Shown here: positions 1-64,000 of the stretch, in pieces
Position numbering within the stretch: the first letter of the stretch is position 1
How the letters are laid out: each line of letters starts with the position of its first letter
Virus record (IMG/VR): IMGVR_UViG_3300025934_000014
Coordinates: 58,116 to 122,115 of that record
Reading direction: 5' to 3' (one strand)
From: a virus
Lineage: Duplodnaviria > Caudoviricetes
DNA: 64,000 nt
Notes under the pieces: generated by a model
What the model was told of the DNA's origin: nothing
Seen by the model: the letters and a program-made list of their open reading frames with translations, nothing else
Database searches by the model: none
Program-made: the position numbers and the translations under genes

Positions 1-53
1 GACTCTCATCGGTCATTCCGGGTGACGCGGCCCCGGATAAAGGAGCCTTCCTC

Positions 54-497
54 GTGGGCATCACCAATAAACAACGCGGCGGTCAACTGCTCCCCGGCCT
101 CGGGCCGTGGGTGGATGTGCCGTTCAACGCGGCGAACTTCTTGGGCGCTGGTGGCATGACGTGGGCAGTCACGGCGGCTCCGTACATCAACCGCTACTGC
201 CGTATCGGGAATCTTGTTGTCTGGAATCTCTGGGTCGCCGCGAATTCGACGCTGGGCGGCACGGCAGGGAATCAGGTGACGTTGCTGGCTCCGACGCCGG
301 GGAAAGTCGCGCGGTATGCGGAAGTTCACGCGCAGCTTGGGGTGCAAGCCCCGGCGGAATTAGGACTCGGCAAACTGGCCCCGTCGAGTGCGGGAGTGGG
401 CGGACAGGTCGGACTGAATCGCGTGCCGCTCGCCAATTTCACGTTGGGATCGCTGCAAGTGCAATTCACGATCATGTACGAGTACGGCGACACGTAG
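54..497 (+). CDS. small virion/tail-associated protein, paralog 1 (MGITNKQRG family)
   Basis: GGAG RBS upstream; N-terminus MGITNKQRGGQLLPGLG and NRYCRIGN motif shared with the next ORF; located in tail module. Confidence 0.6.
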   Translation: MGITNKQRGGQLLPGLGPWVDVPFNAANFLGAGGMTWAVTAAPYINRYCRIGNLVVWNLWVAANSTLGGTAGNQVTLLAPTPGKVARYAEVHAQLGVQAPAELGLGKLAPSSAGVGGQVGLNRVPLANFTLGSLQVQFTIMYEYGDT

Positions 498-503
498 GGC
501 CAC

Positions 504-929
504 ATGGGTATTACCAATAAGCAGCGCGGCGGACAGCTACTGCCCGGACTGGGCCTCTGGACGGATGTGCCGTTCGACCCGGCGAACTTCTACGCCAGCG
601 GCGCAATGACGTGGGCGCTGACGCCGCCGCTGATCACGAACCGGTACTGTCGGATCGGGAACGCCATCATCTGGAACTTCTATGCAGGGACGACCACGAT
701 TGGCGGCACGCCGGGGTTGAACCTGTTCCTGAAGTGCCCGACCGGGATGTCCAAGTACGCGATGGGCACCGGCCTCACGCTCAACGGTGCGCCGGTCGTG
801 CCGTTGATGGTCAAGGGGAACGCGGGGAATCCCGGTGTCATCGGCCTCGGGCTGATCTCGAACGCGGCCTTTGTGGTCGGCGCGGCCCAAGTGCAGTTCA
901 GCATCACGTACGAGTACGGCAACCCGTAG
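504..929 (+). CDS. small virion/tail-associated protein, paralog 2
   Basis: Full-length paralog of 54..497 (identical first 17 aa, NRYCRIGN, C-terminal QF.I.YEYG). Confidence 0.6.
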   Translation: MGITNKQRGGQLLPGLGLWTDVPFDPANFYASGAMTWALTPPLITNRYCRIGNAIIWNFYAGTTTIGGTPGLNLFLKCPTGMSKYAMGTGLTLNGAPVVPLMVKGNAGNPGVIGLGLISNAAFVVGAAQVQFSITYEYGNP

Positions 930-942
930 AGGAGCATCGACA

Positions 943-1302
943 ATGGGCATCACCAGCAAGCAGCGCGGTCGGCACCTGTTCCCCGAGGGGATCTCTGGTG
1001 CGGCGATCCGCTACACGGCCGATGGGCCGTTGCAGCAACTCTCCGGCGTCCACTCGCTCGCGAAGACCAGCGTGGGTGCGTTCACGGTGGCCGCGCCGCA
1101 AGCGGACAACCTGCGCCTCACCGTGGTGAACCGCACCGCGTTCGCGCACGTGTTGACGGCGACGGGCTTGATCGATGACGGCACGGCGGCGGCGTCGAAG
1201 AACACCGCGACGTTCGCGGCCTTCCCCGGTGCGAGCATCGAGCTTGTCTCCGGCGGCGGGAAGTGGAACGCTCTCAGCAAGAACGCGGTCACGGTCGCGT
1301 AG
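943..1302 (+). CDS. small virion protein, paralog 3 (shares only the N-terminal peptide)
   Basis: AGGAG RBS, ATG at 943, starts MGITSKQRGRHLFP. Confidence 0.6.
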   Translation: MGITSKQRGRHLFPEGISGAAIRYTADGPLQQLSGVHSLAKTSVGAFTVAAPQADNLRLTVVNRTAFAHVLTATGLIDDGTAAASKNTATFAAFPGASIELVSGGGKWNALSKNAVTVA

Positions 1303-1304
1303 TC

Positions 1305-1502
1305 ATGTACGTGCCGCGTATCGGAGACTTGGTGACGGTGCGCGGCCCGATCATCGGCGGCACGTACCGAGTGCGTCCGGCAGTGGTCACGGCAGCGGCT
1401 GGCGACATCGTCACGGCGAAGGTGGGGCACGGGTCGGAGGTCTACGTCGGCCTCCCGAAGTGGGTGCGCGGCGTGACGCCAGTCGGCTGGACCCGGTCAT
1501 AA
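1305..1502 (+). CDS. small hypothetical protein
   Basis: ATG 2 nt after previous stop; MYVPRIGDLV...RPAVVT. Confidence 0.5.
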   Translation: MYVPRIGDLVTVRGPIIGGTYRVRPAVVTAAAGDIVTAKVGHGSEVYVGLPKWVRGVTPVGWTRS

Positions 1503-1623
1503 GAGGCAGGGTGCGCTGGCTTCAGCGTGCTGCGCGATGGGCGTGGCGCGTGCTCGCGGCGCTCGTGGGCGGGAACTGAACGACCCGACTGGTATATCCA
1601 GCCGGGTCGTTGTGCGTACGGCG

Positions 1624-2079
1624 CTACTTGGGTTCGGGCGTGGTCCCCGGCAGCGTGCCGCTGGTTGGCGGTGGCGTGGTCGGCAGCGTGTTGTCGGGCA
1701 CGAGGATCAGCCCCTGACACGCGAGCCATTTCACGACGAACTTCATGCCGGGGTGAATCACGCCACCGGGCAGCGTGTTGTCGATCTCGCCGCCGCTACC
1801 GGGCAGCGTGTTGTCCGGCTTCGTCGGGTCGAACGGGAATACCGGCAGTGTGCCGATGGATCCCGGAGGGCCGACCGGCAGACCGTTGTCGGGACGCACC
1901 GGGCGTCCACCGCCGAAGCCCGGATCGACCGGACTCCATCCACCGCCCGGTCGGCCGTAACCGGGGTCTACGGGTCCACCGGGCAGCGCGTTGCCGGGGT
2001 ACACGGGCGCACTGGGCAACCCGTTGTCGATGTCCACACCCTGCGGGGTGATGAACGTGATAATCGCGAGTCGTGACAT
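1624..2079 (-). CDS. Pro/Gly-rich protein with (P/I)DN(T/G)LP repeats
   Basis: AAGGAG RBS on minus strand; repeated PDNTLP/IDNGLP motifs. Confidence 0.65.
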   Translation of the reverse strand: MSRLAIITFITPQGVDIDNGLPSAPVYPGNALPGGPVDPGYGRPGGGWSPVDPGFGGGRPVRPDNGLPVGPPGSIGTLPVFPFDPTKPDNTLPGSGGEIDNTLPGGVIHPGMKFVVKWLACQGLILVPDNTLPTTPPPTSGTLPGTTPEPK

Positions 2080-2128
2080 GGTCTTTGGATCTCCTTAAAA
2101 CAAAAACAGCGAAGGGTTGGTGCGGGGT

Positions 2129-2290
2129 TCAGCGGAGGTGCAGGTTGCCGGTCAGGACCAGAATCAACAGAATCACGATGACCAATCCGAGCAACCCGCC
2201 GTACTGCGGACCACCCCAGTTGGACCGGTACCCGTAGCCGCCGCCGCCGAGCAGAATCAGCACGATCAGGATGATCAACAGCGTGGTCAT
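2129..2290 (-). CDS. small two-helix membrane protein (DUF3309-like), 53 aa, not in ORF track
   Basis: Manual translation MTTLLIILIVLILLGGGGYGYRSNWGGPQYGGLLGLVIVILLILVLTGNLHLR; AAGGA RBS. Confidence 0.7.
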   Translation of the reverse strand: MTTLLIILIVLILLGGGGYGYRSNWGGPQYGGLLGLVIVILLILVLTGNLHLR

Positions 2291-2546
2291 GATGGTGTCC
2301 TTACGTGGGCCACGGAATCATCGAGGCGGTCAGAAACGCCAACCCCGCTGCCACCAGACGCGGATGGTACGGTTGGGTCTGTGGTGAAAGTGGAAACGTG
2401 GCGAGGACGAAACACACCAGCGCGAAGACGAGCAGGATCAGTCGAAGTACTGCCACTGGACCCTCCAACCCTGCACGCTAACACCACGCGGCCGACTTTG
2501 CACGATAACCGCCGCTCGTGACAAGCACAGCTACAATCTCGGCTTC

Positions 2547-3161
2547 GTGGCCTACATCTTTCGCGGGGGTGTCCCGCTCGCGGTGCCGGTCGGGTACGCG
2601 ACCGACCCGGCGCACGTGACCTTAGTGGCGCACCTGACCCGCCTGACGCGCTACGCCGATGCGGTCGCGTTCCTTGAAGCGCATCCCACTGACGGGTACC
2701 TCGCGGCCGACGTGCTGAACGGGGCGCTCTGGGCGAAGCGGTACCTGAACGCGTCGGCCCGGTTCTCGGCCGGACCTCCGAAGGACCGGGCGCTGGCGCT
2801 CCGAGGCTGGCGTGCGCTCATGCACGTGCTGAATGGCACTCGCCCAAAAGTCGGGCGGCACCGGGAGCCGCCGCTGACGGCGGAAGCACTGGGGAGGGCA
2901 GCGGCCTCGGTCGCCCGGTGGCGGTCGGCGGTGGACGCGCTGTGGGGGCAGGAACGGGCCACGCTCGTCGCCCTGCTGCTTCAGAAGGCCGAGGGGCACT
3001 TCCGGGTATCGGTCGGCCATCGACGCGCCCTGAAGGCGCTGGCGCGGCGGAAGGGGCTGCGGAAGCGGGACGTGGTCCTGACGCTGGCCTCGTGGGATAC
3101 CGGGCTGGCGCTCCGCCGGTTGCGGATGGCGACCTCGGTGGCGGACCTCGTCTACGCCTGA
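2547..3161 (+). CDS. hypothetical basic protein
   Basis: 204-aa ORF; TACAAT about 10 nt upstream; followed by hairpin ACCGGAAA..TTTCCGGT. Confidence 0.5.
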   Translation: MAYIFRGGVPLAVPVGYATDPAHVTLVAHLTRLTRYADAVAFLEAHPTDGYLAADVLNGALWAKRYLNASARFSAGPPKDRALALRGWRALMHVLNGTRPKVGRHREPPLTAEALGRAAASVARWRSAVDALWGQERATLVALLLQKAEGHFRVSVGHRRALKALARRKGLRKRDVVLTLASWDTGLALRRLRMATSVADLVYA

Positions 3162-3218
3162 CACCGGAAAGCCCGAGGCGCGTTTCCGGTTGCACCCGCC
3201 CGGCTGAGAATCCCCGCC

Positions 3219-3743
3219 ATGTCTACACTCATGAATCCTCGCGCGATGCGCGAACGTCACGTTGTCGAAATCGACATGGGTCAGGGCCAGCACGTGCTCG
3301 CGCGGCGCGAGGACATGACGGTCATGGTCTTTGAAGGCCGCATCCCGATGCCGCTGCTGGTCGCGGTCCAGAAGATGATCGAGATGCCGGGCGCGTCCCC
3401 CACCGAACGCCTCGCCGCGCTGGGCGAAGCGCACTCCCGTGAACTGGTCGATGTCGTGCGCGAGCATGCGATCAAGGTCGTCCTCCAGCCGGTGCTCGTG
3501 GCCGAAGACGACGGCAATCCCGATCACCTTCCGGTCGGTTTACTCACGCTCCCCCAACTCATTCAAATCTGGAGCGAGACTGCCGTTGTGCCGTTGATGA
3601 CGGCGCAGACGGCGGCGGACTTTCGTGCAGGCGCACGCACCCCTGATGCTCCTGTGCTTCCAGATGGGGAAGCAGTACAACCAGCCGCCAAGCCGGTGGT
3701 GGTTCCAATCCGACCCGACATCGACGAATTCGTCCGCCTCTGA
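3219..3743 (+). CDS. tail assembly chaperone (gpG-like)
   Basis: Acidic ~170-aa ORF directly upstream of the tape measure gene, with an overlapping +1-frame ORF. Confidence 0.7.
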   Translation: MSTLMNPRAMRERHVVEIDMGQGQHVLARREDMTVMVFEGRIPMPLLVAVQKMIEMPGASPTERLAALGEAHSRELVDVVREHAIKVVLQPVLVAEDDGNPDHLPVGLLTLPQLIQIWSETAVVPLMTAQTAADFRAGARTPDAPVLPDGEAVQPAAKPVVVPIRPDIDEFVRL

Positions 3744-3876
3744 ACGGGCGATGGCGTTCGACTTCGACGCCGCGTGCATGTCACTGGGACTCGACGCGGA
3801 GTTGAAGGCGCGTGAAGCCTACGACGAACAACATACCGGGACGAAGGTGACTCGACGCCGCTTCGGCGTGGGGTAA
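3621..3876 (+). CDS. frameshifted extension of tail assembly chaperone (gpGT-like)
   Basis: +1 frame continues from TTT CGT at 3621-3626 to a stop at 3876, just before the TMP start; no RBS of its own. Confidence 0.65.
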
Positions 3877-3888
3877 GGGTGTGCGCTG

Positions 3889-6800
3889 ATGGCCGACAAC
3901 GACGTACTCATCAAAATCGCAGCGGATGTCGCCAGTGCCGTCAAGGCACTGGAGGGCATGGTCGAGAAACTCGACGCGACCAACAAAGCGATTGCGGCGA
4001 TTGGTGATACGTCCAGCAAGGCGAAGAAGGACTCCGAGTCGCTGAGCACGTTCTTCGGCGTGCAGATGGCGAAGTCGTTCGACGCGGCGAAGGAAGCGGC
4101 GCTGGGGTTGGTCGAGAAGATTCCCGACATGGTGGGCCACGTCGCGGAACTGGGCGACTCACTCCTCGCCATGAGCCAGCGCACCGGCGTCTCCGTCGAA
4201 GGGCTGTCCGGGTTGCGGTTCGTCGCGTCACAGGCTGGCGTGTCGTTTGAGTTGCTGGGCCGCACGGTTCAGCAGATGGGGAAGGAGATCGGAGAAGGCG
4301 GGACCAACACCGTCAACGCGATTGAAGGACTGGGCCTCTCGTTCGAGGCGTTGAAGGCGCAGTCCCCCGAGCAGCAGTTCCTCGCCATCATGGACAAGCT
4401 GCACGGCATCACCGACGCGTCCGAGCGCACGCGCAAGGGCGTCGAGTTGCTGGGGCCGAAGTTCAAGATGATGTCGAACCTCGCGACGGAGGACATCGGC
4501 AAGTTGATGGAGGAGGCCAAGAAACTCGGCCTCGTCATGTCGGAGGATACGGCACGCGCCGCCGACCGGTACGGCGACTCCCTCGACCGCATCAACAAGA
4601 TGATGGAGGCGACCCGAAACGAGATCGGGGCGTCCCTTCTCGGCCCCCTGTCAGACTTCCTCGACCTCGCGCCACAAGTCAGCGGCGCATTGCTGGTAAT
4701 CGGAGACGCTGTCCTCGATGTTGGGAAGGCCGCAGGCAAGGTCTTCATCAATATGCTCCCGCAAATTGTGGACAAGCTGGGAGGCTGGAAGAAGGCGTCC
4801 GAACTCGTCAAGACGGAAACCATCGCGCTCGTCACCAAACTCTGGACACAGGTCGCGGCCACGACGGCCTTGAGCGCGGTGCAGACCGAAGCGACGGTCG
4901 CCACGAAAGCGTGGGCGGTCATACAAGGGATCGCGGCGGTCGCGACGGCAGGCGTGACGGCGGCGGTCAGGGCACTGACGGCTGCGATGCTGGCGAACCC
5001 GGTCCTCGCCATCATCGCCGGGCTGATTGCGCTGGGTGCTGCGCTCTGGGCGTTGAAGTCGCACTACAAGGGCGTCGAGGAGGAGGCTGCGAAATCTGCC
5101 AAGACCCAGATGGACGCGGGAAAGAGCGTCGTCCAGATCGAGGCCGAACTGATCCAGAAGGAGAAGGAGTATCAGGCGGCGCTGACCAGAGGCGAGGTAG
5201 TACTCGCGGCGCGGCTCGACTCGGAGATCAAGGGCGTCAAGAGCAGCGAGGACTACAAGAAGGCCATCGAGGACTACAACACCGCCATCGAGGCTGGTTT
5301 AGCGCCGGGGGCCAATCAGGCGCAGGTCACGGCGTTCCTCGCGGAGAAGCAGGCGGAAGCCACACTCGAACTCCACAAGGGCGCGGATGCTCAGGCCGAG
5401 ATTATCAAGCAGTCCGAGCACTTCAGGGACGCGCAGGACGAAGGCGCGAAAGCGTTAGAAGGCTTCTCGTACGAAACGCAGGAGCAAATCAAGTGGTTGC
5501 TCCTCGACGCCGATGCCACCAATGCCGTGGTCGCTGGCATCACCGGCATGACGGAAGCGCAAGTCCAGTCCGTCCGCACGCTCATGGCTGCGCGTGCCGA
5601 GGCTGCGGCCTTCGACGCGAAGATCGCCGCACAGCGCGAGTCGATGGGGTTGACGGGCACGAGCGCCGCGCTGGCGAATGCCAAGGCCGAGCACGATGCG
5701 GCCATCCAAGCGATCAATGACAACAAGGCGTGGAAAGATGACGCCGCCAGAAACGAAGCCATTCGGCAAGCGGATGTCACGGCCCAAGTCAAACGCGCCG
5801 AGATCCTGACGAACTCTGCGCGTACCGCCGCGCAGTCGCGCATTCAACTCGCCGCCGATGCAGAGATCGCCGCCGTCAATGCGTCCAAGAAGGGACTCGA
5901 CGCGCAACTGGCGATCATCGAGATCCGCAGGAATGCCGAGATCGCTGCTGCCAATGCCTCGGGCGATGCGGTCGGGGCCGCGATCAAGAAGCAGGAGGCC
6001 AACGCCAAGGCGCAACAGCAATCGGAGGCGGCGATCCGCGAGGAGCGGAAGAAGTCCGCCGAGGACGATCTGCGGCAACAGGCCGCGCAGCAGCAGGCGC
6101 TGATTGCCATTCGGTTAGAGGGCAACGAGAAAGAGATGGCCTTGATCAAGGCCAAGGAGGACGAGGACGAGCGCATCGCACGCGACACCATCACCGATGC
6201 CACGTCGCTGGCCGACAAGCTGACGCTAATTCACACGGACGCCGCGAACCAGCGCGTCCTCGTGACCGAGAAGGCCGCGAAGCAGGAGCGAGAGGCGGCA
6301 GCGGAAGCCGTTCGCCAGCAGAACGAGTACGAAATCAAAACGACGAAGGTCGGCATCGATCAGATCGCCGCGCTCCGGGAAATCGAGTTAGAGCGCCGAC
6401 TTGAACAGGCGCGGAAAAGCGGCGAAGACGAACAGCAGGTACGGCTGCGGTTTGAAGCGGAAACTGCCCGACTGATTGCCGAAGGCGACGACGTTACCTA
6501 CACGGGTCGGCAGAAGAAGGCCACGGCGGCGCGAAACGCCTACATCAAGGCCAACAACGATCAGAACGTCTCGGACAAAGAACGGCTCCGGTTACTGCTT
6601 GCGGCTCTTGAGGCGGAAGCGCAAGCGAGGGGCGTCGTTGCCAGAAAGACCAGTGAGTACCACGCCGCAGAAATCCTTGCAGCGGCCGTCGCCCTCGACA
6701 ACATCAAGAAGCAAACCGATGCGACCTATGAACAAGTCGAAGCCGCGCAGGATCTCCTCGACCTCAAATTACAGGAGGCGCAAGTAGACGAGGAGGCCCG

Positions 6801-9156
6801 GCGCAAACTCGCCATCGCGCAGTCGCAAGCCAAAGAAGCGCGAATGCGTGCGCACGGCGCGACTCCGAAAGAGATTGCCGACGAGCGCGGCAGGCGCGTC
6901 GGCGTCCGTGGCTACCAGACGAAGGAAGAAGCCACGCAGGCGGTCGCGGACGCCGAGCAAGCCCTCAAGGATCTTGGCAAGGACGCGTCGAAAGCCTCGC
7001 GGGATGCTGCGGAGAAGACTGTCAAGGATGCGAAGGAGGCGGCTGGACAGACCGTTACCACATGGGGCGAGGCCACGTCGTCCATCGCGGCGTCGTTCGA
7101 GCAGATGGCGAACATCGGCGGGAAATCGTTCGGGGGTATTTCCAAGGCGGTGGGCGGTGTCTTCTCCCAGATGGACTTCGCCAGTAAGAACTTGGGTGGC
7201 CTATTCGGCAAAGACGCGGTCACGGGCAAGGACAAGACGCTGTTCGGCTTGCCCGGCATGGACTCCATCGGTGGAGGGAAGCTCGCCAAGGGCATGGGTG
7301 CGGCGGCGCAAGTGGCGGGTGGCGTGCAAGCCTTCATGGCCGGGACCGACAAGCGCGGAGCCGGGCAGCGTGCGCTGGGCGGCGCGATGGCGGGTGCCCA
7401 GATCGGATCGATTGCGGGTCCGTGGGGCACGGCCATCGGTGCAGGAGTGGGCGCGATTGTCGGGGCGCTCCGGAAGCCCGGTTGGGTCAAGGCGGCGAAG
7501 GATGTCGGCCGCGACTTCGGCACCGAGATCACCGACGAACTAGCGAAAGAGGTCGAGAAGTCCGCGAAGGAGAAATTCAAGGGCGACCGGGGCGCAGGCG
7601 CACTGTTCAACCTCGACGCGATCATTGGCGAGGCGGGTGGGCTGAAGTCCGGCAACATCGACAAGTTCACGGGCAAGCTGCGCGACGTGTTCTCGATGGT
7701 GGAGACGGGCAAGTTCTCCGCCGAGCAGGGTCGCGAGACGCTGGAGAAGAACTTCGGCGCGTTCGCGGACTACATCATCAAGAGCAACAAGGTCGCCTCC
7801 AAGAGTTTCCAAGAACTCCTCACGCTGAACGCCAACTCCGCTGCGAAGTCCGAGGAGATCGTCGGGTTCGTCAGCAGCCAGAACCAGCGGCTCGCGGCTG
7901 GCCTCTCCGGATTGTTTGCGCCGCTGTCGAAACAGATTGGCGACATGACGGATGCGCGGAAGGCGCTCTCCGACGCGCAAGCCTCTGGGAAAGAGATCGA
8001 CGCCGACTCGCGGATGGTGCTTCAGCAGATGGCTGGAGACATCAAGGGCGCTGGCGAGCAGATGCAGCGGTTCGAGCGCCTGACGCTCGCCGGGTTCAAC
8101 GCGGCCGTCGCGGCGGGTGTGCCGTACCTCGACGCGCTCGACCAGATGGGTCCGGCGCTCGACCAGTTGAGCGATGCGAACACCAAGCTGGGACGCGAGG
8201 GCGGCGCGGCGATCAACGAACTCCTCGGCATCCGTGAACTCGCGAAGACCTACCCGGAACTGGTCGCCTCGGCGTCGTCGCTGAACGAAGTCACGATGGC
8301 GATGTCGAACATCGGCGCGTTGAACGTCGATACGATGGCCGACCTTCAGGCGCAGGGTGAGGAGACGTTCGGCAAGCTGGTCGAGGCTGGGTTCACCGAG
8401 ACGCAGGCGCTTCAGCAGATGAAGGGCTATCTGGAGAACGTGCGGCAGGCGCACAAAGACCTCGGGTTGCCCATTGACGAGAACACGCAACTCCTGATCA
8501 ATCAGGCCGAGCAGACCGGCGTCCTGAAGAAGGAGTCGATGTCCACCAACGAGGTGATGATGGAGGGCTTCAGCGCCATCATCAAAGCCTTGGGCGGCGA
8601 CATCCCGGCTGCGTTCACGAAGTTCAAAGATGCGGCAGCGGTGGCTGCGCAGGCGACGACGAAGTCCGTCGATCACGTCGAGGCCGCGATCAACGGCGTG
8701 GATTCCGCGCTGTCGGATACCGACTGGAGCGGCTGGTCACAGGAAGCTGTGGACGCGGCGACGGACGCGCAGGCCGCTGTCGATGCGGTGTCATTCGGTA
8801 GCTCGCCCGGTGGTATCAAGGAAATCCCGCTCAAGCTCGCCCAGTCGATGCAGGCGTTCCGCGACTGGCAGAAGGTCAGCGTCGGCGCGGCCGGTGCGGT
8901 GCGCGATGCGATTGACGCGTCCATCGGATCGACCGACGGCATCGCCTACGCCGGACAAATGAGCGGGGACGCGGCGATAGCTGCCGCTGCGGAGGCGAAG
9001 GCGCAGCAGGACATGATCTCCCTGAACGTCGCGATCAGCACCATTGACACGCAGGGGATGGAAGAAGCCGTCGAGAAGAAGATGCTCCCGGCGATCTCGA
9101 AGATTCTCCGCAAGGGCGGACGCAACCTGAGCGACATTCAGGGAGTGCTGCGCTGA
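3889..9156 (+). CDS. tape measure protein
   Basis: 1755 aa, Ala-rich helical/coiled-coil, hydrophobic ANPVLAIIAGLIALGAALW and GAQIGSIAGPWGTAIGA segments; canonical position. Confidence 0.92.
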   Translation: MADNDVLIKIAADVASAVKALEGMVEKLDATNKAIAAIGDTSSKAKKDSESLSTFFGVQMAKSFDAAKEAALGLVEKIPDMVGHVAELGDSLLAMSQRTGVSVEGLSGLRFVASQAGVSFELLGRTVQQMGKEIGEGGTNTVNAIEGLGLSFEALKAQSPEQQFLAIMDKLHGITDASERTRKGVELLGPKFKMMSNLATEDIGKLMEEAKKLGLVMSEDTARAADRYGDSLDRINKMMEATRNEIGASLLGPLSDFLDLAPQVSGALLVIGDAVLDVGKAAGKVFINMLPQIVDKLGGWKKASELVKTETIALVTKLWTQVAATTALSAVQTEATVATKAWAVIQGIAAVATAGVTAAVRALTAAMLANPVLAIIAGLIALGAALWALKSHYKGVEEEAAKSAKTQMDAGKSVVQIEAELIQKEKEYQAALTRGEVVLAARLDSEIKGVKSSEDYKKAIEDYNTAIEAGLAPGANQAQVTAFLAEKQAEATLELHKGADAQAEIIKQSEHFRDAQDEGAKALEGFSYETQEQIKWLLLDADATNAVVAGITGMTEAQVQSVRTLMAARAEAAAFDAKIAAQRESMGLTGTSAALANAKAEHDAAIQAINDNKAWKDDAARNEAIRQADVTAQVKRAEILTNSARTAAQSRIQLAADAEIAAVNASKKGLDAQLAIIEIRRNAEIAAANASGDAVGAAIKKQEANAKAQQQSEAAIREERKKSAEDDLRQQAAQQQALIAIRLEGNEKEMALIKAKEDEDERIARDTITDATSLADKLTLIHTDAANQRVLVTEKAAKQEREAAAEAVRQQNEYEIKTTKVGIDQIAALREIELERRLEQARKSGEDEQQVRLRFEAETARLIAEGDDVTYTGRQKKATAARNAYIKANNDQNVSDKERLRLLLAALEAEAQARGVVARKTSEYHAAEILAAAVALDNIKKQTDATYEQVEAAQDLLDLKLQEAQVDEEARRKLAIAQSQAKEARMRAHGATPKEIADERGRRVGVRGYQTKEEATQAVADAEQALKDLGKDASKASRDAAEKTVKDAKEAAGQTVTTWGEATSSIAASFEQMANIGGKSFGGISKAVGGVFSQMDFASKNLGGLFGKDAVTGKDKTLFGLPGMDSIGGGKLAKGMGAAAQVAGGVQAFMAGTDKRGAGQRALGGAMAGAQIGSIAGPWGTAIGAGVGAIVGALRKPGWVKAAKDVGRDFGTEITDELAKEVEKSAKEKFKGDRGAGALFNLDAIIGEAGGLKSGNIDKFTGKLRDVFSMVETGKFSAEQGRETLEKNFGAFADYIIKSNKVASKSFQELLTLNANSAAKSEEIVGFVSSQNQRLAAGLSGLFAPLSKQIGDMTDARKALSDAQASGKEIDADSRMVLQQMAGDIKGAGEQMQRFERLTLAGFNAAVAAGVPYLDALDQMGPALDQLSDANTKLGREGGAAINELLGIRELAKTYPELVASASSLNEVTMAMSNIGALNVDTMADLQAQGEETFGKLVEAGFTETQALQQMKGYLENVRQAHKDLGLPIDENTQLLINQAEQTGVLKKESMSTNEVMMEGFSAIIKALGGDIPAAFTKFKDAAAVAAQATTKSVDHVEAAINGVDSALSDTDWSGWSQEAVDAATDAQAAVDAVSFGSSPGGIKEIPLKLAQSMQAFRDWQKVSVGAAGAVRDAIDASIGSTDGIAYAGQMSGDAAIAAAAEAKAQQDMISLNVAISTIDTQGMEEAVEKKMLPAISKILRKGGRNLSDIQGVLR

Positions 9157-9968
9157 TGTCTACATTTCTGTATACGAGGCCGACGGATCGGTTCGACGGG
9201 TCCACGACCGCGTTGGGCACGTTCTCCGTCAGTGCAGGCACGGAAGACCCGGCCTACAAGGCCGTGAACCTCGTGAACGGGCGACCCGAGCAACCCGCGA
9301 AGCTGCTGGAGCGCAGTAACTGCGCGTGGCTGTGCGACCTCGCCATCGCCCAGCACATGGGGATCGTCGGCATCATCAACCACAATTTCGACCCCGGCCT
9401 GAAGGTGTATCTCTCCGGCAATGCGACGGACAACTGGACCTCGCCCAGTTACTCGTTCCCCTTCACGGTGCCGGAGCGTCGGCTCGACCGCTTCACGACG
9501 AACCTCTGGATTGTGGTGAACAAGACGTTCCGCTACTGGCGGCTGACGGTGATCGGGCAGGCGAACAGTGCGCCGATCTCGGTTGGGGAGTGGGCGCTCT
9601 ATCACACCGCTCGCGACCTCGGCGTGCGCAACATCAAGTGGGGATCGACTCGCGCGTGGCATAAGCCGTCGATTGTCCACGAGACGGAGATGGGCGTGCG
9701 CCGGGCCTACACCATCGGCACGACGTTTCGCTCGCTCGATGTCGAAGTGCAGCCCACTGACACCGGCGTGCGCGATGTGGACGACTGGTTCCGTGCGGCG
9801 GACGGCAACGTGCGGCCGTTTCTCGTGGTGGCGAACAAGGACGACTTCGATGCCGAAGTCCTGATGGCGACGTTCACCGACGCCGACCAGCCGTACAAGC
9901 GCGAGGTGCGGAACTACAACACCGCGACCATCATGCTGCGCGAACTGTCGCCCGGACTGTATCCCTAA
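9156..9968 (+). CDS. putative distal tail protein
   Basis: 270-aa beta-rich ORF translationally coupled to the TMP stop. Confidence 0.6.
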   Translation: MSTFLYTRPTDRFDGSTTALGTFSVSAGTEDPAYKAVNLVNGRPEQPAKLLERSNCAWLCDLAIAQHMGIVGIINHNFDPGLKVYLSGNATDNWTSPSYSFPFTVPERRLDRFTTNLWIVVNKTFRYWRLTVIGQANSAPISVGEWALYHTARDLGVRNIKWGSTRAWHKPSIVHETEMGVRRAYTIGTTFRSLDVEVQPTDTGVRDVDDWFRAADGNVRPFLVVANKDDFDAEVLMATFTDADQPYKREVRNYNTATIMLRELSPGLYP

Positions 9969-9977
9969 GAGGCCGCG

Positions 9978-12617
9978 ATGTCCCTGCTGTTCCTCGAATC
10001 GTTCGATAGCTACACCGCCGATCCCGGCGGCGGCATCCCGCTGAAGTGGACGCACGGAGCCGGGTGGGTCGCGCCGGAGTACGGGCGGCACGGACAGGGC
10101 ATGCGCGGGACCGCCGGGGTCGTGCTGCCGACCGTCGCGCACAACCGCGTCATCATGGGCACGGCTGTTCGCTCCGCGACCAACGCGTTCAGCGCGACCG
10201 GGTTCGCGTGGATTGCCGACAAGGGATCGAAAATCTTTGAAGTGGTGATGTGGCCGGACGGCACCCTCGCGGCGTGGGCGCTGGGCGGCGGCACGGGCGT
10301 GATTCAGAGCAGCCCCGGCTTGTTGGCCGTGCTGGCGTGGTACTTCATCGAGATACAGGCGGACATCCTCCAGCGCGATGCCGGAGGCGGTCAGGTCTTT
10401 TACGACATCCGCAACGTGCGCATCTGGGTGGACGGGTCGCGCGTGATCGACGTGCCCGGTACGGCGTGCTCGACCAGTGCGCGGAGTCCGCTGGGTGGCG
10501 TGCCCTCGCCGTATGGCTGGAACGAGGCCGGAGTCGGCACCGATACGAACTACGTGTTCGATGACGTGTACGTGCTTGACGGCGTGGACGCGGCTCCGGG
10601 CTGGATCGCTGGCGACCCGCGTCACTTCGACCATCCGACCGGCGACGTGCAGTTGCGCCCGTACTATCCGGCGGCTCCCGGCGACCTCACGCAGTGGACG
10701 CCATTTCCATTCGGCTTCGCTAACTGGCAGACCGTGAGCGAGCATCCGCCCGATGGCGATGCCTCGCGCAACAGCGCAACGGCGCTCAACCTCGCGGACC
10801 TGTTTGCGCTCGATCCGGTGGATACGAACAACGGCCTGATGGCCGTGCAGCAAGTCACGATGGCTCGCCGGAGCGAACAGAACTTCGGCTCGATCCGGTC
10901 GCTGTCGAAGTACAACGGCGCAGTCGTGCAGGGACCGGAGCATATCCTGCCGTCCTCGTATCTCTACTTCCGCGACCTCTATCCGTTTGCGCCGGATGGC
11001 AGCGTCTGGACGGACGAGAAGATCAACGCGTGGCAACTGGGCTACATCAACACGGTGCCCACGAAGCTCCTGAGTCCGCCCGTGAGCCTGACGGTCAATC
11101 AAGTCGCCGGGTCGGCAGGCACGTCGCAGTTGGCGCTCGCGTGGCAGAACGACAACGCCGGTGATGCGATCAATGTCTATCGCTACTCGGTGGCGACCGA
11201 CTGGGTCTTCCTGACGACGCTCCCGGCCGGGACGACAGCGCACACCGACTCCGGGCTGGAGGAGAACACCACCTACACGTACACGCTGCGGCACACGCGC
11301 ATGGGTGCGGAGTCCGGGAACTCGAATTTTGCCGCGAACACCACATTGCAGGGGCTGCGTCCGCCGTTCAACCTGACCGTGAGTCCTGTCGCCGGGCAGA
11401 CCTCACAGTTGCGTCTCGACTGGACGAACGTCAACAACAGCGACCTCCTCGACGTGTACCGAGACGGCGCGTACGTCGGGCAGCTTCCGGCCGGGTACAC
11501 CGCGTGGGTCGATACCGGCCTCGCCATCGGGACGACGTACACCTACTTCCTGCGGCACTGGCGTGATGGCGTGGAGTCCACGAATTCCAACGTCGCGTCG
11601 AACACGACGCTGGGTCCGCCTGCGCCGCCGTTCAACGTCTCGGCGCAGATCGCGTCCGATTCGTCGCTGCTGGCGACATGGGCGAATGCCGATGTGGCGA
11701 CGACCGAGATCGTGGTCAACGGGGCGTACTGGACAACGGTCGGTGAAGGTGTCACGTCGTATCTGATCAGCGGCTTGCAGCGAGCCACTGATTACAGCAT
11801 CCAGTTGCGCCACAGCAAGCTGGGGCTGTACTCCGCCTACTCCGCGCCGGTCGGTGGCCGTCCGCGCGTCGTCGCCAACGGCGGCAACATCCGCGACGAG
11901 GGCGGGTTCCGGTATCACTTCGGGACAGACGACTTCGTCTTCAGCGTGATCGCGGGTGGCGCGATCTCCTATCGCGGCTTCTCGCAGGGCGGCAACGGCG
12001 GTCAAGGCATGCCGACTGGCGGCTTGGACGACGAAGGTGATCCGCACGGCTGGACGGGCGGCGGCGGCGGGGCTGGCGGGAATTACTTCGCCGCGAACGA
12101 CAGCATCGAGCCGGGCGGCAACGGCGTGACGGGCGTGGACTACCCGGTGCAAGTCGGGTCGCCGCGCAACAACGGCTGGACGACGTATCGGAGCGAAGTG
12201 GCTCCGGCGTCGAACTACGGCGGACCCGGCAATCCTCCGCAGCCGGGCGTGGACGATCCGGGCTGGGGCGGCTTCGGTGCGTCGAACAACCACTACCCCG
12301 GTGGCCTTGGTGGACGGCAAGGCCAAGGCAACAGTTGCGGCGGCGGCGGCGGCGCTGGCGCGGGTGGTCCCGGTGAATCCCAGATCGCAGGCCCGGCCTC
12401 GGAGAATCCGGGTGCGCTCGCCAATATCGGCGGCTCCGGTGGCCCCGGCGTGTTCATGCCGATCTTCGGCACGGTCTGCACCGGCGGACGCGGTGGCCGT
12501 GGCCCCGGCAGCGGCCAGAACGCCACGCAGTGGGGCGACGGCGGCGCTGGCGGTGGTGATGGGCAGGGCGGAGGCGTCGGCTTCCAAGGCGGCTTCGTGG
12601 CGTGGTATCCGCTGTGA
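9978..12617 (+). CDS. tail protein with lectin-like N-terminus, three fibronectin type III repeats and Gly-rich C-terminus
   Basis: Repeated P.NL..S...L.W...VYR...DTGL...T.Y.Y.LRH FN3 pattern; GGxGG-rich tail. Confidence 0.75.
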   Translation: MSLLFLESFDSYTADPGGGIPLKWTHGAGWVAPEYGRHGQGMRGTAGVVLPTVAHNRVIMGTAVRSATNAFSATGFAWIADKGSKIFEVVMWPDGTLAAWALGGGTGVIQSSPGLLAVLAWYFIEIQADILQRDAGGGQVFYDIRNVRIWVDGSRVIDVPGTACSTSARSPLGGVPSPYGWNEAGVGTDTNYVFDDVYVLDGVDAAPGWIAGDPRHFDHPTGDVQLRPYYPAAPGDLTQWTPFPFGFANWQTVSEHPPDGDASRNSATALNLADLFALDPVDTNNGLMAVQQVTMARRSEQNFGSIRSLSKYNGAVVQGPEHILPSSYLYFRDLYPFAPDGSVWTDEKINAWQLGYINTVPTKLLSPPVSLTVNQVAGSAGTSQLALAWQNDNAGDAINVYRYSVATDWVFLTTLPAGTTAHTDSGLEENTTYTYTLRHTRMGAESGNSNFAANTTLQGLRPPFNLTVSPVAGQTSQLRLDWTNVNNSDLLDVYRDGAYVGQLPAGYTAWVDTGLAIGTTYTYFLRHWRDGVESTNSNVASNTTLGPPAPPFNVSAQIASDSSLLATWANADVATTEIVVNGAYWTTVGEGVTSYLISGLQRATDYSIQLRHSKLGLYSAYSAPVGGRPRVVANGGNIRDEGGFRYHFGTDDFVFSVIAGGAISYRGFSQGGNGGQGMPTGGLDDEGDPHGWTGGGGGAGGNYFAANDSIEPGGNGVTGVDYPVQVGSPRNNGWTTYRSEVAPASNYGGPGNPPQPGVDDPGWGGFGASNNHYPGGLGGRQGQGNSCGGGGGAGAGGPGESQIAGPASENPGALANIGGSGGPGVFMPIFGTVCTGGRGGRGPGSGQNATQWGDGGAGGGDGQGGGVGFQGGFVAWYPL

Positions 12618-12619
12618 GC

Positions 12620-15253
12620 ATGACGCCTGCACGGATGGGGGTGCTCCGGCTCAATGCCGGACGCCTCAATCTGCTGCAACCGCCCAGCGAGGTACTGGTC
12701 ACACAGACGCTCGCGGAAGTCAGCGTTCAGCTACCCGGCGACCAGCGGGTCACGCAACTCGATGCCGAGGCCATGTTCGGGCAGCGGCCGTTGCCCGAGT
12801 TCGATGTCAGCCTGTCGGCCGGGAATCTGGCGCTGACGTGGGTGGAGTTCACGGATGCAATGGGCAACATGCACCCGTGGAGCACGATGCCGCTGGTGGA
12901 CCCAGCGACCTACCACGGCGGCTATAAGGAGCCGCGCGTCCTCACGTGGCCGACCATCTCGCGCGTGCTCTCAGGGCCGCAGGGTGAGCACACGGGCGTG
13001 CAGTTCGGCATCGAGATGTCCGACACCGACCGTGGCCTGCGAGCGTTGCTGGCGAATCCACAGACGCGCTACTTCCTGAACCGGCCGATGGTCATCCGCA
13101 TGATCGATGACCGCTCGCGGCGGCAGCAGGGACCGCCCCGCACGATCATGCGCGGCCTCGTGGCAGATTACGGGCCGCGTCCGAATCTTGGCTTCACCCT
13201 CGGCGGCGAGGATCTCATCACGCGCCAGTTCATGTCGCCCATCGCGGCGCTGTCGCAAGTGCCGAAGCGACTGGTGACCGCCGCCGACTTCCCGGCGTGC
13301 CCGATAGACAGTCTCGGGAAGCCGGTGCCGATCTGGTACGGGCAGGCGAGTGACGCACAGATCAAGACGCGCACGATTCCCCAGTACTCCAACGTCGTGA
13401 ACATTGGCGCGGACGTGTTCTGGAACGGCGAGATCACGCCGAACCCGCCGGGGTCCGCCACGTACGAATACATCTACACGGTGTGCCCCGGCGATTACCA
13501 AGGCGACAACATCTCGCCGCAAACAGCCGACCCGGCGTACGACAACGACCATCGGTACGAGTTCGCGCGGTCACACATTACGGTGACGGGCGCACCGAGC
13601 GCGACGGAGTACCTCCCCGGCGTGCGCTACGTGCAGTTGTACTGGGCCAATATGTCCGAGGGGGCGCGTGGAGGGTGGTTCCCTCCGCCCTACGACGTGA
13701 ACAACGCACGGCCACGCATTTACGGTCGGACGCCGGGCGGCGTGCCCGGCCTGCTGTCGCACTACTCGCATGAGACGGCGATGAACTACTTCATCGACCA
13801 CATGCAGACGCCAGCGCCGTCAGTGCCGCCACCCTTCACCACCGCGCCGTTACCGGACCTTGAAGTGGTCGAGGATCTCGGCAAGGGCGAAGTGCCGGTG
13901 CTGTTTGTCGGGCCGCGCGATCTCGGGACGCCGGAGGCCGCAGACTGGTGGGACGAGTACCTCGTGTGCGGCCACGCGATCAAGTCCATCGAAGGCTGGT
14001 ACTTCGGCGGGATGCGCGAACTGGATGCCACCGAGGGTGCTGATTACCTGATTCCCGGCAAGCCTGCGTACACCGCGAAGTTCGGCAGTGCCACGTATCG
14101 AGACATCAACGGGCATCGCTACACGCTGGTGTATGCGCGTGGGGACAAGTCTCAACAGATCAAAGAGAACCCCAAGCGGTTCACGCTCAACATCATCGGT
14201 ATCGAAACGGTCGGGGACGGCACCGGCACACCGATTGTCAAGCTGCTGGAGATTTACCTGCACGCGCTCCAGAACTGGATTCTCGGGAACTGGCAGACCG
14301 GCCCGTGGTTGCCGTCGCCGCGCTTCCCCGATAGTGGCCCGTTCGCGCCGCCAGAGGAGGAGTTGTCGCACATTGACGAACCGAGTTTCGCCAAGGCGCA
14401 GACGGTGTCGGAGACGCGGATGCCGGTGTCCGGCACGCACCCGGTCGCTGGCTACATCGGGGCGGGGACCATCGGGGGCGACGGTTCCTTCGTGTCGATC
14501 AGCGATCTGATTCAGTGGTTCAACCAGTCATGCGACGTGGAGTCAGGTTACAACCGCAAGTGCCAGTTCTTTGTGGACATGCTCGATGAAACGCGGTTCG
14601 ATGACGTGCTCCCAGAGATCACGGACTTTGAGCACGTCATCAAGGACAGCTTCGACGTGGTCGAAGACCTGACGGCGCACTTCAATGTGGTGCCATTCCG
14701 CTACGGACGTGACCTGACGTTGACGCAGGATGTGAATCCGCCGACCGATGGTTCGACGCCGGTACAGCAACCGGAATGGACCGAGGAGATCGCGCAGGAC
14801 TTGCCGTCGCAGTCAGCGGCGCAGTACGGGATGGTCCTGACGATGGGACCGCTGGAGTTGCACTTTGTGAAGGACGCCGCTGTCGCGCGAGACATTGCGA
14901 CCCGGCGGTTGCGACGGCATCGCGATCCGCCTCGGAACATCCGGCTGAAGGTGCCGCTGGAAGGGTTCGACTACGAACTGGCCGATCTGAAATGCGTGAC
15001 GACGTTCCAAGGCATTGGCGCGACCGGCTGGGCGAAGGAGCCGTTCCGCATCATGAAGCACGACGCGGACCCGAACGACATCTCGGTCGAGATCGAAGGA
15101 CTCGATCTGTCGTACCTGTTCACGTCGGCGCGACGACGCGCGAACGGTGAACCCGACACGATCACGTTGTTCGACAAGCGTCGTGGCCGTCCCATCGTGG
15201 TGCTGCCCGTGCCCGTGCCGGGTCTGCGGCGCATCGACTTAGAAGACGAGTAG
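12620..15253 (+). CDS. large tail tip/hub protein
   Basis: ~877-aa ORF in tail module; GKPVPIWYG motif typical of tail-tip proteins. Confidence 0.6.
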   Translation: MTPARMGVLRLNAGRLNLLQPPSEVLVTQTLAEVSVQLPGDQRVTQLDAEAMFGQRPLPEFDVSLSAGNLALTWVEFTDAMGNMHPWSTMPLVDPATYHGGYKEPRVLTWPTISRVLSGPQGEHTGVQFGIEMSDTDRGLRALLANPQTRYFLNRPMVIRMIDDRSRRQQGPPRTIMRGLVADYGPRPNLGFTLGGEDLITRQFMSPIAALSQVPKRLVTAADFPACPIDSLGKPVPIWYGQASDAQIKTRTIPQYSNVVNIGADVFWNGEITPNPPGSATYEYIYTVCPGDYQGDNISPQTADPAYDNDHRYEFARSHITVTGAPSATEYLPGVRYVQLYWANMSEGARGGWFPPPYDVNNARPRIYGRTPGGVPGLLSHYSHETAMNYFIDHMQTPAPSVPPPFTTAPLPDLEVVEDLGKGEVPVLFVGPRDLGTPEAADWWDEYLVCGHAIKSIEGWYFGGMRELDATEGADYLIPGKPAYTAKFGSATYRDINGHRYTLVYARGDKSQQIKENPKRFTLNIIGIETVGDGTGTPIVKLLEIYLHALQNWILGNWQTGPWLPSPRFPDSGPFAPPEEELSHIDEPSFAKAQTVSETRMPVSGTHPVAGYIGAGTIGGDGSFVSISDLIQWFNQSCDVESGYNRKCQFFVDMLDETRFDDVLPEITDFEHVIKDSFDVVEDLTAHFNVVPFRYGRDLTLTQDVNPPTDGSTPVQQPEWTEEIAQDLPSQSAAQYGMVLTMGPLELHFVKDAAVARDIATRRLRRHRDPPRNIRLKVPLEGFDYELADLKCVTTFQGIGATGWAKEPFRIMKHDADPNDISVEIEGLDLSYLFTSARRRANGEPDTITLFDKRRGRPIVVLPVPVPGLRRIDLEDE

Positions 15254-15260
15254 GAACCTT

Positions 15261-16793
15261 ATGGCCGACCCGCTTGACCGCACGTGGTACGACACGCTCA
15301 TTGACGACGACGGGTCCGGGAACACCGGCACCGTCTGGAACAAGAGGGAAGTCGATGGGCTGATGGATACCGTGGACCGGGCGCTCGTGCCTGTGGTCGT
15401 CACGGCCGATCCTCGACTGGCAGATGCCCGGACGCCGGTTCCGCACGCGGCCACGCATGCGCCGGGCGGTAGCGACCCGATGCCTGCGCCTGCGCCTGCG
15501 CCGCCGTCGGCGCACCATGTCAGTCACGACACTGGCGGATCCGACGCGCTCCAAGCGGTACGAGCGGAGATTATCAACAGCGGCTATCTCCCCATCGACC
15601 GCATTCAGGACAACAGCCTTGCGCTCGCCAAGCTCCCGGACATCGCCGCGTCGATGTTGCTGGGCCGTCGCGCGCTGGACGCAGGCGACCCGGAGCCAAT
15701 TGCTCTCGGTGCGAACCTCGTGATGAGCGGCCAGACGCTGAGCGCCACGATTCCCGGCGGTGGCACCGGCGCGGTGCCTTACAACTTCAGCACGATCATC
15801 ACGCCGCCGCCGACTTCCGGGCTGGTACGCTTCAACAACGCCGACTACGCGCTGGTCACAAAGGTCTGGATCCACGCGGTCACGAGCGATGCGCACGACA
15901 TCTTCTGGTCGCTGCTGCTCGCACACGCGGGGTCCACCCTACTGGTGCAGAACGCCGTCGATCACACGCGCTACGGCCAGTTCGTGACGACGGGTGAACC
16001 GGTGGACTTCACCACGTACGTCGAGTTCCCGGTCGCGCACGTGAAGCACGGCACCGTGCTCGCGAATAACGAAGCCTCGCTGGTGCTCCTGACGCCGGGC
16101 GCTCCGCAGGCGCAGGCCGCTGGCAGCACGACGCACGTGCAGTTCAACGATGGTGGCGTCTTCGCTGGCGATCCGGGCCTCGCCTTCGACAAGACGGCGA
16201 AGGGGCTGTCGATTGGCGTGACCCCGGCGCTGACGGGGCATCTCCGTCTGCCGAACACCAGCACGATGTCCTTCCGCAACAACGGCAACACCGGTGACAT
16301 CCCGATCTTGCAACTGTGGTCGGATGACCGGACCTACCTCGGGTCAGTATCAGACAAGGGCGTCGTCATCCGGTCGGGTGTTGCCGTGGCCTTCACGGAT
16401 GGGGGCGGGACGATTGGGGCGGCGTTCGACGCTGTAACCAAACTGTTCACGATGACTCGTCCGGCGAACAAGCTGGGCGCGTGGGCGTGGAATGGCACGA
16501 CGGTGGACTTCAACATCGCGTCGGGGGTGGCGTTCGAGGTCGGCGTCGGCAACAACTGGGGACCGATGATTTTCTCCAACCCACCGCCGACTGGCGTCGA
16601 GTACGTGTTCACGCTCTACCTGAACTTCGCGGCGGCTGGCCTCTCGGTGGCCTTCCCGGCGAATGTCACATGGGATGACGACGTGGTGCCGACGATGCCG
16701 GGCGCGGGACGCACGCTGATCCTCGGGTTCTCGACCATCAACGGCGGCGGTCGTTATCGTGGGTACATCGGTGGCCGGAACCACGCGACGTAA
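15261..16793 (+). CDS. tail fiber-like protein
   Basis: DPRLADARTP, HAATHAPGGSDP and AGSTTHVQFNDGG motifs typical of fiber proteins; AGGA RBS. Confidence 0.65.
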   Translation: MADPLDRTWYDTLIDDDGSGNTGTVWNKREVDGLMDTVDRALVPVVVTADPRLADARTPVPHAATHAPGGSDPMPAPAPAPPSAHHVSHDTGGSDALQAVRAEIINSGYLPIDRIQDNSLALAKLPDIAASMLLGRRALDAGDPEPIALGANLVMSGQTLSATIPGGGTGAVPYNFSTIITPPPTSGLVRFNNADYALVTKVWIHAVTSDAHDIFWSLLLAHAGSTLLVQNAVDHTRYGQFVTTGEPVDFTTYVEFPVAHVKHGTVLANNEASLVLLTPGAPQAQAAGSTTHVQFNDGGVFAGDPGLAFDKTAKGLSIGVTPALTGHLRLPNTSTMSFRNNGNTGDIPILQLWSDDRTYLGSVSDKGVVIRSGVAVAFTDGGGTIGAAFDAVTKLFTMTRPANKLGAWAWNGTTVDFNIASGVAFEVGVGNNWGPMIFSNPPPTGVEYVFTLYLNFAAAGLSVAFPANVTWDDDVVPTMPGAGRTLILGFSTINGGGRYRGYIGGRNHAT

Positions 16794-16796
16794 ACC

Positions 16797-18905
16797 ATGT
16801 CGCTGCTGCACCCGCGCTTCTTCATCAAGAACTGGCAGTATCTGCCGCCGACCGGTCTGGGTGCGGCCCAGATCGCGGTGCTGCCTGCTGGTACGTCCTC
16901 GATTCGCCTGACATGGACGAACCGACGGCCGGAGTACTACACCAACATCTGGTTCAGCAACGGGCAGTACATCAACTTCGTGGGTCCGGGCGTTACGACG
17001 TACGACGTGATCGGGCTGGCTCCGAATACCAGCTACAGCTTCTACGTGACCCACAGCGACGGACAGGGTCGCTACCTATCAAAGCCGTCGAACATCGCCT
17101 CGGCGGCAACACAGATTGCTTTCAATCCGCCGACCAGCGTGACGGCGACCCAGCGCGGCGATCTCCCGGCTGGCACGTCCACGATTCGCCTGACGTGGGC
17201 GAACGCGCAGGCGGGTGATCCGATTGAGGTGTTTCGCGACGAAGCCTACGTCGGGCTGCTGGGGCCGGGGACAACGGCGTGGGATGACACCGGCCTCGCG
17301 CCGAGCAGCACGCATTCGTACTTCCTGCGGCACTACCGCTCGACGGCCAGTGGTGCGTACGACACGCCGAACTCCAATCGGACCAGCGCCTCGACGCAGG
17401 AGAAATTCGATGCCCCGTACGGCCTGACGATCAGCAACGTCCTCTCCTATCCGGCTGGTACGTCGCAGTTGGCGCTGAACTGGGGTAATGCTCAAGCTGG
17501 CGATCAGATTCAGATTTACCGCTACCAGAATTCGTGGAATTACCTGACGACGGTTCCGGCGGGGACCACGTCCTACGTGGACAGCGGCCTCGCGCCGGGT
17601 ACGTATTACTACTACTACCTCGTTCACATCAGGAACGGTTACACGTCGGGATTGATTCAGGCTGGACCCGTCTCGACGCACGCACCGATGCCGTCGCCGG
17701 TGAACGCCTTTGTCTCGAATGTCGGCCCGTCCTCGATGAATCTGAACTGGACGAACGGGTCCGGCTCAGACACCGTCCGTGTGTGGATCTCCGTCGCTGG
17801 TGGTGGCTTCACGCCGTACGACTACGGTGCAGGGACGGCGGGACTGGCGTTCACGGGCCTCTCGGCTGGCACCAGCTACACGTTTGCCGTGCGGCATGTC
17901 CGTTACGGCACGGAGTCCACCGATCCGCCCGGTCAGTCGAACTGGGTCGGCACGACGACGCCGTTCCCGGCTCCGGCCGCGCCGTACAACCTGCAAGTCG
18001 GCGTGCCGCACGATCAGGCACTGATCGTGTACTGGGCGAACGGTGACGGCGGGGCGCAGACCGAGGTGTACCTCAATGGTGGCGGTGTTGCGACGGTTGG
18101 ACCGGGCGTCACGCAGTACCAGATTAACGGCCTGACGCGCTGTACGAACTACACGATTCAGTTGCGTGCCCTGAAGAACGGTGTGTACTCCGGCTTCGTC
18201 AGCATCGTCGGGCGACCGCGCATGTACGTTTCCGGCGGCTACGCGCAGAACGACGGGGCGACCGAGTATCACTGGTACTATCAAGGCGAGTTCGACATCA
18301 CGCTGCAAGTCCCCGGACAGATCAACTACTCCGGCTTCGGGGCCGGTGGGTACGGTGGGCAGGGCAGTCCCGATGACGGCGTGTCGAATACAGGTGGCGG
18401 CGGCGGTGGCAGCGGCGGCGCGTTTCTCCAGTACGACAACGTCGAACCGAATGGCACCTACCACGTGGTCACGGGGTGGCTGGGTTACGCGGGTGCGACC
18501 ACCTACCGCGACGACATCGCCTTCAACGGTGGCTGGGGCGAGTGGGGACTCAACGAGCGCGGCGGCAACGGCAGCTATTCTGGCGGCGGCGCGGGGAGCG
18601 CCTATCCGCAGTACGGCGGCGGCGCAGGGTTTCCCGGTGGGCCGAATAACAGTTGCGGTGGCGGTGGCGGTGGTGGCGCACGTGGCGGCGGTGCCAGTTC
18701 GCAAAGCGGTGTCGGTGCGCCGGGCGGCGGCGGCTTCGGGTTGCCGATCTTTGGCAATGTTGGGTTCGGTGGACAAGGTGGCCGTGGTCCGGGGTCCGGG
18801 GCGAATGCGACCTACTGGGGGTCCGCTGGTGCGGGTGGTGGCCCTGATGGCGGCGGCGGCGGCGGGGCGACGAACGGTGGCTTTATGGTGTGGTTCCCGA
18901 TTTAA
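16797..18905 (+). CDS. fibronectin type III repeat protein (about 5 repeats) with Gly-rich C-terminus
   Basis: Repeats PAGTS(S/T/Q)(I/L)xLxW...GLAP; C-terminus paralogous to 9978..12617. Confidence 0.75.
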   Translation: MSLLHPRFFIKNWQYLPPTGLGAAQIAVLPAGTSSIRLTWTNRRPEYYTNIWFSNGQYINFVGPGVTTYDVIGLAPNTSYSFYVTHSDGQGRYLSKPSNIASAATQIAFNPPTSVTATQRGDLPAGTSTIRLTWANAQAGDPIEVFRDEAYVGLLGPGTTAWDDTGLAPSSTHSYFLRHYRSTASGAYDTPNSNRTSASTQEKFDAPYGLTISNVLSYPAGTSQLALNWGNAQAGDQIQIYRYQNSWNYLTTVPAGTTSYVDSGLAPGTYYYYYLVHIRNGYTSGLIQAGPVSTHAPMPSPVNAFVSNVGPSSMNLNWTNGSGSDTVRVWISVAGGGFTPYDYGAGTAGLAFTGLSAGTSYTFAVRHVRYGTESTDPPGQSNWVGTTTPFPAPAAPYNLQVGVPHDQALIVYWANGDGGAQTEVYLNGGGVATVGPGVTQYQINGLTRCTNYTIQLRALKNGVYSGFVSIVGRPRMYVSGGYAQNDGATEYHWYYQGEFDITLQVPGQINYSGFGAGGYGGQGSPDDGVSNTGGGGGGSGGAFLQYDNVEPNGTYHVVTGWLGYAGATTYRDDIAFNGGWGEWGLNERGGNGSYSGGGAGSAYPQYGGGAGFPGGPNNSCGGGGGGGARGGGASSQSGVGAPGGGGFGLPIFGNVGFGGQGGRGPGSGANATYWGSAGAGGGPDGGGGGGATNGGFMVWFPI

Positions 18906-18911
18906 GGAGCG

Positions 18912-19337
18912 ATGACGATGCCGATAGTGATGGCCGGAAAACAGTTCAACGCGTGGGATGTGAAGTCACTGGCTGGCGATCTCGCGGGTCGCTTGCGCGA
19001 AGCCGCGTACGCCTGCGCGGTCCTTCAGGCGCAGTTGAAGTCATGGGCGGATGCGGATCTGGTCGCGCTGGGCCTGAAACAGGACGAGATCAACGCGCTC
19101 AAGGGGTTCTTCATCAGCGACGTGCAGCACGTGCAGGCGGCGCTCGCGGCCTCGCCGTGGCTCAAGGACATCGTCGGCCTCGGCGTCTACGGGTACCCGA
19201 CGACGGTGATGCCGCCGATCACGCCGGTGATGCAGCCGGGACTCCAGATAGTGCCTACGTCGGTGGCGGCGCAGGTACCGCAGGAGCCACCCGTCGAAGC
19301 GCCGTCGCCCTCCGCTGAGGAGCATCGCACGCAGTGA
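18912..19337 (+). CDS. hypothetical protein
   Basis: AAGGAG RBS, in tandem with tail genes. Confidence 0.6.
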   Translation: MTMPIVMAGKQFNAWDVKSLAGDLAGRLREAAYACAVLQAQLKSWADADLVALGLKQDEINALKGFFISDVQHVQAALAASPWLKDIVGLGVYGYPTTVMPPITPVMQPGLQIVPTSVAAQVPQEPPVEAPSPSAEEHRTQ

Positions 19338-19621
19338 CCCTGCGGGAAGCGGTGACGGCTCGCGTGCCGCGTGTGCGCCACGCGCGATGGGCCGACCCGT
19401 TGACGTACTATCGCCTGCCGCTGCTGCCGGGGCTGGTCGCCGGAGACTGGGTCGAGTTATATGACGACCGGCAGCAACTGGCGATGGGTGTGAAGCCGGG
19501 CACGGCGCGGTTGCTGATCAGCGTGGCCGGAATGAACGGTGGCTTTGTGCCCTACTGGGGACCGGTGTCACCATTCGAGCAGGACCGGGCGAACTTCGCC
19601 CGAACGTACATAGACTTCTGA
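19334..19621 (+). CDS. hypothetical protein
   Basis: GTGA overlap with previous stop; GAGGAG RBS. Confidence 0.55.
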   Translation: MTLREAVTARVPRVRHARWADPLTYYRLPLLPGLVAGDWVELYDDRQQLAMGVKPGTARLLISVAGMNGGFVPYWGPVSPFEQDRANFARTYIDF

Positions 19622-19631
19622 AGGACCGACG

Positions 19632-20075
19632 ATGCACACGATGCAGAAGGAAGTGATACCGGGGCTGGCGACCCGCACGTGGACGCTGGTGGGCTACGAC
19701 GTACGGCTGGCGAATTATGGGAGCATGTTCCCGCAGACGCCGCCGTTCCCGCCGGGGGTGCCGCCGCCGCCGGGGATGGACATGCCGCAGATGCAGATCC
19801 GCCTGAAGGTGGAGACGGCGTTCGCGGGGTTCCCGGAGATGACGTTTCTCGACTGGTGGTCGATCTTTGTCATCGGCGCACAGGCCGCACTGCGGATGCA
19901 GGAGATCGCCGGGCCGATTCTCGCGGCGGCGATGGCGCACGTGACGACGCCGGAGGACGCGATCACCGCCTACAAGGTGGCGACGACCAAGGCAGCGTAC
20001 GCCTTCTGTCAGGACGCCCTCGTGCCGCCGTTGCAGCGCATTCCCGACGACGCGGTGTTGACGGGCGAGCCATAA
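19632..20075 (+). CDS. hypothetical protein
   Basis: AAGGA RBS; 147 aa. Confidence 0.55.
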   Translation: MHTMQKEVIPGLATRTWTLVGYDVRLANYGSMFPQTPPFPPGVPPPPGMDMPQMQIRLKVETAFAGFPEMTFLDWWSIFVIGAQAALRMQEIAGPILAAAMAHVTTPEDAITAYKVATTKAAYAFCQDALVPPLQRIPDDAVLTGEP

Positions 20076-20109
20076 TCCATTCGACTGTGTGACGACGGAG
20101 GAGACGACG

Positions 20110-20358
20110 ATGCCCCTGACGACGATGAGTGTGTTGCCCGATCTGGGAGATCGCCGGTTTGGAAGTCTGGCGCTGGGTTACGACAAGATCATGCAGATCA
20201 GGGTGGAGCACAGTGCGCTTGCCGCGCTCGCCGCTGCCGCGTGCGAATGCGAAGTCGAAGACCTGACGATCCTCAAGATCCAGCAAGTCACGGCCGCGCT
20301 CGCGAGCGCAAAGAATGCCGCGACGGACGCCGCTGGTGTTGATGGCTCCACGATGTGA
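20110..20358 (+). CDS. hypothetical protein
   Basis: GGAGGAGACGACG-ATG start signal. Confidence 0.55.
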   Translation: MPLTTMSVLPDLGDRRFGSLALGYDKIMQIRVEHSALAALAAAACECEVEDLTILKIQQVTAALASAKNAATDAAGVDGSTM

Positions 20359-20375
20359 CCAGTAGTTCTCCGGTG

Positions 20376-20404
20376 TAGACATTATCAATCGCCTGTGCCA
20401 CGCT
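20376..20404 (+). promoter_or_regulatory. putative promoter for the pentamer array / RAMP gene unit
   Basis: TAGACA-17 bp-CACGCT immediately before the first array unit; weak -10. Confidence 0.4.
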
Positions 20405-20635
20405 GGCGAGCCGGGGCCGGGTAAGGATAGGCGGGGCACGGTTTGCTTCGGTCTGGTGGGGTTAGGTGAGGCCGGGCATGGCGAGGCATGGCTTGGTTTG
20501 GCGAGGCAGGGCTTGACATGGTGCGGTGAGGCAGGGTTGGGTTGTGTCGGGCACGGTAGGTGTCGGGTCGGGCACGGTTGGGTCCGGCGAGGCATGGTGT
20601 GGCCGGGTTCGGTTCGGCCGGGTAGGGTACGGTTT
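20405..20635 (+). repeat. GGY-NN pentamer array 1 (46 units), candidate guide ncRNA
   Basis: Parses as GGCGA GCCGG GGCCG GGTAA GGATA GGCGG GGCAC GGTTT...: 31 in-register units, a 1-nt slip at 20560, then 15 units. Confidence 0.9.
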
Positions 20636-20667
20636 TCTATTACGACGACGAAGGCGGAGACGACGGA

Positions 20668-21282
20668 ATGACAACAGCAACAGCAATTGGGCCAGTCACG
20701 AACGGTGCGCTGGCGACTCTCAAGTTTGAACTCCCATACGTGGCGAGCGTGAGACTGGTCGGCGTGGCCGACATCCTGTTCCACCGGTGGAACGTGGAAG
20801 GGGTTGCATCGAAGGCGCTCGCGAAGAAGGGATCGGCAGCGAAGAAGACCGACGACATCGAGAGCTATGTCTATCGCAACGACGCCGAGGAAATCTGCAT
20901 CCCCGGTGAGTACGTGCGGCAGGCGATCATCAACGCGGCGAAGTACCGTCCGGACCCGCGCAGCCCTCGCAAGTCTGCGATGGACCTGTTCAAGGCAGGC
21001 GTCGTCTCACTCACGGACCTCGCCTCGACGGGCGTCACGAAGTGGGACTTTGAAGACAAGCGGCGCGTGCAGGTTCAGCGTGCAGGTATCACGCGTGTGC
21101 GTCCGGCGCTGAAGCAGGGGTGGGCGATTCAGGTCGAACTGCTGGTGAATCTGCCGGAGTACATCGCGCCTGCGGATCTGCTTGAAGTGATCGTCAACGC
21201 GGGTCGCCTGATCGGACTGGGCGACTTCCGGCCGACGTACGGTCGGTTCTCAGTCGTCAGTTTCGAGTGCCTTCAGGGCTGA
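20668..21282 (+). CDS. stand-alone RAMP/Cas7-like RNA-binding protein
   Basis: N-terminal strand VRLVGVADILFH, YRND..EICIPGEYVRQAI helix motif, TRVRP...W, and C-terminal Gly-rich loop GRLIGLGDFRPTYGRF; GGAGACGACGGA-ATG start. Confidence 0.8.
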   Translation: MTTATAIGPVTNGALATLKFELPYVASVRLVGVADILFHRWNVEGVASKALAKKGSAAKKTDDIESYVYRNDAEEICIPGEYVRQAIINAAKYRPDPRSPRKSAMDLFKAGVVSLTDLASTGVTKWDFEDKRRVQVQRAGITRVRPALKQGWAIQVELLVNLPEYIAPADLLEVIVNAGRLIGLGDFRPTYGRFSVVSFECLQG

Positions 21283-21900
21283 GTGCGGTGGGCCTTGGTC
21301 GGGTTTGGCGGGGCGAGGCATGGTTTGGCTCGCTCTGGTCAGGCTGGGCAAGGCGAGGCGAGGTCGGGTGAGATACGGCTTGGTGCGGCCTGCCTTGGCG
21401 AGGTCGGGCGTGGCGAGGTCCGGTGGGGTTGTGTCTGTCCGGGTGTGGCGAGGCGTGGCGTGGCACGGTCAGGCACGGTGAGGCACGGTCTGGCTGGGCG
21501 AGGTTAGGCGAGGCCGGGCGCGGTTCGGTATGGCGCGGCAGGCTCTACGGCGCGGTGCTTCAGGCACGGCGCGGCAGGTTCTGCCGTGAGGTCTGGTTGG
21601 GCGGGGTTCGGCGTGGCGAGGCTGGCTACGGCCCGGTCAGGCGCGGTGCGGTTTGGTCAGGCATTGGCGCGGCACGGCAAGGTCAGGTTAGGTCGGGTTT
21701 GGCGAGGCATGGCTGGGGCGTGGCAGGGCGTGGCATTGGCGAGGCGTGATGTTGGTCGGGCTTGGTGAGGCAAGGTCCGGTTTGCCAAGGTCAGGCGTCG
21801 GTCGGGTTTGGTAGTGTCAGGCTAGGCAAGGCAGCGGCTTGGCGCGGCGCGGCTCGCTACGGCGTGGATTGGTTTGCCCCGGCGCGGTATGGCGTGGTCT
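21277..21900 (+). repeat. GGY-NN pentamer array 2 (about 115-120 units in two blocks), candidate guide ncRNA
   Basis: 53 in-register pentamers 21277-21541, hairpin-containing break 21542-21589, 61 pentamers with six 1-nt insertions 21590-21900. Confidence 0.9.
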
Positions 21901-21928
21901 TGACATCGCCGTCGATTGGCATTACCAT
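21900..21928 (+). promoter_or_regulatory. sigma70-type phage promoter
   Basis: TTGACA-17-TACCAT. Confidence 0.75.
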
Positions 21929-21966
21929 TGGACGGTAAGGTCAATTCGGAGACGACGGAGGCGACG

Positions 21967-22209
21967 ATGAACGCAGAGATTCCTACCCCTGAACAGGTCG
22001 CAGCGGATGCACGACAGGTCGTGCTCGCGGATGTCTATACCGGGCTTCGCATGGGCGGCTACACCTTCATTAGCGCATTGAAGGCGTTGCGCATCCTCGG
22101 CCTCTCGCTGGCCGAAGCGAAGGCCGTCGCGGACCAGTGCGATGCCCAGCGCGTGGCGATGCAGCAGTTGGCCGTGCTCGAACACTTCCAGTCTGCGGTG
22201 GCGCATTGA
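21967..22209 (+). CDS. hypothetical protein
   Basis: GGAGGCGACG-ATG start downstream of promoter. Confidence 0.6.
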   Translation: MNAEIPTPEQVAADARQVVLADVYTGLRMGGYTFISALKALRILGLSLAEAKAVADQCDAQRVAMQQLAVLEHFQSAVAH

Positions 22210-22210
22210 G

Positions 22211-22435
22211 ATGGGCTTCTCCCTGCGCCAAGCCTTGGGTCCGCTCGTCGCGGACGCGCTGAAGCCGCAACACAATTGCCCGACGGGCAAGACGCCGCTG
22301 CCGACAAAGGCTGCGGCCGACCGGGAACTGCGTCGGATCAACGCGACCCTGCATATGAAGATGCACCGGTTCCGCTGTGGCTACTGCGACCAGTACCACC
22401 TCGGGCACGCGCGAGGGCGCAAAGGGGACCGATAA
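22211..22435 (+). CDS. small zinc-binding protein
   Basis: CPTGK...FRCGYCDQYHLGH. Confidence 0.55.
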   Translation: MGFSLRQALGPLVADALKPQHNCPTGKTPLPTKAAADRELRRINATLHMKMHRFRCGYCDQYHLGHARGRKGDR

Positions 22436-22467
22436 CTGGCCCTATGAGCGCCGTCATCAGATGGGGC

Positions 22468-22496
22468 TTGACTTCAGGGAACAGTGCGATTACCAT
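22468..22496 (+). promoter_or_regulatory. sigma70-type phage promoter
   Basis: TTGACT-17-TACCAT with GGGAACAGTG in spacer. Confidence 0.75.
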
Positions 22497-22566
22497 TAGA
22501 GGGTAGTTGATTGGACAGGTCGCCTGACGGGCGGCTAAGACGAGAACCGGATAAGAGGAGACGACG

Positions 22567-24129
22567 ATGGTCAAGAAAGCGGCGGCGGAGACGGCGGCAG
22601 CGGTGCCCTCCACGAGCGATTCCCAGATGGTGCAGTCCTTCAAGGCGGCACGTCGGGTATCGACTCCCATCATTGCAATCGAAACGCCCGATGCGGCGGC
22701 GACGATCACCGCGCTGCGCAAGGCGCTGCCGGATTCCAAAACGCCGATCCTCTCGTGGGATTGCGCGAAGGGACTCTACGGGATGAACGATCCCGGCAAG
22801 ACGGCGTTCGCGGTCCTCGGCGTGGATCCCGCGATGACGGTCAACGCGACCGAAACGCTCCTCGCGTGCGAACGCCTGCCGGAGTTGTCGGTGGTGTTCT
22901 TCCACAACTTCCAGCGCCAGATCAACGAGACGCCGACGATGCAGGCGCTGTGGAACCTGCGCGACCAGTTCAAGATGAACAAGCGCACGGTCGTCCTCCT
23001 CGGCCCGACGTTTCAGCTTCCGGCGGAACTGGCCGGTGACGTGATCACGCTGGACGAGCCGTTGCCGACGCGCGACGAACTCGGCGCGATTCTCGACCAG
23101 CAGCATAAGAACGCCGCGCTGGCGGTACCCGAAGACGAGACGCGCACGGCCGCGCTCGATGCCATCGTCGGACTTCCCGCCTACACGGCCGAACAGGTCA
23201 CGGCGATGGCGCTGACGAAGGACGGCATCAACGTCGGCAAGTGCTGGGAGCGCAAGATCAAGGCGATCCAGAACACCGATGGGCTGCGCGTGTGGTCGGC
23301 GCGTCCGGGCGAAACGACGCTCGATGAACTGCGCGGGATCGATAACGTGGTCGAGTTCTTCCGCCGCCTGATTGCGGCCGACGCGTTCGGCGCGATTGTG
23401 TTCATTGACGAAATGGACAAGGCGCTCGCCGGAGGCATGAGCGAACACACGGGCGACAGCGGCGTGAGCAAGGATCAGGTCGGCACGCTCCTCAGCTACA
23501 TCGAAGACACCGGCTCGCTGGGCGTGATGCTCGCGGGTGTCGCTGGCACGGGCAAGACGCAGTTGGTGAAGGCGGCAGGCGCGGAGAGCGGCAAGCCGGT
23601 CATCATCCTCGACCTCGGCGGCATGAAGGGCGGCGTGGTCGGAGAGAGCGAGCGCCATATTCGCGCCGCGCTGAAGGTCGTCACGGCCACCGCCGAGGGC
23701 CGCGTCCTGTTCGTCGGCACCGCGAACCGCACGACGCTGTTCACGCCGGAGATGAACCGCCGGTTCCCGGACCAGTTCTTTTACGACACGCCGGACGACG
23801 CCGGGCGCAAGGCCATCTGGCCCGTCTACATCGCGAAGAACGGCCTCACGTCGTCGCAGGCCGCGATTCCCGCCGGGTTCGATGCCGGGTGGACCGGAGC
23901 CGAGATCAAGCGTGCGTGCGAACGGGCGGCGCTGTTCGGCACCACGGTGGTGGAGGCGGCACGGTTCATCATCCCGCAGTCCATCAGCGGCAAGAAGGTC
24001 ATCGACGGCTTGCGCCGCGAGGCCGCAGGGCGCTTCCTCTCGGCCAGCCAGCCGGGCCTCTACGAACTGCCGGAGGCTCCGGCCGTTCCCCAAGTGGTCG
24101 TGGCGAACCGCTCCATCGAGGTGAACTAG
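22567..24129 (+). CDS. Ycf46-like AAA+ ATPase with permuted Walker motif order
   Basis: IVFIDEMDK (Walker B), GVAGTGKT (Walker A), VGESER pore loop, GTAN sensor 1, RRFPDQFF Arg finger, GWTGAEI. Confidence 0.85.
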   Translation: MVKKAAAETAAAVPSTSDSQMVQSFKAARRVSTPIIAIETPDAAATITALRKALPDSKTPILSWDCAKGLYGMNDPGKTAFAVLGVDPAMTVNATETLLACERLPELSVVFFHNFQRQINETPTMQALWNLRDQFKMNKRTVVLLGPTFQLPAELAGDVITLDEPLPTRDELGAILDQQHKNAALAVPEDETRTAALDAIVGLPAYTAEQVTAMALTKDGINVGKCWERKIKAIQNTDGLRVWSARPGETTLDELRGIDNVVEFFRRLIAADAFGAIVFIDEMDKALAGGMSEHTGDSGVSKDQVGTLLSYIEDTGSLGVMLAGVAGTGKTQLVKAAGAESGKPVIILDLGGMKGGVVGESERHIRAALKVVTATAEGRVLFVGTANRTTLFTPEMNRRFPDQFFYDTPDDAGRKAIWPVYIAKNGLTSSQAAIPAGFDAGWTGAEIKRACERAALFGTTVVEAARFIIPQSISGKKVIDGLRREAAGRFLSASQPGLYELPEAPAVPQVVVANRSIEVN

Positions 24130-24131
24130 CG

Positions 24132-24602
24132 ATGGCGGCGACGACGATGGTCTGGACGGACTACGCGATTCTGGAGCCGTCCAAGCCGACCTACGACAAG
24201 CACGGGAAGCCGGTGCGCTGGAAGGTGCAACGGAACGAGGAGGGGACGTGGCGCTGCCACTGCCCCGCCTACATCTTCAGCAAGGGCGTGAAGACGTGCA
24301 AACACATCCGCCGGTGCATCGATCAGCAAGTCAAGGAGCAGACCATCGCCACGCCGGTCGCGGTCGCTCCGGCGAAGTCGCCGCACCGCATCGAGGCGGA
24401 GAAGGTGTTCGACGCGATGTGCGCAGCAGCCACCCAGAAGGCGCACGTGAACGTCAAGGCGCAGATCGGTGCCTCGGGCGGGGCGGCGATGGTGGACGTG
24501 CTGATGGCACGACTGGCGACGTGGATGCCGCCAGCAGCGGTGACGGTGACGACTGAGACGACGGTGGTCGGCGTGCGCCGGATCACATTTGACGAAGATT
24601 AA
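24132..24602 (+). CDS. SWIM zinc-finger protein
   Basis: WRCHCPAYIF...TCKHI (CxC-xn-CxH). Confidence 0.7.
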   Translation: MAATTMVWTDYAILEPSKPTYDKHGKPVRWKVQRNEEGTWRCHCPAYIFSKGVKTCKHIRRCIDQQVKEQTIATPVAVAPAKSPHRIEAEKVFDAMCAAATQKAHVNVKAQIGASGGAAMVDVLMARLATWMPPAAVTVTTETTVVGVRRITFDED

Positions 24603-25020
24603 TCGCATCTGGTCGAAGGTCGAGAAGACCGATGCGTGCTGGCTTTGGACTGGTGGCAAGGCCGGTGGCGGTTCACCCGGCGAGTACGGGCAGACGTTCT
24701 ACCAAGGTCGCCCGATGCTGGCGCACGTTGCCATTGATTTGATCGTCAACGGCCCGTTACCGGAGGGGATGGAGCGTCACCACGAATGCCAGAACAAGCT
24801 GTGCGTTCGGCCAGCGGCGGGTCACGTCGTCAGGGTGACGAAGGCTGAACACCGACGATTGACGGCACTGGAGAAGACAACGTGCGTGCATGGGCATCCG
24901 TACACGCCGGGCAATGTGTGGGTGGCTCCGAACGGACGACGCCGCTGTCGCATTTGCCTAAATCTGAAAGAGCGTTCACGCGAGTGGCGCAGGAAACACA
25001 GAAAAACAATCAATCGATAA
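24589..25020 (+). CDS. HNH homing endonuclease-like protein
   Basis: WSKV..CWLWTG..YG..AH..HHEC.NKLCVRP..H; C-terminal CVHGH..CRIC. Confidence 0.75.
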   Translation: MTKINRIWSKVEKTDACWLWTGGKAGGGSPGEYGQTFYQGRPMLAHVAIDLIVNGPLPEGMERHHECQNKLCVRPAAGHVVRVTKAEHRRLTALEKTTCVHGHPYTPGNVWVAPNGRRRCRICLNLKERSREWRRKHRKTINR

Positions 25021-25034
25021 GCGAGGGTAACGAC

Positions 25035-25445
25035 GTGTTGAACAAGGTGATGTTGATCGGGAATCTCGGGCGCGATGCCGAACTGAAGTACACGCCGGGC
25101 GGCGAGGCCGTGGCCTCCGTGTCGCTGGCGACCAACAGCGTGTGGTTCGATAAGAACAACCAGAAGCAGGAGCGGGTCGAGTGGCACCGCGTGATCATCT
25201 GGGGGAAGATGGCCGAGTCGCTCGCCCAGTATCTGGTGAAGGGCAAGCAGATTTACGTCGAGGGCAATCTCCAGACGCGCGAGTGGACCGACAAAGACAA
25301 CGTCAAGCGGTACACGACCGAGGTCCGGTCCTACCAGATCAAGCTCCTCGGCGGCATGGGCAAGGGCGGCGGCGTGCCGCACCCGGCGGATACCGAGGGC
25401 GGATCGAACGACCAGCCGGTGGACGATTCGGACATCCCGTTCTGA
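25035..25445 (+). CDS. ssb: single-stranded DNA-binding protein
   Basis: LNKVMLIGNLGRDAEL, EWHRV, KGKQIYVEG, C-terminal DIPF. Confidence 0.95.
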   Translation: MLNKVMLIGNLGRDAELKYTPGGEAVASVSLATNSVWFDKNNQKQERVEWHRVIIWGKMAESLAQYLVKGKQIYVEGNLQTREWTDKDNVKRYTTEVRSYQIKLLGGMGKGGGVPHPADTEGGSNDQPVDDSDIPF

Positions 25446-25464
25446 TGATGTTACCATTGGCGTC

Positions 25465-25941
25465 ATGCGGATCGACCTGACGCCGGTGGGACCACGCGAG
25501 TGCGGACCCTGTAGTCTCTGCTGCAAGGTCATGGCGATCAAGGAACTGGCGAAACCAGCGAATGTCTGGTGCGGCCATGCGAAGAAGGGCCGGGGCTGCG
25601 ACACGTACGCAACCCGGCCCGACTCGTGTCGCGGGTTCTCGTGCCTCTGGCTGGCCTCGACCATTGCGCCGCTGGCGCTGCGGCCGGACAAGATTCACGG
25701 CGTGCTGGTGTCCACGCCGGACGGGCACCACATCGTGCTGCACGAGGATCCCGGTTATCCGGGGGTCGCGCACGCGGCGGCGCGGGACATCCTGACGAAG
25801 TGGATTGCCGACGGGACGCGCTACTACGTGGTGGCCTGCGGGACGACGCGGCGGTTCTATGGCAATCACCAGTTGTTGCCCGTCGCGACCGCGATGATGA
25901 ACGAGGTGGCCGAGGACGTGCCACCCTTCACGGTACCGTGA
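25465..25941 (+). CDS. CxxCxxCC (YkgJ-like) zinc/Fe-S protein
   Basis: CGPCSLCCK...C.H...C..Y..RP..C..F.CLW. Confidence 0.7.
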   Translation: MRIDLTPVGPRECGPCSLCCKVMAIKELAKPANVWCGHAKKGRGCDTYATRPDSCRGFSCLWLASTIAPLALRPDKIHGVLVSTPDGHHIVLHEDPGYPGVAHAAARDILTKWIADGTRYYVVACGTTRRFYGNHQLLPVATAMMNEVAEDVPPFTVP

Positions 25942-25942
25942 A
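25927..25942. repeat. 16-bp palindrome copy 1 TTCACGGTACCGTGAA
   Basis: Perfect palindrome overlapping a stop codon. Confidence 0.85.
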
Positions 25943-25959
25943 GAACGGAGACGACGACG

Positions 25960-26205
25960 ATGATTGACCAGCCGATGTTTTTCGACCCGTCCGGGCACCC
26001 GAAGCCCCGGAAGCATGGCCCCAAGGTGTACAAGGACGGGCCGAAGCCGACGGGCGCGGCGCGGCTCCAGCAACAGGTGAACGCGCTGCTCCAGAAGGCG
26101 TCCCGGTTGGAGCGCAAGCGCGATGCGGACGAGGCGTATGCGCGTGACCTCGGGGCTGTGCTCAAGGTGTTCGTGGCTTCGCACCCGCGCGTGAGCGAAC
26201 CGTGA
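25960..26205 (+). CDS. hypothetical protein
   Basis: GGAGACGACGACG-ATG start. Confidence 0.6.
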   Translation: MIDQPMFFDPSGHPKPRKHGPKVYKDGPKPTGAARLQQQVNALLQKASRLERKRDADEAYARDLGAVLKVFVASHPRVSEP

Positions 26206-26615
26206 CCGTGCTGATGCCGACGCACTCCTGCTTTGACGACAGCCTGTCTTACATCTCCGATGCCGTACTGGAGAACAAGGCTGAGGCTATCGAGCATTTA
26301 CGACTGGTGCATGGCATCTGCCTCGCGGCCGAGGGGCCGGAGAAGGATCGCCCGTTCGCCCACGCATGGATCGAGCAGGACCGGCGCGTGGTGATTCAGG
26401 CCGCGCTCCTCGATGGCGAGAAGATTTGGTTCGGCTGTCTGCGCAAGGAGTTCTACCAGAAGATGCGCGTGCAAGTCTCGACCGTCTACACCGTCGAGGA
26501 AGCCGTGCAGAAGAACTGGGAGTTCGGCACCTACGGCCCGTGGGACACGGCGTACCGTGCGCTCTGCGCTCACGGGTCGCGCGTGGTGTTCCGGGCGGAG
26601 GAGCCACCCGCATGA
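26202..26615 (+). CDS. conserved phage hypothetical protein
   Basis: LVHG...FAHAWIE...YGPW motif; coupled start. Confidence 0.6.
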   Translation: MTVLMPTHSCFDDSLSYISDAVLENKAEAIEHLRLVHGICLAAEGPEKDRPFAHAWIEQDRRVVIQAALLDGEKIWFGCLRKEFYQKMRVQVSTVYTVEEAVQKNWEFGTYGPWDTAYRALCAHGSRVVFRAEEPPA

Positions 26616-26848
26616 AGACGTTCCTGCGCTACTGGGTCGGGATGCTGCTGCTGTCGGCGCTGCTGGTGCCGATGATGCTCGCGGTCTGGGGCGTGTCGGC
26701 CGTGATCGATCACTTCACGAAGAATCTCGTCGTCGGCTTCGCCGCGCTGTTCGTCGTGACGAGCCTGCTGGTTGCCGGGTGGATGACCGCGCTGTTCTCC
26801 TCGCGCGGCAAGTGGGTCGTCACCGCCCTTGGCCGGTGGATGCAGTGA
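26612..26848 (+). CDS. membrane protein (2 TM)
   Basis: Two hydrophobic stretches; GGAGGAG RBS; ATGA overlap. Confidence 0.6.
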   Translation: MKTFLRYWVGMLLLSALLVPMMLAVWGVSAVIDHFTKNLVVGFAALFVVTSLLVAGWMTALFSSRGKWVVTALGRWMQ

Positions 26849-27018
26849 TCGAGCGATTGATGGTTGGCGCGGTCGGCGTGTGTCTCGGAGCGGCGTTCGC
26901 GCTGCATCCGATGACGCGACCGATCCTGACGGATCCCCGCGCCACGGTGCGGGTGCTGGTGGCAGTCGCGGTGCTCTTTCTGATCGCCGCGCTGTTGATG
27001 TGAACGAAGGGAGAACAG

Positions 27019-27315
27019 ATGGCCGCAGTGAAGCGACGGAGCATCGTAGAGTTCGAGAAGTGGCTCGACAAAGAGATCGCACAGGTTGAGACTTCGCTCG
27101 TGAGTCTGAACGCCGAGGCCACGGAACTGGCCCGGCAGCGAGCCGAGTACGACGTGCAACTGGCAACCCTCAAGAGCGTGAAGGTGAAGCTCGCGCCGGT
27201 GTCGGCCGAGGACGAGAACGGGTTCACCGGAATCCCGTCGCCGTTCACGGAGGACGGACAGCCGCCCACCGAGCCGAACCTGTTCGACACGGACGCGGAA
27301 GTAGTCCAGCAGTAA
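27019..27315 (+). CDS. coiled-coil hypothetical protein
   Basis: AAGGGAG RBS; heptad-like pattern. Confidence 0.6.
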   Translation: MAAVKRRSIVEFEKWLDKEIAQVETSLVSLNAEATELARQRAEYDVQLATLKSVKVKLAPVSAEDENGFTGIPSPFTEDGQPPTEPNLFDTDAEVVQQ

Positions 27316-27316
27316 G

Positions 27317-27505
27317 GTGGTCGTGACGATGACGGTTCACTGTCGCTCTTGTAACCACCAGTGGGAAGTCGTCATGCCGTTGCCGATGCCATTGGATCAG
27401 GCGTCACAGATCATGGTGAACACCGTGCAAGTCGGGTGTCCGAACTGCGGAGCGAATGGCCCGGACGTACTGGTTGGCCCAGCGCGTCCACGGGATAAGG
27501 AATGA
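27317..27505 (+). CDS. zinc-ribbon protein
   Basis: CRSC...CPNC. Confidence 0.5.
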   Translation: MVVTMTVHCRSCNHQWEVVMPLPMPLDQASQIMVNTVQVGCPNCGANGPDVLVGPARPRDKE

Positions 27506-27738
27506 CGTGTTGGCTCGCGTGGTGGCATCGGCGGAAACGCCAGATCGATCACGAGACGGTGTGGCTGGCGCTGCGCCACGCGGCCGACTGTCGGCATCCC
27601 ACGGACTCCGAGGCAGCGGTGCTGCTCGCCCTGCGTGGGTGGGCGACGTTCATCCAGCAGCCCGGTCAGGACCATTGGCGGTGCGCGTGCGCGGAGGCTG
27701 ACGAAAAAGCAGTCATCGCGCAGCAGCCGCCCACGTGA
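27502..27738 (+). CDS. hypothetical protein
   Basis: ATGA overlap with previous ORF. Confidence 0.45.
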   Translation: MTCWLAWWHRRKRQIDHETVWLALRHAADCRHPTDSEAAVLLALRGWATFIQQPGQDHWRCACAEADEKAVIAQQPPT

Positions 27739-27914
27739 CCATCCCGCCGAAAGTCACTGTACCCTCGTGTCGCGAGGGGGAAGTTCGGGGTCGGCGGGGC
27801 GGAGGTGTTGCCCTCGGACTTTCTATCCCGTAGCGGAGCCAGCATGTGGCGACACCAAGCGAACGGATACGAGATGCTGGCATGTCTGATGTGAGGTGGG
27901 GCGCATCGGGCACC

Positions 27915-27944
27915 TTGACTTTGATCCCGCGATGGGATTATCAT
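27915..27944 (+). promoter_or_regulatory. sigma70-type phage promoter
   Basis: TTGACT-18-TATCAT. Confidence 0.7.
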
Positions 27945-27951
27945 TGGACCT

Positions 27952-28110
27952 ATGGCTGAGACGACGACGGCGACGACGACCCCCGCGAAGAAGCATACCG
28001 AGCGCGACTGCGACGAATCCTGTGCCTGCTGTCCGCAGTGCTACGTGGCCCGAGGCATCGACATCTGCGACCGCCTGTGCGAGCACGCGGAGGAGGACGA
28101 CGATGCGTAA
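27952..28110 (+). CDS. small Cys-rich protein (52 aa), likely leaderless; not in ORF track
   Basis: MAETTTATTTPAKKHTERDCDESCACCPQCYVARGIDICDRLCEHAEEDDDA; ATG 7 nt after the -10 box. Confidence 0.55.
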   Translation: MAETTTATTTPAKKHTERDCDESCACCPQCYVARGIDICDRLCEHAEEDDDA

Positions 28111-28203
28111 GAAGATCGACTGGCTGGGCGTCCTGTTCTTTGTCTGGATTGCCGTGATGTTCGGGGCGATCTTCGCGCTCAACGCGACGGAAGGGTGGCG
28201 GCG

Positions 28204-30024
28204 ATGAACACTCCGGATCCCGGCCAACACATTCAACTCATTCAAACCCCGACGGGCCTGATGAACGTCATCCGCCCGGTGGCCGAGCGGCTGCTGGCCG
28301 AGGGCGTGATCAGCGGCGAGATGGGCAACCTGCACGCGGCCGATGCGGCGACGGTGAAGGCCGCGATGATCGGCGGCGCGGCGGTTTGCGACTTCTGTTC
28401 GTCGCCCGGTGCGACCCACGCGTTCCCGGTCCCGGACTTTGAGATGCCGCACGGCATCGGCACCAGTCAGGGTGGCTGGGCCGCGTGCGACGAGTGCCAC
28501 GCACTGGTGCTCGCGAAGCGGAAGAAGGATCTACTGGCGCGTGCGCTGGGCGGGATGTCGTTCCCGAAGTTCTCCAAGCACGCCATCGGAGAACTGCACG
28601 ACAAGTTCTGGCAGGCGCTGGAGTTCACGGAGAGCACGCTGGCGCTCGCGTCCCGCCTGCGGGAGTTCGCGGACGACAAGCTCCCGGCCGACGTGCTGCC
28701 CTACGCTGGCACGTCCCTCGCGACGATGGGGCCATTGGTCACGACGCGTGCGAAGCGGCTCCAGACGCTGATGGGTGTCACCGGGCTGTCGGCGTCCGAG
28801 ATCGAATCGTTCATCAATGCCGAGGACATGACGGCGATGCCGCCGGAGGTGCTGGTCAAGCTCGCGGCATGGGTGCGCCGCGTCGGTAAGCTGGACTCGC
28901 AGACGTTCGGCAACATGCTGCTGGGTGTCCATAAGCCAGCGACACAGGACCAGACGCCGCACTGGCAGCAAGCCCTCGATGCGAAGTTTGAAGCAGCGGT
29001 GCTGCTGAAGAAGTTGATGAGCAGCGATCAGCACGAGGAGTACTTTCCGGACGCCGTGGACCTGAACGATCAGGCGGCGGTGAAGCGGATGATGAAGCTC
29101 GCGGAGGCGCGGAAGTCCCTGCGACATCTTGGGTTCGATCAGGACTTGCGGTTGCTGCCGGTCGCACAGGCGTACAGCTTCAACGGCGAGACGGCGGCGG
29201 CGATCCAAGAGGCCGCAGTGGGCATCCCGCACGACGCGCCGCTGTCGTCCGTCGAGACACCGAACACCGGATGCGGCTGGTTCTGGTTCAGCGACCCGCT
29301 GGCGGTCGCGGCGAGTCCGGCGGCATCGGACCATACCAACGCGCTGCTGTGGGCGTGGACGAACGTGAAGGGCACGGACGCGTCTGGCACCGAGACGCTG
29401 AACAGTGCGGCGCTGATGTTCTCGGCCTACGTGCGCGACACGAAGGGCCGGGATTCCCACAAGCTCCTGCCCTCGACGCGGTGGTACTGGCCGCTGTCGA
29501 TGTCTTTCCACGAGATGCTGGGGCTGAACACCAAAAGCTGGCGGCAGACCTACGGGCCGGGCACACCGCTGCATGGCGACCCGAACATCATCAGCGAGGA
29601 GGCGACGATCAAGGTGATTGCCGACCTGAGCCTGTTCTTCGTGATGGCGTGCCTCTGGTTCCGGCAGACGGTGCCGGGCCAGCCGAAGAAGAAGGTGGAC
29701 CCGGTGCTCACGCAGTCGGAGGGCCACGTCGAGCGCCACGCACGCAAGCGGATGCAACGGGAGTTCAAACTCCCCGACAAGCCGACCGTGACCGTGGTCG
29801 CGCTCCGCAAGGCCGTGCGCGTGGCGGTCGAGCCGACCGAGGGCGCAGCGGCGAGTAGCTCGCGGCAGTATCACGTGCGGTGGATCGTGAAGGGCCATCC
29901 GCGCATGCAGGCGTGCGGACCCGGCCGCGCAGATCGCAAGTTGATCTGGATCGAGTCGCATCCTGCGGGTCCAGAAGACAAGCCACTTCGTACGAAGACG
30001 ACCGTGTTCGCGGTCGTGCGATAG
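28204..30024 (+). CDS. large phage hypothetical protein with N-terminal zinc finger
   Basis: CDFC...WAACDEC; C-terminal RWIVKGHPRMQACGPGRADRKLIWI motif. Confidence 0.65.
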   Translation: MNTPDPGQHIQLIQTPTGLMNVIRPVAERLLAEGVISGEMGNLHAADAATVKAAMIGGAAVCDFCSSPGATHAFPVPDFEMPHGIGTSQGGWAACDECHALVLAKRKKDLLARALGGMSFPKFSKHAIGELHDKFWQALEFTESTLALASRLREFADDKLPADVLPYAGTSLATMGPLVTTRAKRLQTLMGVTGLSASEIESFINAEDMTAMPPEVLVKLAAWVRRVGKLDSQTFGNMLLGVHKPATQDQTPHWQQALDAKFEAAVLLKKLMSSDQHEEYFPDAVDLNDQAAVKRMMKLAEARKSLRHLGFDQDLRLLPVAQAYSFNGETAAAIQEAAVGIPHDAPLSSVETPNTGCGWFWFSDPLAVAASPAASDHTNALLWAWTNVKGTDASGTETLNSAALMFSAYVRDTKGRDSHKLLPSTRWYWPLSMSFHEMLGLNTKSWRQTYGPGTPLHGDPNIISEEATIKVIADLSLFFVMACLWFRQTVPGQPKKKVDPVLTQSEGHVERHARKRMQREFKLPDKPTVTVVALRKAVRVAVEPTEGAAASSSRQYHVRWIVKGHPRMQACGPGRADRKLIWIESHPAGPEDKPLRTKTTVFAVVR

Positions 30025-30203
30025 GAGACGACGATGACACGCGAAGATCGCGCACGCAAGATCGAGCAGTTGCTGAAAGCCTCCCAAGCCAGAGGGCAGG
30101 GGCCACACGGTCGCACGATTCACGCGGTGATGGCGCAGGTTCACGCCCTCATGCAGACGCGGCGGCTGATTGTGATCCCGAGAGTGCAGCAGGACGCGCA
30201 GCG

Positions 30204-30875
30204 ATGACGACGCATCGCGAGCAGTGCGAGAAGGACTACGCGGAGTTCATGGAGCGCATCGCGAGCCACACCGTGACCGTCCTGCGCGACGACGGGCTGT
30301 ATCGGCATCTGCGCTGCCGGGCGCACGGCTACGCCTACTCGTTTGACATCGTCACGTGGCCCGGCTACCTCGCGTACGTCGGAGACATGGGCAGCTTCGT
30401 GTTCTCGCGGTTGCCGGATATGTTTGAGTTCTTTCGCGAGAAAGAGTCGCCGCTGGTGGACCGCCAGTATTTCGCGGAGAAGGCGGTCGCGGCCGACAAG
30501 CACGACGGCATCCGAAAGTTCAGCGAGGAGCGGTTCAAGGTTGTCGTCAAGGAAGACTTCGCGACATTCACCGATGGGTGGACGGACGAGGAGCGTGCAG
30601 AGTTGTGGTCCGAGGTCGAGGACCGCGTGCTGGTGTTCCTCGATGAAGGGTACTCGTCGGTGATGCGAGCCGCGCTCGACCTGACAGCTACGCACGAGGG
30701 GCGGACCCTGCCGGTGTTCCCTGAACTGTGGGACACGTCGATGGAGGAGTACACGCCGCGCTTCTGGTGGTGCTGTTACGCCATCCCGTGGGCGGTCGCG
30801 CGGTACGACGGGTTGAAGGACATCGAGTCCGGCAAGCGTCGGCCGGACTTTCCGGGCGCGGCCACCCGCGCATGA
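30204..30875 (+). CDS. conserved phage hypothetical protein
   Basis: DDGLYRHLRC..FDIVTWPGYL..GDMG.FVFSR..DMFEFFR. Confidence 0.65.
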   Translation: MTTHREQCEKDYAEFMERIASHTVTVLRDDGLYRHLRCRAHGYAYSFDIVTWPGYLAYVGDMGSFVFSRLPDMFEFFREKESPLVDRQYFAEKAVAADKHDGIRKFSEERFKVVVKEDFATFTDGWTDEERAELWSEVEDRVLVFLDEGYSSVMRAALDLTATHEGRTLPVFPELWDTSMEEYTPRFWWCCYAIPWAVARYDGLKDIESGKRRPDFPGAATRA

Positions 30876-32032
30876 CCACGTGGCGGTATGACTCCCTGTC
30901 GAGTGATGCCGTCTACGTCGTCACGCTGGCGGACAACGGGCTACTGGGGTGCGAGTGCAAAGGCTGGCTGCTGGCCCGGCGCGGGATGCCGCACTGGTGC
31001 TCGCACACCCGCGACGTGGTCGAGCGGCACGGCCTCGTAGTCGAGGAGCGCGGGGACTACGTATTCGCCATGCAAAAGAAAGGGTTGACTTCCGGGAACA
31101 TCGCCATTATCATTAGAGGCGTTGGGGCGATGCGCCCCGAGGAGGCGGTGACGGTGGCGACGGCGGCGACGACGATGGGACAACTGGACGCGATGAAAGC
31201 CAGCGCGATGGTGGAAGGCAAGTTCGGCCACCTGTTCGACGCCGAGGGCTTCATGGTTCCCGCGAAATTCGACGCGGCGTTCGGCACGGGCGAGTGGACG
31301 ATGGACGAGAAACTCGACGGCCATCGCTGCTTGATCACCAAAGCCGACGGCGCGATCACGACGACGCTCCGCTCGATTCCCTCCCTGCCCTCCCAGATTC
31401 TCGACGCAATGGCGACGATGCCGGACGGCGTGTATGACGGCGAACTCCTCGTGCCCGATGGCATCTCGACCGACGTGCCGAACCTTGCCCTGCGCGGCGA
31501 ACTGGTGTTCGCGATGTTCGACCTCGTGGAAGTGATGGGTGAGTCGGTGATTCACCTCGCGCTCAAGGACCGCCGGGCGCTCCTGCTGGTCGCAGGCCAG
31601 CACGCGCAGAACGAGTCGGTGGTTGTAGTTGCCCAGCAAGCTCCGTCATGGGACGGCGTCAAGGCCATCTGGGCGAACGGTGGCGAGGGTGTCATTCTCA
31701 AGAGGCTGTCCAGCAAGTACCGCCCCGGCCACCGGTCGGCGGACTGGCTCAAGGTGAAGCGATTGGAACAGCACACCGTGACCGTGACCGGCTTTGAGAC
31801 GGGATCGTTCGGGCCGACGGCCGTGGTGCTCGTGCGGTTCGATGACGGCACGAAGGGCCGCTGCAAAAACCGGAACAGCGAACTGCTGGCCGCGACGGCC
31901 GCGAACCCGGCCGCGTTCATTGGGCGGCGGCTGGTGGTCGAGTGCCAGCAGCGCGTGCGCGGGAGCAACAAGCCCCGGCACCCGATGATGAAGGCGTTTG
32001 AAACAGATCATCTGGCCGGAGAGGCCGAATAG
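30872..32032 (+). CDS. ATP-dependent DNA ligase with N-terminal SWIM-like finger
   Basis: Motifs EKLDGHR (I), DGEL (III), FDL (IIIa), EGVILK (IV), WLKVK (V) plus OB domain; N-terminal CECKGW..CSH. Confidence 0.88.
   Translation: MTTWRYDSLSSDAVYVVTLADNGLLGCECKGWLLARRGMPHWCSHTRDVVERHGLVVEERGDYVFAMQKKGLTSGNIAIIIRGVGAMRPEEAVTVATAATTMGQLDAMKASAMVEGKFGHLFDAEGFMVPAKFDAAFGTGEWTMDEKLDGHRCLITKADGAITTTLRSIPSLPSQILDAMATMPDGVYDGELLVPDGISTDVPNLALRGELVFAMFDLVEVMGESVIHLALKDRRALLLVAGQHAQNESVVVVAQQAPSWDGVKAIWANGGEGVILKRLSSKYRPGHRSADWLKVKRLEQHTVTVTGFETGSFGPTAVVLVRFDDGTKGRCKNRNSELLAATAANPAAFIGRRLVVECQQRVRGSNKPRHPMMKAFETDHLAGEAE
31085..31113 (+). promoter_or_regulatory. sigma70-type phage promoter inside the ligase ORF
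   Basis: TTGACT-17-TATCAT with GGGAACATCG in spacer. Confidence 0.7.
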
Positions 32033-32041
32033 GAGACGACG

Positions 32042-32377
32042 ATGGGTGTCAGGATTCTGCGGGACCAAGAGGCCGACGTGGCGGTGCTGTATTGCTCGAC
32101 CTCCGACTGGGCCTTCGGGCCGGTGGTCGGTGAGAAGCACGAGCGCGAGGCCGACGAGCGGCTCCAGTCGTTTCTGGAGTGGCACGCAGGCGACGTGCGG
32201 CTTCTGTCGGAGGCGGACCTGTCCGCCGCGTGGCAGGCGTGGCAGGCGCAGGAGCTTGACCAGTACGCGAAGGAGCGGCTGGCCGGGCTGGAGAAGGACG
32301 AGTACAACGGTGCCCTGCTGGACACCGAGGTTGAGGAACTGGCGGCGCTCCGGGCGCGGTTTCTCACGGTACCGTGA
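32042..32377 (+). CDS. hypothetical protein
   Basis: AGGAGACGACG-ATG; LYCSTSDWAFGPV. Confidence 0.6.
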   Translation: MGVRILRDQEADVAVLYCSTSDWAFGPVVGEKHEREADERLQSFLEWHAGDVRLLSEADLSAAWQAWQAQELDQYAKERLAGLEKDEYNGALLDTEVEELAALRARFLTVP

Positions 32378-32378
32378 A
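32363..32378. repeat. 16-bp palindrome copy 2 (CTCACGGTACCGTGAA)
   Basis: 15/16 match, overlaps stop codon. Confidence 0.85.
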
Positions 32379-32492
32379 CGTCCTGCGCGACGTGCTGACG
32401 TTTCTGTTCGTGACCCTGCCCGGCTTGTGGCGGCGGTGGCAGTGGGACCGGCAGGGCGATCAGAAGCTCGCAGAGCGGCTCCGGAGGGACGC

Positions 32493-32978
32493 ATGACCTC
32501 GCCCCTCCCCACGGAAGCGGGATTGCTCCGCGTGGCGCTGGCGCTGGCGATGGGCACCTTCAAGGAGGCGTGCGACACCGCGACGGCGTTCCTCGTGGCC
32601 CGGCAGTCTCGCGAGGAGGCGCTGGATGGGTTCGAGGGCGTCGTGACCGCACGGGTCGCGGAGATTAACGCACTGGTCGAGCAGGCGGACGAGTCCGCCC
32701 GGCGCAGAGACGAGGACACGATGACGGTGTATGTCGGCACGCGGATGGACACGGACAACGAGGGCAAGGTCACAGTGCTCGCGGTGAGCACGGCGCGGCT
32801 GGTGGTGATCGAGGCCATCAAGGCCGACATCGACAAGGACATCTCCGACAACCCGGACGATGACGCGGTCGAGTCCCTCGCAATACTGGACGAGCCATTC
32901 GACCCGGCGGTGGGCGACTGGTCGGCGCACGGTGGCCTCACGGTCTGGCAGATCGCTGAGTGCAAGGTGATTGAGTAG
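32493..32978 (+). CDS. acidic hypothetical protein
   Basis: GGAGGG RBS, ATG 32493. Confidence 0.55.
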   Translation: MTSPLPTEAGLLRVALALAMGTFKEACDTATAFLVARQSREEALDGFEGVVTARVAEINALVEQADESARRRDEDTMTVYVGTRMDTDNEGKVTVLAVSTARLVVIEAIKADIDKDISDNPDDDAVESLAILDEPFDPAVGDWSAHGGLTVWQIAECKVIE

Positions 32979-32987
32979 GAGACGACG

Positions 32988-33449
32988 ATGAAGATGAACG
33001 ACGTGAGTCTGGTCGAGGAGTGCTTTACGCACGTGGACCCAGATACCGGAGCGCAAACGACATGGGCCGCAGGGGCGCTCTACACGTTCTGCGTGGCGAA
33101 CCCGGACAAGGTATCCATTGGCACGGTGCCGGTGGACGAGGAGCACGCGCGGTTTTGCTTTACGCATCGCGGCGTCGAGGCGAACCGGTTTGCGATCTTC
33201 GTGCAGCATCCCGAGTTCCTGAAGAAGCCGATCCTGTTCGTGCTGATGCCGGACGGCCAGCATCTCCTGATCGACGGGACGCATCGCTACGTCTGCCTGT
33301 TTGCGCTCAAGATCCCGGAGGCGCGAGCCTACGTGGTGCCCTACGAGGTCGCGAAGCCGTTCATCATCGAGGACATCCCGCAGACCAGCGTCGAGGAGGT
33401 GATGGCTCCGTCGCACATCGCCACGCTGCGAGCACTGGGCCTGATGTGA
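32988..33449 (+). CDS. ParB/Srx-like N-terminal domain protein
   Basis: PILFV...HLLIDGTHRY motif. Confidence 0.6.
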   Translation: MKMNDVSLVEECFTHVDPDTGAQTTWAAGALYTFCVANPDKVSIGTVPVDEEHARFCFTHRGVEANRFAIFVQHPEFLKKPILFVLMPDGQHLLIDGTHRYVCLFALKIPEARAYVVPYEVAKPFIIEDIPQTSVEEVMAPSHIATLRALGLM

Positions 33450-33637
33450 CGTTCCTCCTGCCCCCGCACGAGCGGATCCAGCGAGCGGTGGCGTTCTGGC
33501 AACGCATCGAGCAGAAGGCGCTCACCGGCGCACCGCTCGATCAGGTGGACGCCGACGAGATCGCGCTCTTACAGATCGGCGGCATCGACGTGGAGTCGCA
33601 GACGATGCTGCTGGCGGATAATTCTGGACTGCTGGCC

Positions 33638-33666
33638 TTGCTATTAGGGGACGATAGTATTACCAT
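33638..33666 (+). promoter_or_regulatory. sigma70-type phage promoter
   Basis: TTGCTA-17-TACCAT. Confidence 0.65.
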
Positions 33667-33728
33667 TGATGTAGATTCAGGGAGCGCGACGAAGCACTAA
33701 GCTCCTGACGACGGAGGCGACGACGACG

Positions 33729-34280
33729 ATGAAGCGCAAGAAGCAGAAGAAGATCGACTGGTCACAGGTGCCGTGGACGGAATTCGAGCCGTGCCAGATT
33801 CCGATGGATGGCTTGAACGCGTACGACAAGCCAGAGGCGATCTTCCGCAACTCCCGGTATCAGGTGACGGTGTATGTGCGCGAGCCGCGCGATGTCGAGC
33901 ACTCGGTCTTCGGCGTCATTGCGCATCTGTCGTTCAAGGTGCATGACAAGCAGCCGCACCACGACTGGCGCGACATGCAGCGCATCAAGAACGAAATCTG
34001 CGGCCCCGAGTTCGACGCGGTCGAAATCTTCCCGGCCGAATCGAAGTTGGTAGACAGCGCCAACCAGTACCACTTGTTCGTGTTCCAGACCTACAAGCTG
34101 CCCTTCGGCTTCCAGACGCGACTGGTCGGGGACGGCAACTGGCAGAGCAGCGTGCAGCGGCCATTTCCGCCCGGTGAGCGCCCGGCGGATTGTCTCTCAG
34201 CGGATCAATATCAGGCGGCGGTCGATGACGCGGTCGCACGCATGAAAGCCGGTCGGTCCACCGACCTTTCACAGGAGTAG
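33729..34280 (+). CDS. conserved phage hypothetical protein
   Basis: HDWRDMQRIKNEICG.E.DAVEIFPAES.LVD.ANQYHL. Confidence 0.7.
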   Translation: MKRKKQKKIDWSQVPWTEFEPCQIPMDGLNAYDKPEAIFRNSRYQVTVYVREPRDVEHSVFGVIAHLSFKVHDKQPHHDWRDMQRIKNEICGPEFDAVEIFPAESKLVDSANQYHLFVFQTYKLPFGFQTRLVGDGNWQSSVQRPFPPGERPADCLSADQYQAAVDDAVARMKAGRSTDLSQE

Positions 34281-34561
34281 TGATGTTCAAGAGCAATGGT
34301 CTGATTCGGCGGCTGGCACTGGTCGGTGCGCAGCCACGCGTAGCGGAACTGACACGCGAGATTGACGAGCGCGTGGCCGAGCGTGCGGCGATTGTCGAGA
34401 CGTTCCCGGAGTTGGCGATGTTTCCCAAGCCGGAGCGCAAGATCCGCAAGGTGCGGAAGGATCGCGGCAAGCGCCGCACGATGACGCCGGAGCAGCGAGC
34501 GGCGGTGTCGAAGCGGATGAAGGCGCACTGGAACCGGAAGCGTCGGGAGGCCAGCCTGTGA
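34280..34561 (+). CDS. small basic putative DNA-binding protein
   Basis: Coiled coil followed by KRRTMTPEQRAAVSKRMKAHW. Confidence 0.55.
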   Translation: MMFKSNGLIRRLALVGAQPRVAELTREIDERVAERAAIVETFPELAMFPKPERKIRKVRKDRGKRRTMTPEQRAAVSKRMKAHWNRKRREASL

Positions 34562-35481
34562 GAGCCGGACGCAAGCGTTGGTACGATGGCGTTTTGGACA
34601 TTCCCGAGGCGGAGTCGGGGCCAGTCAGCATCGTGCATCGGATCGAACCCGCCGGGACCACGATACGGTCAGGCAACATGCGCACGGCGATCTTCGGCCA
34701 GCGTGCGGAGGAGATTCACTACGAGGAGCCGACGCGCTGGCACACGCTCAGTGAGGAAGGCTTCGGCGTGTGGATGACCGACCTTCCCATCGAGCAGCGG
34801 CAGATGGACGAGTTGATTCAGAACAAAGCCTCCGGCCGTGTGCTGGTCGGGGGACTGGGCGTCGGCTACGCGGCGGTGGCGCTGGCGCACCGGCCACGCG
34901 TCAAGCAGATCGTGGTGGTCGAGCGGAGTCAGGACATTATCAATCTGGTCTGGGAGTCCACGCTGGCGAAGGTGCCGGACCCGTCGAAGCTCACCATCGT
35001 CAACGCCGACCTGTTCGACTACCTGAAGGCGCGTGAGTCGTTCTTCACGTGGGGGCTGTTCGACATCTGGCAGGGCGACGGTGAGACGACGTTTCACACC
35101 ACGGTCGTGCCGCTGCGCAAACTGGCCGATGGCATGGTCCGCACGGTCGAGTGCTGGAACGAAGACATCATGCGAGCGCAGTTGTTCCAAGGCATGGAGT
35201 CGCGCCTGTTGTGGCTCGACCATCCGCAGGCGAAGCAGATCGTCGGGTGCGACCTCGACGTGCTCGCCACGGACAACGAGTCCATCTACATCCAGTGGGC
35301 TGTGCCCTTCTGGCGCTGGTATCGCGAGAACAAAGCGTGGCTCACCGGCGACGAGATCGCGCACACGATGCGGCGCTACGTCACGTGCTACGGTCGGCCG
35401 GAGTTGCAGGATGGCCTGACGTGGCTGAAGTCGATGGCTCCGACGAAGCGGAAGCGGACGAGCGCCGCGCTGGCAACCTAG
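34558..35481 (+). CDS. class I SAM-dependent methyltransferase-fold protein (spermidine-synthase-like)
   Basis: WMTD.P.E, VLVGGLGVGY, VVE, ADLFDY, DIW. Confidence 0.75.
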   Translation: MRAGRKRWYDGVLDIPEAESGPVSIVHRIEPAGTTIRSGNMRTAIFGQRAEEIHYEEPTRWHTLSEEGFGVWMTDLPIEQRQMDELIQNKASGRVLVGGLGVGYAAVALAHRPRVKQIVVVERSQDIINLVWESTLAKVPDPSKLTIVNADLFDYLKARESFFTWGLFDIWQGDGETTFHTTVVPLRKLADGMVRTVECWNEDIMRAQLFQGMESRLLWLDHPQAKQIVGCDLDVLATDNESIYIQWAVPFWRWYRENKAWLTGDEIAHTMRRYVTCYGRPELQDGLTWLKSMAPTKRKRTSAALAT

Positions 35482-36693
35482 ATGACCTTCCTGCCTCGCG
35501 ACTACCAAGCGGACGCCATCGCCCGTAGCGTCCACTTCCTGACGCACGGCAAGCCCGACGCCGGGGGCGGACTCGTCGTCCTGCCCACCGGCGCGGGGAA
35601 GTCGATTGTCATTGCAGGAGTCGTGCAGGCGCTCGACGGGCCGTGCCTGATCTTTCAGCCGACGAAAGAGATCCTCGAACAGAACGCCAACAAGCTCCTC
35701 GCGTACGGCTACGACCCGAAGGTCTACTCGGCGTCGATGGGCACGCGGGAGATCGGCAACATCACGCTCGCGACCATCGGCAGCGTGAAGGACAACCCCG
35801 GCCTGTTCGACCACGTGCCGTACGTCATCGTGGACGAAGCGCACCTCGTGAACGCGAAGGCCGGGATGTACCAGCAGTTCATCGAGGCAATGGGTGCGGT
35901 GCGCGTGCTGGGTCTGACGGCCACGCCGTTCCGGCTGCACACCGACGGCTATGGCGGCTCGCAGTTGAAATTCCTCACGCGCACGCGGCCTCGCGTGTTC
36001 GGAGAAGTGGTGGCGTACGCACAAGTCAACGATCTGGTCGAGGCCGGGTATCTGGTGAAGCCGGAGTATCAGATCGTCTCCGGCTTCAAGGCCACCGAAC
36101 TGAAGCTGAACACCACGGGCGCGGACTACACCGACGAGTCGATCAAGCGATACTTCAATCGCATCGGGTTCAACGACCGCGTGCGGCGCGTGGTCGAGCG
36201 GCTCCTCGCGGTCGGCCGGAAGAACGCGCTGGTGTTCACGCGGTTCGTGGAGGATGCCGAGCGGCTGGCGCAGGCGGTGCCCGGTACGGCGGTCGTCACC
36301 TCCGACACGAAGCCGAAGCTGCGAGCGGCGACCATCGCGGCGTTCCGCGCTGGCGAGATCAAGGTCGTGGCGAACGTCGGCGTGCTGGGCATCGGCTTCG
36401 ACTACCCGGAACTGGAGACGGTGGTGCTGGCGCGGCCGACCATCTCACTGGCGCTCTACTACCAGCAAGTCGGACGACTCCTGCGACCGCACCCGGCGAA
36501 GACCTCCGCGTGGGTGGTGGATATGGTCGATCAGGTCGGCCAGTTCGGGCGCATCGAGGATCTGTGGCTCCAGCCCTCCGGCACCTCGCGCTACGGGGCG
36601 CTCTGGGAGATGGTGTCGAAGTCCAACGGGGCGACCAAGGTGCTCACAAATAAATACTTCGGAGACGGCAAATTTAAGCGCCGACGCCCTTGA
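35482..36693 (+). CDS. superfamily 2 helicase (DEAH, RadD/YejH-like)
   Basis: PRDYQ, PTGAGKS, DEAH, LTATP, GFDYP, QQVGRLLR. Confidence 0.92.
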   Translation: MTFLPRDYQADAIARSVHFLTHGKPDAGGGLVVLPTGAGKSIVIAGVVQALDGPCLIFQPTKEILEQNANKLLAYGYDPKVYSASMGTREIGNITLATIGSVKDNPGLFDHVPYVIVDEAHLVNAKAGMYQQFIEAMGAVRVLGLTATPFRLHTDGYGGSQLKFLTRTRPRVFGEVVAYAQVNDLVEAGYLVKPEYQIVSGFKATELKLNTTGADYTDESIKRYFNRIGFNDRVRRVVERLLAVGRKNALVFTRFVEDAERLAQAVPGTAVVTSDTKPKLRAATIAAFRAGEIKVVANVGVLGIGFDYPELETVVLARPTISLALYYQQVGRLLRPHPAKTSAWVVDMVDQVGQFGRIEDLWLQPSGTSRYGALWEMVSKSNGATKVLTNKYFGDGKFKRRRP

Positions 36694-36718
36694 CACGCGG
36701 GAACAATGGGATTACCAT
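36690..36718 (+). promoter_or_regulatory. sigma70-type phage promoter
   Basis: TTGACA-17-TACCAT with GGGAACAATG in spacer. Confidence 0.75.
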
Positions 36719-36860
36719 TAGGTTGTCAGTTGGCGGTGGGGTTCCTACCAGAGGCCAGTGACTCCAACGGAGAGGCGGCAGGGCGACCGCCAGCACGGGT
36801 GCCGCAACGGTGCCCAGTTCGGCGGCGGTGACGACGGCAACTTTTTAGGAGACGACGACG

Positions 36861-37655
36861 ATGGCTTCGATGCGGTCCCTGCAAAATCTCGACATCAATC
36901 TCGGGCTGTTCGGTTTCCCGGTCAAGGTCTACAAGGCCATCAACGACCCGGCCGAGGGCGTGAGCTTTCGACAGGTGCATGGCGCGTGCGGCACGCCGAT
37001 CAATCTGGTGAAGCGGTGCCAGACGTGCAAGGTGGACGTACAGCAGGCCGACCTCGTGAAGGGCTACGAGGCCACGCCCGGCAACTTCCTGACGTTCACC
37101 GAGGACGAGATCAAGGCGCTGCGCCCGGAACGTCTCGGCGTCGTGCAAGTCGATGGCTACGTCGGTGAGGACGCGGTCGGAGACAGCTACTACGACGGCT
37201 CCGTCTACTACCTGTCGCCCGGCGGCAAGGACCACACGACGTTCGTCACCTTCCGTGACGCACTGGGCGACCGGATGGCGGTCGGCAAGGTGGTCATGTA
37301 TGGCCGCGAGCGCGTCGTGGTGATTCGCTCGACGGGTAAGCTCCTCGCGATGCACTTCCTGCGCAACCATGCGGACATCCGGAACATCGTGGACGTGCCG
37401 CAGTACGCCGCCGTGCCGGAGCAGGCGAACGCCCAGCATCTGGGTCTGATGACGCAACTGATGGACGCCCAGCGCGTCAACTTCGATGACGTGGTACTGG
37501 AGTCGGACAGCTACGCCGACGCCGTGCGTGCCCTGATCCAGAGCCGCGTGGAGGGTTCCCCTGCGCCGGTACCAGCAGCGGTGGCCCCGCAGGCTGGGAC
37601 GGTGGATCTGATGGCGATGCTTCAGGCTTCGCTGGCCGCGACCAAGGCGGCATAG
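36861..37655 (+). CDS. ku: Ku DNA end-binding protein
   Basis: INLGLFGFPVKVYKA, SFRQVH, DLVKGYE, YYLSP, DLMAMLQASL. Confidence 0.92.
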   Translation: MASMRSLQNLDINLGLFGFPVKVYKAINDPAEGVSFRQVHGACGTPINLVKRCQTCKVDVQQADLVKGYEATPGNFLTFTEDEIKALRPERLGVVQVDGYVGEDAVGDSYYDGSVYYLSPGGKDHTTFVTFRDALGDRMAVGKVVMYGRERVVVIRSTGKLLAMHFLRNHADIRNIVDVPQYAAVPEQANAQHLGLMTQLMDAQRVNFDDVVLESDSYADAVRALIQSRVEGSPAPVPAAVAPQAGTVDLMAMLQASLAATKAA

Positions 37656-37662
37656 GAGACAC

Positions 37663-38040
37663 ATGCCCTCACTCACGATTCTGATTCCGAAGCCGGGCAC
37701 CGAGGCCGCACGGGTGATCGATGCCGGGTCCGGCATCGTCGCCCAGCACGCGGACGGCGACGAGGTCGAGGTCTATTACGAAGGCAACCGGCTGGGCGCG
37801 TCGAACCTGCGCAAGTTCGGAGATCGCGTGCTCTCGGCGGCGGGTCGGCTCGTGCAGAGTTACCCGACCATCGCACGCGGCACCTTCCCAGTGGCGGACT
37901 TCATCCCGGTCGGGTGGTTGGATTACACCCGCGACACCGTCGAACCGGCGACGATTCACATTCTGATGGGCGACCCCGGTGCCGCTCTGGTGAAATGGCT
38001 CGATGCTCCCACCGTACCCGCAGACCCTCGACCGTTTTAA
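37663..38040 (+). CDS. hypothetical protein
   Basis: AGGAG RBS. Confidence 0.55.
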   Translation: MPSLTILIPKPGTEAARVIDAGSGIVAQHADGDEVEVYYEGNRLGASNLRKFGDRVLSAAGRLVQSYPTIARGTFPVADFIPVGWLDYTRDTVEPATIHILMGDPGAALVKWLDAPTVPADPRPF

Positions 38041-38853
38041 CGGGATGCGCATCATCCAGAACATCTGGATGACTGAGCCGGGCGATCCGATCACGGTGTA
38101 TCGCACGTGGGTGGAGCGATTGTTCACGCGCCCGTGGCGACCGTGGGTGGCCTCGCGCATTGTGATCCCGACGGTGCCGCGTAAGGACGTGCTCAAGATC
38201 GGGGACGACATTTTGATGATGCACCCGGACACCTTCCGGGCACTGAAGGCGCAATTGAAGGAGGGGCACCTGTGGCAAGAGTGAATGCGACAGAGACGAC
38301 GACACGTGAAGAAACGATCCTGAAAGAGTGGCAATCGGTGGTGTGTCAGAACGCGTTCGTGCAGACAGGCGACGTGTACTGGCACTCGCTCTGGATTGGG
38401 TTCGCGCTGGCGCACGGCATGGACTACCGACGCGCGGATCGGATCTATCAGCGCAAGGCGCTGCCGTTCGTGGTAGTGGAGACGAAGAAGTGAATCCGTT
38501 CATCGTGGCGGAAGTCTCCAAGAACTGGAAGAACGGCGTGTCGATGGCGGATACGCCGCTGCTGTCGGTCCAGTTCGAGCACGTCATCAACATCAACGCC
38601 GAGCGCGGCTATGAACTGGAGACGTTCGCGATCCATCGGCAGATGACTGGCCCCGACGTGCTGAACGAAACGATCATCGCGGTCTTCCGGTACGTGCGGT
38701 GACGGATCGGTATCGGCTCTTGCACGCATGGCGCAGAGAGAATCCGCGCCAGTTCACCAAGGCGACGAAGCTGTGCGCGAAGTGCGGGGCACGCGTGACA
38801 GTCGATGAAGCGAAGCGGGTACTTGTGTGCCCACGGTGCAAGCAGGATTACTG

Positions 38854-39246
38854 ATGGACTCACGCATCAAACCTGAAATCTTCAAACAGCGCGTCCCGTG
38901 TCAGGACTGCCCCTTTCGCAAGAACGGCGGGGCGCGGCATAGCCCCGAGATGGCGGCGAGCTATATCAGCTACTTCCTGCACCCGCAGGGCGCGACGTTC
39001 CCCTGCCACAAGTCGGTGACGAAGGACGACCCGCGCACCGAGTGGTCTGAGTGGCAGGATGGACAGGTGCTGTGCGCCGGTGGTCTGATCTTCGCGGCGA
39101 AGCTCGAACGGCGGAACGCGCTGGTCGCACTCGCGGAACGCGAGGGCTGGTACTCGCAACTTCAGCACACGCCAGAGGAGCGAGCACTGGTGTTCGACTC
39201 CGCCGAGGAGATGCTGCTCGCGGCAGATTGGGACGATGAGCGATAG
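38854..39246 (+). CDS. Cys-rich phage protein
   Basis: PCQDCPFRK...FPCHK...CAG. Confidence 0.6.
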   Translation: MDSRIKPEIFKQRVPCQDCPFRKNGGARHSPEMAASYISYFLHPQGATFPCHKSVTKDDPRTEWSEWQDGQVLCAGGLIFAAKLERRNALVALAEREGWYSQLQHTPEERALVFDSAEEMLLAADWDDER

Positions 39247-39790
39247 CCTGACCGACAGCCTGAACTTCGTGACCCAGTTCCTGCCGAAGCGTGCGTGCGA
39301 GGGATCACCGACCACATCGCACGGCGACATGGAGGAATGCCCTCGCTGTCAGGTGCGCGTGGATCGCGAGATGGTGCATCACCCGGTCTTCGGTTTCGTC
39401 AGCATGTGCGGTTTGAAGACCTCGACGGCTCCGCCCTGCACGGCGTGCGGCCTGCGCGAGAAGGTGGCACGGCTGGAGTTCGCGCTGGCGGAGACGGAGA
39501 CGCGCCGGGCGGCGGTGGACAAGCTCCACGCGGAGACGCTGTCGGCACTAGGTGCTGATGAACACGACCTCGGGCCGACGCTGGCGAAGCAACGTCGCGA
39601 GGAGGCCGCGCGTGCGGCCACGCTCCGGGCGCGGCTCGTCACGTTGATCGCGGACGAGTGCGACTGCGACCTTCCGAAGCGCCGGGCCGAGAAGGTGTTG
39701 CCGCAGGGGTTCTATCAGCATCACCGCTGGTGCGCGACCCAGAAGGACTTTGTGCAGCGGCTTGCTGCCGTACTACGTGAGGAGTCATGA
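39236..39790 (+). CDS. hypothetical protein with CxxC motifs and coiled coil
   Basis: ORF in tandem gene run. Confidence 0.5.
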   Translation: MSDSLTDSLNFVTQFLPKRACEGSPTTSHGDMEECPRCQVRVDREMVHHPVFGFVSMCGLKTSTAPPCTACGLREKVARLEFALAETETRRAAVDKLHAETLSALGADEHDLGPTLAKQRREEAARAATLRARLVTLIADECDCDLPKRRAEKVLPQGFYQHHRWCATQKDFVQRLAAVLREES

Positions 39791-40170
39791 CCGTTCGAGT
39801 GATCACGCCAGTTGACATGACGAAGTTCGGGCCGTTGCCGGAGCGACCGCATCCGCGAGCCGTGGTGCCGATTCCGCGCATCGCGGTGATCGTGGACATC
39901 AAGGCCGACACGTGCGCGGCGCTCGCGGCGAATGGGCCTGACTCGCCGGAGGGACGGAACTGGCAAGGGCTGGCGGACGAGTTGCGCGACGTGGTGTGGA
40001 TGCTCCGCGCCGTGCAGCCGCAACCCGAGGTGACGCACGAGAAAGCGGTCGCGACGGCCAACGCTCTCGCGACGTGGCTGAATGAGAACCTGCACCCGCC
40101 GCATACCTTGCACCCGGTTTATAACGCGTGGGTGCTCCTGTGTGACTTCATCGCGAGGAGCCAGCAATGA
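39787..40170 (+). CDS. hypothetical protein
   Basis: GAGGAG RBS, ATGA overlap. Confidence 0.5.
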   Translation: MTVRVITPVDMTKFGPLPERPHPRAVVPIPRIAVIVDIKADTCAALAANGPDSPEGRNWQGLADELRDVVWMLRAVQPQPEVTHEKAVATANALATWLNENLHPPHTLHPVYNAWVLLCDFIARSQQ

Positions 40171-40484
40171 TCGGACATCCTGATTCTGATTGCGAAGTCG
40201 CACGCGGGGTTGGTGCGCTGTGTACCTGTGCCACGCCAGAGGACAAAGCGGAATGGGCACGAGAGCGTGCTGAAGCCGAAGCCGAGCGCGATGCCGAGTC
40301 ACTTCAGCTGGCTAGGTCAGTCGATCATGCTACGCGTCGAGAGTTCGTTCACCCCGGTCGAGGGCACGCTGATCAACATCAAGCAAACGACCTATCGCAT
40401 CACCGGTGTCTCGTTCTCCGTCGATCACGCGGACAGGCCATTCGAGGCGCAGATGCGGTGCAACGTCATCATGGAAGTGCTGTT

Positions 40485-40967
40485 ATGAGGCAGCGGCCAC
40501 CCGCCGAGGTGATTCACCTCGCCATTACGCAGGCGACCCTCTCGCCGTGCCGGAGCAAACGCGGCGCGGTGATCTTCCGGGATACCCGCATCATCGCGCA
40601 CGGGTACAACTACAAGCCCCGTGGCTTCGATTGCGACGGCACCGAGGCGTGCAAGGCCACGTGCCGGGTCGAAGCCGTCCATGCCGAGCAGGCGGCGCTG
40701 ATGCTGGCGCTGGCGACCACGATGACCGTCCGTGGGACCGACCTCGTTCACGTCAAGGTGGTGGCTGACCAACTGGTGCCGTCTGGGCCACCCTCGTGCG
40801 TGCAGTGCAGCAAGCTCCTACTGGTGGCCGGGATCTCGGGCGTCTGGCTGTTCCACGACCACGGGACGGACGCGCCGGGCTGGGAGTGGTACGACGCGCA
40901 CCGGTTCCACGCGCTCTCGCTGGTGGCCGACCGGGGACTGGTTCACGGTACCGTGAAGGAAATATGA
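40485..40967 (+). CDS. dCMP/cytidine deaminase-family protein
   Basis: SPC..KRGAVI..GYN..HAEQAA..PSCVQC zinc-binding motifs. Confidence 0.8.
   Translation: MRQRPPAEVIHLAITQATLSPCRSKRGAVIFRDTRIIAHGYNYKPRGFDCDGTEACKATCRVEAVHAEQAALMLALATTMTVRGTDLVHVKVVADQLVPSGPPSCVQCSKLLLVAGISGVWLFHDHGTDAPGWEWYDAHRFHALSLVADRGLVHGTVKEI
40942..40957. repeat. 16-bp palindrome copy 3
   Basis: TTCACGGTACCGTGAA at a gene junction, overlapping the RBS of the next ORF. Confidence 0.85.
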
Positions 40968-41224
40968 GCAAGCCCGGCTCAGATCAGATGTTCGTCGTCT
41001 ACGACGCCCGTGCGATCACCGAGGGGACCGAGGATGCCACCGTCCTGAGCGCCGCCGGGTCGCTGGAGGGCGCTCGCCGGGACGCGCTGGAGAACGGCTA
41101 TCCTTGCGCCATCTACGGCTACGACGTGGACCGCAGCACTTCACCGCCCTCACTCGTCAACGAACGCTTCATCGAGCCTGCGCCGCCGACCCGGCGACGA
41201 GGCCGAGGCACCAAGTACCGATGA
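40964..41224 (+). CDS. hypothetical protein
   Basis: AAGGA RBS; FVVYDARA. Confidence 0.55.
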   Translation: MSKPGSDQMFVVYDARAITEGTEDATVLSAAGSLEGARRDALENGYPCAIYGYDVDRSTSPPSLVNERFIEPAPPTRRRGRGTKYR

Positions 41225-41679
41225 TCCAGATCAAGCCGAGCGCGACCGCCGACACGCGCACCTGTGATTACGCCAACGTCTCCAAGCAGACGTTGCGGGT
41301 CAGTTCGATCCAGCACATTGACGACGTGGCGCGAGCACTGGCGTTCTTCCGGCGCTGCCTGATCAAGGCCGCGATGGAGCACGACAAGGACAAGCTCTCG
41401 GACCTCGACAGCTTCCACGCCGACTTCGTGACCGGGTTCGACACGCACGACTGGTGGGACCGGCACCGTGCCCTGAACCGGCATCACCTGACGCAGGACG
41501 ATGGCGTCCCGGCGGACGTGAACTTGATCGACGTGCTCGACTTCATTGCCGACTGCGTGTGCGCCGGGATGGCGCGGAGCGGCAGCGTCTATCCGCTCGC
41601 GTTGAACCCCGAGGTGCTGGAGCGTGCGTTCCAGAACACCGTGGAGTTGCTGAAGGCCGAGATCGAGGTCATCCCATGA
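41221..41679 (+). CDS. HD-like phosphohydrolase (DUF5662-like)
   Basis: H..DV..HDKDKL..H..LNRHH..DVLDFIADC. Confidence 0.6.
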   Translation: MIQIKPSATADTRTCDYANVSKQTLRVSSIQHIDDVARALAFFRRCLIKAAMEHDKDKLSDLDSFHADFVTGFDTHDWWDRHRALNRHHLTQDDGVPADVNLIDVLDFIADCVCAGMARSGSVYPLALNPEVLERAFQNTVELLKAEIEVIP

Positions 41680-42191
41680 GCATCGAACCAACGACCTCGC
41701 TGGTGGATCGCTACGCGGCGCTGCTGGCGGCGCACGCGGCCACGCACACGCCGGTGAATCCGAAGTGGGCGCTGCTGGCGACCATGATGGCCGAGGTGCA
41801 GCGGATGCTCGCGGCGCTGCCCAGTCCGAACGAGGTCGAGCCGGAGCACTGCCCGGAGTGCGCGGCCGACTACAACGAGATCGAGGGTACCGGCGAGTAT
41901 CTGGAGAACGACGATCAGCAGCGCGAGGTCTGGAAGTGCGTGGCGTGCGGGTGCGAGTGGGTGCCCGAGCCGGACTCCGAGGAGCGCACCGCCGTGCTGT
42001 GCGCCCTGTCGTTCGTGCAGGGGGCGCTCTGGGGCATGGGCGTCTGCACCGAGGCGGACCTGATTCCACGGGAGGCACCGGAGGCGGAGACGCCAGCGCC
42101 AGCGGATGCGCCGTCCGCGCCGCCGCCGACGCCCGGCCGTCTCCTGCCGTTCCCGTTTCTCGCGACCCGCGTGACCGACGAGGACAAGTGA
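41676..42191 (+). CDS. zinc-ribbon hypothetical protein
   Basis: CPEC...CVAC. Confidence 0.5.
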   Translation: MSIEPTTSLVDRYAALLAAHAATHTPVNPKWALLATMMAEVQRMLAALPSPNEVEPEHCPECAADYNEIEGTGEYLENDDQQREVWKCVACGCEWVPEPDSEERTAVLCALSFVQGALWGMGVCTEADLIPREAPEAETPAPADAPSAPPPTPGRLLPFPFLATRVTDEDK

Positions 42192-42436
42192 CCGAGGCCG
42201 AGGAGCGGACCTACCGCGAGGGTCAGCGACAGGCGTGGGTCCGCGTGCTCCGGCTGGCGTGTCACGAGCTTGGCTACGACGGCAACGGCGAGGCGCAGGC
42301 GCGGTGGATCATCGAGCGCGAGGAGGCGGTGGCGCAGCTACGCATCGCCTGCCGGAACCACGGCGACACCGACTGGGACGATCACGACTATCTGGCCGAT
42401 GTCATCGAGAAACATCTGGCTCGCCATCTGACATGA
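42188..42436 (+). CDS. hypothetical protein
   Basis: GDTDWDDHDYLADVIEKHL; coupled start. Confidence 0.55.
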   Translation: MTEAEERTYREGQRQAWVRVLRLACHELGYDGNGEAQARWIIEREEAVAQLRIACRNHGDTDWDDHDYLADVIEKHLARHLT

Positions 42437-42440
42437 GGGC

Positions 42441-42469
42441 TTGACTTCAGGGTCCATTGCCATTACCAT
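42441..42469 (+). promoter_or_regulatory. sigma70-type phage promoter
   Basis: TTGACT-17-TACCAT. Confidence 0.75.
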
Positions 42470-42476
42470 TAGAGAC

Positions 42477-42671
42477 ATGGCGACGACGACGGCGACGACG
42501 AATCCGGACCAGCAACTCCACGTGTTCAAGACCTTTCTGGGCCTCCCGCCCGATGCGAATGACCCGCCGGTCTGCGGCGCGGTGCTCACGTCGGCCTACA
42601 ACGGCCGGAACGCGCCGAAGTGCGCCGCCTGTCTGGTGATTCTGAAGGCGGCGCGGGGCGAGCGGTCATGA
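42477..42671 (+). CDS. small zinc-binding protein, likely leaderless
   Basis: ATG 7 nt after -10; H..CG..CAAC. Confidence 0.55.
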   Translation: MATTTATTNPDQQLHVFKTFLGLPPDANDPPVCGAVLTSAYNGRNAPKCAACLVILKAARGERS

Positions 42672-42919
42672 GCGACCACACCATCAAGATCGAGAACGGG
42701 CACGTCCAGTTCGTGTACGACGACGCGCTGGGCGACCTCTTGGCCGAGGGCACCGTGGCCGTCTGCCGTGTCAGCGACGTGGAGCCGGACCCGCGTGGCG
42801 GCTGGTCGGCGGACATGACGAAGGCCGGAGCGCCGGGCGTCCTGCTGGGACCATTCCCGACGCGAGCGGAAGCCCTGCGAGCGGAGCGCGAGTGGCTGAC
42901 GGAGAATCGCGGCCTGTGA
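42668..42919 (+). CDS. hypothetical protein
   Basis: VSDVEPD..GWSADM..LGPF.TRAEAL.AE.EWL. Confidence 0.6.
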   Translation: MSDHTIKIENGHVQFVYDDALGDLLAEGTVAVCRVSDVEPDPRGGWSADMTKAGAPGVLLGPFPTRAEALRAEREWLTENRGL

Positions 42920-43404
42920 GGTCCGTCACGGAAGCAGATCGTTTCTGGGCCAAGGTGAACAAGGACGGCCCGGTGCATCCGGTGCTTGGAACGCGGTGCT
43001 GGTTGTGGACGGGAGCAAAGAACCCAGACGGTTATGGCAACTTCCGCGTAGGCGGCAAGGTCGTGAAGGCCCATCGGATCGCATGGAAAATCCAGACCGG
43101 GGAGTGGCCGGACGCGCACACGCTCCATCGTTGCGATCAGCCTTCGTGCATCCGCTTTGAACACCTGTTCGAGGGAAGCCACGCGGCGAACATGCAAGAC
43201 GCTGCGACGAAGGGGCGCTTCTCTCGGCGCGGCGAGGCCAACCCGAGAGCAATTCTTACGACTGCGGCTGTGGCTGCGATACGTGCAGCGAAGCCAGCGC
43301 ACTACGCACGCAACCGTGCGCTGGTCGAAACGCTGGCTGAAACCTACGGCACGACACCGGCCTACATCCGCCTCCTTTGGAGAAAAAACAATCTTTGGTC
43401 TTGA
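42916..43404 (+). CDS. HNH endonuclease
   Basis: RFWAKV..CWLWTG..GYG..AHRIAW..HRCDQPSC..HL..G...NM.D. Confidence 0.85.
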   Translation: MRSVTEADRFWAKVNKDGPVHPVLGTRCWLWTGAKNPDGYGNFRVGGKVVKAHRIAWKIQTGEWPDAHTLHRCDQPSCIRFEHLFEGSHAANMQDAATKGRFSRRGEANPRAILTTAAVAAIRAAKPAHYARNRALVETLAETYGTTPAYIRLLWRKNNLWS

Positions 43405-43429
43405 CACCGCAGAACATTGGAACTACCAT
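43401..43429 (+). promoter_or_regulatory. sigma70-type phage promoter
   Basis: TTGACA-17-TACCAT with GAACATTG in spacer. Confidence 0.75.
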
Positions 43430-43470
43430 TAACAGTGTTGGCGATGGGGCCAGCAAGTAAGGAGCAGGTT

Positions 43471-43914
43471 ATGTCTCACGTCGCAGATGTGGATATTCAA
43501 ATTCGCGACCTCGACGCGTGCGCCATCGCGGCGAAGGCGCTGGGCGGCGAACTGGTGCTGAACCAGAAAACGCACAAGTGGTTCGGCCAGTTCATGAATG
43601 ACTGGAGCGACGAGCAGGCGGCGGCGAACCGGCGCGACCCGGCGACGTTCGGCAAGTGCGACCACGCCATCGTGTTCCCCGGCATCGACTACGAGATCGG
43701 GCTGTGCCGCGAGGCCGACGGCTCCTTCACGCCGGTGTACGACTCGTGGGGATCGGGCCAGCAGATCGCGAACCGGTGCGGTGGCCTGACGCTGCCGAAG
43801 TTCAAGGACGAATACGCCGCCGCCGTCTCGACGCGCGTGCTGGCACGCAAGGGATTCCGGGTCACGCGGACCACGGGCAGCAAGGGCGAGATCGTCCTGA
43901 AAGCGAGCGCATAG
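43471..43914 (+). CDS. DUF1257/Ycf35-like protein
   Basis: MSHVADVDIQIRDLD.., YEIGL....GSF....DSW, YAAAV....A..KGFRV. Confidence 0.7.
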   Translation: MSHVADVDIQIRDLDACAIAAKALGGELVLNQKTHKWFGQFMNDWSDEQAAANRRDPATFGKCDHAIVFPGIDYEIGLCREADGSFTPVYDSWGSGQQIANRCGGLTLPKFKDEYAAAVSTRVLARKGFRVTRTTGSKGEIVLKASA

Positions 43915-43916
43915 TC

Positions 43917-44084
43917 ATGGCGAGTCTGACGGTGACGATTGTGAACGGCGAGGCCGTGGTGACGGCCGACGGCACGAAGCTGTCGTGCGACACGGCGCAC
44001 GATGTCGAGAAGGCCATCGGCAAGGTGTCGAAGTCGGTCAAGACGCACGCGCGTCCGGTGGACGCGAAGCTGGTGCAGAAGTGA
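43917..44084 (+). CDS. DUF2997-like small protein
   Basis: LTVTIVNGEAVV...SC....VEKAIG, adjacent to the DUF1257-like gene. Confidence 0.55.
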   Translation: MASLTVTIVNGEAVVTADGTKLSCDTAHDVEKAIGKVSKSVKTHARPVDAKLVQK

Positions 44085-44251
44085 AGCTGGGGCCGGGCCT
44101 CACCTTCTCGTGGAGACGCGCCCTCGGCATCACGCAGGCGCGGCGGACCTTCGCCCGGAAGACGGGCATCCCGACCACGCGCAGCGGCGTCGAGCGCAAG
44201 GTCGGCGGGTTCCTGATCAAGACGCTGCTCAAAGCGGTGACGGGCAAATAA
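44081..44251 (+). CDS. small basic protein
   Basis: PGLTFSWRRALGIT.ARR..ARKTGIPTTRSG.ERKVG. Confidence 0.6.
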   Translation: MKLGPGLTFSWRRALGITQARRTFARKTGIPTTRSGVERKVGGFLIKTLLKAVTGK

Positions 44252-44265
44252 AATCCCGTCGCCCC

Positions 44266-44295
44266 TTGACACGGCCGGAACGGTGGCATTATCAT
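44266..44295 (+). promoter_or_regulatory. sigma70-type phage promoter
   Basis: TTGACA-18-TATCAT with GGAACGGTG in spacer. Confidence 0.7.
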
Positions 44296-44308
44296 TAGGA
44301 CATAGGAG

Positions 44309-45280
44309 ATGACGATGGAGACGACGATGACGGACACGACGAACGAGACGGCCCCGACGGCAGGCCAGTTGGTAGCGGCGAAGACGATCTGCTTGGTGCT
44401 CAAGATCGGCCAGTTCGGCAACACGAAACAGGCACCGCTGGCCGGTGCGGTGTTGTCGGCCGATGACCCGACGCAGGAACCCGACAAGAAGTTGCTGCGT
44501 CTGTCGAAGACGCTGATCGTGTCGCCCGAACTGGTGGCGATTCAGAAGCACGACTCGGCGCTGGCCGCGTCGATTCGGCGGCTCGCGTTTTCGTCGCTGT
44601 TCAAGGGCGGCGTCTACATGATTCCGATTGCGATGGTGCCCGACATCGAGGTGCTCTTGCAGGACGCGCAGACGCGTCGGCAGGCGCTGGTGGACGCGGC
44701 CGTCGCGGCCTATCCCCTGCGCGTGCAGGAAACCACGGAGCGCCTCGGCAGCGCGGCGAACACGCGCGATTATCCCAGCACGGAGCGGTTCCGGGCGGCG
44801 TTCTACATCGAGTACAGCTACGTGACCTTCGATACGCCCTCGCGGCTGAAGGCCATCAGCGCGGCGCTGTTTCAGGCCGAGGTCGAGAAGCAGCGTGCGC
44901 GGCTGGAGTCGGTCGCCGGGGAATGCCAGCAGGCGATGCGTGCGGGGCTGGCCCAGTTGGTCGATCACCTCGCGGAGCGCCTGACGCCGGGCGAGGACGG
45001 CAAGCCGAAGCGGCTGGCGCACACGACCATCGGCCACCTGAACGACTTCCTGACGATGTTTGAACTGCGCAACGTCACCGACGACGCCGAACTCGGAGAC
45101 ATCGTGGTCAAAGCGCGAGCGGTCATGCAGGGCGTCGATCACAAGACGCTCAAGAGCGACACGCTGATCGCCCAGAAGGTCGCGCAGGAACTGGCGGACC
45201 TGAAGGCCGCGCTCGACCCGCTGATCACCGAGAAGGGCAACCGCCACATCTCGTTCGAGGACGAGGACGCGGTGGCCTGA
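44309..45280 (+). CDS. DUF3150-like helical phage protein
   Basis: LSKTLI, GVYMIP, DYPS....RAAF, LRNVTDDAEL. Confidence 0.6.
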   Translation: MTMETTMTDTTNETAPTAGQLVAAKTICLVLKIGQFGNTKQAPLAGAVLSADDPTQEPDKKLLRLSKTLIVSPELVAIQKHDSALAASIRRLAFSSLFKGGVYMIPIAMVPDIEVLLQDAQTRRQALVDAAVAAYPLRVQETTERLGSAANTRDYPSTERFRAAFYIEYSYVTFDTPSRLKAISAALFQAEVEKQRARLESVAGECQQAMRAGLAQLVDHLAERLTPGEDGKPKRLAHTTIGHLNDFLTMFELRNVTDDAELGDIVVKARAVMQGVDHKTLKSDTLIAQKVAQELADLKAALDPLITEKGNRHISFEDEDAVA

Positions 45281-45287
45281 GACGAGG

Positions 45288-45323
45288 AGAAGCGAAGTGG
45301 AACAGCGTTCCACTTTGCTTCTT
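45288..45323 (+). terminator. long hairpin / putative terminator
   Basis: AAGCGAAGTGGAAC-AGC-GTTCCACTTTGCTT inverted repeat just after the stop. Confidence 0.6.
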
Positions 45324-45357
45324 GGTTCCGTGCTATTATCAATATCATTGGTCGGTC

Positions 45358-45699
45358 ATGGTGCAACTGCAAGCGGACGCGACGACGTGGGTCTTCCGTC
45401 GCGGGGACGGCGAGATGGAAGCGGTCAAAGTGACCGCGATGACCGACTCGCATCTGTTCCGGTGGATCCGGTACTTCCGCAAGAAGTGGCGCGACAACGG
45501 GCACACGAACGTGCCGGACGCGCAACTGGACACGCTGATCAAGCTGGCGATTGTGACCGCGCCAGCGATTTATGCCGAGGCCGTGAAGCGAGGCGTGTAT
45601 GTCGTCTCCCCCACGGTCACGGTGAGCCTCCCTTCGGACCCAGAGGCCAGTCCGGCGCTGGTGCCGGGGGCGAGGCGGATTGACTTGAACGAGGAGTAA
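45358..45699 (+). CDS. hypothetical protein
   Basis: ATG 9 nt after TATCAT; MTDSHL motif. Confidence 0.55.
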   Translation: MVQLQADATTWVFRRGDGEMEAVKVTAMTDSHLFRWIRYFRKKWRDNGHTNVPDAQLDTLIKLAIVTAPAIYAEAVKRGVYVVSPTVTVSLPSDPEASPALVPGARRIDLNEE

Positions 45700-45703
45700 C
45701 CCG

Positions 45704-45931
45704 ATGCCGAGACACGCGACGATTGATATTCCGAAGCAGGGCAGCGAGAAGGAGCGGTCCCTACCGGGAGCCGTCTCGCTGTTTCGCGGCAAGGTCCGCG
45801 CTCCGGTGAGCCTGACCCTGACGCCCGAGCATCACGAGAAGGTGCGCCGCGCGACCCAGCGGATGAACATCACCCGCGCCGACCTGATTGCGCTCCTGAT
45901 TGATCGCTACGCCGACGAGGTGAAGATTTGA
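45704..45931 (+). CDS. ribbon-helix-helix-like DNA-binding protein
   Basis: VSLTLTPE...VRR....ITRADLI..LI; GAGGAG RBS. Confidence 0.55.
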   Translation: MPRHATIDIPKQGSEKERSLPGAVSLFRGKVRAPVSLTLTPEHHEKVRRATQRMNITRADLIALLIDRYADEVKI

Positions 45932-47205
45932 CCGAGACGCTGCTGGACGCGGAACTAATGGACGACGGGGCTTCGCGCGGACTGGTGCGACGAGCGCCGG
46001 GCGACGTGGTGTTGATGCCCGTGATGAACGTGCAACTCGCCAAGCGGCGCATGGAGGAGTTGCAGGAGTTCTGCGCAGGCTACCTCCAAGAGTCGAAGGA
46101 CGGCGGCACCGACGGCGGCGACTACGGCATCATCCCCGGCGCAGGCCAGAAGAAGGTGCTGCTCAAGTCCGGGGCTGAGAAGCTCTGCGACGTGTATGGG
46201 CTGGCCGACCGGTATCGCATCCTGTCGAAGGTCGAGGACTTCGACCACGGCTTGTTCGACTACACGATTGAGTGCGTGCTGGTCCGCAAGACCGACGAGA
46301 TGTTTGTCGGCTCCGGGCTGGGCACGTGCTCGTCGTACGAGGCGAAGTACCGCTGGCGGGACTCGCGGCGCGTCTGCCCACGCTGCCACAAGGACGCGAT
46401 TATCAAGGGCAAGACCGAGTACGGCGGCGGCTACATCTGCTGGAAGAACAAGGGCGGGTGCGGCGAGAAGTTCACGGACACGGACCAGTCGATCATTGGG
46501 CAGGCGACGGGCCGCGTCGAGAACCCGGACATCGTGGACACGAAGAACACCGTCCTGAAGATGGCGAAGAAGCGAGCCAAGATCGACGCGGTGATCGGTG
46601 TCACTCGGTCGAGCGGCATCTTCTCGCAGGATCTGGAGGAGCACCTCACGGCCGAGGGCGACGAATCTCACGGTACCGTGAACAGCACGCCGACGGCCGC
46701 GACCTCGACGCCCCGCGCGACGACGGCTCCGGCGACGACTGCGCCCCCGGCGAACGAGACGCACGAGCAGAAGATCAACCGCATCAAGGCCGAGGCCGCT
46801 GCGAAGTTCGCCAAGCAACAGCAGCCAGCGCAGGCTCAGCCCTCGTCGCCACCTCCGTCATCACAGGGCGAGCCAGCGACGACTGAACCGACGTTGCCGA
46901 TGGACCCGCCTGCGGTTCCGGCGGGACCAGCCGGGACCGTCTTCATCACGGGCATCAACGTGCGCAACGGCCCGATGGTGGTGAAGGACGGCGTGACGAA
47001 GCCGCAGTGGGGGCCGCTCTATGTCATCGCGTTCAGCGCGAAGGTGCAGGCGACCGACGGCAAAGACGTGGCGGATGCGACGACGTTCGATGAACAGATC
47101 GCCGCGACCGCTGAAACCGCACGCGACGAGAAGACCCCTGTGACCCCGAAGGTGGAGCCGGGCAAGAAGAAGGGGTCGTACAACCTGATGGAGTTGACGA
47201 CATGA
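45928..47205 (+). CDS. conserved phage protein, putative ssDNA-annealing/recombination protein
   Basis: DYGIIPG..K.VLLKSGAEKL, G.GTCSSYE.KY, NTVLKMAKKRA.IDAV; disordered linker; near a nuclease gene. Confidence 0.5.
   Translation: MTETLLDAELMDDGASRGLVRRAPGDVVLMPVMNVQLAKRRMEELQEFCAGYLQESKDGGTDGGDYGIIPGAGQKKVLLKSGAEKLCDVYGLADRYRILSKVEDFDHGLFDYTIECVLVRKTDEMFVGSGLGTCSSYEAKYRWRDSRRVCPRCHKDAIIKGKTEYGGGYICWKNKGGCGEKFTDTDQSIIGQATGRVENPDIVDTKNTVLKMAKKRAKIDAVIGVTRSSGIFSQDLEEHLTAEGDESHGTVNSTPTAATSTPRATTAPATTAPPANETHEQKINRIKAEAAAKFAKQQQPAQAQPSSPPPSSQGEPATTEPTLPMDPPAVPAGPAGTVFITGINVRNGPMVVKDGVTKPQWGPLYVIAFSAKVQATDGKDVADATTFDEQIAATAETARDEKTPVTPKVEPGKKKGSYNLMELTT
46667..46682. repeat. 16-bp palindrome copy 4 (CTCACGGTACCGTGAA), intragenic
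   Basis: 15/16 match, at a domain/linker boundary. Confidence 0.85.
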
Positions 47206-47468
47206 GCGCCGATATGGATACCCAGACCGAGCCGGACGTGCTGACCGACTACTTGCTGATCGCACGGAAGTACGGCAAGGGCGAGGCTCGACGCGAGCGC
47301 CGGTTCCCGGATCTCCCGGCGCTGGAACGCGCGATTGATCGGTGGCGCAAGGACGGGTTCACCGAGTGGTGGATCTTTGCGCCGCGCGTGCCGCCAAAGA
47401 AGAAGGGCAAGGCCGCACCCGTGGCGATGCCGACCTCGCGCCGTCTCGTGCGCCAGTGGAAGGACTAG
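47202..47468 (+). CDS. hypothetical protein
   Basis: ATGA overlap; GGAG RBS. Confidence 0.5.
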   Translation: MSADMDTQTEPDVLTDYLLIARKYGKGEARRERRFPDLPALERAIDRWRKDGFTEWWIFAPRVPPKKKGKAAPVAMPTSRRLVRQWKD

Positions 47469-47951
47469 CGATGCTCGATTGCGCCTGTGGGTGTGGTGAA
47501 CGTCCGGCGCGTGGCGAGTTCCGGCCCGGTCACGATGCGAAGAAGATCGCGGAGATCACGAGACGCGCTGGTGGCTGGCGGAAGCTGGAAGCACTGGTCG
47601 TGCGGATGGAGCGCGGCGATCAGGAGACAGACATGACCCCAGACCCACGAGCCGAGCGGGAGCAGGGATTACGCGCGTATGTGCAGCACCATCCCGATTG
47701 CTGGCATGCGTCTGGCTGCGCGGAGTGTAACAACCCTACGGAATGGCATGGCAGAAACGGGCATCACGCGCGTGTTCCGCTGCACTGCACCTGCGGACTC
47801 GCCGCCCTGTTGGCGGTGATCCCTCCCCCTGTCGAACCCAACCTGAGAGATCGTGCGGAGCGAGCGATGTCCACATTGCGAGCCGAGACGCCACCGTGCG
47901 GACCCTACGAGGAGGAAGCTGACGTGATTCGCGATCTCCTACAATGTCGCG

Positions 47952-48506
47952 GTGCAAGTGCGGTATCGCGACGAGACGGGACGGGCGCTGATCAGCGTGA
48001 CGCAGATCCTCACGCTGGCACATCGGATTAACACGGACTGGTTCACCCCGGAGTCGGCGCTGCGGGGGCAGATCGTGCATGACCTCACCGAGCGCGTGGA
48101 TCGCGGGGATGCGGTCTATGTGCCGCCGGAGGTGATGGGCTACATCGAGGCGTACCAGATGTTCCTCACGACGGTGCGGCCGGTGTATGCCGCGAGCGAG
48201 GTCGCCGTGCGCAACGCGATCCTCGGCGTCGGCGGTCGCATCGACCGGGTGTGCGCGGACCTGTTCGGTGCGCCGGGGCTGCTCGACTTCAAGACCGGCG
48301 AGCCGTATCCGTGGCACGGCCAGCAACTGGCGTTCTACAACCTGCTGAAGCCCACGGGGGCGCGGTGGGGGTGTTACCTCGGAGCGAACGGGCGCTTCCG
48401 GTTGAAGCAATACGACGACCCGCACGACCACCGGCAGAACATGTACGACCTCGCGCACGTGCGCGGCACGGTCACAGCGGATGGTGATCACTGGGTGGGA
48501 TGTTGA
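47952..48506 (+). CDS. PD-(D/E)xK exonuclease-like protein
   Basis: SVTQIL, RG..VH, E, GRIDRV, LLDFKTG, QQLAFY. Confidence 0.8.
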   Translation: MQVRYRDETGRALISVTQILTLAHRINTDWFTPESALRGQIVHDLTERVDRGDAVYVPPEVMGYIEAYQMFLTTVRPVYAASEVAVRNAILGVGGRIDRVCADLFGAPGLLDFKTGEPYPWHGQQLAFYNLLKPTGARWGCYLGANGRFRLKQYDDPHDHRQNMYDLAHVRGTVTADGDHWVGC

Positions 48507-48850
48507 TGGAGACACTGTTCCCGGCGGATTACGTGCGGCGCTTTGGGTGCGAAGGTCTGCACGGGGCGTTTCTCCAGCCGGTGGACGATGCGGGTGGCGA
48601 GGCGACGACGGTGAGTATCGCGTTGCCGGAGCGCGAGGACGGGTTCGAGCAAGCGATGGTGATGGCTCGCGCCCAGCGTGCCCGGATCGTGCTGGTGTGC
48701 GACACGGCGGCGCAGACAGAAGATGCCGTGGCGCGAGCGTTGGACCGGCTCCCCTCGCATCAGCGAGTCAGGATGGACCGCGCCGCCGCTGGTTATTGGG
48801 CCGTGCCACGGCCAGCGCGGTGTCCGTGTGGAGCACCGCTTGACGTGTAA
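48500..48850 (+). CDS. hypothetical protein
   Basis: ORF in tandem run. Confidence 0.45.
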   Translation: MLMETLFPADYVRRFGCEGLHGAFLQPVDDAGGEATTVSIALPEREDGFEQAMVMARAQRARIVLVCDTAAQTEDAVARALDRLPSHQRVRMDRAAAGYWAVPRPARCPCGAPLDV

Positions 48851-48871
48851 TGTTTGATGCAGGAGACGACG

Positions 48872-49720
48872 ATGACGAAGGCGACGACGGATCTCTACGA
48901 ACCCGATGACACCGCACTGGCGACCCGGCCAGCCGATGCGGAACTCGACACACAACTCACCAGCGTGCAGGCGGTGGACCGATTGGCGACGGCGCTGCGC
49001 AACGCGGCGTTCGATCTCGATCAGGACGACCTGATTACGATTGCGACGGCAGACGCACTGGTGATCTCCGACGCCGACGAGTACGCGCGGGGCTACGAAC
49101 TGCTCGATGAACTCGCGCAGATCGAAGTGCGCTGCACCACGCACTACAACCGGTTCGACAAGCCGCTGAACTTCCTGATTCAGGTCGTGCGGAAGCTGAA
49201 GGGACCGCAGATCGCACAGGTCACGCCGACGAAGCAGGCGCTGGCGAAGCGTCTCGGCGCGTGGAAGCAGAATCAGGAACGGCTCGACCGCGAACAGCGC
49301 GAGCGCGATCAGGCGCTGGCCGACGCGCAGGCCAAGGCGGCGCAGGCCGCGAAGGCGGCGGTGCTGGAGCGCGTGGCGGACGGGGAACCGGACCCGGCGC
49401 TGGCGAAGGCGTTCCAGAGCGAGGCCGAGGCCGTGCGCAGCGTCAACGTGCATGGCGCACCGGTCCCGGTGCGGTCGAGCGTCCCGGCGATTCCGGGCGG
49501 CTACACGCGCTCGACGTGGAAGTGCGAATTCGATGACGTAAAGGAACTGCTGAAGGCGTACGTCGAGGGCCGCTGCTTCCTTGACGAGGAGGCCATCAAG
49601 AAGGGCTTGCAGTCCTCGATGGACGACAACGCGTCGAACCTCACGGTGAATCTCGGGAAGGCGTTTCCGGGGACGCACGCGGTGCAGGGCACGACGGCCG
49701 TGCGCCGTCGGACGCGATAA
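48872..49720 (+). CDS. coiled-coil phage protein
   Basis: AGGAGACGACG-ATG; long helix, R.TWKCE..D, FPG. Confidence 0.6.
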   Translation: MTKATTDLYEPDDTALATRPADAELDTQLTSVQAVDRLATALRNAAFDLDQDDLITIATADALVISDADEYARGYELLDELAQIEVRCTTHYNRFDKPLNFLIQVVRKLKGPQIAQVTPTKQALAKRLGAWKQNQERLDREQRERDQALADAQAKAAQAAKAAVLERVADGEPDPALAKAFQSEAEAVRSVNVHGAPVPVRSSVPAIPGGYTRSTWKCEFDDVKELLKAYVEGRCFLDEEAIKKGLQSSMDDNASNLTVNLGKAFPGTHAVQGTTAVRRRTR

Positions 49721-49898
49721 TGCCGCGTGCGCGAGCCGTGGCGCGATGCGTTCGACATCTGGATCTTCCTCGCCCAGTGCTCACTGGCGATCTTCGTGAT
49801 CTACCTCCTCGCGTTCGGCGTGCCGCTGCTGCTGGTGCTGATTATCTCGGCGCTCCTGCATCTCGGGCGTCTCGTGTGGTGACGCGAGATGTCGCGTC

Positions 49899-50210
49899 AT
49901 GACGCGCGAGGTCGCAGCGACCATTGCCCGGTCGATCATCGACGCGGTGCATGCGGAGTACGGGCCGGACATCTCGATTGGCGAGGGCTACGCGAGCGAT
50001 GCGGCGCTGGTCGAGGGCATCGCCGTCGCGCTGCTGGGCACGCCGGTGACGGTGCTGCTCCTGAGCGATCAGCTACTCCTGTCGTTCGCCCAACACAAGC
50101 CCGATTGCGCGTTCGTCCTCGTTCACACGAGCGGCGCGTGTACCTGCGGCCTTGACGATCTGCGCCTCATGTTGACGGCTCGTGGCGTATCGAGTGCAAT
50201 CAGCCCGTAG
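49899..50210 (+). CDS. hypothetical protein
   Basis: QHKPDC...CTCGL. Confidence 0.45.
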   Translation: MTREVAATIARSIIDAVHAEYGPDISIGEGYASDAALVEGIAVALLGTPVTVLLLSDQLLLSFAQHKPDCAFVLVHTSGACTCGLDDLRLMLTARGVSSAISP

Positions 50211-50383
50211 CGGTGCGCGTGATCACGGCAGCACTATCTAGGGGCTGGACCCCGTGCCGTGAACGTGGCAGTCTGAGCGTTCCCCTTACGATCACTTTGG
50301 CGACGACGCCCTGTTCCGCACCGCTTCAGGAAGGCTCTCGACCCATGACAGAGATGATTGGCTCGTCGCGTCAGGCATAGCTC

Positions 50384-52624
50384 ATGGCTGGCGCGGCACT
50401 GGAACGAGTCCTTCATCGCCTCACCGGCGTCAAGCCCATCGCGGACGGGTGGGTGGCCCGATGCCCCGGCCACGACGATCAGCATCAATCGCTGCAAATC
50501 TCTGAGCGCACCGATTTGAGCGTCGGCCTGCACTGTCACGCCGGGTGCGACAAGGCCGCGCTCCTGACGGCGATGGGTCTGCAATTCGGGGATCTGTTTG
50601 CGTCCACGGACAAGGGCAAGCAAGTCGTCAAGTACTACGACTACCGCGACCTGAACGGCACGCTGCTCTACCAGTCGGTGCGGTTCTTCCCGAAGGAGTT
50701 CCGCCAGCGTCGGCCAGACGGAGCCGGGGGCTGGACGTGGAACATGATGGGGGTCAAAGGCAAGCACGTCGCCTACCGACTCCCGGACCTGAAGGGCCAC
50801 AACGTCGCGGTCGTCTGCGAGGGCGAGAAGGATGTGGATCGGCTGTGGTCCCTCGGGATCGCGGCCACGTGCAATATCGGCGGCGCAGGAAAGTGGGGCC
50901 AGAGTGAAACCAAGAGCCTCGCTGCCGCCGGGGTCACGCGGGTCATCATCCTGCCGGACCACGACGAGGCCGGATCGAAGCACGCCGAGATGGTCGCCAC
51001 GTCCGTGAAGCTGGCGAACCTCGCGGTCAGCGTCGTGGAGTTACCCGGCCTCGCGCCCCACGGCGACGTGAGTGACTGGCTCGACGCTGGGCACACCAAG
51101 GACGACCTCCAAAGCCTGCTGGCGACGAAACCCTACATCCTCCCGGCCTCGACCCCTGCCCAGCCTGCCGTCGCGCCAGCGCCGATTGTCATCGAGATGC
51201 CGCTGGCCCAGCCAGACGCGCTCCTCGACCCGCTCAACTATCCGCTGACGCAAGCCGGAGCCTCCGACGCCCTGCGCGACCGGTTCGGCCATCGGTTGCG
51301 ATACGACCACCAGCGCGAGCAGTGGTTCATCTGGGACGGGCAACGCTGGCGACCGGACGAGGACGAAGCGGTGATTCGCATGGCGCTCGACCACGCGCGG
51401 CGCTGGGCTGGCGAGATCATCCAGTCGGCCGACTTCGTCCAGCGGAAGAAGTGGCAGGACTTCACGCTCAAGCTGGAGAAGCGTGCGGAACTGATGACGA
51501 TGATCACCGGCGCTCGCTCGCTGCCGCCGATCAGCGTCGGCGCGAATCCGTGGGACCGCGACCCGTGGATGCTGTGCGCCTCGAACGGCGTGATCGATCT
51601 GCGGACCGGCACGCTGCGGCCGGGCAACCCGGCGGAGAACATCTCGCAGCAAGTCGCGGTGCCGTTCGATCCCGAGGCCACGTGTCCGCGCTGGCTCGCG
51701 TTCCTGCGCGAGGTGTTCATGGACGACGAGGAACTGGTCGGCTTCGCGCAACGCGCCGTCGGCTACTCGCTGACCGCCGACATGCGCGAGCAGTGCTTCT
51801 TCCTCTGCATCGGCACCGGGTCCAACGGCAAGTCGATCTTCCTGAACGCGCTGGAGTCGGTGATCGGCTCGTACGGCACCCGCGCCAGCATGCGGCTGTT
51901 CATCGGGGACGCCAGCGAGTTCCACATGGCCGATCTCGCCGGAGCGCGGATGGTGTTCGCGTCCGAGGCCAAGCCCGACACGCGGCTGAACGAGCACGTG
52001 ATCAAGGCGCTGACCGGCGGCGAGACGCAGAAGGCCGAGCGCAAGTACGGCCACCCGTTCACCTTCCGCCCGGTCGGGAAAATCTGGTTGACCGTGAATC
52101 ACGTGCCGAAGGTGGTCGATGACTCGTTCGGGTTCTGGCGGCGCGTCCGACTGATCCCGTTCAACCGCACGTTCACCGGGTCGCAGGAGGACCGTACGCT
52201 TCGGGACCAGTTAGCCGCCGAGGCGTCCGGCATCCTGACGTGGGCGGTGTATGGGGCGCACCTGTGGCAGACCGGACACCTGAATGCTCCCTATTCGGTG
52301 ACTAAAGCGACCGACGAGTACCAGAACTCCGAAGATCCGCTCGTGGACTTCCTGTCGGATCGCTGCGTGTTCGCCCAAACAGGGATCGAAACATTCGCGG
52401 CGCTGTCCACGGCCTATAACCGGTGGGCCGAAAATCAGCGCATCCCGAAGTCGGATCGCCTCTCAAGGCGAATCCTCGGCACGCACCTGAAACGGCGTTT
52501 TGAGACGGCCGATGTGAACGGGACGCGCAGATACAGGGGCATCAGCTTGAAGGATACCGAGATGTGGGGGTCGCAGCCCGATATGTGGGGGTCGCCGTCT
52601 CCGGGTCAGCATGGCGACGAGTGA
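50384..52624 (+). CDS. primase-helicase (Zn finger + TOPRIM + D5/P4-family SF3 helicase)
   Basis: CPGHDD..CHAGC; CEGEKD, PDHDEAG, GDVSDW; GTGSNGKS, SE, ALTGGE, FWRR. Confidence 0.92.
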   Translation: MAGAALERVLHRLTGVKPIADGWVARCPGHDDQHQSLQISERTDLSVGLHCHAGCDKAALLTAMGLQFGDLFASTDKGKQVVKYYDYRDLNGTLLYQSVRFFPKEFRQRRPDGAGGWTWNMMGVKGKHVAYRLPDLKGHNVAVVCEGEKDVDRLWSLGIAATCNIGGAGKWGQSETKSLAAAGVTRVIILPDHDEAGSKHAEMVATSVKLANLAVSVVELPGLAPHGDVSDWLDAGHTKDDLQSLLATKPYILPASTPAQPAVAPAPIVIEMPLAQPDALLDPLNYPLTQAGASDALRDRFGHRLRYDHQREQWFIWDGQRWRPDEDEAVIRMALDHARRWAGEIIQSADFVQRKKWQDFTLKLEKRAELMTMITGARSLPPISVGANPWDRDPWMLCASNGVIDLRTGTLRPGNPAENISQQVAVPFDPEATCPRWLAFLREVFMDDEELVGFAQRAVGYSLTADMREQCFFLCIGTGSNGKSIFLNALESVIGSYGTRASMRLFIGDASEFHMADLAGARMVFASEAKPDTRLNEHVIKALTGGETQKAERKYGHPFTFRPVGKIWLTVNHVPKVVDDSFGFWRRVRLIPFNRTFTGSQEDRTLRDQLAAEASGILTWAVYGAHLWQTGHLNAPYSVTKATDEYQNSEDPLVDFLSDRCVFAQTGIETFAALSTAYNRWAENQRIPKSDRLSRRILGTHLKRRFETADVNGTRRYRGISLKDTEMWGSQPDMWGSPSPGQHGDE

Positions 52625-52795
52625 AAAGATCGTCTTGAGATCGTCTTGACCACTAAGTGTTTGCGAAGACAACAACTTGCGGCGAAAATCAAAACCAAGG
52701 TAGACGTATTTCTTTACTTTCCGTACTAGCAGAAGAAGAAGAATTCTCGTAAGAAGTTTTTGGAAAAGTGACGAACTTCGTCTACCGCTCTGGTG
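52625..52795. other. AT-rich non-coding region, candidate replication origin
   Basis: Sharp drop in GC; tandem AGATCGTCTTGA x2; inverted GGTAGACG...CGTCTACC; directly after the primase gene. Confidence 0.55.
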
Positions 52796-52870
52796 ACGGA
52801 GCGCGGGTACAGGAACCAGCGATGCAGCCGGGCAGTTCTGATACGATGCACGCTTTAGGAGGCGACGACG

Positions 52871-53092
52871 ATGGCGACAGCGCACGCCGCGCTACGCGGC
52901 ACAATCAAATCCATCAAGAAGGCTGAGGGCTACGGGTTCATCACCCACTCGGCCACCGGCGAGGACCATTTCTTCCATCGCAGCCAAGTGCTGGGCGCGA
53001 ACTGGGACGACCTCGAAATCGATCAGCAAGTCGAGTTCATTCCCAGTGACGGCCCGAAGGGGCCACGCGCCATCGAAGTCCGTCCGCGCTAA
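52871..53092 (+). CDS. cold-shock domain protein (CspA family)
   Basis: GTIK...EGYGFI (RNP1), FFHRS (RNP2), VEF...GPKGPRA..V. Confidence 0.9.
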   Translation: MATAHAALRGTIKSIKKAEGYGFITHSATGEDHFFHRSQVLGANWDDLEIDQQVEFIPSDGPKGPRAIEVRPR

Positions 53093-53238
53093 CCGGCCGC
53101 TCGCATGGCGGATATGAAGCTGACGGACTTCTGGCAACTCACGCGCGTCGGGCTGGGGATCATCCTGATCGCGATCTTCTGTGGCATCGCGTGGGGGTCA
53201 TGCAAAGCAGCCTCGGTGCTGATCCAGCGACTGGCGCA

Positions 53239-53712
53239 ATGATGCTGTTCGTGGGCGTGGACGTGGGCGCACACGGCGGCATCGCGGTCATTGACGACAA
53301 GGGCCGCGTCCTCCGGGCGGTGGCGATGCCCGAAACCGACCAAGACATCCTCGACGCGCTGTTCTGGCCGATGCGCGAGATGCCGCTGCTGCCGTGCCGG
53401 GCCACGCTCGAAAAGGTCGCCAGCAGTCCGCAGATGGGCGTCGTGTCGGCGTTCAGCTTTGGCGGGTGGTACCGGGCGCTCAAGATGGGCCTCACGGCGG
53501 CGCGGATTCCCTTTGACGAGGTCGGTGCCTTCAAGTGGCAGCGACGGCTGGAGTGCCTCTCCGGCGGCGACAAGAAGGTGACGAAGGCGCGAGCGCAGCA
53601 ACTCTTTCCCGGCCTCAAAATGACGCACGTGATCGCGGACGCGCTCCTCCTCGCGGAGTACGGACGGCGCGAACACACCGGCGTCCTTCACGGTACCGTG
53701 AACTCTCGATGA
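53239..53712 (+). CDS. RuvC-like Holliday junction resolvase
   Basis: FVGVDVG..GGIA, LEKV, GVVSAFSFG, KWQ, ADALLLAEYG. Confidence 0.8.
   Translation: MMLFVGVDVGAHGGIAVIDDKGRVLRAVAMPETDQDILDALFWPMREMPLLPCRATLEKVASSPQMGVVSAFSFGGWYRALKMGLTAARIPFDEVGAFKWQRRLECLSGGDKKVTKARAQQLFPGLKMTHVIADALLLAEYGRREHTGVLHGTVNSR
53687..53702. repeat. 16-bp palindrome copy 5
   Basis: TTCACGGTACCGTGAA at a gene junction. Confidence 0.85.
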
Positions 53713-53960
53713 CGACGACGAAAAGGTTCCACGTGGAACGTAACGCGCTCGACCTCGACGCGCATCTGGTGACGAGGGTCACGGAGAAGACCGCGACTCG
53801 CATTCTTCGCGCGTTGCGGCGCGAGGTGAGCGTCTGCATCGCGCTCCTCGAACCCTTGCGCGGCGACCGGGCACGCGGTCAACTGGAAGCCCTGCGGCAC
53901 GTCGAGACGGTGCTCCGGACCCAGTTCCCTTTGAGGAAGCAGCGGACGCGTGCTTTATGA
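53709..53960 (+). CDS. hypothetical protein
   Basis: ATGA overlap. Confidence 0.45.
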   Translation: MTTTKRFHVERNALDLDAHLVTRVTEKTATRILRALRREVSVCIALLEPLRGDRARGQLEALRHVETVLRTQFPLRKQRTRAL

Positions 53961-54381
53961 AACGCTCGATGACAGACGACGGCAGTGGTCGATCTGTGAC
54001 GAGTACGCGCACGCGTTCGGCTTCGAGTTCAGGATGATGCCGTCGCTGTGTTTGTGGGATGCGGAGTTTTTCGTCGGGCCTCGGCTCGCGTTGATTGCCG
54101 AAGTGAAGCATCGCAACTGTCAGCGACTGACGTACGGCACCTACCTGATCGACAAAGCCAAAGTCGAGGGGGCGCTGGCGGAAGCCCTCCGGCGCGGGGC
54201 GCGGTGTGGCGTCATTGTCGAGTTCGCGGACGGGCGGTTCAAGGTGCCTATCACGGCGGCGTGGCTGGCGGAGCACGCGAGGACGGCGGTCGTGCTGCGG
54301 AAGAATCGGGCGGGTGAGTCACCAGACGCCGCGTGGGAGTGGTCGAATCGGTTATGGATCCCACTGGTGTGCAAGTCATGA
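53950..54381 (+). CDS. PD-(D/E)xK-like nuclease fold protein
   Basis: WD......IAEVKHR....Y.TYLI..K. Confidence 0.55.
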   Translation: MLYETLDDRRRQWSICDEYAHAFGFEFRMMPSLCLWDAEFFVGPRLALIAEVKHRNCQRLTYGTYLIDKAKVEGALAEALRRGARCGVIVEFADGRFKVPITAAWLAEHARTAVVLRKNRAGESPDAAWEWSNRLWIPLVCKS

Positions 54382-54788
54382 TTCGCCGCAAGACGCGCAC
54401 GGCGCTCCAGCGCGAACTGCTGGCCTATAAGCAACTAGCCCCGATCAGTATCGGGGAGACGCGCGAGGAGCAGTCGGCTCGCGAGCACGTGGACGAAGCC
54501 GAGACGATTCAGCAAGTCCACGACTACATCTGGCGCACGCGCTCGACCTGTCAACTCTGTCGCGGCCGACGGCGGGACGAGTGCCGGGGCTTCCCGGACG
54601 AGATGCACGAGGAGCCGCCCCGCAGCGCGACACGCGGCCTCCCTCCGGCCGAGCGATTCAACCTGCTGGTGTGCGGCAGGTTGTGCAAAGCCTGCCACGC
54701 TGACGTAACCCACAACCGCCTCACCATCGTGTTCCTGAAGCCTGCGCTGGGCTTCCTTGGCCCCGTGCGCGGTGAACCCGTGTCATGA
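54378..54788 (+). CDS. HNH-like zinc-binding protein
   Basis: CQLC..EMHE..N...LCKACH. Confidence 0.55.
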   Translation: MIRRKTRTALQRELLAYKQLAPISIGETREEQSAREHVDEAETIQQVHDYIWRTRSTCQLCRGRRRDECRGFPDEMHEEPPRSATRGLPPAERFNLLVCGRLCKACHADVTHNRLTIVFLKPALGFLGPVRGEPVS

Positions 54789-54999
54789 CGCTCGACCGCA
54801 AAGTCTGCAAGCGGTGTCGGCACGCGGTCACGCTGGTGACGACGGTGGCGCTGCGAGCGGCGCTGAAGCAGCGGCCGAATGAATTCCCGATGAGCGGCGT
54901 GCTGCTGTTCCTGTGTCCCAAACACGGAGAGTTGCCGTGGTGGGAGATCACGCACGGCGAGGCGGTGCGAACGGCGGCGGAACTGGAGAAGGAGCAACC

Positions 55000-55593
55000 A
55001 TGCCTGAACTGGACGACCTGATCGAGAGTTTGCAGGAGATCGACCCCGAGGCGGTCATCGCGCAGCACGGCCCGTTCGTGCTGACGAAGACCGGGATGCT
55101 GTCCACCGGCGATCCGACGTTCGAGGAATGGGAAGCCGCACTCCAGTGGTCGCAGAAGGTCGAGAAGTACTCGCCGTTCTGGGTGGGCGATCTCATCGCG
55201 TACGGCGAGGGCAAGTACGGCGAGATGTACGCGCAGGCGATGGACGCGACCGGGCTGGAGTACGGCACGCTCGCGAACTCGGTCTATGTCGCGCGTGCGG
55301 TGCCAGCGGATCGGCGGCGACCCGCGCTCGCGTTCGGGTTTCATCAGGAGGTTGCGCCGCTGCCGCCGAGCGAGCAGGAGCACTGGCTGGTGGAGGCTGA
55401 GGTGAAAGGCTTGTCGCAGACGCAACTGCGGCACGCGATCAAGATCGCGAAAGTGGAGGCCACCGGGAAGGCGCTCGACTGCTGGCTGTCGGTGCATTGC
55501 GCGAACCCAGAGGACCAAGCGGAACTCGCCGGGCGCATGCAGGCGGAAGGGCGGTCGGTGAAGATGCACATCAAGGAACTGGCGGCACCCTGA
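55000..55593 (+). CDS. LmbU-like DNA-binding regulator
   Basis: FWVGDLIAYGE.KYGE.Y.QA...VARAV..RRRP.L.F..H.EVA.L. Confidence 0.65.
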   Translation: MPELDDLIESLQEIDPEAVIAQHGPFVLTKTGMLSTGDPTFEEWEAALQWSQKVEKYSPFWVGDLIAYGEGKYGEMYAQAMDATGLEYGTLANSVYVARAVPADRRRPALAFGFHQEVAPLPPSEQEHWLVEAEVKGLSQTQLRHAIKIAKVEATGKALDCWLSVHCANPEDQAELAGRMQAEGRSVKMHIKELAAP

Positions 55594-56696
55594 TGGCGGA
55601 CCTTACATGGGCGGTGCTGATCGGGGACGTGCGCGAGCAACTCCAGCGCGTGCCGTCCGCGTCGGTGCAGTGCGTCGTGACGAGTCCGCCGTACTTCGGC
55701 CTGCGCAACTACGGCCACGCGGGACAGATCGGGCTGGAGCGGTCGGCCGACGCGTACGTCGCGGCACTGGTCGCGGTGTTCCGCGAGGTGAAGCGCGTCC
55801 TGCGCGACGACGGCGTGCTGTGGCTCAATCTGGGCGACTCGATGGAGGCCAAGCATCTGGTCGGCATCCCGTGGCGCGTGGCGTTCGCGCTGCAAGCCGA
55901 CGGCTGGTGTTTGCGCAGCGACGTGATCTGGGCGAAGCCGAATCCGATGCCGGAGAGCACGACCGACCGGCCGTCGAAGGCACACGAGTACATCTTCCTG
56001 TTGACGAAGGCGGAGCAGTACTACTACGACGCGGAGGCGATCCGCGAGACGCCGAAGCAGCGAGCGCAGGCCAAGGGCACGAGCAACTGCCGCAGCGTGT
56101 GGACGATCACCACGCAGTCGTACCCAGAGGCGCACGTCGCGACGTTCCCACCGGAACTGCCGACGCGCTGCATCCGTGCCGGGTCGAGCGAGAGCGGCGC
56201 GTGCCGGGCGTGCGGTGCGCCGCTCGCGCGAGTCGTGGTGAAGGGCGCACCAGATCGCGAGCAGCAACGCGCCAGCGGCGGCGACAAGGACGGCGCGTAT
56301 ACCGGACAGGCGGTGAAGCCGTACGCAGGCACCGGCGCACAAAACCCCAGCGACGTGAAGCGGCGCATCCTGAAGGGCATGACGACGCGGACGACGACGC
56401 ACTGGGTGCCGACGTGCAAATGCGATGCAGCGCAAGCCGGAGACATCGTGCCGTGCGTGGTGCTCGACCCATTCGCCGGGAGCGGGACGACGGGCGCGGT
56501 CGCGATCCAGTTGCAGCGGTCGTTTATCGGCATCGACCTGAACCCGGCGTACGTCGCACTGGCCCGGAAGCGCATCAGCGTCGTGGCCCCGCTGTTCGCG
56601 ACGGAGCTTGACTTACCGGGAACAGTGGCAGTATCATTAGAGCATGGCGACGGTGATGGCGGCGGCGGCGGAGACGGCGGTGTGGAGCGGGTTTGA
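55593..56696 (+). CDS. DNA amino-methyltransferase (beta class, probably N4-cytosine) with zinc-ribbon insert
   Basis: VTSPPY, IWAKPNPMPES..DRP, H.ATFP, VLDPFAGSGTT. Confidence 0.9.
   Translation: MADLTWAVLIGDVREQLQRVPSASVQCVVTSPPYFGLRNYGHAGQIGLERSADAYVAALVAVFREVKRVLRDDGVLWLNLGDSMEAKHLVGIPWRVAFALQADGWCLRSDVIWAKPNPMPESTTDRPSKAHEYIFLLTKAEQYYYDAEAIRETPKQRAQAKGTSNCRSVWTITTQSYPEAHVATFPPELPTRCIRAGSSESGACRACGAPLARVVVKGAPDREQQRASGGDKDGAYTGQAVKPYAGTGAQNPSDVKRRILKGMTTRTTTHWVPTCKCDAAQAGDIVPCVVLDPFAGSGTTGAVAIQLQRSFIGIDLNPAYVALARKRISVVAPLFATELDLPGTVAVSLEHGDGDGGGGGDGGVERV
56608..56637 (+). promoter_or_regulatory. sigma70-type phage promoter
   Basis: TTGACT-18-TATCAT with GGGAACAGTG in spacer. Confidence 0.7.
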
Positions 56697-56850
56697 CGCG
56701 GTGCTCGTGGAGTTCGACGCGGCGCACGACGCGTGGCTCTCGGGCACGGTGACGCACGAGGCGTTCGTCGTCTACGTGACGGCGCGGAAAGCGGCGCTCC
56801 TGCGGGTGCCGGACTTCGCTGGGTATCTCACGGCGCTGGGAATCGCGTGA
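56644..56850 (+). CDS. hypothetical protein, likely leaderless
   Basis: ATG 6 nt after -10. Confidence 0.5.
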   Translation: MATVMAAAAETAVWSGFDAVLVEFDAAHDAWLSGTVTHEAFVVYVTARKAALLRVPDFAGYLTALGIA

Positions 56851-56892
56851 AAACAGGCCGGAAAACGCGCAAAATAATCTATTAAAGAGGGC

Positions 56893-56921
56893 TTGACTTG
56901 GCCCTTTATTGGGATTATCAT
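56893..56921 (+). promoter_or_regulatory. strong sigma70-type promoter with AT-rich UP-like element
   Basis: TTGACT-17-TATCAT preceded by AAAATAATCTATTAAA. Confidence 0.8.
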
Positions 56922-56975
56922 TGTTCTTGTAAGGCTTTGGTGACGACGGCAACGACGACGAAGGAGACGACGACA

Positions 56976-57857
56976 ATGGCGACCGCGACCCCTACCGTTC
57001 ACAACCCCACGAACTTTGAACCCTCGGACTACGAGGTGCTCGATTACCTCGACAACCGCCGCCCGGCGTACTACGGCCAGTCGGTCGAGGGCTACGCCTA
57101 CGAGGTCGCGACGTGGGAAGCGGACATGCTCGCCACGCTGGGCGCGAACTGGCGCTCCAAGGCTGGGCACTGCGTCCACTGCGGCAACGGCAACGTCCGC
57201 TGGATCACGGCGGTGCATCACCAGCCGACGGGCGAGACGGTCGTGTTCGGCAGCGACTGCACGGAGCGCCTCGGGTTCGCGAACAAGGTCGCGTTCAAGC
57301 TGGCGCAGATTCAGTCGAAGGCCGAAGCCGGGCACGCGCGACTCAAGGTGTGGAACAAGCGCGTGGCCTTCCTCGCGGCGAACCCGGTGTTCGCGGCGGC
57401 GGTCGAGCAGGCGAAGAACCCGGTTCACGCACGCAACACGTTCGCGCACGACGTGATCGGCAAGCTGAATACCTACGGCGACCTGAGCGAGCGCCAGACG
57501 GCGGCGGTCATCACGTCCCTCGCGAAGGACATCGCGTTCGCGGCACGCAAGGCGGTCGAGGCGACCGAGGTCAAGGGCGCGGCTCCCTCCGGCAAGGCGA
57601 CGGTCACGGGCGAAGTCCTGAGCACGAAGCTGGTCGAGGGCGCATACGGCACGACCCGCAAGATGCTGGTCAAGCTGCCGACCAACGCGAAGGTCTGGAC
57701 GAGCGTCCCGAAGGCGGCGGCTGGCGTGCAGCGCGGCGACACCATCACGGTGACGGCGACGTTCGAGGTCAGCAAGGACGACGCGTCCTTCGCTTTCGGC
57801 AAGCGCCCCCAGCTTGTCGCGCTGGTGGCGGCGCAGGCGGCGCAGGCGGCGCTGTAA
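56976..57857 (+). CDS. zinc-finger plus OB-fold-like hypothetical protein
   Basis: CVHCG..GSDC; C-terminal TVTGEV...VTATFEV...FGKRP. Confidence 0.6.
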   Translation: MATATPTVHNPTNFEPSDYEVLDYLDNRRPAYYGQSVEGYAYEVATWEADMLATLGANWRSKAGHCVHCGNGNVRWITAVHHQPTGETVVFGSDCTERLGFANKVAFKLAQIQSKAEAGHARLKVWNKRVAFLAANPVFAAAVEQAKNPVHARNTFAHDVIGKLNTYGDLSERQTAAVITSLAKDIAFAARKAVEATEVKGAAPSGKATVTGEVLSTKLVEGAYGTTRKMLVKLPTNAKVWTSVPKAAAGVQRGDTITVTATFEVSKDDASFAFGKRPQLVALVAAQAAQAAL

Positions 57858-57938
57858 AGACGAGGCCGGTCGGTTCTGACCCGCTAGGTAGCGGGTTGGA
57901 ACCGGAACATTGCGACTACCATTCGCGTCTAACAGGGC

Positions 57939-58172
57939 ATGGCGACGATGACGACGACGGCGGCTCAGGATCTGGCGCAGGCGCTCGCGGCCTGCACGGG
58001 CGCGGTGCGGGTGACGGTGACGGACGGCCCGGTGATGGCCACGGCGGTGCCGAAGCCGACGCGGGTGAAGATCGGCGTGGTCTGCTTGGAGTGTGGCAAG
58101 CGGTGGAAGGTCGGCCCGAACGCCTCGCCTGAGTGTCCGAAGTGCGGCGGCACGGACTTCGACGTGCGCTGA
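57939..58172 (+). CDS. zinc-ribbon protein
   Basis: CLECG...CPKCGGTD. Confidence 0.6.
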   Translation: MATMTTTAAQDLAQALAACTGAVRVTVTDGPVMATAVPKPTRVKIGVVCLECGKRWKVGPNASPECPKCGGTDFDVR

Positions 58173-58411
58173 TGGGCCTGTGGATCGAGCTACGCTGCGA
58201 CGACGGCGAGGCGGAGTCCTGCTGGTCGTCGCTGAACAAGGGACCGATGGGCCACGCGATGCGCGGCCGGGTGCCCGAGGTCGTGGCGGCGCTGATGGCC
58301 GAGGGCAAGGCGCAGGGCTGGACGGTCGTCCGGAACGCGGCGCAGCGGCGCACGGGCCTGCGGTGCCCGGCCTGCACGAAACACGCAAAATCAGCGCCTG
58401 CAAAGCCTTAA
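58172..58411 (+). CDS. small zinc-binding protein
   Basis: LRCD...GW....CPAC; TGATG coupling. Confidence 0.5.
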   Translation: MGLWIELRCDDGEAESCWSSLNKGPMGHAMRGRVPEVVAALMAEGKAQGWTVVRNAAQRRTGLRCPACTKHAKSAPAKP

Positions 58412-58467
58412 TCCACAGGCACTTACAGGCACGGAACATTGACACTCTCATTGTCGTCTAACCAAGC

Positions 58468-59109
58468 ATGACTACAGCGAAGACGATGACGGCGAAGTTC
58501 GCGGGTGTTTGCAAGGCGTGCGGCGTGTGGTTCCCGGCGCAGACGCCCATCCTCTGGGTGGCGGGTTCGGGCGCGACCCATGTGTCCCCGGCCGCGTGTG
58601 CGGCGGCGAAGGCGGCGAAGCAGGCGGCGGTCGCGGCGACCCCGGCCCCGCAGGCGACCTTCTCGATGGCCCCGATTGCGGCGTTCCTGACGAAGGCGAC
58701 GGCGACCCTGAAGTTCCCGTCGGTGCGGTTCTTGGCCCCCGGCGGCGGCGAGCTTCGCCTCTACGTCGCTGGCCCCCGGTCGAAGGCTCCGGGTTCGATT
58801 CAGGTGCTCGTGAACGACGCGTGGCTGGGCCGTCTGACCCCGGCGGGTGAAGTCCACGGCAAGCTCTCGCGCGAGGACGCGGTGCTCGCGACCCTCTCGA
58901 CCATCGCGGCCGACCCGGCGAAGGCCGCAAAGGAATACGGTGCGCTGCGCGGCGCGTGCAGCTTCTGCAACAAGGCGCTGACCGACGCGGGTTCGGTCGA
59001 AGTCGGCTACGGCCCGGTCTGCGCGAAGCACTACGGCCTCCCGCACAAGCCGAAGGGCACGACGGTCCTGACGACGGAGGTGGCTGCGGCCACCCCCGTC
59101 GCCGCGTAA
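58468..59109 (+). CDS. DUF6011-like zinc-finger protein
   Basis: CSFCNKALTD..SVEVGYGPVCAKHYG. Confidence 0.7.
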   Translation: MTTAKTMTAKFAGVCKACGVWFPAQTPILWVAGSGATHVSPAACAAAKAAKQAAVAATPAPQATFSMAPIAAFLTKATATLKFPSVRFLAPGGGELRLYVAGPRSKAPGSIQVLVNDAWLGRLTPAGEVHGKLSREDAVLATLSTIAADPAKAAKEYGALRGACSFCNKALTDAGSVEVGYGPVCAKHYGLPHKPKGTTVLTTEVAAATPVAA

Positions 59110-59134
59110 CTCGGTGACGGAGACGGAGACGACG

Positions 59135-59386
59135 ATGGCGCGAGCGAACTGGATCATCGAGGCGGCGGGGCGCTACCGCTCCGCCGATGGACGCACGGCC
59201 CTCGTGCGCGGCCCTCGCCCGACCCTGCACTACAGCACGCCGGTCGCGGGGACGGTGTGGGCGCTGCACCACGGCGACGTGGTCGCCCCGCGTGCCTACG
59301 CCTCGACGCTGGCCGACGCGAAGGCGCTGGCCGCACAATTACGCGACGGCTGGGATGCCCTCGACGCCGAACGCAACAGCAAGTGA
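59135..59386 (+). CDS. hypothetical protein
   Basis: GGAGACGACG-ATG start. Confidence 0.55.
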   Translation: MARANWIIEAAGRYRSADGRTALVRGPRPTLHYSTPVAGTVWALHHGDVVAPRAYASTLADAKALAAQLRDGWDALDAERNSK

Positions 59387-59399
59387 GACGGAGACGACG

Positions 59400-59693
59400 A
59401 TGAAGGCGCTCATTCAATTCGGTAGCAACAAGTCCAAACTCTGGTACGACGTGTTCACGCCCGGCGACCACGTGGCACGGGTGTACGTGAAGGGCGGCTC
59501 GCCAGACGCGCATCAAGCGGCGCAGCAACGCGCGGCGCTCCTCGCGGCCACGCCCGAGATGCACGCGGCCCTCCGCGCACTGGTGACGGAGGTGAGCGAG
59601 ATTCACCAGAAGCGGCTGCTCGCGCTGCTCGCGGACATCGACGCAACAGCCAAGGCGCTCGCGACCTCGATGGGTCCGGTTGGGGGGAAGTGA
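59400..59693 (+). CDS. hypothetical protein
   Basis: GGAGACGACG-ATG; ALLAATPEM motif. Confidence 0.55.
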   Translation: MKALIQFGSNKSKLWYDVFTPGDHVARVYVKGGSPDAHQAAQQRAALLAATPEMHAALRALVTEVSEIHQKRLLALLADIDATAKALATSMGPVGGK

Positions 59694-60253
59694 TGACCGA
59701 CACACACGCGGTGCTGATGGCGGCGGCGATTGCGGCTGAAGCGCACAGCGGCCAGATGCGCAAGCACGGCCTCGGCCCCTACATTCAGCATCCGTTCAAG
59801 GTCGCGGAGATGGTGATGGTGGCCGGGATGCCAACGCACGCGGTCCAAGCGGCGCTCCTGCACGACGTGGTCGAAGACTGCGGCGCACGCTGGTACCCGC
59901 GCATCGAGGCACTGGGCGCGGACGTGACGCGGCTGGTCGTGGCGCTGACGAAGCCGTGGCCCGACGGCGACGACGTGGCGGCACGCGCCGGGAAGCCTGC
60001 GTACTACGCGCGGATCGTGGCGACCCCGCTGGCGGCAGACCTCAAGCTGCTCGACCGCACGGACAACCTCCGCGACATGCGGCGGCTGCTGGATGCGGAG
60101 CGCGAGGACACGCATGAGCGAGGGGACTCGACGCGGCGCTGGATCCGGCGCTACGTCGCGAAGACCGAGAAGGAGATCGTGCCGCTGCTGGCGGCGACGA
60201 CCAGCATCACGGCACAGGTGCTGTTTCATGAAGCACTGGAGGCGCTCCGATGA
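59690..60253 (+). CDS. HD-domain (p)ppGpp hydrolase-like protein (Mesh1/SAH type)
   Basis: AH.GQ.RK..PYI.HP..VA, AALLHDVVED, V.ALTK, KLLDR.DNL. Confidence 0.85.
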   Translation: MMTDTHAVLMAAAIAAEAHSGQMRKHGLGPYIQHPFKVAEMVMVAGMPTHAVQAALLHDVVEDCGARWYPRIEALGADVTRLVVALTKPWPDGDDVAARAGKPAYYARIVATPLAADLKLLDRTDNLRDMRRLLDAEREDTHERGDSTRRWIRRYVAKTEKEIVPLLAATTSITAQVLFHEALEALR

Positions 60254-60459
60254 CCGACCCGATCTCTGTCGCGCCGTGGAGTAAGGACGAAGTCGATGCG
60301 CTCAATGCGTATCAAGCGACCGGCGCGTTCCATCCGTTCACCTGTGGCACGGACAGTCGGCATCCGGTGCTGGTCGCCACCCTAGAAGGCTGGCGGTGTC
60401 GGGCCTGTGGCTATGAGCAGAACTGGTGCCACGCGTTCATGCTCCGAGGGGCACGATGA
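60250..60459 (+). CDS. small zinc-binding protein
   Basis: YQ....HPFTCG...GW.C..CGYEQ.W. Confidence 0.6.
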   Translation: MTDPISVAPWSKDEVDALNAYQATGAFHPFTCGTDSRHPVLVATLEGWRCRACGYEQNWCHAFMLRGAR

Positions 60460-60860
60460 CGCTCGTGCAGGTTCGACGGCAACGCGGGATGCTGGTGCGC
60501 TTGTTCAGCGGCGGGTGGCTGGGCGTAGACGGCCAGCCGACGAAGGCGCGGTCGCAGGCCGTGCAACTCCGGCCCGAAGATGCGCAGGAGTTTCTGGTGG
60601 CGATGCGCACGCGCGAGCACGCGGACCCGCTGCACGCGGCCTCGCTGGAACTGCTCCCGAAGCGCGGCGCGACGGCGGTGCTGTCGCCAGAGGTGTTCCG
60701 TGCGTTCCTCGTGTCGATGCAGACGGTGCGACTGGGCTGGGACGCGGATCGGTGTGACCGGCTCGCGGCGAGCTACCTCGCGGAGGCCCGGCACGCGGAG
60801 ACGATGGCGGCGACGATGCGAGCGAAGGCAGCGGAGCTACGGGCCAGCCTGACGAAGTAA
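60456..60860 (+). CDS. hypothetical protein
   Basis: GAGGGG RBS, ATGA overlap. Confidence 0.5.
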   Translation: MTLVQVRRQRGMLVRLFSGGWLGVDGQPTKARSQAVQLRPEDAQEFLVAMRTREHADPLHAASLELLPKRGATAVLSPEVFRAFLVSMQTVRLGWDADRCDRLAASYLAEARHAETMAATMRAKAAELRASLTK

Positions 60861-60895
60861 GCCAGCCCGTACTCCGCACGACGAGACGGCGGACG

Positions 60896-61069
60896 CTACT
60901 TGCGGTCGGGCGGCGTCGGGTTGCTGGCGCGGTCAGCCTTGTCGCGCACGTCCGGATTCTTCGACCCCTGCTCCAGCGTGCTGGGGTCTGGCGTCACGGG
61001 GCGATCTCCGCCCGTGGACGGGACATGCTGCTTGCCGACATCGTGCTGCGTACGGTTCGGTTCGGACAT
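60896..61069 (-). CDS. small hydrophilic disordered protein (57 aa), not in ORF track
   Basis: GGAGG RBS on minus strand; MSEPNRTQHDVGKQHVPSTGGDRP... Confidence 0.5.
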   Translation of the reverse strand: MSEPNRTQHDVGKQHVPSTGGDRPVTPDPSTLEQGSKNPDVRDKADRASNPTPPDRK

Positions 61070-61392
61070 TGAATTACTTCCTCCGGTGAGAGTCCTTCAG
61101 GACTGATGCCACCGGCGGGTGCGGTTGAGGTGATGACGATGACGGCGACGACGGCGACGACCTTTTGCCCCCGGTGCGGGGGCGCTCCCTTCTGTTTGAC
61201 CACGTGTCCGGCCTCGACGGCCAGCGAGCGGTACTGGCAGCGTACGGCGTATCAGGCGCGGCTGATGCTGGCGCTCGTTCACACCGCCGAGCAACGCGCC
61301 TACTACAGCGGACGGCTCGCGCAGGCTGAGGCCGCACTGGCTCCGGCGCTCGCACGCGCCGCATAAGTGGAACAGTGATAATGTGACCGCGC

Positions 61393-62049
61393 ATGGCGGT
61401 CACGCTGCAACAGGATCCGAACAACGCCAACAAGGGCACCGTACGCGGAGCCGCCCTCCTGAAAGCCTCCCTCCTCGTCTGCGGCGCTGGCCGCTCCATC
61501 TTCACCGACAAGCACGGCACCGTCCTCGGCGGCAATAAGACGCTGGCGACCGCGCAGGCGCTTGGGATTCCCACGGAGTGCATCGAGACGGATGGTCACG
61601 AACTGGTCGTGGTGCAGCGGACGGACTTGGACCTTGCGGTCGATGCGACAGCGCGGCAACTCGCGTACTACGACAACCGCACCCACGAACTCGATCTCGC
61701 GTGGGACCGGGCACAGGTCGCGGCCGACGTACTGGCAGGCGTCGATGTCGGCGCGGCGTTCTTCCCGAAGGAACTGACGGCGCTGAAGGTGACGCCCGGC
61801 GCGTCGAAGGTGGAGCCGCCGGTGCTCGACCTCCCGCAGACGGATGGCGGCGCGATGCCACCGCAGGACGGAGCAGGTATATATACCGCTCCGCCTGCGG
61901 CGACTCCGACGGTCCCGGTGCTGCGGATCACGTTGACGTTCGCGACCCTCGATGAGCACGCCCGGTGGCAGGCGTTCATGGACGCGCTCGCGGCCCGGTA
62001 TCCAGAGGAGACGACGGAGACGGCGCTGCTGGCCCGACACCTGTCATGA
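61393..62049 (+). CDS. ParB-like N-terminal domain protein 1
   Basis: DPNNANKGT.RG..LL..SL...GAGRSI..D.....GGNKT, YDNR..E. Confidence 0.7.
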   Translation: MAVTLQQDPNNANKGTVRGAALLKASLLVCGAGRSIFTDKHGTVLGGNKTLATAQALGIPTECIETDGHELVVVQRTDLDLAVDATARQLAYYDNRTHELDLAWDRAQVAADVLAGVDVGAAFFPKELTALKVTPGASKVEPPVLDLPQTDGGAMPPQDGAGIYTAPPAATPTVPVLRITLTFATLDEHARWQAFMDALAARYPEETTETALLARHLS

Positions 62050-62651
62050 AGACGCTGGAGAAGCTGGAGGACTGCACCCCGGACATCGCGAACGCGAACG
62101 CCGGGACGCTGCGCGGCGAGCAACTCCTTGAGCACTCGCTGACGAAGTACGGCGCGGCCCGGTCCATCGTCGTGGACAAGTACGGCCGCTGCATCGGTGG
62201 GAACAAGACCCTGCAACTCGCCATCGAGGCCGGGCTGGGGATGCGCGTCGTGCAGACGGACGGCAAAACGCTGGTGGTGGTCGTGCGCACGGACCTTGAC
62301 CTTGCGACGGACCCGCAGGCGCGGGTGCTCGCGTACCTCGACAATCGGGCGGCGGAACTGGGCCTTGCGTGGAACGTCGAGCAACTGGAAGCGGACCTTG
62401 AGAAGGGGCTACAACTCGGGTCGATGTTCACGGAGCGCGAGATCGAGCGCATGCTCGCGGCGCTCGACGCGGATGGTGTCACACTGCCGCTGACGGTGAC
62501 GGTCGCGTTCCCGGCGGCGCTCCATGCGGCGTGGCACGCGGCCGTGCTGGCGATGCCGGGGGCGGTGTGGGGCGAGCAGTTGGACGCGTGGCTGGCGGCG
62601 CAGATGACGACACTGGCAACCCCGACGGCGACGACGACGGAGGCGGGATGA
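62046..62651 (+). CDS. ParB-like N-terminal domain protein 2 (tandem paralog)
   Basis: D.ANANAGT.RG..LL..SL..YGAARSIVVD.....GGNKT, LDNR.AE. Confidence 0.7.
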   Translation: MKTLEKLEDCTPDIANANAGTLRGEQLLEHSLTKYGAARSIVVDKYGRCIGGNKTLQLAIEAGLGMRVVQTDGKTLVVVVRTDLDLATDPQARVLAYLDNRAAELGLAWNVEQLEADLEKGLQLGSMFTEREIERMLAALDADGVTLPLTVTVAFPAALHAAWHAAVLAMPGAVWGEQLDAWLAAQMTTLATPTATTTEAG

Positions 62652-62854
62652 CGCTGCGGGTGTACTTTCTGAAACGCGGGGCACACGTCCATTGCCGGGT
62701 GTTCGCCGGGAAGACCGGCGTCACGCTGGCGCACGTCGGGGAACTGGTGTTCGGCGCGGAGGAGTGGCGCGAGGCCCGAGCCGAGCTATCGAAGATTGCC
62801 GACCTCCGGGACGAGGGTGCGGACCTTCACGGTACCGTGAACAGTCATGGCTGA
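62648..62854 (+). CDS. hypothetical protein
   Basis: GGAGG RBS; G.HVHCRVF.G. Confidence 0.5.
   Translation: MTLRVYFLKRGAHVHCRVFAGKTGVTLAHVGELVFGAEEWREARAELSKIADLRDEGADLHGTVNSHG
62826..62841. repeat. 16-bp palindrome copy 6
   Basis: TTCACGGTACCGTGAA 5 nt upstream of the terS ATG. Confidence 0.85.
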
Positions 62855-63722
62855 GATCCACGAATCACCGCAGGCACCTGACCCACCGGACGGAGACGCG
62901 GACGTAGACGCGGACGTGGTCGAACCGGAAGTTGCGGCGGAGGAGTCGGCGGAGGCGGCGCTGGAAGCGGCACTGGAAGCAGAAGTCGCCCACCTCCCGG
63001 ACCCCATCCCTGAACCGATTCCGCCGTGGGAACAGCAGGCCGGGGAGACAAGCTGGGCCTTCCATGCGTTCACCCACTTCCGGGACCAGAAGGTCCACTC
63101 GTGTCTGAACGCCTACAAGACGCACAAGGCCGAGTGCATGGGTATGCCGGTCGGCCATCTGACCGACGCGCCGAAGCACTGGCGGCTCTGGTCGTCGCAG
63201 TGGGACTGGGTGGAGCGAGCACGAGCGTGGGACGCCGAACTCGACCGGCTGGTGCGCGAGCGACTGGTGTCGGCGCAGGTTGAGGCGCGGGAGCGGCACG
63301 CGCGGTTTGCGCAGGCGATGCTGACGGTGCTCTCGCTGCCGGTGAAGGCGGCGCTGGAGGCGGCGCGGGATCCGAACCTCGTGCCGACGATGACCGCCGC
63401 TGCGACGACGGCCGCTGGCGCGAAGGATCTGATTGCGCAAGTCGCCCGGATCGCGGCGGCGGTCCCGGCCGTGGTGAACATGGAACGACTGGCCCTTGGG
63501 TTGACGACCGAGAGTGTCCACGTCGAGGATACGCGAGACGAGGGAATCTCCTTTGCTGACCGGATCGCCAACGACCCCGCCGCTACCGAGTTGGCGATCC
63601 AACTCCTTGATCAACTCACGCTCCCTCGCGCGAGCACTGCCCTCGGGGCTGGCGTATCTGGCGAGCCGGGGGACGTGGCAGACAGCCCCGCACCTCAACC
63701 TCCTGACCCGGAAGCTGGTTGA
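62847..63722 (+). CDS. terminase small subunit (putative)
   Basis: WEQQ.GET..AF.AF..FRD...WS....WVERARAWD motif; directly upstream of terL. Confidence 0.65.
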   Translation: MAEIHESPQAPDPPDGDADVDADVVEPEVAAEESAEAALEAALEAEVAHLPDPIPEPIPPWEQQAGETSWAFHAFTHFRDQKVHSCLNAYKTHKAECMGMPVGHLTDAPKHWRLWSSQWDWVERARAWDAELDRLVRERLVSAQVEARERHARFAQAMLTVLSLPVKAALEAARDPNLVPTMTAAATTAAGAKDLIAQVARIAAAVPAVVNMERLALGLTTESVHVEDTRDEGISFADRIANDPAATELAIQLLDQLTLPRASTALGAGVSGEPGDVADSPAPQPPDPEAG

Positions 63723-64000
63723 CCTCGAACAGCGCCGCATCACGCGGCTGCTGGTCGAGATGCCCCCACGCCACGGCAAGAGCTTCCTCTGTTCGCAGTA
63801 CTTTCCGGCGTGGTACCTCGGACGCAACCCTGAACACCGCGTCATTCTCGCCAGCTACGGCGGTGGGTTCGCCCGAGGCTGGGGCGAACGCGCTCGCGAT
63901 GCACTGGCGCTGGTCGGCAAAGAAGTGTTCGACATCGATGTCCGTCGCCAGTTCAACCGGCCGGACGACTGGCGCATCACCGGCCACCTCGGACGCATGC
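63553..64000 (+). CDS. terL: terminase large subunit, 5' part (truncated by window end; start uncertain)
   Basis: RLLVEMPPRHGKSFLCSQYFPAWYLGRNP..RVILASY Walker A region; frame open to the window end. Confidence 0.9.
   Translation, partial: MLTGSPTTPPLPSWRSNSLINSRSLARALPSGLAYLASRGTWQTAPHLNLLTRKLVDLEQRRITRLLVEMPPRHGKSFLCSQYFPAWYLGRNPEHRVILASYGGGFARGWGERARDALALVGKEVFDIDVRRQFNRPDDWRITGHLGRM

Follow-up and report, generated by a model that had tools for sequence, protein, structure and literature searches.

A probable VIPR locus with long GGYNN arrays on both sides of a single vipr gene in a 122-kb uncultivated phage genome

Positions 20405-21900 of the window, the 64,000-nt stretch of phage DNA analysed here, very probably form a VIPR (Viral Interference Programmable Repeat) locus of a 122-kb uncultivated phage genome. 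This kind of system, an RNA-guided means by which phages silence genes, is already known from preprints of 2026, and the locus is a further member of it rather than a new system. The original prediction, which had named phage 'VIPR' systems, was right that they exist; they were published in 2026. The locus comprises one gene and two arrays that abut it on either side:

20405-20640, plus strand: vrRNA array 1, 47 GGYNN units over 236 nt
20668-21282, plus strand: vipr gene, encoding a 204-aa Vipr protein, minimal RAMP/Cas7-like and putatively RNA-binding (by homology and model)
21287-21900, plus strand: vrRNA array 2, about 123 GGYNN units over 614 nt

The 204-aa ORF is present as predicted, and its product is shown, by homology and by its modelled fold, to be a Vipr-family RAMP protein. 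In the PDB, it is homologous to the Vipr of phage SUSP1 (36pp_D; phmmer, E 7.9e-8). The two proteins are alignable only over the C-terminal two thirds, with 39% identity over 70 aa in BLASTP and an hhalign match of 97.5% (E 6e-12, 139 columns). The protein also matched phrog_4652 (E 3e-18), and 7,328 homologues were found, while no Pfam family was retrieved for it. AF2 modelled it with medium confidence (pLDDT 73), and the top Foldseek matches of this model were all Csm3/Cas7 proteins (type III-A, type VII and Cas7-11; E 2e-5, TM about 0.5). Both the SUSP1 homology and these folds bear out the Cas7/RAMP-like character that had been proposed.

In SUSP1 Vipr, R138, D177, W178, R179 and E71 hold the GGY triplet, and K82 and K88 are assigned to the non-target strand (10.64898/2026.04.26.720927). 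The C-terminal G-rich loop GLGDFRPTYGRF, put forward earlier as a RAMP hallmark, aligns with the SUSP1 G-loop GVGDWRPRFGRF, which is the site of GGY-binding residues. SUSP1 E71, K82, K88, R138, D177, W178 and R179 align with E81, K92, R98, R145, D186, F187 and R188, respectively. Six of these seven aligned contact residues are invariant in 22 homologues, and F187 is conserved in at least 90%. The substitutions relative to SUSP1 are W178 to F, M72 to Y and K88 to R; judged from the alignment, the W to F and K88 to R changes are conservative. SUSP1 H17 gave no alignment, and K33 and R39 found no confident placement in this Vipr.

Vipr shares with the Cas7/Csm3 proteins of class 1 CRISPR-Cas the RRM/RAMP fold, the glycine-rich loop and the thumb (Foldseek E 2e-5). 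Both polymerise along a guide RNA with a fixed periodicity, which is 6 nt in CRISPR Cas7/Csm3 and 5 nt in VIPR. However, Vipr has a single RRM domain and a non-contiguous guide, and the sequence identity is 10-15%. As had been claimed, TRF detected no CRISPR-like repeat-spacer array in the 64-kb window. No Cas families were retrieved among ten neighbouring gene products (Pfam, PHROGs), nor was cas1/2/3/5/6/8/10 noted. TIGR-Tas systems are likewise phage-associated and RNA-guided, with short tandem guide arrays, but their protein has a Nop domain, their dual-spacer unit has a period of 18/36 nt, and they are unrelated to Vipr or GGYNN.

The tracts flanking vipr have a GG period-5 power of 4.9-6.8, compared with at most 0.72 elsewhere in the 64 kb (200-nt windows). 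This confirms the 5-nt GGY tracts described on both sides of the gene and makes them unique in the window; the corresponding minus-strand CC signal is absent. Of 139 GG units, 134 have C or T at the third position, and all four bases occur at positions 4-5. GG-starting units number 41 across the wider parsed stretch 20376-20667 and 98 out of about 123 in array 2. Higher-order repeats are lacking, in agreement with the earlier reading, as TRF returned short period-5/10/20 stretches only. Since a period of 5 excludes coding, the ORFs listed within the tracts are artefacts. The two arrays total about 170 units. The earlier count of about 160 and the array 1 NN string were correct, except that the +1 slip near 20560 falls at a different place.

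Array 1 ends with GGTAG GGTAC GGTTT T directly before the vipr ribosome-binding site. It is long enough for about three guide RNAs, because its size fits 3 x about 15.7 units; array 2 would accommodate about eight. In its 3' half, the register of array 2 moves by +1 six times, at 6-nt units (21660, 21716, 21732, 21748, 21794 and 21830), and several of the chains there are very short (3-9 units). Same-strand arrays adjoin the gene in 78 of 80 IMG/VR relatives, so homologues do carry flanking pentamer arrays. They are also found beside vipr in a further locus, L001, and in phage DSL-LC04. Between relatives, the array sequences are wholly different.

According to the published rule, N4N5 of the guide pairs with two target bases, after which one target base is skipped; the skipped base typically falls on the codon wobble position (10.64898/2026.04.26.720920). 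We compared the fetched loci of the clade all against all, taking a score of 16 or more as an extended pair. With a 1-nt skip, 111 unique pairs of guide and target reached this score; skips of 0, 2 and 3 yielded 3, 18 and 8. By this sequence comparison, the published one-base-skip rule holds in the clade. The NN dinucleotides had been proposed to spell a non-contiguous guide; the 1-nt skip clearly wins, but the gap sits in the target (NNx, one base skipped per two paired). Decoded NN strings likewise matched phage genes far better with one skipped base than with other spacings.

Array 2 contains at least two guides, of 13 units each, that are shown by sequence match to correspond to coding regions in other phage-like elements; both mismatch the homologues of these target genes in the phage itself:

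21585-21649, plus strand: guide GA CT TG GG TC GT GA TG AC CC CA GC GC, 13 units, NNx decoding
21826-21890, plus strand: guide AG GC TT GC GC TC AC GT TT TT CC GC AT, 13 units, NNx decoding
61390-62453, plus strand: the phage's own two ParB-like paralogues, homologous sites starting at 61524 and 62192

The predicted target of the first guide is a Mu-like gpI head-maturation protease gene (PF10123, E 6e-74; also phrog_328), at the codons for ALWGSVEWTPHGA on the sense strand, with the skips on wobble positions. The match is 24/26 NN in two viral contigs (L095 and L096) and in one contig of a bacterial MAG (G001:C18:14456), where the gene sits in a phage-like cluster beside phage head and tail genes. 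The three units after this guide (GGTTT GGTCA GGCAT) are mostly unpaired with the target. At the phage's own protease site, the match is 17/26. A match of 21/26 in a further phage (L101), whose protease is 85% identical to that of this phage, was judged to be noise.

The second guide would be directed at a phage ParB-like gene, at the codons for IAGNKTV[DE]AA[KN]A[LI] on the antisense strand, again with the skips on wobble positions. It matches 26/26 NN in L092 (50% GC) and 25/26 in L087 (67% GC); both target genes match phrog_620, a ParB-like family. This guide opens with two units (GCAAG GCAGC) in a register shifted by +1, which overlap the final units of the chain before it. The phage's own ParB-like sites, LGGNKTLATAQA and IGGNKTLQLAIE, depart from the target motif, and the guide matches them at 20/26 and 17/26.

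These two are the decoded members of about 11 presumed guides. Array 1 holds one further, weak candidate:

20546-20610, plus strand: candidate guide of 13 units in the register after the +1 slip at 20560, NNx match

It matches 21/26 NN in four viral loci (L095, L096, L103 and L109) and in the MAG (G001:C18:17836), in a gene of the target element that also carries the gpI protease gene, 3.4 kb downstream of the latter. We regard it as unproven, the skipped base being at codon position 2 instead of the wobble position and the score lying within noise. An exact-pattern scan with 20566-20610 gave no match. Three other patterns were discarded: 21666-21710 had one AT-rich match without extension, 21656-21705 had one match in metagenomes without extension, and the 8-unit pattern 21467-21506, used as a chance control, had 13 matches, none of which extended.

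With targets known for two of about 11 guides, most guides could aim elsewhere, and a VIPR-type ribonucleoprotein might mainly regulate the phage's own or host genes, for instance as a late/early timing switch. The position of the locus exactly at the border of the structural and replication modules would suit such a role, as would a match in a putative host MAG gene, glucan-phosphorylase-like and named from its motif alone. However, this match (23/30, 77%) is at noise level, and the guide windows have no match above background in the 122-kb genome of the phage itself. Both clear targets lie in other phage-like elements, with the own homologues mismatched, and published VIPR systems, carried mainly by phages or proviruses, do not self-target. 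We therefore consider own or host regulation very improbable as the main role of the locus.

Rival phages of the clade are shown, again by sequence match, to carry guides against this vipr gene:

20847-20882, minus strand: site in vipr, codons for KKTDDIESYVYRN, matched by a 12-unit rival guide (L042:2890)
21144-21176, minus strand: second site in vipr, codons for VNLPEYIAPA, matched by a rival guide (L042:3670) at 18/22 NN

The first of these guides pairs at 20/24 NN, with the skipped bases on the wobble position, and also has matches in vipr at 11 or more other loci. Weak matches of guides from three other loci (L075, L047 and L070) to the phage genome outside vipr were judged to be noise.

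Guides against rival vipr genes are common in the clade, and one report describes standalone vrRNAs, satellite and solo, that redirect rival VIPR machinery (10.64898/2026.10.15.759431). Part of the arrays studied here might accordingly act as decoys or anti-VIPR sponges that soak up or redirect rival Vipr proteins, a role in keeping with their unusual length and with the short chains of 3-9 units late in array 2. Nevertheless, the vipr gene between the arrays is intact and conserved, both decoded guides are directed at ordinary genes for essential or maintenance functions instead of decoy sites, and the guides of the window have no match above background among 80 rival vipr loci. This makes a sponge function highly improbable. 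As for the tracts being non-functional or DNA-level repeats (a degenerate microsatellite, G-quadruplex DNA or iterons) to which the ORF is merely adjacent, slippage can create G-rich repeats and such repeats can form G4, but a fixed GGY followed by two hypervariable positions (4-5) is not a slippage product, and the arrays keep to the strand of the gene in nearly all relatives despite wholly different sequences. Moreover, the agreement of the NN strings with foreign coding sequences, which is in codon register, is seen with a single spacing rule, leaving this explanation almost no probability.

Published vrRNAs have 9-16 repeats and then an invariable 3' tail (10.64898/2026.04.26.720920). In the clade, the smallest arrays comprise 12-16 units; each decoded guide has 13 pairing units, after which come 2-3 units that do not pair. 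Two features of array 2 bear on this:

21891-21900, plus strand: candidate 3' tail of two pentamer units, GGCGT GGTCT, with no pairing with either target
21542-21590, plus strand: the only irregular stretch in array 2, a predicted long imperfect hairpin (fold prediction)

The candidate tail resembles the array ends of relatives (GGCAT GGCGT GGCTT T and GGCAT GGCAT GGTCT T). The fold of 21520-21600 has a predicted energy of -39.8 kcal/mol (z = -2.55), and none of 200 shuffles was as stable; the hairpin might serve in termination or processing, or as a tail. Rfam returned no family, hammerheads included, and no counterpart of the structured tail or pseudoknot of about 40 nt known from SUSP1 was found at the locus. 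Degenerate non-GG units (GCYNN, TGTC) were considered as guide boundaries and rejected, because they are paired inside target-matching guides and their run lengths are roughly geometric. GGCAT is about 1.8-fold enriched in the clade, and 'AT' units occur at chance frequency in the window. As a universal terminator, GGCAT would give guides of 3 to 38 units in the window, and it was discarded in this role. We infer that guide ends in the clade are marked by 2-3 non-pairing units, often with a +1 shift, and not by a structured 40-nt tail.

The virus record is 122,115 bp long, with nearly all genes on one strand. Structural and replication genes of the phage surround the locus, as checked through the neighbouring gene products, with tail-fibre genes on one side and AAA ATPase, HNH and SSB genes on the other. 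No close relatives of the phage were found in the GenBank phage collection, where the nearest Vipr is that of phage DSL-LC04 (59% identity). Two contigs of the same phage (L099 and L100) stop short of the vipr locus. None of the neighbours of vipr recurs among relatives, and the genes downstream in L001, DSL-LC04 and SUSP1 (candidates for a vap accessory) have no homologue in the 122-kb genome. In the preprint, a vap gene 'typically' adjoins vipr and is not treated as obligatory, with six vap families in seven types (10.64898/2026.04.26.720920). A promoter is predicted at the end of array 2, from a consensus match only:

21900-21928, plus strand: sigma-70-like promoter (TTGACA, 17 nt, TACCAT)

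It is placed to serve the next gene, at about 21967-22209.

The closest known systems are the Type II VIPRs of phage SUSP1 and a Pseudomonas fulva prophage (10.64898/2026.04.26.720920). Like the locus described here, they encode a Vipr of about 200 aa with a G-loop (GDxRP..GRF) and a thumb arginine, and carry GGYNN repeats on both sides of the gene and on its strand. They also skip one base on the wobble position, address either DNA strand and are aimed at other mobile elements, rival vipr genes included. All are phage-encoded, and none includes a nuclease. However, our locus has no vap1-like gene. In SUSP1, the vrRNAs are separate, about 100 nt long, and each has a leader of its own and a pseudoknotted tail of 40 nt, whereas here the units run continuously over 236 and 614 nt, interrupted only by +1 slips, degenerate units and one hairpin. 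The unit total is also larger than in SUSP1 (about 55). The same preprint mentions 'staggered vrRNA arrays' (10.64898/2026.04.26.720920), to which the two +1-shifted units at 21826-21835, overlapping the preceding chain, may be compared.

By analogy with the work on SUSP1 and P. fulva, from which all steps are drawn (10.64898/2026.04.26.720920, 10.64898/2026.04.26.720927, 10.64898/2026.10.15.759431), transcripts of the arrays would be cut to give about 11 guide RNAs, each some 15 units long. Each unit would be bound by one Vipr protomer, which would hold GGY and present NN. The resulting filament would bind double-stranded target DNA and block transcription of a competitor's gene, so that silencing at this locus would proceed without a nuclease.

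Tentatively, and somewhat short of probable, the clade, which is large and for the most part metagenomic, can be viewed as a stripped VIPR variant, with one protein and neither accessory gene nor structured tail. Its roughly 11 guides would lie head to tail, their ends formed by 2-3 GGCAT/GGCGT-like units and a +1 shift, with neighbours overlapping, and would target codons at which the core genes of rivals differ from the phage's own. If so, self and kin would be told apart by amino-acid differences in shared core genes (the head protease, the ParB-like gene and vipr itself), while synonymous change would be ignored.

For the field, the locus adds little in kind and something in detail. It was found from raw sequence alone, and the RNA-guided class to which it belongs was published only in 2026. 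It extends VIPR to a high-GC phage of JGI metagenomic origin, well removed from the models in E. coli and Pseudomonas, and its guide set is among the larger ones, with no accessory gene. The two readable guide-target pairs predict that a Mu-like head-protease gene and rival ParB-like genes are silenced, and the gpI target in a bacterial MAG hints at the host lineage of the phage. The guides that these phages carry against one another's vipr genes extend the idea of 'VIPR against VIPR' to environmental phages.

Judged by its sequence, the locus at window positions 20405-21900 is very probably a genuine VIPR (Viral Interference Programmable Repeat) system, of the kind described in a bioRxiv preprint (10.64898/2026.04.26.720920). 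There, VIPR combines Vipr, a minimal RAMP protein, with vrRNAs in which 9-16 YNNGG repeats precede a 3' tail; pairing with the DNA target is by the NN dinucleotides, one target base being skipped per two, and transcription is repressed. Seven types are distinguished there, carriers are mostly phages and an accessory gene, vap, is usual. Cryo-EM structures of Vipr, with the GGY-holding residues named, are reported separately (10.64898/2026.04.26.720927). VIPR has been described as deciding competition between phage and satellite, and solo vrRNAs as being directed against rival vipr genes (10.64898/2026.10.15.759431), and 99 VIPR-like array clusters have been recovered from metagenomes (10.64898/2026.10.21.760802). 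The phage 'VIPR' systems named in the original prediction are real, in 2026 preprints (10.64898/2026.04.26.720920 and.720927).

The locus consists of three features:
~20405-20640, plus strand: array 1, 47 units (dynamic-programming segmentation)
20668-21282, plus strand: vipr, 204 aa (ORF call)
21287-21900, plus strand: array 2, ~123 units, 98 with a GG start (dynamic-programming segmentation)

On both flanks of the ORF the DNA runs in 5-nt steps on the same strand, as originally described. There GG has a period-5 power of 4.9-6.8; outside the flanks it does not exceed 0.72, and CC, the minus-strand counterpart, gave no period-5 signal (200-nt windows, 64 kb). Because the tracts have a period of five, coding is excluded. 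The wider parsed stretch around array 1 holds 41 five-base units with a GG start. Of the 139 GG units, 134 have C or T at position 3, and positions 4-5 take all four bases. The NN string first read from array 1 was correct overall, with one slip near 20560 placed differently. The record comprises one virus contig (122,115 bp, 65% GC, JGI 3300009176). The JGI contig (L084, 122,114 bp) carries the same gene at ~118.8 kb rather than 78.8 kb, and the two are mutual rotations; this points to a complete genome, either circular or circularly permuted. Just upstream of the locus, 16797-18905 encodes a probable tail fibre or decoration protein of 702 aa, which has a fibronectin type III domain and is very rich in glycine over its C-terminal third.

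No Pfam model matched the 204-aa protein, which falls in phrog_4652 (function unknown; PHROGs, E 3e-18). Its PDB sequence match was 36pp_D, 'SUSP1 Vipr protein', from a described VIPR carrier (E 7.9e-8, residues 126-197); BLASTP against the SUSP1 gene gave 39% identity over 70 aa, and a 22-homologue profile aligned with SUSP1 Vipr over 139 columns (97.5% probability, E 6e-12). In these alignments SUSP1 E71, K82, K88, R138, D177, W178 and R179 correspond to E81, K92, R98, R145, D186, F187 and R188; six of the seven are invariant in the 22 homologues, and F187 is kept in at least 90%. A PDB fold search with the AlphaFold2 model (pLDDT 73, pTM 0.70) returned only Csm3/Cas7 subunits as top matches (E 2e-5, TM ~0.5). 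Together with the SUSP1 homology, this bears out the RAMP/Cas7-like protein proposed earlier. The family comprises 7,328 proteins (E ≤0.001, in 90% clusters), or 1,156 clusters at 50% identity. One homologue, from phage DSL-LC04 (OR003939.1: 22429-23046, 59% identical), is labelled 'helix-turn-helix transcriptional regulator' in GenBank, almost certainly a mis-annotation.

Pentamer arrays beside homologues, a check set by the original prediction, were found in 78/80 related IMG/VR loci as same-strand GGNNN arrays directly adjoining the gene. These arrays reach 1.5 kb and often lie on both flanks. They also occur in the nearest relative (L001, 84% identical protein) and in DSL-LC04, and have no sequence in common with the window's arrays. 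Within the clade, vipr has no conserved neighbour. Homologues of the genes that lie downstream in L001, DSL-LC04 and SUSP1 are absent from this phage's genome, and neither this search nor the comparison of clade neighbours found a vap gene.

All guides (runs of GGYNN units) of the fetched loci were searched against all fetched loci with six-unit seeds and extension. Unique pairs scoring at least 16 numbered 111 at a skip of one target base, against 3, 18 and 8 at skips of 0, 2 and 3, which supports the NNx decoding (1-nt gap), one of the two first suggested. Guide-target pairs in the clade are 8-14 units long, and many lie inside other phages' vipr genes, for example L047:3124, L042:2890 and L042:3670. 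The last two match the window's own vipr:
20847-20882, antisense: match of L042:2890, 20/24, skipped base at the wobble position
21144-21176, antisense: match of L042:3670, 18/22, skipped base at the wobble position
By these matches, the VIPR of a rival is predicted to target this phage. The rival (L042/L043, IMGVR_UViG_3300009012_000009) has one of these guides in each array, at 2890-2949 and 3670-3724; the two match conserved vipr codons in more than 20 other clade loci, the window's included, and look like dedicated anti-VIPR weaponry.

Two guides of the window were decoded; about nine others are without a target read. The nine-unit pattern of guide 21826-21890 gave 10 viral matches, two of which extend, to 26/26 over 13 units in L092 and 25/26 in L087. 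Both sites are antisense in ParB-like genes (phrog_620; motif IAGNKTV[DE]AA[KN]), with the skipped base at the wobble position. The two loci differ in GC content (50% and 67%), so that the NN positions agree while the skipped positions differ. Guide 21585-21649 matches gpI, a Mu-like gene for a head-maturation protease (PF10123, E 6e-74; phrog_328). L095 and L096 score 24/26 and seven related contigs lower; a 197-kb contig from a MAG labelled 'delta proteobacterium' also scores 24/26, and there gpI is grouped with major-head, tail and baseplate genes. As a chance control, an 8-unit pattern gave 13 matches, none of which extended. A third match, by candidate guide 20546-20610 in the element that carries gpI, is at noise level (21/26) and out of codon register. 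The MAG element (G001:C18:14066-30000; L177, L178) starts with gpI, followed by the major-head, tail and baseplate genes, and gpI is also the first gene in the related IMG/VR contigs. A peptidase, a glycosyltransferase and a DNA ligase lie directly upstream, and no portal or terminase was seen. It is possible that this is no full Mu-like phage but a defective prophage, a satellite or something tailocin-like.

Both decoded guides have 13 paired units, then 2-3 mostly unpaired units, and after these either a +1 slip or the end of the array. As decoded, the ParB guide begins two units ahead of a slip, in the new register, and the same bases close the previous chain. Register shifts in the clade are +1 in 51/69, single arrays group around 12-16 units and larger ones near multiples thereof, and relatives' arrays end alike (GGCAT GGCGT GGCTT T; GGCAT GGCAT GGTCT T). 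This layout would fit about three guides in array 1 and eight in array 2, and recalls the 'staggered arrays' that 10.64898/2026.04.26.720920 names but does not detail. The sole irregular stretch, 21542-21590, is a predicted stable hairpin (z = -2.55); Rfam gave no match to hammerhead or any other family.

In the phage's own 122,115-bp record, no window guide matched beyond background. It encodes a gpI-like protease and two ParB-like paralogues, whose homologous sites score 17/26, 20/26 and 17/26, all below the 80% cut-off of 10.64898/2026.04.26.720920. The low match reflects amino-acid differences: LWAEVEWTPKG, against LWGSVEWTPHG in the gpI target, and LGGNKTLATAQ and IGGNKTLQLAI against IAGNKTVEAAK in the ParB-like target. 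The tandem ParB-like paralogues (61390-61788 and 62064-62453) are 42-50% identical, in the aligned part, to the targeted genes, and in each of them several amino acids deviate from the motif of the target.

The phage genome also contains, at ~6527-7217 (G000:C1), ~51 kb before the window start, 13 copies of the motif GAGCGAGCC, spaced mostly 35-40 nt apart. If these formed a TIGR-Tas-like array, the phage would have a second RNA-guided system, of another kind. Since VIPR was already published in 2026, the locus is of limited novelty; what it contributes is the decoded targets, the mutual vipr targeting among environmental phages and the apparently tail-less, vap-less packed form of its arrays.

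What the first reader, a model, noticed from the sequence alone, without database searches (positions are those of the whole stretch)
21542..21589. Hairpin break and register slips punctuate the pentamer array, possible guide boundaries
Seen: after 53 phased units (21277-21541) the register breaks over about 48 nt containing two small hairpins, GTGC-TTCAG-GCAC (21555-21567) and CGCGGCAG-GTT-CTGCCGTG (21570-21588). The following block has single-nt insertions at 21665, 21716, 21737, 21753, 21799 and 21835. Non-GG units (GCY, TGT, GAT) recur roughly every 4-12 units across the arrays. Inference: these features may mark processing sites or the ends of individual guides. Alternatively, the distal block is older and decaying.
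Basis: partly seen in the sequence, partly recalled or inferred. Interest (0 to 1): 0.7.

Follow-up and report, generated by a model that had tools for sequence, protein, structure and literature searches.

The report
Punctuation inside a phage VIPR guide array
The hairpin break and one-base slips are real features of the guide-RNA array of a phage VIPR system, a CRISPR-like DNA silencer first described in 2026; they are partial punctuation at best, so this is a new example of a known kind.

Summary
Every coordinate in the observation checks out. The region is a VIPR locus (bioRxiv 10.64898/2026.04.26.720920). It has a 204-aa Vipr/RAMP gene (20668-21282) flanked by same-strand GGY-NN guide arrays (20405-20635 and 21277-21900).

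- **The break:** the 48-nt break is a duplicated ~36-nt module whose second copy forms an 8-bp GC hairpin. It resembles the hairpin caps that follow about a third of related arrays. On its own it is only weakly significant.
- all slips are +1 hexamers (GGYNNN). Across 93 related arrays hexamers outnumber tetramers 78 to 8, and they do not track loss of GG. This argues against neutral decay.
- **Block sizes:** hexamer-bounded blocks fall in the published 9-16-unit guide range more often than chance (P about 0.006).
- **Limits on the boundary reading:** decoded guide-target pairs in relatives show several guides in one in-phase array with no mark. Two lower-confidence matches (L014, and the window's own hit in G001) run through a hexamer.
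- **Non-GG units:** they lie inside matched guides, so they are not punctuation.
- **Window target:** one suggestive hit, 23/23 bases over 21743-21799.
- **RNA data:** none available.

This scan has noted VIPR arrays in at least 145 other genomes, and +1 slips in 8 of them.

The parts
20405..20635 (+). Upstream vrRNA array: 46 GGY-NN units as 30 units, one +1 slip near 20555-20565, then 15 units. It runs straight into the vipr ribosome-binding site with no 3' hairpin.
20668..21282 (+). vipr gene: a 204-aa RAMP/Cas7-like protein that would polymerise on the repeats, one protomer per unit.
   Evidence: phrog_4652. PDB 36pp 'SUSP1 Vipr protein': E 8e-8 with the single sequence, 6e-17 with a profile over nearly the full length. 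AlphaFold2 model pLDDT 92. Best folds are Csm3 and type VII Cas7.
21277..21541 (+). Downstream array, proximal tract: 53 in-phase units with no slip. The start overlaps the vipr stop codon.
21542..21589 (+). Register break: two tandem copies of a ~36-nt module (21527-21556 and 21563-21592). Each is three units plus a C/T-rich irregular piece. Candidate 3' cap of the proximal tract.
21570..21588 (+). 8-bp GC hairpin CGCGGCAG-GTT-CTGCCGTG. In the minimum-energy fold its 3' arm closes a ~53-nt nested stem-loop spanning 21535-21587.
21590..21900 (+). Downstream array, distal tract: 61 units cut by six GGYNNN hexamers into blocks of 15, 10, 4, 3, 9, 7 and 13 units. Hexamers lie at 21660-65, 21711-16, 21732-37, 21748-53, 21794-99 and 21830-35.
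21738..21799 (+). Candidate 12-unit guide. Units 21743-21799 spell 23/23 bases of a site in a complete 38.5-kb viral genome, provided hexamer GATGTT pairs three bases. It is bounded by hexamers on both sides.
   Evidence: Post-hoc p is about 0.02-0.05.
21900..21928 (+). Promoter-like site TTGACA-17-TACCAT for the next gene. It marks the 3' limit of the array. The same motif recurs at 22468-22496.

Best explanation
The finding lies inside the downstream guide-RNA (vrRNA) array of a phage VIPR system. Vipr protomers would bind one GGY-NN unit each and expose the NN pairs to read double-stranded DNA with a one-base skip.

The 48-nt break is most likely a boundary between two vrRNA tracts. It is a duplicated, partly degenerate tail module, and the hairpin in its second copy would cap the 3' end of the 53-unit tract, as the pseudoknot does in phage SUSP1.

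The +1 slips are GGYNNN hexamers. They are a selected or tolerated family-wide feature, not decay. They put the following units out of register, so they probably end or restart the protein filament at many sites ('staggered' arrays). They are neither necessary nor always sufficient to delimit a guide. Non-GG units are ordinary internal degeneracy.

Shown here: the identity of the system, the anatomy, the +1 bias and the validity of the decoding rule in relatives. Inferred: capping by the hairpin and filament interruption at hexamers.
For: - **System identity:** searches place the protein in the Vipr family. Searches show the arrays. Searches give the published mechanism and the 'staggered arrays' of fig. 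S18.
- **Conservation of the architecture:** arrays lie beside the homologue in 12 of 14 viral loci at the first threshold, and weaker ones in a 13th and in phage DSL-LC04. The parser also finds them in most of the 74 loci fetched from bacterial and archaeal genomes.
- **Hairpins:** 30 of 92 arrays have a stem of at least 7 bp and 5 GC pairs just 3' of the array, often with GNRA or UUCG loops. Only 18 of 92 5' flanks do. Gaps between neighbouring arrays hold 8-10-bp hairpins in L068 and L088.
- **The +1 bias:** 78 hexamers against 8 tetramers in 3313 units, binomial p 1.5e-15.
- **Not decay:** hexamer density and GG loss are uncorrelated, rho 0.15.
- **Block sizes:** 40 blocks fall in the 9-16-unit range against 27.8 +- 4.6 expected, P 0.006. 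Without the window P is 0.015.
- **The window itself:** the terminal blocks are 15 and 13 units. The only extended target hit ends exactly at a hexamer and starts one unit after another.
Against: - The hairpin is not statistically exceptional (p 0.13 on simple shuffles). No close relative shares this array, so its conservation cannot be tested.
- The window's other two array 3' ends have no hairpin.
- Slip spacing ranges from 2 to 33 units, and the window has blocks of 3 and 4 units.
- Long arrays of 57-141 units have no slip or only one.
- Validated matches show two guides abutting in phase with no mark (L037, 16+12 units).
- One match runs through a hexamer with a 3-nt target step (L014; score 17, roughly 25-30% chance of being false by the shuffles).
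- The window's own hit runs through GATGTT with a 4-nt step.
- No RNA ends were available.
Confidence: 0.5

Rival explanations
1. Hexamers are tolerated one-base bulges inside guides and have no boundary role. A 6-nt unit can loop out or pair its extra base while the filament continues. A 4-nt unit cannot be accommodated and is purged. That alone would give the +1 bias.
For: The L014 match continues on one 3-nt diagonal through GGCGCA, with 6/6 bases matching before it and 6/6 after. The window's hit continues through GATGTT. Blocks of 2-4 units are common, 10 of 44 spacings. Boundaries exist without hexamers.
Against: Hexamer-bounded blocks are enriched at 9-16 units, mostly through the 3' terminal block: 16 observed against 8.1 expected, P 0.002. 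The two read-through examples disagree on the target step (3 against 4 nt), and each is only borderline significant.
Confidence: 0.33
2. The break is a duplication or recombination scar where two arrays were joined, and the hairpin is incidental. Guide boundaries would be set elsewhere, for example by filament length or host RNases.
For: The break is two 77%-identical tandem copies 36 nt apart. The hairpin is not beyond shuffled expectation. Stems of similar size occur inside the periodic upstream array.
Against: Hairpins directly after arrays are frequent in the family. The whole 91-nt region folds better than 195 of 200 shuffles. A scar and a cap are not mutually exclusive.
Confidence: 0.25
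3. The distal block is older and is decaying neutrally. Slips and non-GG units are accumulated damage.
For: All six slips of this array lie in the distal block and none in the 53 proximal units. Hexamers cluster in some arrays and are absent from others.
Against: Neutral indels should go both ways, but +1 outnumbers -1 by 78 to 8. GG retention is 55/61 distal against 46/53 proximal. Hexamer density does not correlate with non-GG density.
Confidence: 0.07

Closest known systems
VIPR systems with 'staggered' vrRNA arrays (bioRxiv 10.64898/2026.04.26.720920, text and fig. S18 legend)
   Same: A Vipr RAMP protein beside long same-strand GGY-NN tracts. Consecutive blocks are offset by one base and lack individual conserved tails. 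The system is phage-encoded.
   Different: The preprint says staggered arrays were not confirmed by small-RNA sequencing, and I could not see the figure. Here the blocks are irregular (3-15 units). One 53-unit tract has no offset at all. A hairpin break sits in the middle.
Type II VIPR of Escherichia phage SUSP1 (same preprint; structures in 10.64898/2026.04.26.720927, PDB 36pp)
   Same: A homologous protein (profile E 6e-17), with the sequence around the G-loop aligning between the two proteins. GGY-NN units. Arrays both upstream and downstream of vipr. A structured element 3' of a repeat tract.
   Different: SUSP1 vrRNAs have 9-16 repeats, each followed by a conserved ~40-nt pseudoknot tail, and a vap1 gene follows vipr. 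Here the tracts have 46, 53 and 61 units. There is only one simple hairpin and no conserved tail. No neighbouring gene is shared with any related locus. The structure preprint gives 'up to 30 repeats' as the natural maximum; relatives here reach 101 and 141 units.
Class 1 CRISPR crRNA bound by Cas7 backbones
   Same: A RAMP-fold protein polymerising on a guide with a fixed step and periodically unpaired bases. Best structural matches are Csm3 and type VII Cas7.
   Different: There is no repeat-spacer array, Cas6 or adaptation genes. The step is 5 nt with 2 of 5 bases read, rather than 6 nt with 5 of 6. The target is double-stranded DNA read with a skip.

Membership tests
VIPR system | A Vipr protein: a small single-RRM RAMP homologous to SUSP1 Vipr | tested here: met
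   PDB 36pp_D: E 8e-8 with the single sequence, E 6e-17 with a profile over residues 32-205. The model has pLDDT 92. Its top folds are Csm3 and type VII Cas7.
VIPR system | Tandem GGY-NN (YNNGG) pentamers in the intergenic DNA flanking vipr, on the gene's strand | tested here: met
   46 and 123 units. GGC or GGT begins 145 of 169 units. These are the only two such tracts in the 122-kb genome.
VIPR system | GGY conserved while NN is hypervariable among relatives | tested here: met
   Arrays of 14 related loci keep GGY but share almost no 3-unit words.
VIPR system | NN pairs read a DNA target with a one-base skip | tested here: inconclusive
   Relatives: met. Ten arrays score 17-26 against other loci, while the usual top score in shuffles was 15-17, with one outlier of 20 in 11 runs. 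The window: one hit of 23/23 bases, post-hoc p about 0.02-0.05. No self-target above shuffled controls.
VIPR system | A structured 3' tail after each repeat tract | tested here: inconclusive
   One hairpin at 21570-21588 after the 53-unit tract. None at the 3' ends of the upstream array or of the distal tract.
VIPR system | An accessory vap gene next to vipr (typical, not universal) | tested here: not met
   No neighbouring ORF of the window has a homologue beside vipr in any of about 95 loci. The downstream array starts at the vipr stop codon.
VIPR system | vrRNAs are expressed and bound by Vipr | not testable with these tools
   No RNA run holds the locus.
Staggered vrRNA array subtype | Consecutive blocks offset by one base within a continuous tract | tested here: met
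   Seven +1 hexamers and no -1 slip outside the break, whose only tetramer is GGTG at 21554. Family-wide the ratio is 78 to 8.
Staggered vrRNA array subtype | Each block is a separately processed vrRNA | tested here: inconclusive
   Block sizes are enriched at 9-16 units, P 0.006. But blocks of 3-4 units exist and two matches cross a hexamer. RNA ends are unavailable.
Hammerhead-interspersed vrRNA arrays | A self-cleaving ribozyme between vrRNAs | tested here: not met
   No Rfam family at E <= 1 in 20200-22100 on either strand.

The most novel reading that the evidence does not exclude
The GGYNNN hexamer is a dedicated punctuation mark. A single extra base throws the next units out of the protein's 5-nt register, so Vipr filaments, and after trimming the mature guides, begin and end there. 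Guide length in tail-less arrays would then be set by protein phase alone, with no nuclease site or repeat handle. The 53- to 141-unit unpunctuated tracts would be read as several overlapping or abutting guides.
Probability: 0.3. Interest if true: 0.5.

Novelty: new member of a known kind. Interest (0 to 1): 0.3.

Why it matters
VIPR was described only in 2026, and how guides are delimited in arrays without individual tails is still open; the preprint's 'staggered arrays' were not confirmed experimentally.

This locus and its 90 relatives give numbers that bear on that question:
- a ten-to-one excess of +1 over -1 register slips;
- guide-sized terminal blocks;
- simple GC hairpin caps in place of the SUSP1 pseudoknot;
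- uninterrupted tracts far longer than the reported maximum of 30 repeats;
- direct evidence from decoded targets that several guides can share one in-phase tract and that degenerate units lie inside guides.

These points help annotate vrRNAs correctly and help design experiments. They do not change the picture of the system.

Tried and rejected
- **RNA evidence:** no RNA holder is listed for the locus. Laying four runs gave only short DNA-type contigs, some identical to parts of the arrays, with no information on ends.
- **Exact-pattern target scans:** decoded 9- or 10-unit seeds went to six viral-contig scans and one metagenome scan. Three found nothing. Five of the six hits did not extend and lie in AT-rich or unrelated contigs. 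The 10-unit metagenome hit covers exactly block 21666-21716, but my estimate is that about one such hit is expected by chance. Only the G001 hit extended.
- **Other window guides on G001:** none scores above shuffled controls.
- **Self-targeting in the 122-kb genome:** none above shuffles.
- **Shared guides with relatives, to map cassette boundaries:** the arrays are too diverged.
- **Codon-orientation signal along arrays, to find guide lengths:** autocorrelation of 0.02-0.04 is too weak to use.
- **Non-GG units as periodic punctuation:** spacing looks geometric.
- **GGCATT as a special junction:** 7 of 78 hexamers against about 4 expected, not convincing.
- **Rfam, including hammerheads:** nothing.
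- **Intrinsic terminator at the break:** no U tract.
- **The genome search 'relatives':** not available for a virus record.
- **Supplementary tables of the preprint:** not held.

Full report
**Observation**

Direct reading and two register segmentations confirm every coordinate.
- From 21277 there are 53 pentamers in one phase, 46 of them starting with GG. The first units overlap the stop codon of the preceding gene.
- The register then fails over 21542-21589. That stretch holds GTGC-TTCAG-GCAC (21555-21567) and CGCGGCAG-GTT-CTGCCGTG (21570-21588).
- The tract resumes at 21590 and runs to 21900. It is interrupted by six-base units ending at 21665, 21716, 21737, 21753, 21799 and 21835.
- All six slips are +1, as is the single slip in the upstream array (~20555-20565).
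- Two such tracts, and only two, exist in the 122-kb genome. Both are on the + strand.

**What it is**

The two tracts flank a 204-aa ORF (20668-21282).
- The ORF matches phrog_4652.
- It matches the solved 'SUSP1 Vipr protein' (PDB 36pp): E 8e-8 with the single sequence and 6e-17 with a family profile over nearly the full length. The sequence around the G-loop aligns between the two proteins.
- An AlphaFold2 model (pLDDT 92) finds Csm3 and type VII Cas7 backbones as its best folds.

A literature search led to the VIPR preprints. They report the following:
- Vipr protomers polymerise on vrRNAs built of GGY-NN units.
- The NN pairs read double-stranded DNA while skipping every third base.
- SUSP1 vrRNAs have 9-16 repeats capped by a 3' pseudoknot.
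- R-loop formation proceeds 3' to 5'.
[quoted passage not shown] The window is therefore a VIPR locus and the finding concerns its array architecture. This scan has already noted VIPR arrays in at least 145 other genomes, and +1 register slips in 8 of them.

**Relatives**

The protein family is large: 7328 proteins at E <= 0.001 among length-matched candidates and 1156 representative clusters. I collected 14 viral loci, one cultured phage, two assembly contigs and 74 loci from bacterial and archaeal genomes. Most of them carry same-strand GG period-5 arrays beside the gene. Architectures vary:
- three short arrays of 13-17 units, each with a conserved hairpin tail (L068; L077 and L081 are similar);
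- uninterrupted tracts of 57, 59, 101 and 141 units (L016, L009, L011, L078). These are far beyond the 'up to 30 repeats' given in the structure preprint.

In 93 non-redundant arrays (3313 units) a parser with equal penalties for short and long units finds 78 hexamers, 8 tetramers and 7 heptamers. The binomial p for 78 against 8 is 1.5e-15.
- The hexamers read GGYNNN with a variable NNN. GGCATT is the commonest but is not clearly enriched.
- Hexamer density does not correlate with the density of non-GG units (rho 0.15, p 0.33).
- In the window the distal tract keeps GG as well as the proximal one, 55/61 against 46/53.

Neutral decay would give indels in both directions and would track loss of GG, so it is disfavoured.

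I tested the published 9-16-repeat range as an a-priori bin. Blocks delimited by hexamers and array ends fall in it 40 times against 27.8 +- 4.6 under random placement (P 0.006; 0.015 without the window). Most of the effect comes from the 3' terminal block, 16 against 8.1 (P 0.002). The window's terminal blocks are 15 and 13 units. However, spacings range from 2 to 33 units, and the window's blocks are 15, 10, 4, 3, 9, 7 and 13.

**Targets**

Exact gapped patterns from seven window blocks were scanned against IMG/VR (six scans) and JGI metagenomes (one scan). Five of the six hits did not extend beyond the seed and look like chance.

The exception is block 21754-21799. It hit a complete 38.5-kb viral genome (IMGVR_UViG_3300047552_000081, here G001).
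- The match extends 5' to 23/23 bases over 11 units (21743-21799), provided the hexamer GATGTT pairs three bases and the target step there is 4 nt.
- The match stops at the hexamer GGCGTC on the 3' side and one unit after the hexamer GGCATT on the 5' side.
- It covers the ribosome-binding site and start of a small ORF at G001 1382.
- Allowing for the paths and hits examined, the extension has p of about 0.02-0.05. This is suggestive only.
- No other window guide matches G001 above shuffles.

**Validating the rule in relatives**

I ran an all-against-all scan of 93 arrays against 1.4 Mb of loci, using the one-base-skip rule.
- Shuffled arrays reach 17 or more in about 0.6 arrays per run and 18 or more in about 0.1.
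- The real arrays give scores of 26, 26, 21, 21, 19, 18, 18, 18, 17 and 17.
- L037 and L039 spell a conserved site about 200 nt upstream of vipr in a dozen Phycisphaerales loci. L042, L033 and L023 hit other VIPR-bearing loci. L011 spells 9 units inside the vipr gene of L016.

These pairs answer part of the question:
- Non-GG units lie inside the matches and their NN still pair: six within the 16-unit L037 match and three within the L042 match.
- Arrays longer than a guide carry further units in the same phase with no mark at the junction. Examples are L037 (16+12), L039 (10+29) and L011 (9 of 101).
- The last two or three units before the 3' end are often unmatched.
- The L014 match (score 17, roughly a 25-30% chance of being false) runs through the hexamer GGCGCA on one 3-nt diagonal.

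Hexamers are therefore neither necessary for a guide boundary nor always a boundary.

**The hairpin break**

The 91-nt region folds at -44.1 kcal/mol with z = -2.3. The 3' arm at 21580-21587 closes a ~53-nt nested stem-loop. As a simple stem it is matched by 13% of shuffles.

Family context helps more.
- 30 of 92 arrays have a stem of at least 7 bp and 5 GC pairs starting within a few bases of the array's 3' end. These often have GNRA or UUCG loops and reach 12-13 bp in L022, L025, L026 and L078. Only 18 of 92 5' flanks have such a stem.
- Short gaps between neighbouring arrays hold 8-10-bp hairpins in L068 and L088.
- Phage DSL-LC04 has a hairpin plus U-tract break inside its array.

The break is therefore best read as a tail or cap that separates a 53-unit tract from the distal tract. 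It may equally be a duplication scar, and the window's other two array ends have no hairpin. No Rfam family, hammerheads included, matches. No terminator-like U tract follows.

**Verdict**

- Non-GG units are not punctuation, decay is unlikely, and slips are not a general delimiter.
- The system is already described and this scan has met it many times, so this is a new member of a known kind with some useful quantitative detail.
- RNA end mapping is the decisive missing experiment.

Noticed in passing
L037:2808-2887, L039:2783-2832 and L042:2884-2963, against L022-L035, L072 and L083 (~2741-2790) and L025, L028, L058: VIPR arrays of some Phycisphaerales/Planctomycetota prophage loci spell conserved sites (30 of 32 bases) about 200 nt upstream of the vipr gene of other such loci. 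This is VIPR-against-VIPR targeting outside the E. coli phages where it was reported.
   Followed up: partly
L078:3572-4277, L011:3119-3625: Uninterrupted in-phase GGY-NN tracts of 141 and 101 units, with one and two hexamers. This is several times the 'up to 30 repeats' stated in the structure preprint. L078 ends in a 13-bp GC hairpin.
   Followed up: partly
L001, L003, L004, L005, L006, L007 and L014, just 3' of the upstream array (e.g. L003:2914-2935): A conserved hairpin, GGGCCGCG-loop-CGCGGCCC, sits between the upstream array and the vipr ribosome-binding site in one sub-clade. The window and its closest relatives (L009, L016, L017) lack it.
   Followed up: partly
window 21900-21928 and 22468-22496: A repeated promoter-like motif, TTGAC(A/T)-17 nt-TACCAT, precedes successive small genes downstream of the array. 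Each is followed by a GGAGACGACG-type ribosome-binding region.
   Followed up: no
window 20364-20635, 21373-21576, 21516-21694: Short contigs identical to parts of the arrays occur in soil metagenomes of other studies and in a 2025 wastewater run. The same phage, or its array, is therefore present without change in several samples.
   Followed up: no
L050-L053 (~2806-2941 in L051-L053): An identical 27-unit array and flanks occur in a Proteobacteria MAG, two Thermomonas species and a Tepidimonas genome. This suggests a recently spread prophage or mobile element.
   Followed up: no

Follow-up and report, generated by a model that had tools for sequence, protein, structure and literature searches.

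P0001, a protein encoded in a complete 122-kb uncultured phage genome, carries an AAA+ domain in which the Walker B block stands ahead of the Walker A block, and this permuted order is inherited by at least 150 sequence clusters. The window analysed here is a 64,000-nt stretch of DNA (positions 58,116 to 122,115 of IMG/VR record IMGVR_UViG_3300025934_000014), and all nucleotide coordinates refer to it. We consider it very probable that P0001 is a working phage or mobile-element 'Ycf46-like' AAA+ ATPase of the classical clade, with a degenerate D1-like and an active D2-like domain, and that its beta3-alpha3 segment was transposed in an ancestor. In P-loop NTPases, Walker A followed by Walker B is generally regarded as a fixed order, and annotation profiles are built on that assumption. 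PF00004, the profile of the classical AAA family, matches P0001 only in pieces.

The gene has a Shine-Dalgarno sequence, GAGGAG, about 8 nt upstream of its ATG, and lies downstream from a promoter-like site; a consensus scan for such sites returned two, with 0.4 expected. The main features of the gene outside the permuted core are the following:

22468..22496, + strand: promoter-like site TTGACT-17-TACCAT upstream of the ATPase gene, a consensus match only
22567..24129, + strand: complete ORF P0001, 520 aa, translated without stops; two-domain AAA ATPase with a permuted active domain
22624..23271, + strand: degenerate first AAA-like domain with helical lid (residues ~20-235), without the Walker A lysine and without the Walker B acidic pair
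23797..24066, + strand: helical lid of the active domain (residues 411-500) with the GWTGAEI..C motif, aligning to the VAT/p97 D2 lid; G444 is invariant in the permuted family
24106..24126, + strand: C-terminal tail NRSIEVN; R515 is invariant in the family

A reading of the first domain's sequence found neither GK[ST] nor hhhhDE, and in profile-profile comparison the domain aligns to the N-domain of normal-order phage relatives. P0001 has the layout seen in the Ycf46-like mobile-element module, where an N-terminal AAA-like domain that has degenerated precedes a single active one. A tail resembling NRSIEVN also ends the DUF3150-like partner protein described below, the pattern common to the two being R-x-I/F-x-L/F-acidic.

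The active domain contains the classical AAA motif set (GVAGTGKT at 324-331, IVFIDE at 276-282, N387 and R399), yet not in the colinear order of Walker A, pore loop 1, Walker B, pore loop 2 and sensor 1. Helix alpha0 is followed instead by the Walker B strand and GDSG helix (276-317), then by the stretch from Walker A to VGESE (318-378), and only then by sensor 1 and the Arg finger:

23320..23376, + strand: helix alpha0 of the active domain (residues 252-270, LDELRGIDNV...; model helix 259-270), aligning to the GGLD..K motif of canonical relatives
23392..23517, + strand: transposed cassette (residues 276-317) of strand beta3/Walker B, the pore-loop-2 region with GDSG, and helix alpha3 (model strand 276-280, model helix 299-315)
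23518..23700, + strand: Walker A block (residues 318-378) of beta1, P-loop, alpha1, beta2, pore loop 1 (MKGGVVGESE) and alpha2; matched by PF00004 and aligned by VAT D2 320-377
23701..23727, + strand: strand beta4 with sensor 1 T385 and N387 (model strand 380-386), directly after helix alpha2
23758..23763, + strand: arginines R398 and R399 of the second region of homology (Arg-finger position), aligning to the RxGR segment of VAT and phage relatives

The motifs themselves read, from N to C terminus, LDELRGIDNV (residues 252-261, nt 23320-23349), the Walker B sequence IVFIDEMDK (276-285, with D281/E282 at nt 23407-23412), GDSGVSKDQ...IED (296-314), the Walker A P-loop GVAGTGKT (324-331, nt 23536-23559), VGESE (358-362), the sensor 1 sequence FVGTAN (382-387) and RRF (398-400). 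Helix alpha0 runs into the Walker B strand and not into that of Walker A. Neither an hhhhDE motif nor an extra strand is present between Walker A and sensor 1. PF00004 scores 51.3 bits on P0001 (cut-off 21.2) in two stretches, its positions 1-62 matching residues 320-382; the protein is homologous to the classical AAA family yet topologically deviant. The first-pass annotation had read this order within 23281-23790, with a Walker B/GDSG segment of ~45 aa ahead of Walker A and with catalytic motifs and reading frame intact. That reading is borne out: its motifs are all present in the order it gave, its coordinates bracket the core, the frame is open throughout, and the canonical Walker B downstream of Walker A that would have spoken against it was not found. 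The moved unit, supported by the non-colinear homology set out below, is 42 residues long; this length and the degenerate N-terminal domain refine the earlier description.

We propose that in an ancestor beta3-alpha3, comprising Walker B, the pore-loop-2 region and the GDSG helix, would have moved from behind to the front of beta1-alpha1-beta2-alpha2, the block carrying Walker A and pore loop 1, to give the chain order alpha0-beta3-alpha3-beta1-alpha1-beta2-alpha2-beta4. Because each strand-helix unit has both its ends on a single edge of the parallel sheet, the units can hold their usual places (strand order 5-1-4-3-2). Only three short connections would need rerouting (alpha0 to beta3, alpha3 to beta1 and alpha2 to beta4), each shifting by one or two strand positions and keeping its direction across the sheet. 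With reroutes this small and direction kept, the ATP site would consist of the residues that make it up in other AAA proteins, namely K330/T331, D281/E282 and N387, together with R399 from the neighbouring subunit.

A monomer structure prediction, suggested at first pass as a check, yielded a confident AlphaFold2 model (mean pLDDT 92.2, pTM 0.85). The modelled D2 has exactly five strands. Set beside the model of a normal-order relative, it shows the same elements at matching lengths, except that one strand, two short helices and one long helix have moved together as a unit. It superposes on p97 D2 (Z 15.7, 2.6 A rmsd over 203 residues), and the whole model (18-490) superposes on the D1-D2 tandem of p97/Cdc48/AFG2 (Z 17-18.5 over ~400 residues), a match also returned by Foldseek. 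About 50 D2 residues stay unaligned to p97 D2; structural aligners cannot place the moved cassette because they depend on sequence order. Secondary structure, model confidence and topological reasoning suggest that the cassette occupies its canonical position in cis, which would bring D281/E282 near the P-loop. Alternatively, 276-317 could act in trans and complete the sheet of the neighbouring subunit, a three-dimensional domain swap around the ring that would confine the active domain to the oligomer; segment rearrangements can favour domain-swapped oligomers. We regard this arrangement as very unlikely, given that the linkers in the model are short (~5 residues between alpha0 and beta3, 2 between alpha3 and beta1, and 3 between alpha2 and beta4) and that the monomer is modelled with confidence at 271-280 and 301-320 (block pLDDT 91-97).

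The residues that would make up the ATP site are conserved almost without exception. In the alignment of 151 sequences the Walker B Glu, K330 and N387 are each present in all 151, at the Walker B Asp position 147 sequences have D and four have E, and R399 and R398 are kept in 150 and 129 sequences, respectively. Inteins interrupt two members of the family, in one case at the P-loop and in the other at the sensor-1 motif; intein insertion sites are usually under strong functional constraint. It could be argued that the permuted domain has decayed into a pseudo-enzyme and persists only as a structural partner within the module, as the first domain of P0001 is already degenerate and the aromatic of pore loop 1 has been lost. 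However, near-invariance of catalytic residues down to 38% identity is not expected without catalysis, and the placement of the inteins points the same way, so we find such decay scarcely probable. A working enzyme, the reading that we prefer, would hydrolyse ATP and most likely form a ring, presumably a hexamer, that remodels or unfolds a protein substrate, acting with its co-travelling partners: DUF1257, DUF2997, a DUF3150-like helical protein and a RASHVEP-type protein.

The homology of the cassette to the Walker B segment of canonical relatives is clearest in comparisons that use profiles. When PDB chains were searched with phmmer and the family profile, consecutive VAT D2 pieces (320-377, 377-429 and 424-503) fell on family-profile positions 302-359, 257-310 and 365-441. 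In hhalign comparisons with normal-order relatives, the main alignment (E 3e-49) omits permuted 276-316 and canonical 367-410, and a second alignment pairs permuted 267-316 with canonical 357-405 (probability 97.9%, E 3.7e-13), taking in the DE pair, the next K, the GDSG motif and the helix. In this comparison residues 267-275, ahead of the cassette, appear as a short copy of the end of helix alpha2. Non-colinear matches to canonical AAA proteins, anticipated in the first-pass annotation, are therefore seen in both PDB and profile-profile comparisons; together with the lack of an hhhhDE motif or extra strand between Walker A and sensor 1, they show that the order is no chance look-alike.

We also reversed the exchange in silico, swapping 276-317 with 318-378, and compared the product with normal-order relatives by BLASTP. 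Un-swapping raised the scores by 34-91% against every normal-order relative compared: from 60 to 102 bits for Aeromonas phage HJ05, from 58 to 111 for Rhodobacter phage RcTiptonus, and from 147 to 207, 165 to 223 and 186 to 249 for the Planctomycetota proteins of L010, L009 and L011. Among 30 random same-size swaps only the four that began at 270-273 came up to the un-swapped score (202-206 bits); of the others, one scored 151 bits, barely more than the native 147. The random swaps averaged 121 bits.

A narrower form of doubt would take the upstream 'Walker B' for a linker that happens to resemble one, in a domain that has lost Walker B, binds ATP without hydrolysing it and works as a switch or scaffold governed by nucleotide. 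Compared as a single sequence, 274-313 indeed matches VAT only weakly (2.5 bits), but at profile level the match of the cassette to canonical 357-405 is strong, the acidic pair is conserved as described above, the canonical relatives are gapped exactly where the cassette drops out of the main alignment, and a domain without this strand would have four strands, not five. We give this explanation even less credence than the two preceding ones, and continue to read the cassette as the genuine, displaced Walker B unit.

All 120 near-length homologues listed (42-100% identity) are colinear with P0001 over the whole protein, and the best 150 50%-identity cluster representatives listed all have the permuted order, each at E <= 4e-88. 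The same order recurs in gp103 of the cultured Tunturiibacter phage Tunturi_3 and in proteins of Terriglobia and Bryobacterales MAGs, so that the homologues of like order which the first-pass annotation had thought worth seeking are plentiful. The 1017 clusters returned at E <= 1e-30 do not give the size of the permuted clade, because normal-order Planctomycetota relatives would pass this threshold too; the verified number is that of the 150 listed representatives. The chance that contig pieces were wrongly joined and that the real gene is canonical is negligible: although the record is an uncultured virus assembly, the same order stands in more than 260 proteins from independent assemblies (ENA, JGI, Logan, NCBI), and a cultured phage with a complete genome and MAGs from two phyla have it as well. 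The frame is unbroken, and the junctions coincide with boundaries of secondary-structure elements. The family-wide agreement rules out misassembly, named at first pass as a possible refutation, without recourse to reads.

In trees built on un-swapped alignments a single split isolates the permuted set (support 1.0 and 0.998). The permuted proteins form one clan in these trees, which is consistent with a single origin. The long branches between tree groups are partly a sampling effect, because both canonical comparison sets were gathered around single queries.

Genes for DUF1257, DUF2997, DUF3150-like and RASHVEP-type proteins accompany both normal-order and permuted ATPases. DUF1257 (Ycf35-type)/DUF2997 genes adjoin the ATPase gene in L001, L004 and L005, which have the permuted order, and in L002, L009-L011 and L013, which have the canonical one. 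Three of the partners (DUF1257, DUF3150-like and RASHVEP-like) were found by homology in the window, 20 kb from the ATPase gene and not adjacent to it, and a fourth can be proposed tentatively:

42668..42919, + strand: RASHVEP-type small partner (...RVSDVEPD...), with 49-50% identity to the small proteins after DUF2997 in L004 and L005 (E ~1e-19)
43471..43914, + strand: DUF1257 (Ycf35-type) partner, with 40% identity (E 2e-30) to the L004 protein, which passes PF06868
43917..44084, + strand: tentative DUF2997-like protein of 55 aa, proposed on position, size and the loose pattern V.I..GE..V.ADG....C only
44309..45280, + strand: helical DUF3150-like partner, 323 aa, with the tail NRHISFEDE..., 32-36% identical to ATPase neighbours in L001, L004, L005 and L007 (E 1e-24 to 4e-55)

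On their own, the DUF1257-type and RASHVEP-type proteins of the window have no Pfam match, and the 55-aa protein has neither a Pfam match nor a BLASTP alignment to a DUF2997 protein. The gene directly downstream from the ATPase (24132-24602) was considered as a module partner and rejected, having no Pfam, PHROG or PADLOC match and no similarity to the genes after the L004 ATPase.

A large natural clade in which every catalytic residue is kept and two internal strand-helix blocks are exchanged provides a test of how far the connectivity of the AAA+ core can change without loss of the fold. It also bears on how non-circular permutations arise, and on whether motor coupling depends on the covalent route that links pore loops, P-loop and subunit interface. 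Since both orders occur in the same five-gene module and a permuted member is present in the cultured phage Tunturi_3, the two topologies are directly comparable at the bench. Moreover, the finding strengthens the case for regarding this uncharacterised module as one machine, found in phages and integrated elements. The usual task of helix alpha3 is to signal the nucleotide state to sensor 1 and the adjacent subunit. A more ambitious view, which we hold to be rather doubtful, is that the family represents the first natural AAA+ (ASCE P-loop) motor that still works with a non-circular permutation of its core, that helix alpha3, feeding straight into the Walker A strand, alters the coupling of ATP state, pore loop 2 and subunit interface, and that residues 267-275 are a relic of a duplication-then-deletion route. 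Our literature search, incomplete in coverage, found no paper on a permuted AAA+ core; in a jumbo-phage paper (PMC7824862) the 'circular permutation' is that of DNA methylases, not of AAA+ proteins.

Against known families, NCBIfam and PADLOC gave only generic AAA matches far below their cut-offs. The anti-phage ATPase IetA/IteA was considered and set aside on this ground, as it scored 30.9 bits in NCBIfam (cut-off 510) and 31.5 bits in PADLOC (IetA), the latter over residues 358-455 only, amounting to generic AAA similarity.

The normal-order ATPases of Planctomycetota (L009 from Gemmataceae, L010, L011, L013 from Thermoguttaceae; for example P0407, recorded as 'MAG: AAA family ATPase [Planctomycetes bacterium]') resemble P0001 in their length of ~500 aa, degenerate N-domain, GWTGAEI..C lid motif, C-terminal LSAS..Y segment and basic tail. 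Their elements carry the same partners, in the order DUF1257-DUF2997-AAA-DUF3150-like-RASHVEP, and the ATPases are 32-34% identical to P0001 after the un-swap. They differ in having the canonical order of Walker A, VGxxE, Walker B, GDSG and sensor 1, and they form a separate clan in the tree.

Among phages, gp103 of Tunturi_3 (XOB77284.1, PP885686.1) belongs to the permuted family, with 33% identity over 93% of P0001 and Walker B before Walker A; its record is annotated only as 'ATPase' and does not mention the order. Unlike in the window, the DUF1257 and DUF2997 genes follow the ATPase gene directly. The phage is cultured and its host is known; the host phylum, Acidobacteriota, is a different one. 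RcTiptonus gp60 (QXN72530.1) and Aeromonas phage HJ05 gp65 (WEV89366.1) have the two-domain architecture of P0001 in the neighbourhood AAA-(X)-DUF1257-DUF2997, where the RcTiptonus protein in the DUF1257 position has no Pfam match; they differ in their canonical order and are more remote, being 24-28% identical to P0001 after the un-swap. Relatives of these two proteins are named 'SpoVK/Ycf46/Vps4 family' by JGI. The earlier label 'Ycf46-type' holds for domain architecture and gene partners, and as a name it rests on this COG-level label for relatives. Pore loop 1 reads MKGGVVG in P0001, without an aromatic, and RVFGSFIG in the normal-order phage relatives, where the aromatic is kept, so substrate handling may differ.

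The type II unfoldases Cdc48/p97/VAT match P0001 in both domain folds and in their relative arrangement, and share with it VGESE, the second region of homology and the lid motif. P0001 differs from them in having no N-terminal substrate/cofactor domain, a catalytically dead D1 and a permuted core, and it scores 32.2 bits with the CDC48 family model TIGR01243 against a cut-off of 802.65, its D1 being without Walker motifs. Finally, the circularly permuted GTPases YjeQ/RsgA and YlqF/RbgA are P-loop NTPases whose motif order has changed in nature and been inherited, with fold and activity kept. Theirs is a circular permutation of the whole domain (G4-G5-G1-G2-G3) that leaves Walker A before Walker B, whereas in P0001 two adjacent internal blocks of an otherwise colinear protein are exchanged, and Walker B comes first.

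The Walker motifs of P0001, the 520-aa ATPase, are truly permuted as judged from sequence: searches of PDB chains, profile-profile comparison and in silico reversal of the swap concur. Its gene lies in an IMG/VR virus record of 122,115 bp, complete by CheckV's rating, whose final 64 kb form the window. The gene is preceded by a strong ribosome-binding site and, at 22468-22496, by a promoter-like TTGACT-17-TACCAT; the sequence leading into its start codon is AGAGGAGACGACG-ATG. A second promoter-like site on the same (+) strand, at 21900-21928, has TTGACA, the same 17-nt spacer and the same unusual second hexamer, TACCAT. Translation of the ORF recovered every motif listed in the first-pass annotation, in the order claimed there, with Walker B ahead of Walker A.

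The ATPase gene and its motifs (residues of P0001)
22567-24129, + strand: ORF encoding P0001, 520 aa
252-261: alpha0 motif LDELRGIDNV
276-285: IVFIDEMDK, including D281/E282
296-314: GDSGVSKDQ...IED
324-331: Walker A, GVAGTGKT
358-362: VGESE
382-387: sensor 1, FVGTAN
398-400: RRF

The Pfam AAA model scored P0001 above its cut-off, yet matched it piecewise, with residues 320-382 falling on profile positions 1-62. Non-colinear matching, anticipated in the first-pass annotation, was obtained against canonical AAA proteins with phmmer, with a family profile and by profile-profile comparison. Against PDB chains, phmmer split the D2 domain of archaeal VAT into three matching segments, which P0001 has in exchanged order:

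VAT D2 segments matched by phmmer
VAT 320-380: P0001 317-377
VAT 379-416: P0001 274-313
VAT 422-503: P0001 378-456

A 63-member family profile gave the same picture with better scores (30.8, 13.1 and 17.1 bits). Compared with the profile of normal-order phage relatives, the permuted family gave one long alignment (E 3e-49) that omits permuted residues 276-316 and canonical residues 367-410, and a second that places permuted 267-316 on canonical 357-405 (probability 97.9%, E 3.7e-13). Exchanging residues 276-317 with 318-378 in silico raised the BLASTP score against every normal-order relative tried:

BLASTP scores, native and un-swapped P0001
Aeromonas phage HJ05: 60 and 102 bits
Rhodobacter phage RcTiptonus: 58 and 111 bits
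Planctomycetota locus L010: 147 and 207 bits
Planctomycetota locus L009: 165 and 223 bits
Planctomycetota locus L011: 186 and 249 bits

As a control, 30 random exchanges of equally sized blocks were scored against L010 (mean 121 bits); only four, with 202-206 bits and start points at 270-273, did as well as the un-swapped protein, and one further swap, at 151 bits, barely exceeded the native 147. No canonical Walker B could be aligned downstream of Walker A: between Walker A and sensor 1, neither the family sequences nor the structural model contained a hydrophobic-DE motif or an extra strand.

That structure, predicted by AlphaFold2 from a 63-sequence alignment, is confident (mean pLDDT 92.2, pTM 0.85). 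Taken whole, the model superposes on the D1-D2 tandems of p97, Cdc48 and AFG2 (Z 17-18.5, ~400 residues); residues ~20-235 are thus a first AAA-like domain that is degenerate and lacks Walker motifs. The D2 of the model fits that of p97 over 203 residues (Z 15.7, 2.6 A rmsd); ~50 residues stay unaligned, as is to be expected of aligners bound to sequence order.

Elements of the modelled D2
259-270: helix
276-280: strand, followed by two short helices
299-315: helix
318-324: strand
330-341: helix
345-348: strand
358-376: helix
380-386: strand
394-399: helix
402-406: strand

In the model of a normal-order relative from Planctomycetota (pLDDT 78.6), these elements recur at unchanged lengths, the sole difference being that the block of strand, two short helices and long helix follows alpha2 rather than preceding beta1. 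The AAA+ sheet has the order 5-1-4-3-2; given this order, the swap would alter only three connections, each shifting by one or two strand positions without changing direction across the sheet, so that right-handed crossovers would be preserved.

An assembly artefact is ruled out, since the same order recurs across many separate assemblies, in the cultured Tunturiibacter phage Tunturi_3 (gp103) and in metagenome-assembled genomes (MAGs) of Terriglobia, Bryobacterales and one Gemmatimonadota, as well as in a 4.7-Mb genome, within a region that resembles a prophage. Among the matches listed, 120 homologues from many separate assemblies (42-100% identity) are all colinear with P0001, the full-length ones spanning 92-100% of it. 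When 1.84 billion cluster representatives were searched exhaustively, the best 150 matches (E <= 4e-88) are nearly all single, full-length and colinear, and in all 150 the acidic pair precedes the P-loop.

Conservation among 151 aligned sequences
Walker B Asp column: D in 147, E in 4
Walker B Glu column: E in 151
Walker A Lys: 151
Sensor 1 Asn: 151
R399: 150

Inteins interrupt two permuted members from the search of cluster representatives, P0168 (896 aa) and P0196 (810 aa): one sits within the sensor-1 motif (..IAT|C...HN|CN..), the other within the P-loop (GPPG|C...HN|CAKS); several normal-order relatives of ~850 aa also have intein Pfam matches. Pore loop 1 (residues 349-359, window 23611-23643) reads MKG[GS][VL]VG in the permuted family, with no aromatic residue and a conserved lysine in 121/151, whereas normal-order phage relatives have RVFGS[FY][IV]G; this hints that substrate grip may have changed.

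The normal-order relatives form two groups, phage proteins and a very numerous set carried by Planctomycetota elements. With the swap undone, RcTiptonus gp60 and HJ05 gp65 are 24-28% identical to P0001, whereas the Planctomycetota ATPases are closer (32-34%) and have in common with it the lid motif GWTGAEI..C, a C-terminal LSAS..Y segment and a basic tail. In maximum-likelihood trees, built with the swap undone, single splits part the permuted proteins from both groups (support 1.0 and 0.998), in keeping with a rearrangement that arose once. Being unrooted, and with each comparison set collected around one query, the trees do not single out the nearest normal-order sister. No intermediates were found. 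In the second profile alignment, the stretch 267-275 is similar to the last part of canonical helix alpha2; P0001 also has this helix end at its usual position (366-376). The stretch could be left over from a tandem duplication whose outer copies were then lost, or could just as well answer to what a helix end in front of this strand requires.

Normal-order ATPases of Planctomycetota elements are surrounded by genes for DUF1257, DUF2997, a DUF3150-like helical protein and a small protein of RASHVEP type. Phages HJ05 and RcTiptonus have the shorter set AAA-(X)-DUF1257-DUF2997, the RcTiptonus protein at the DUF1257 position having no Pfam match. The permuted ATPases of Tunturi_3 and loci L004, L005 and L007 have the same partners nearby; in the window's phage the ATPase gene is solitary, with its own promoter-like site, and the partners lie 20 kb downstream.

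Partner genes in the window
42668-42919: RASHVEP-type protein
42892-43404, + strand: HNH endonuclease, HNH_3 (PF13392, 37 bits), between the RASHVEP-type and DUF1257-type genes
43471-43914: DUF1257-type protein
43917-44084: tentative DUF2997-like 55-aa ORF
44309-45280: DUF3150-like protein

The HNH_3 gene, which overlaps the end of the RASHVEP-type gene, has the appearance of a homing endonuclease that inserted itself among the module's genes. Another HNH gene (phrog_826, 24589-25020) lies directly past the ATPase region. Tunturi_3 gp96 (XOB77277.1, L001 9693-10652) is recorded as 'HNH endonuclease', probably wrongly, as it is a homologue of the window's DUF3150-like protein (34% identity, E 2e-40). 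In the window (24106-24126 and 45230-45280) and in the four other permuted loci compared (L001, L004, L005 and L007), the ATPase and its DUF3150-like partner end in similar tails (basic residue, R, x, I/F/V, x, L/F/V, acidic residues), for example NRSIEVN in the ATPase, where R515 is invariant, and NRHISFEDE, PRRMISLEED and PRRAISLVAD in the partner. Directly 3' of the ATPase gene, a 156-aa protein (24132-24602, +) has a Cys/His pattern, W.CHCP...C.H, resembling a SWIM-type zinc finger; the protein matches nothing in Pfam, PHROG or PADLOC and is unrelated to the genes following the ATPase in the other genomes compared. In L005, a Gemmatimonadota contig, Ku and an ATP-dependent DNA ligase are encoded just upstream (3608-5348) of the permuted ATPase.

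That the permuted ATPase retains the partners of its normal-order cousins argues for the same job, most likely ATP-driven protein remodelling or unfolding by a ring of subunits, by analogy with Cdc48 and VAT. No defence-system or curated family model (PADLOC, NCBIfam) claims P0001, and our literature search found no AAA+ or other ASCE ATPase described as having Walker B first. Among known permuted P-loop enzymes, the circularly permuted GTPases still have Walker A before Walker B. The family, fold and probable mechanism are those already known from classical AAA ATPases; the connectivity of the catalytic core is, to our knowledge, unprecedented.
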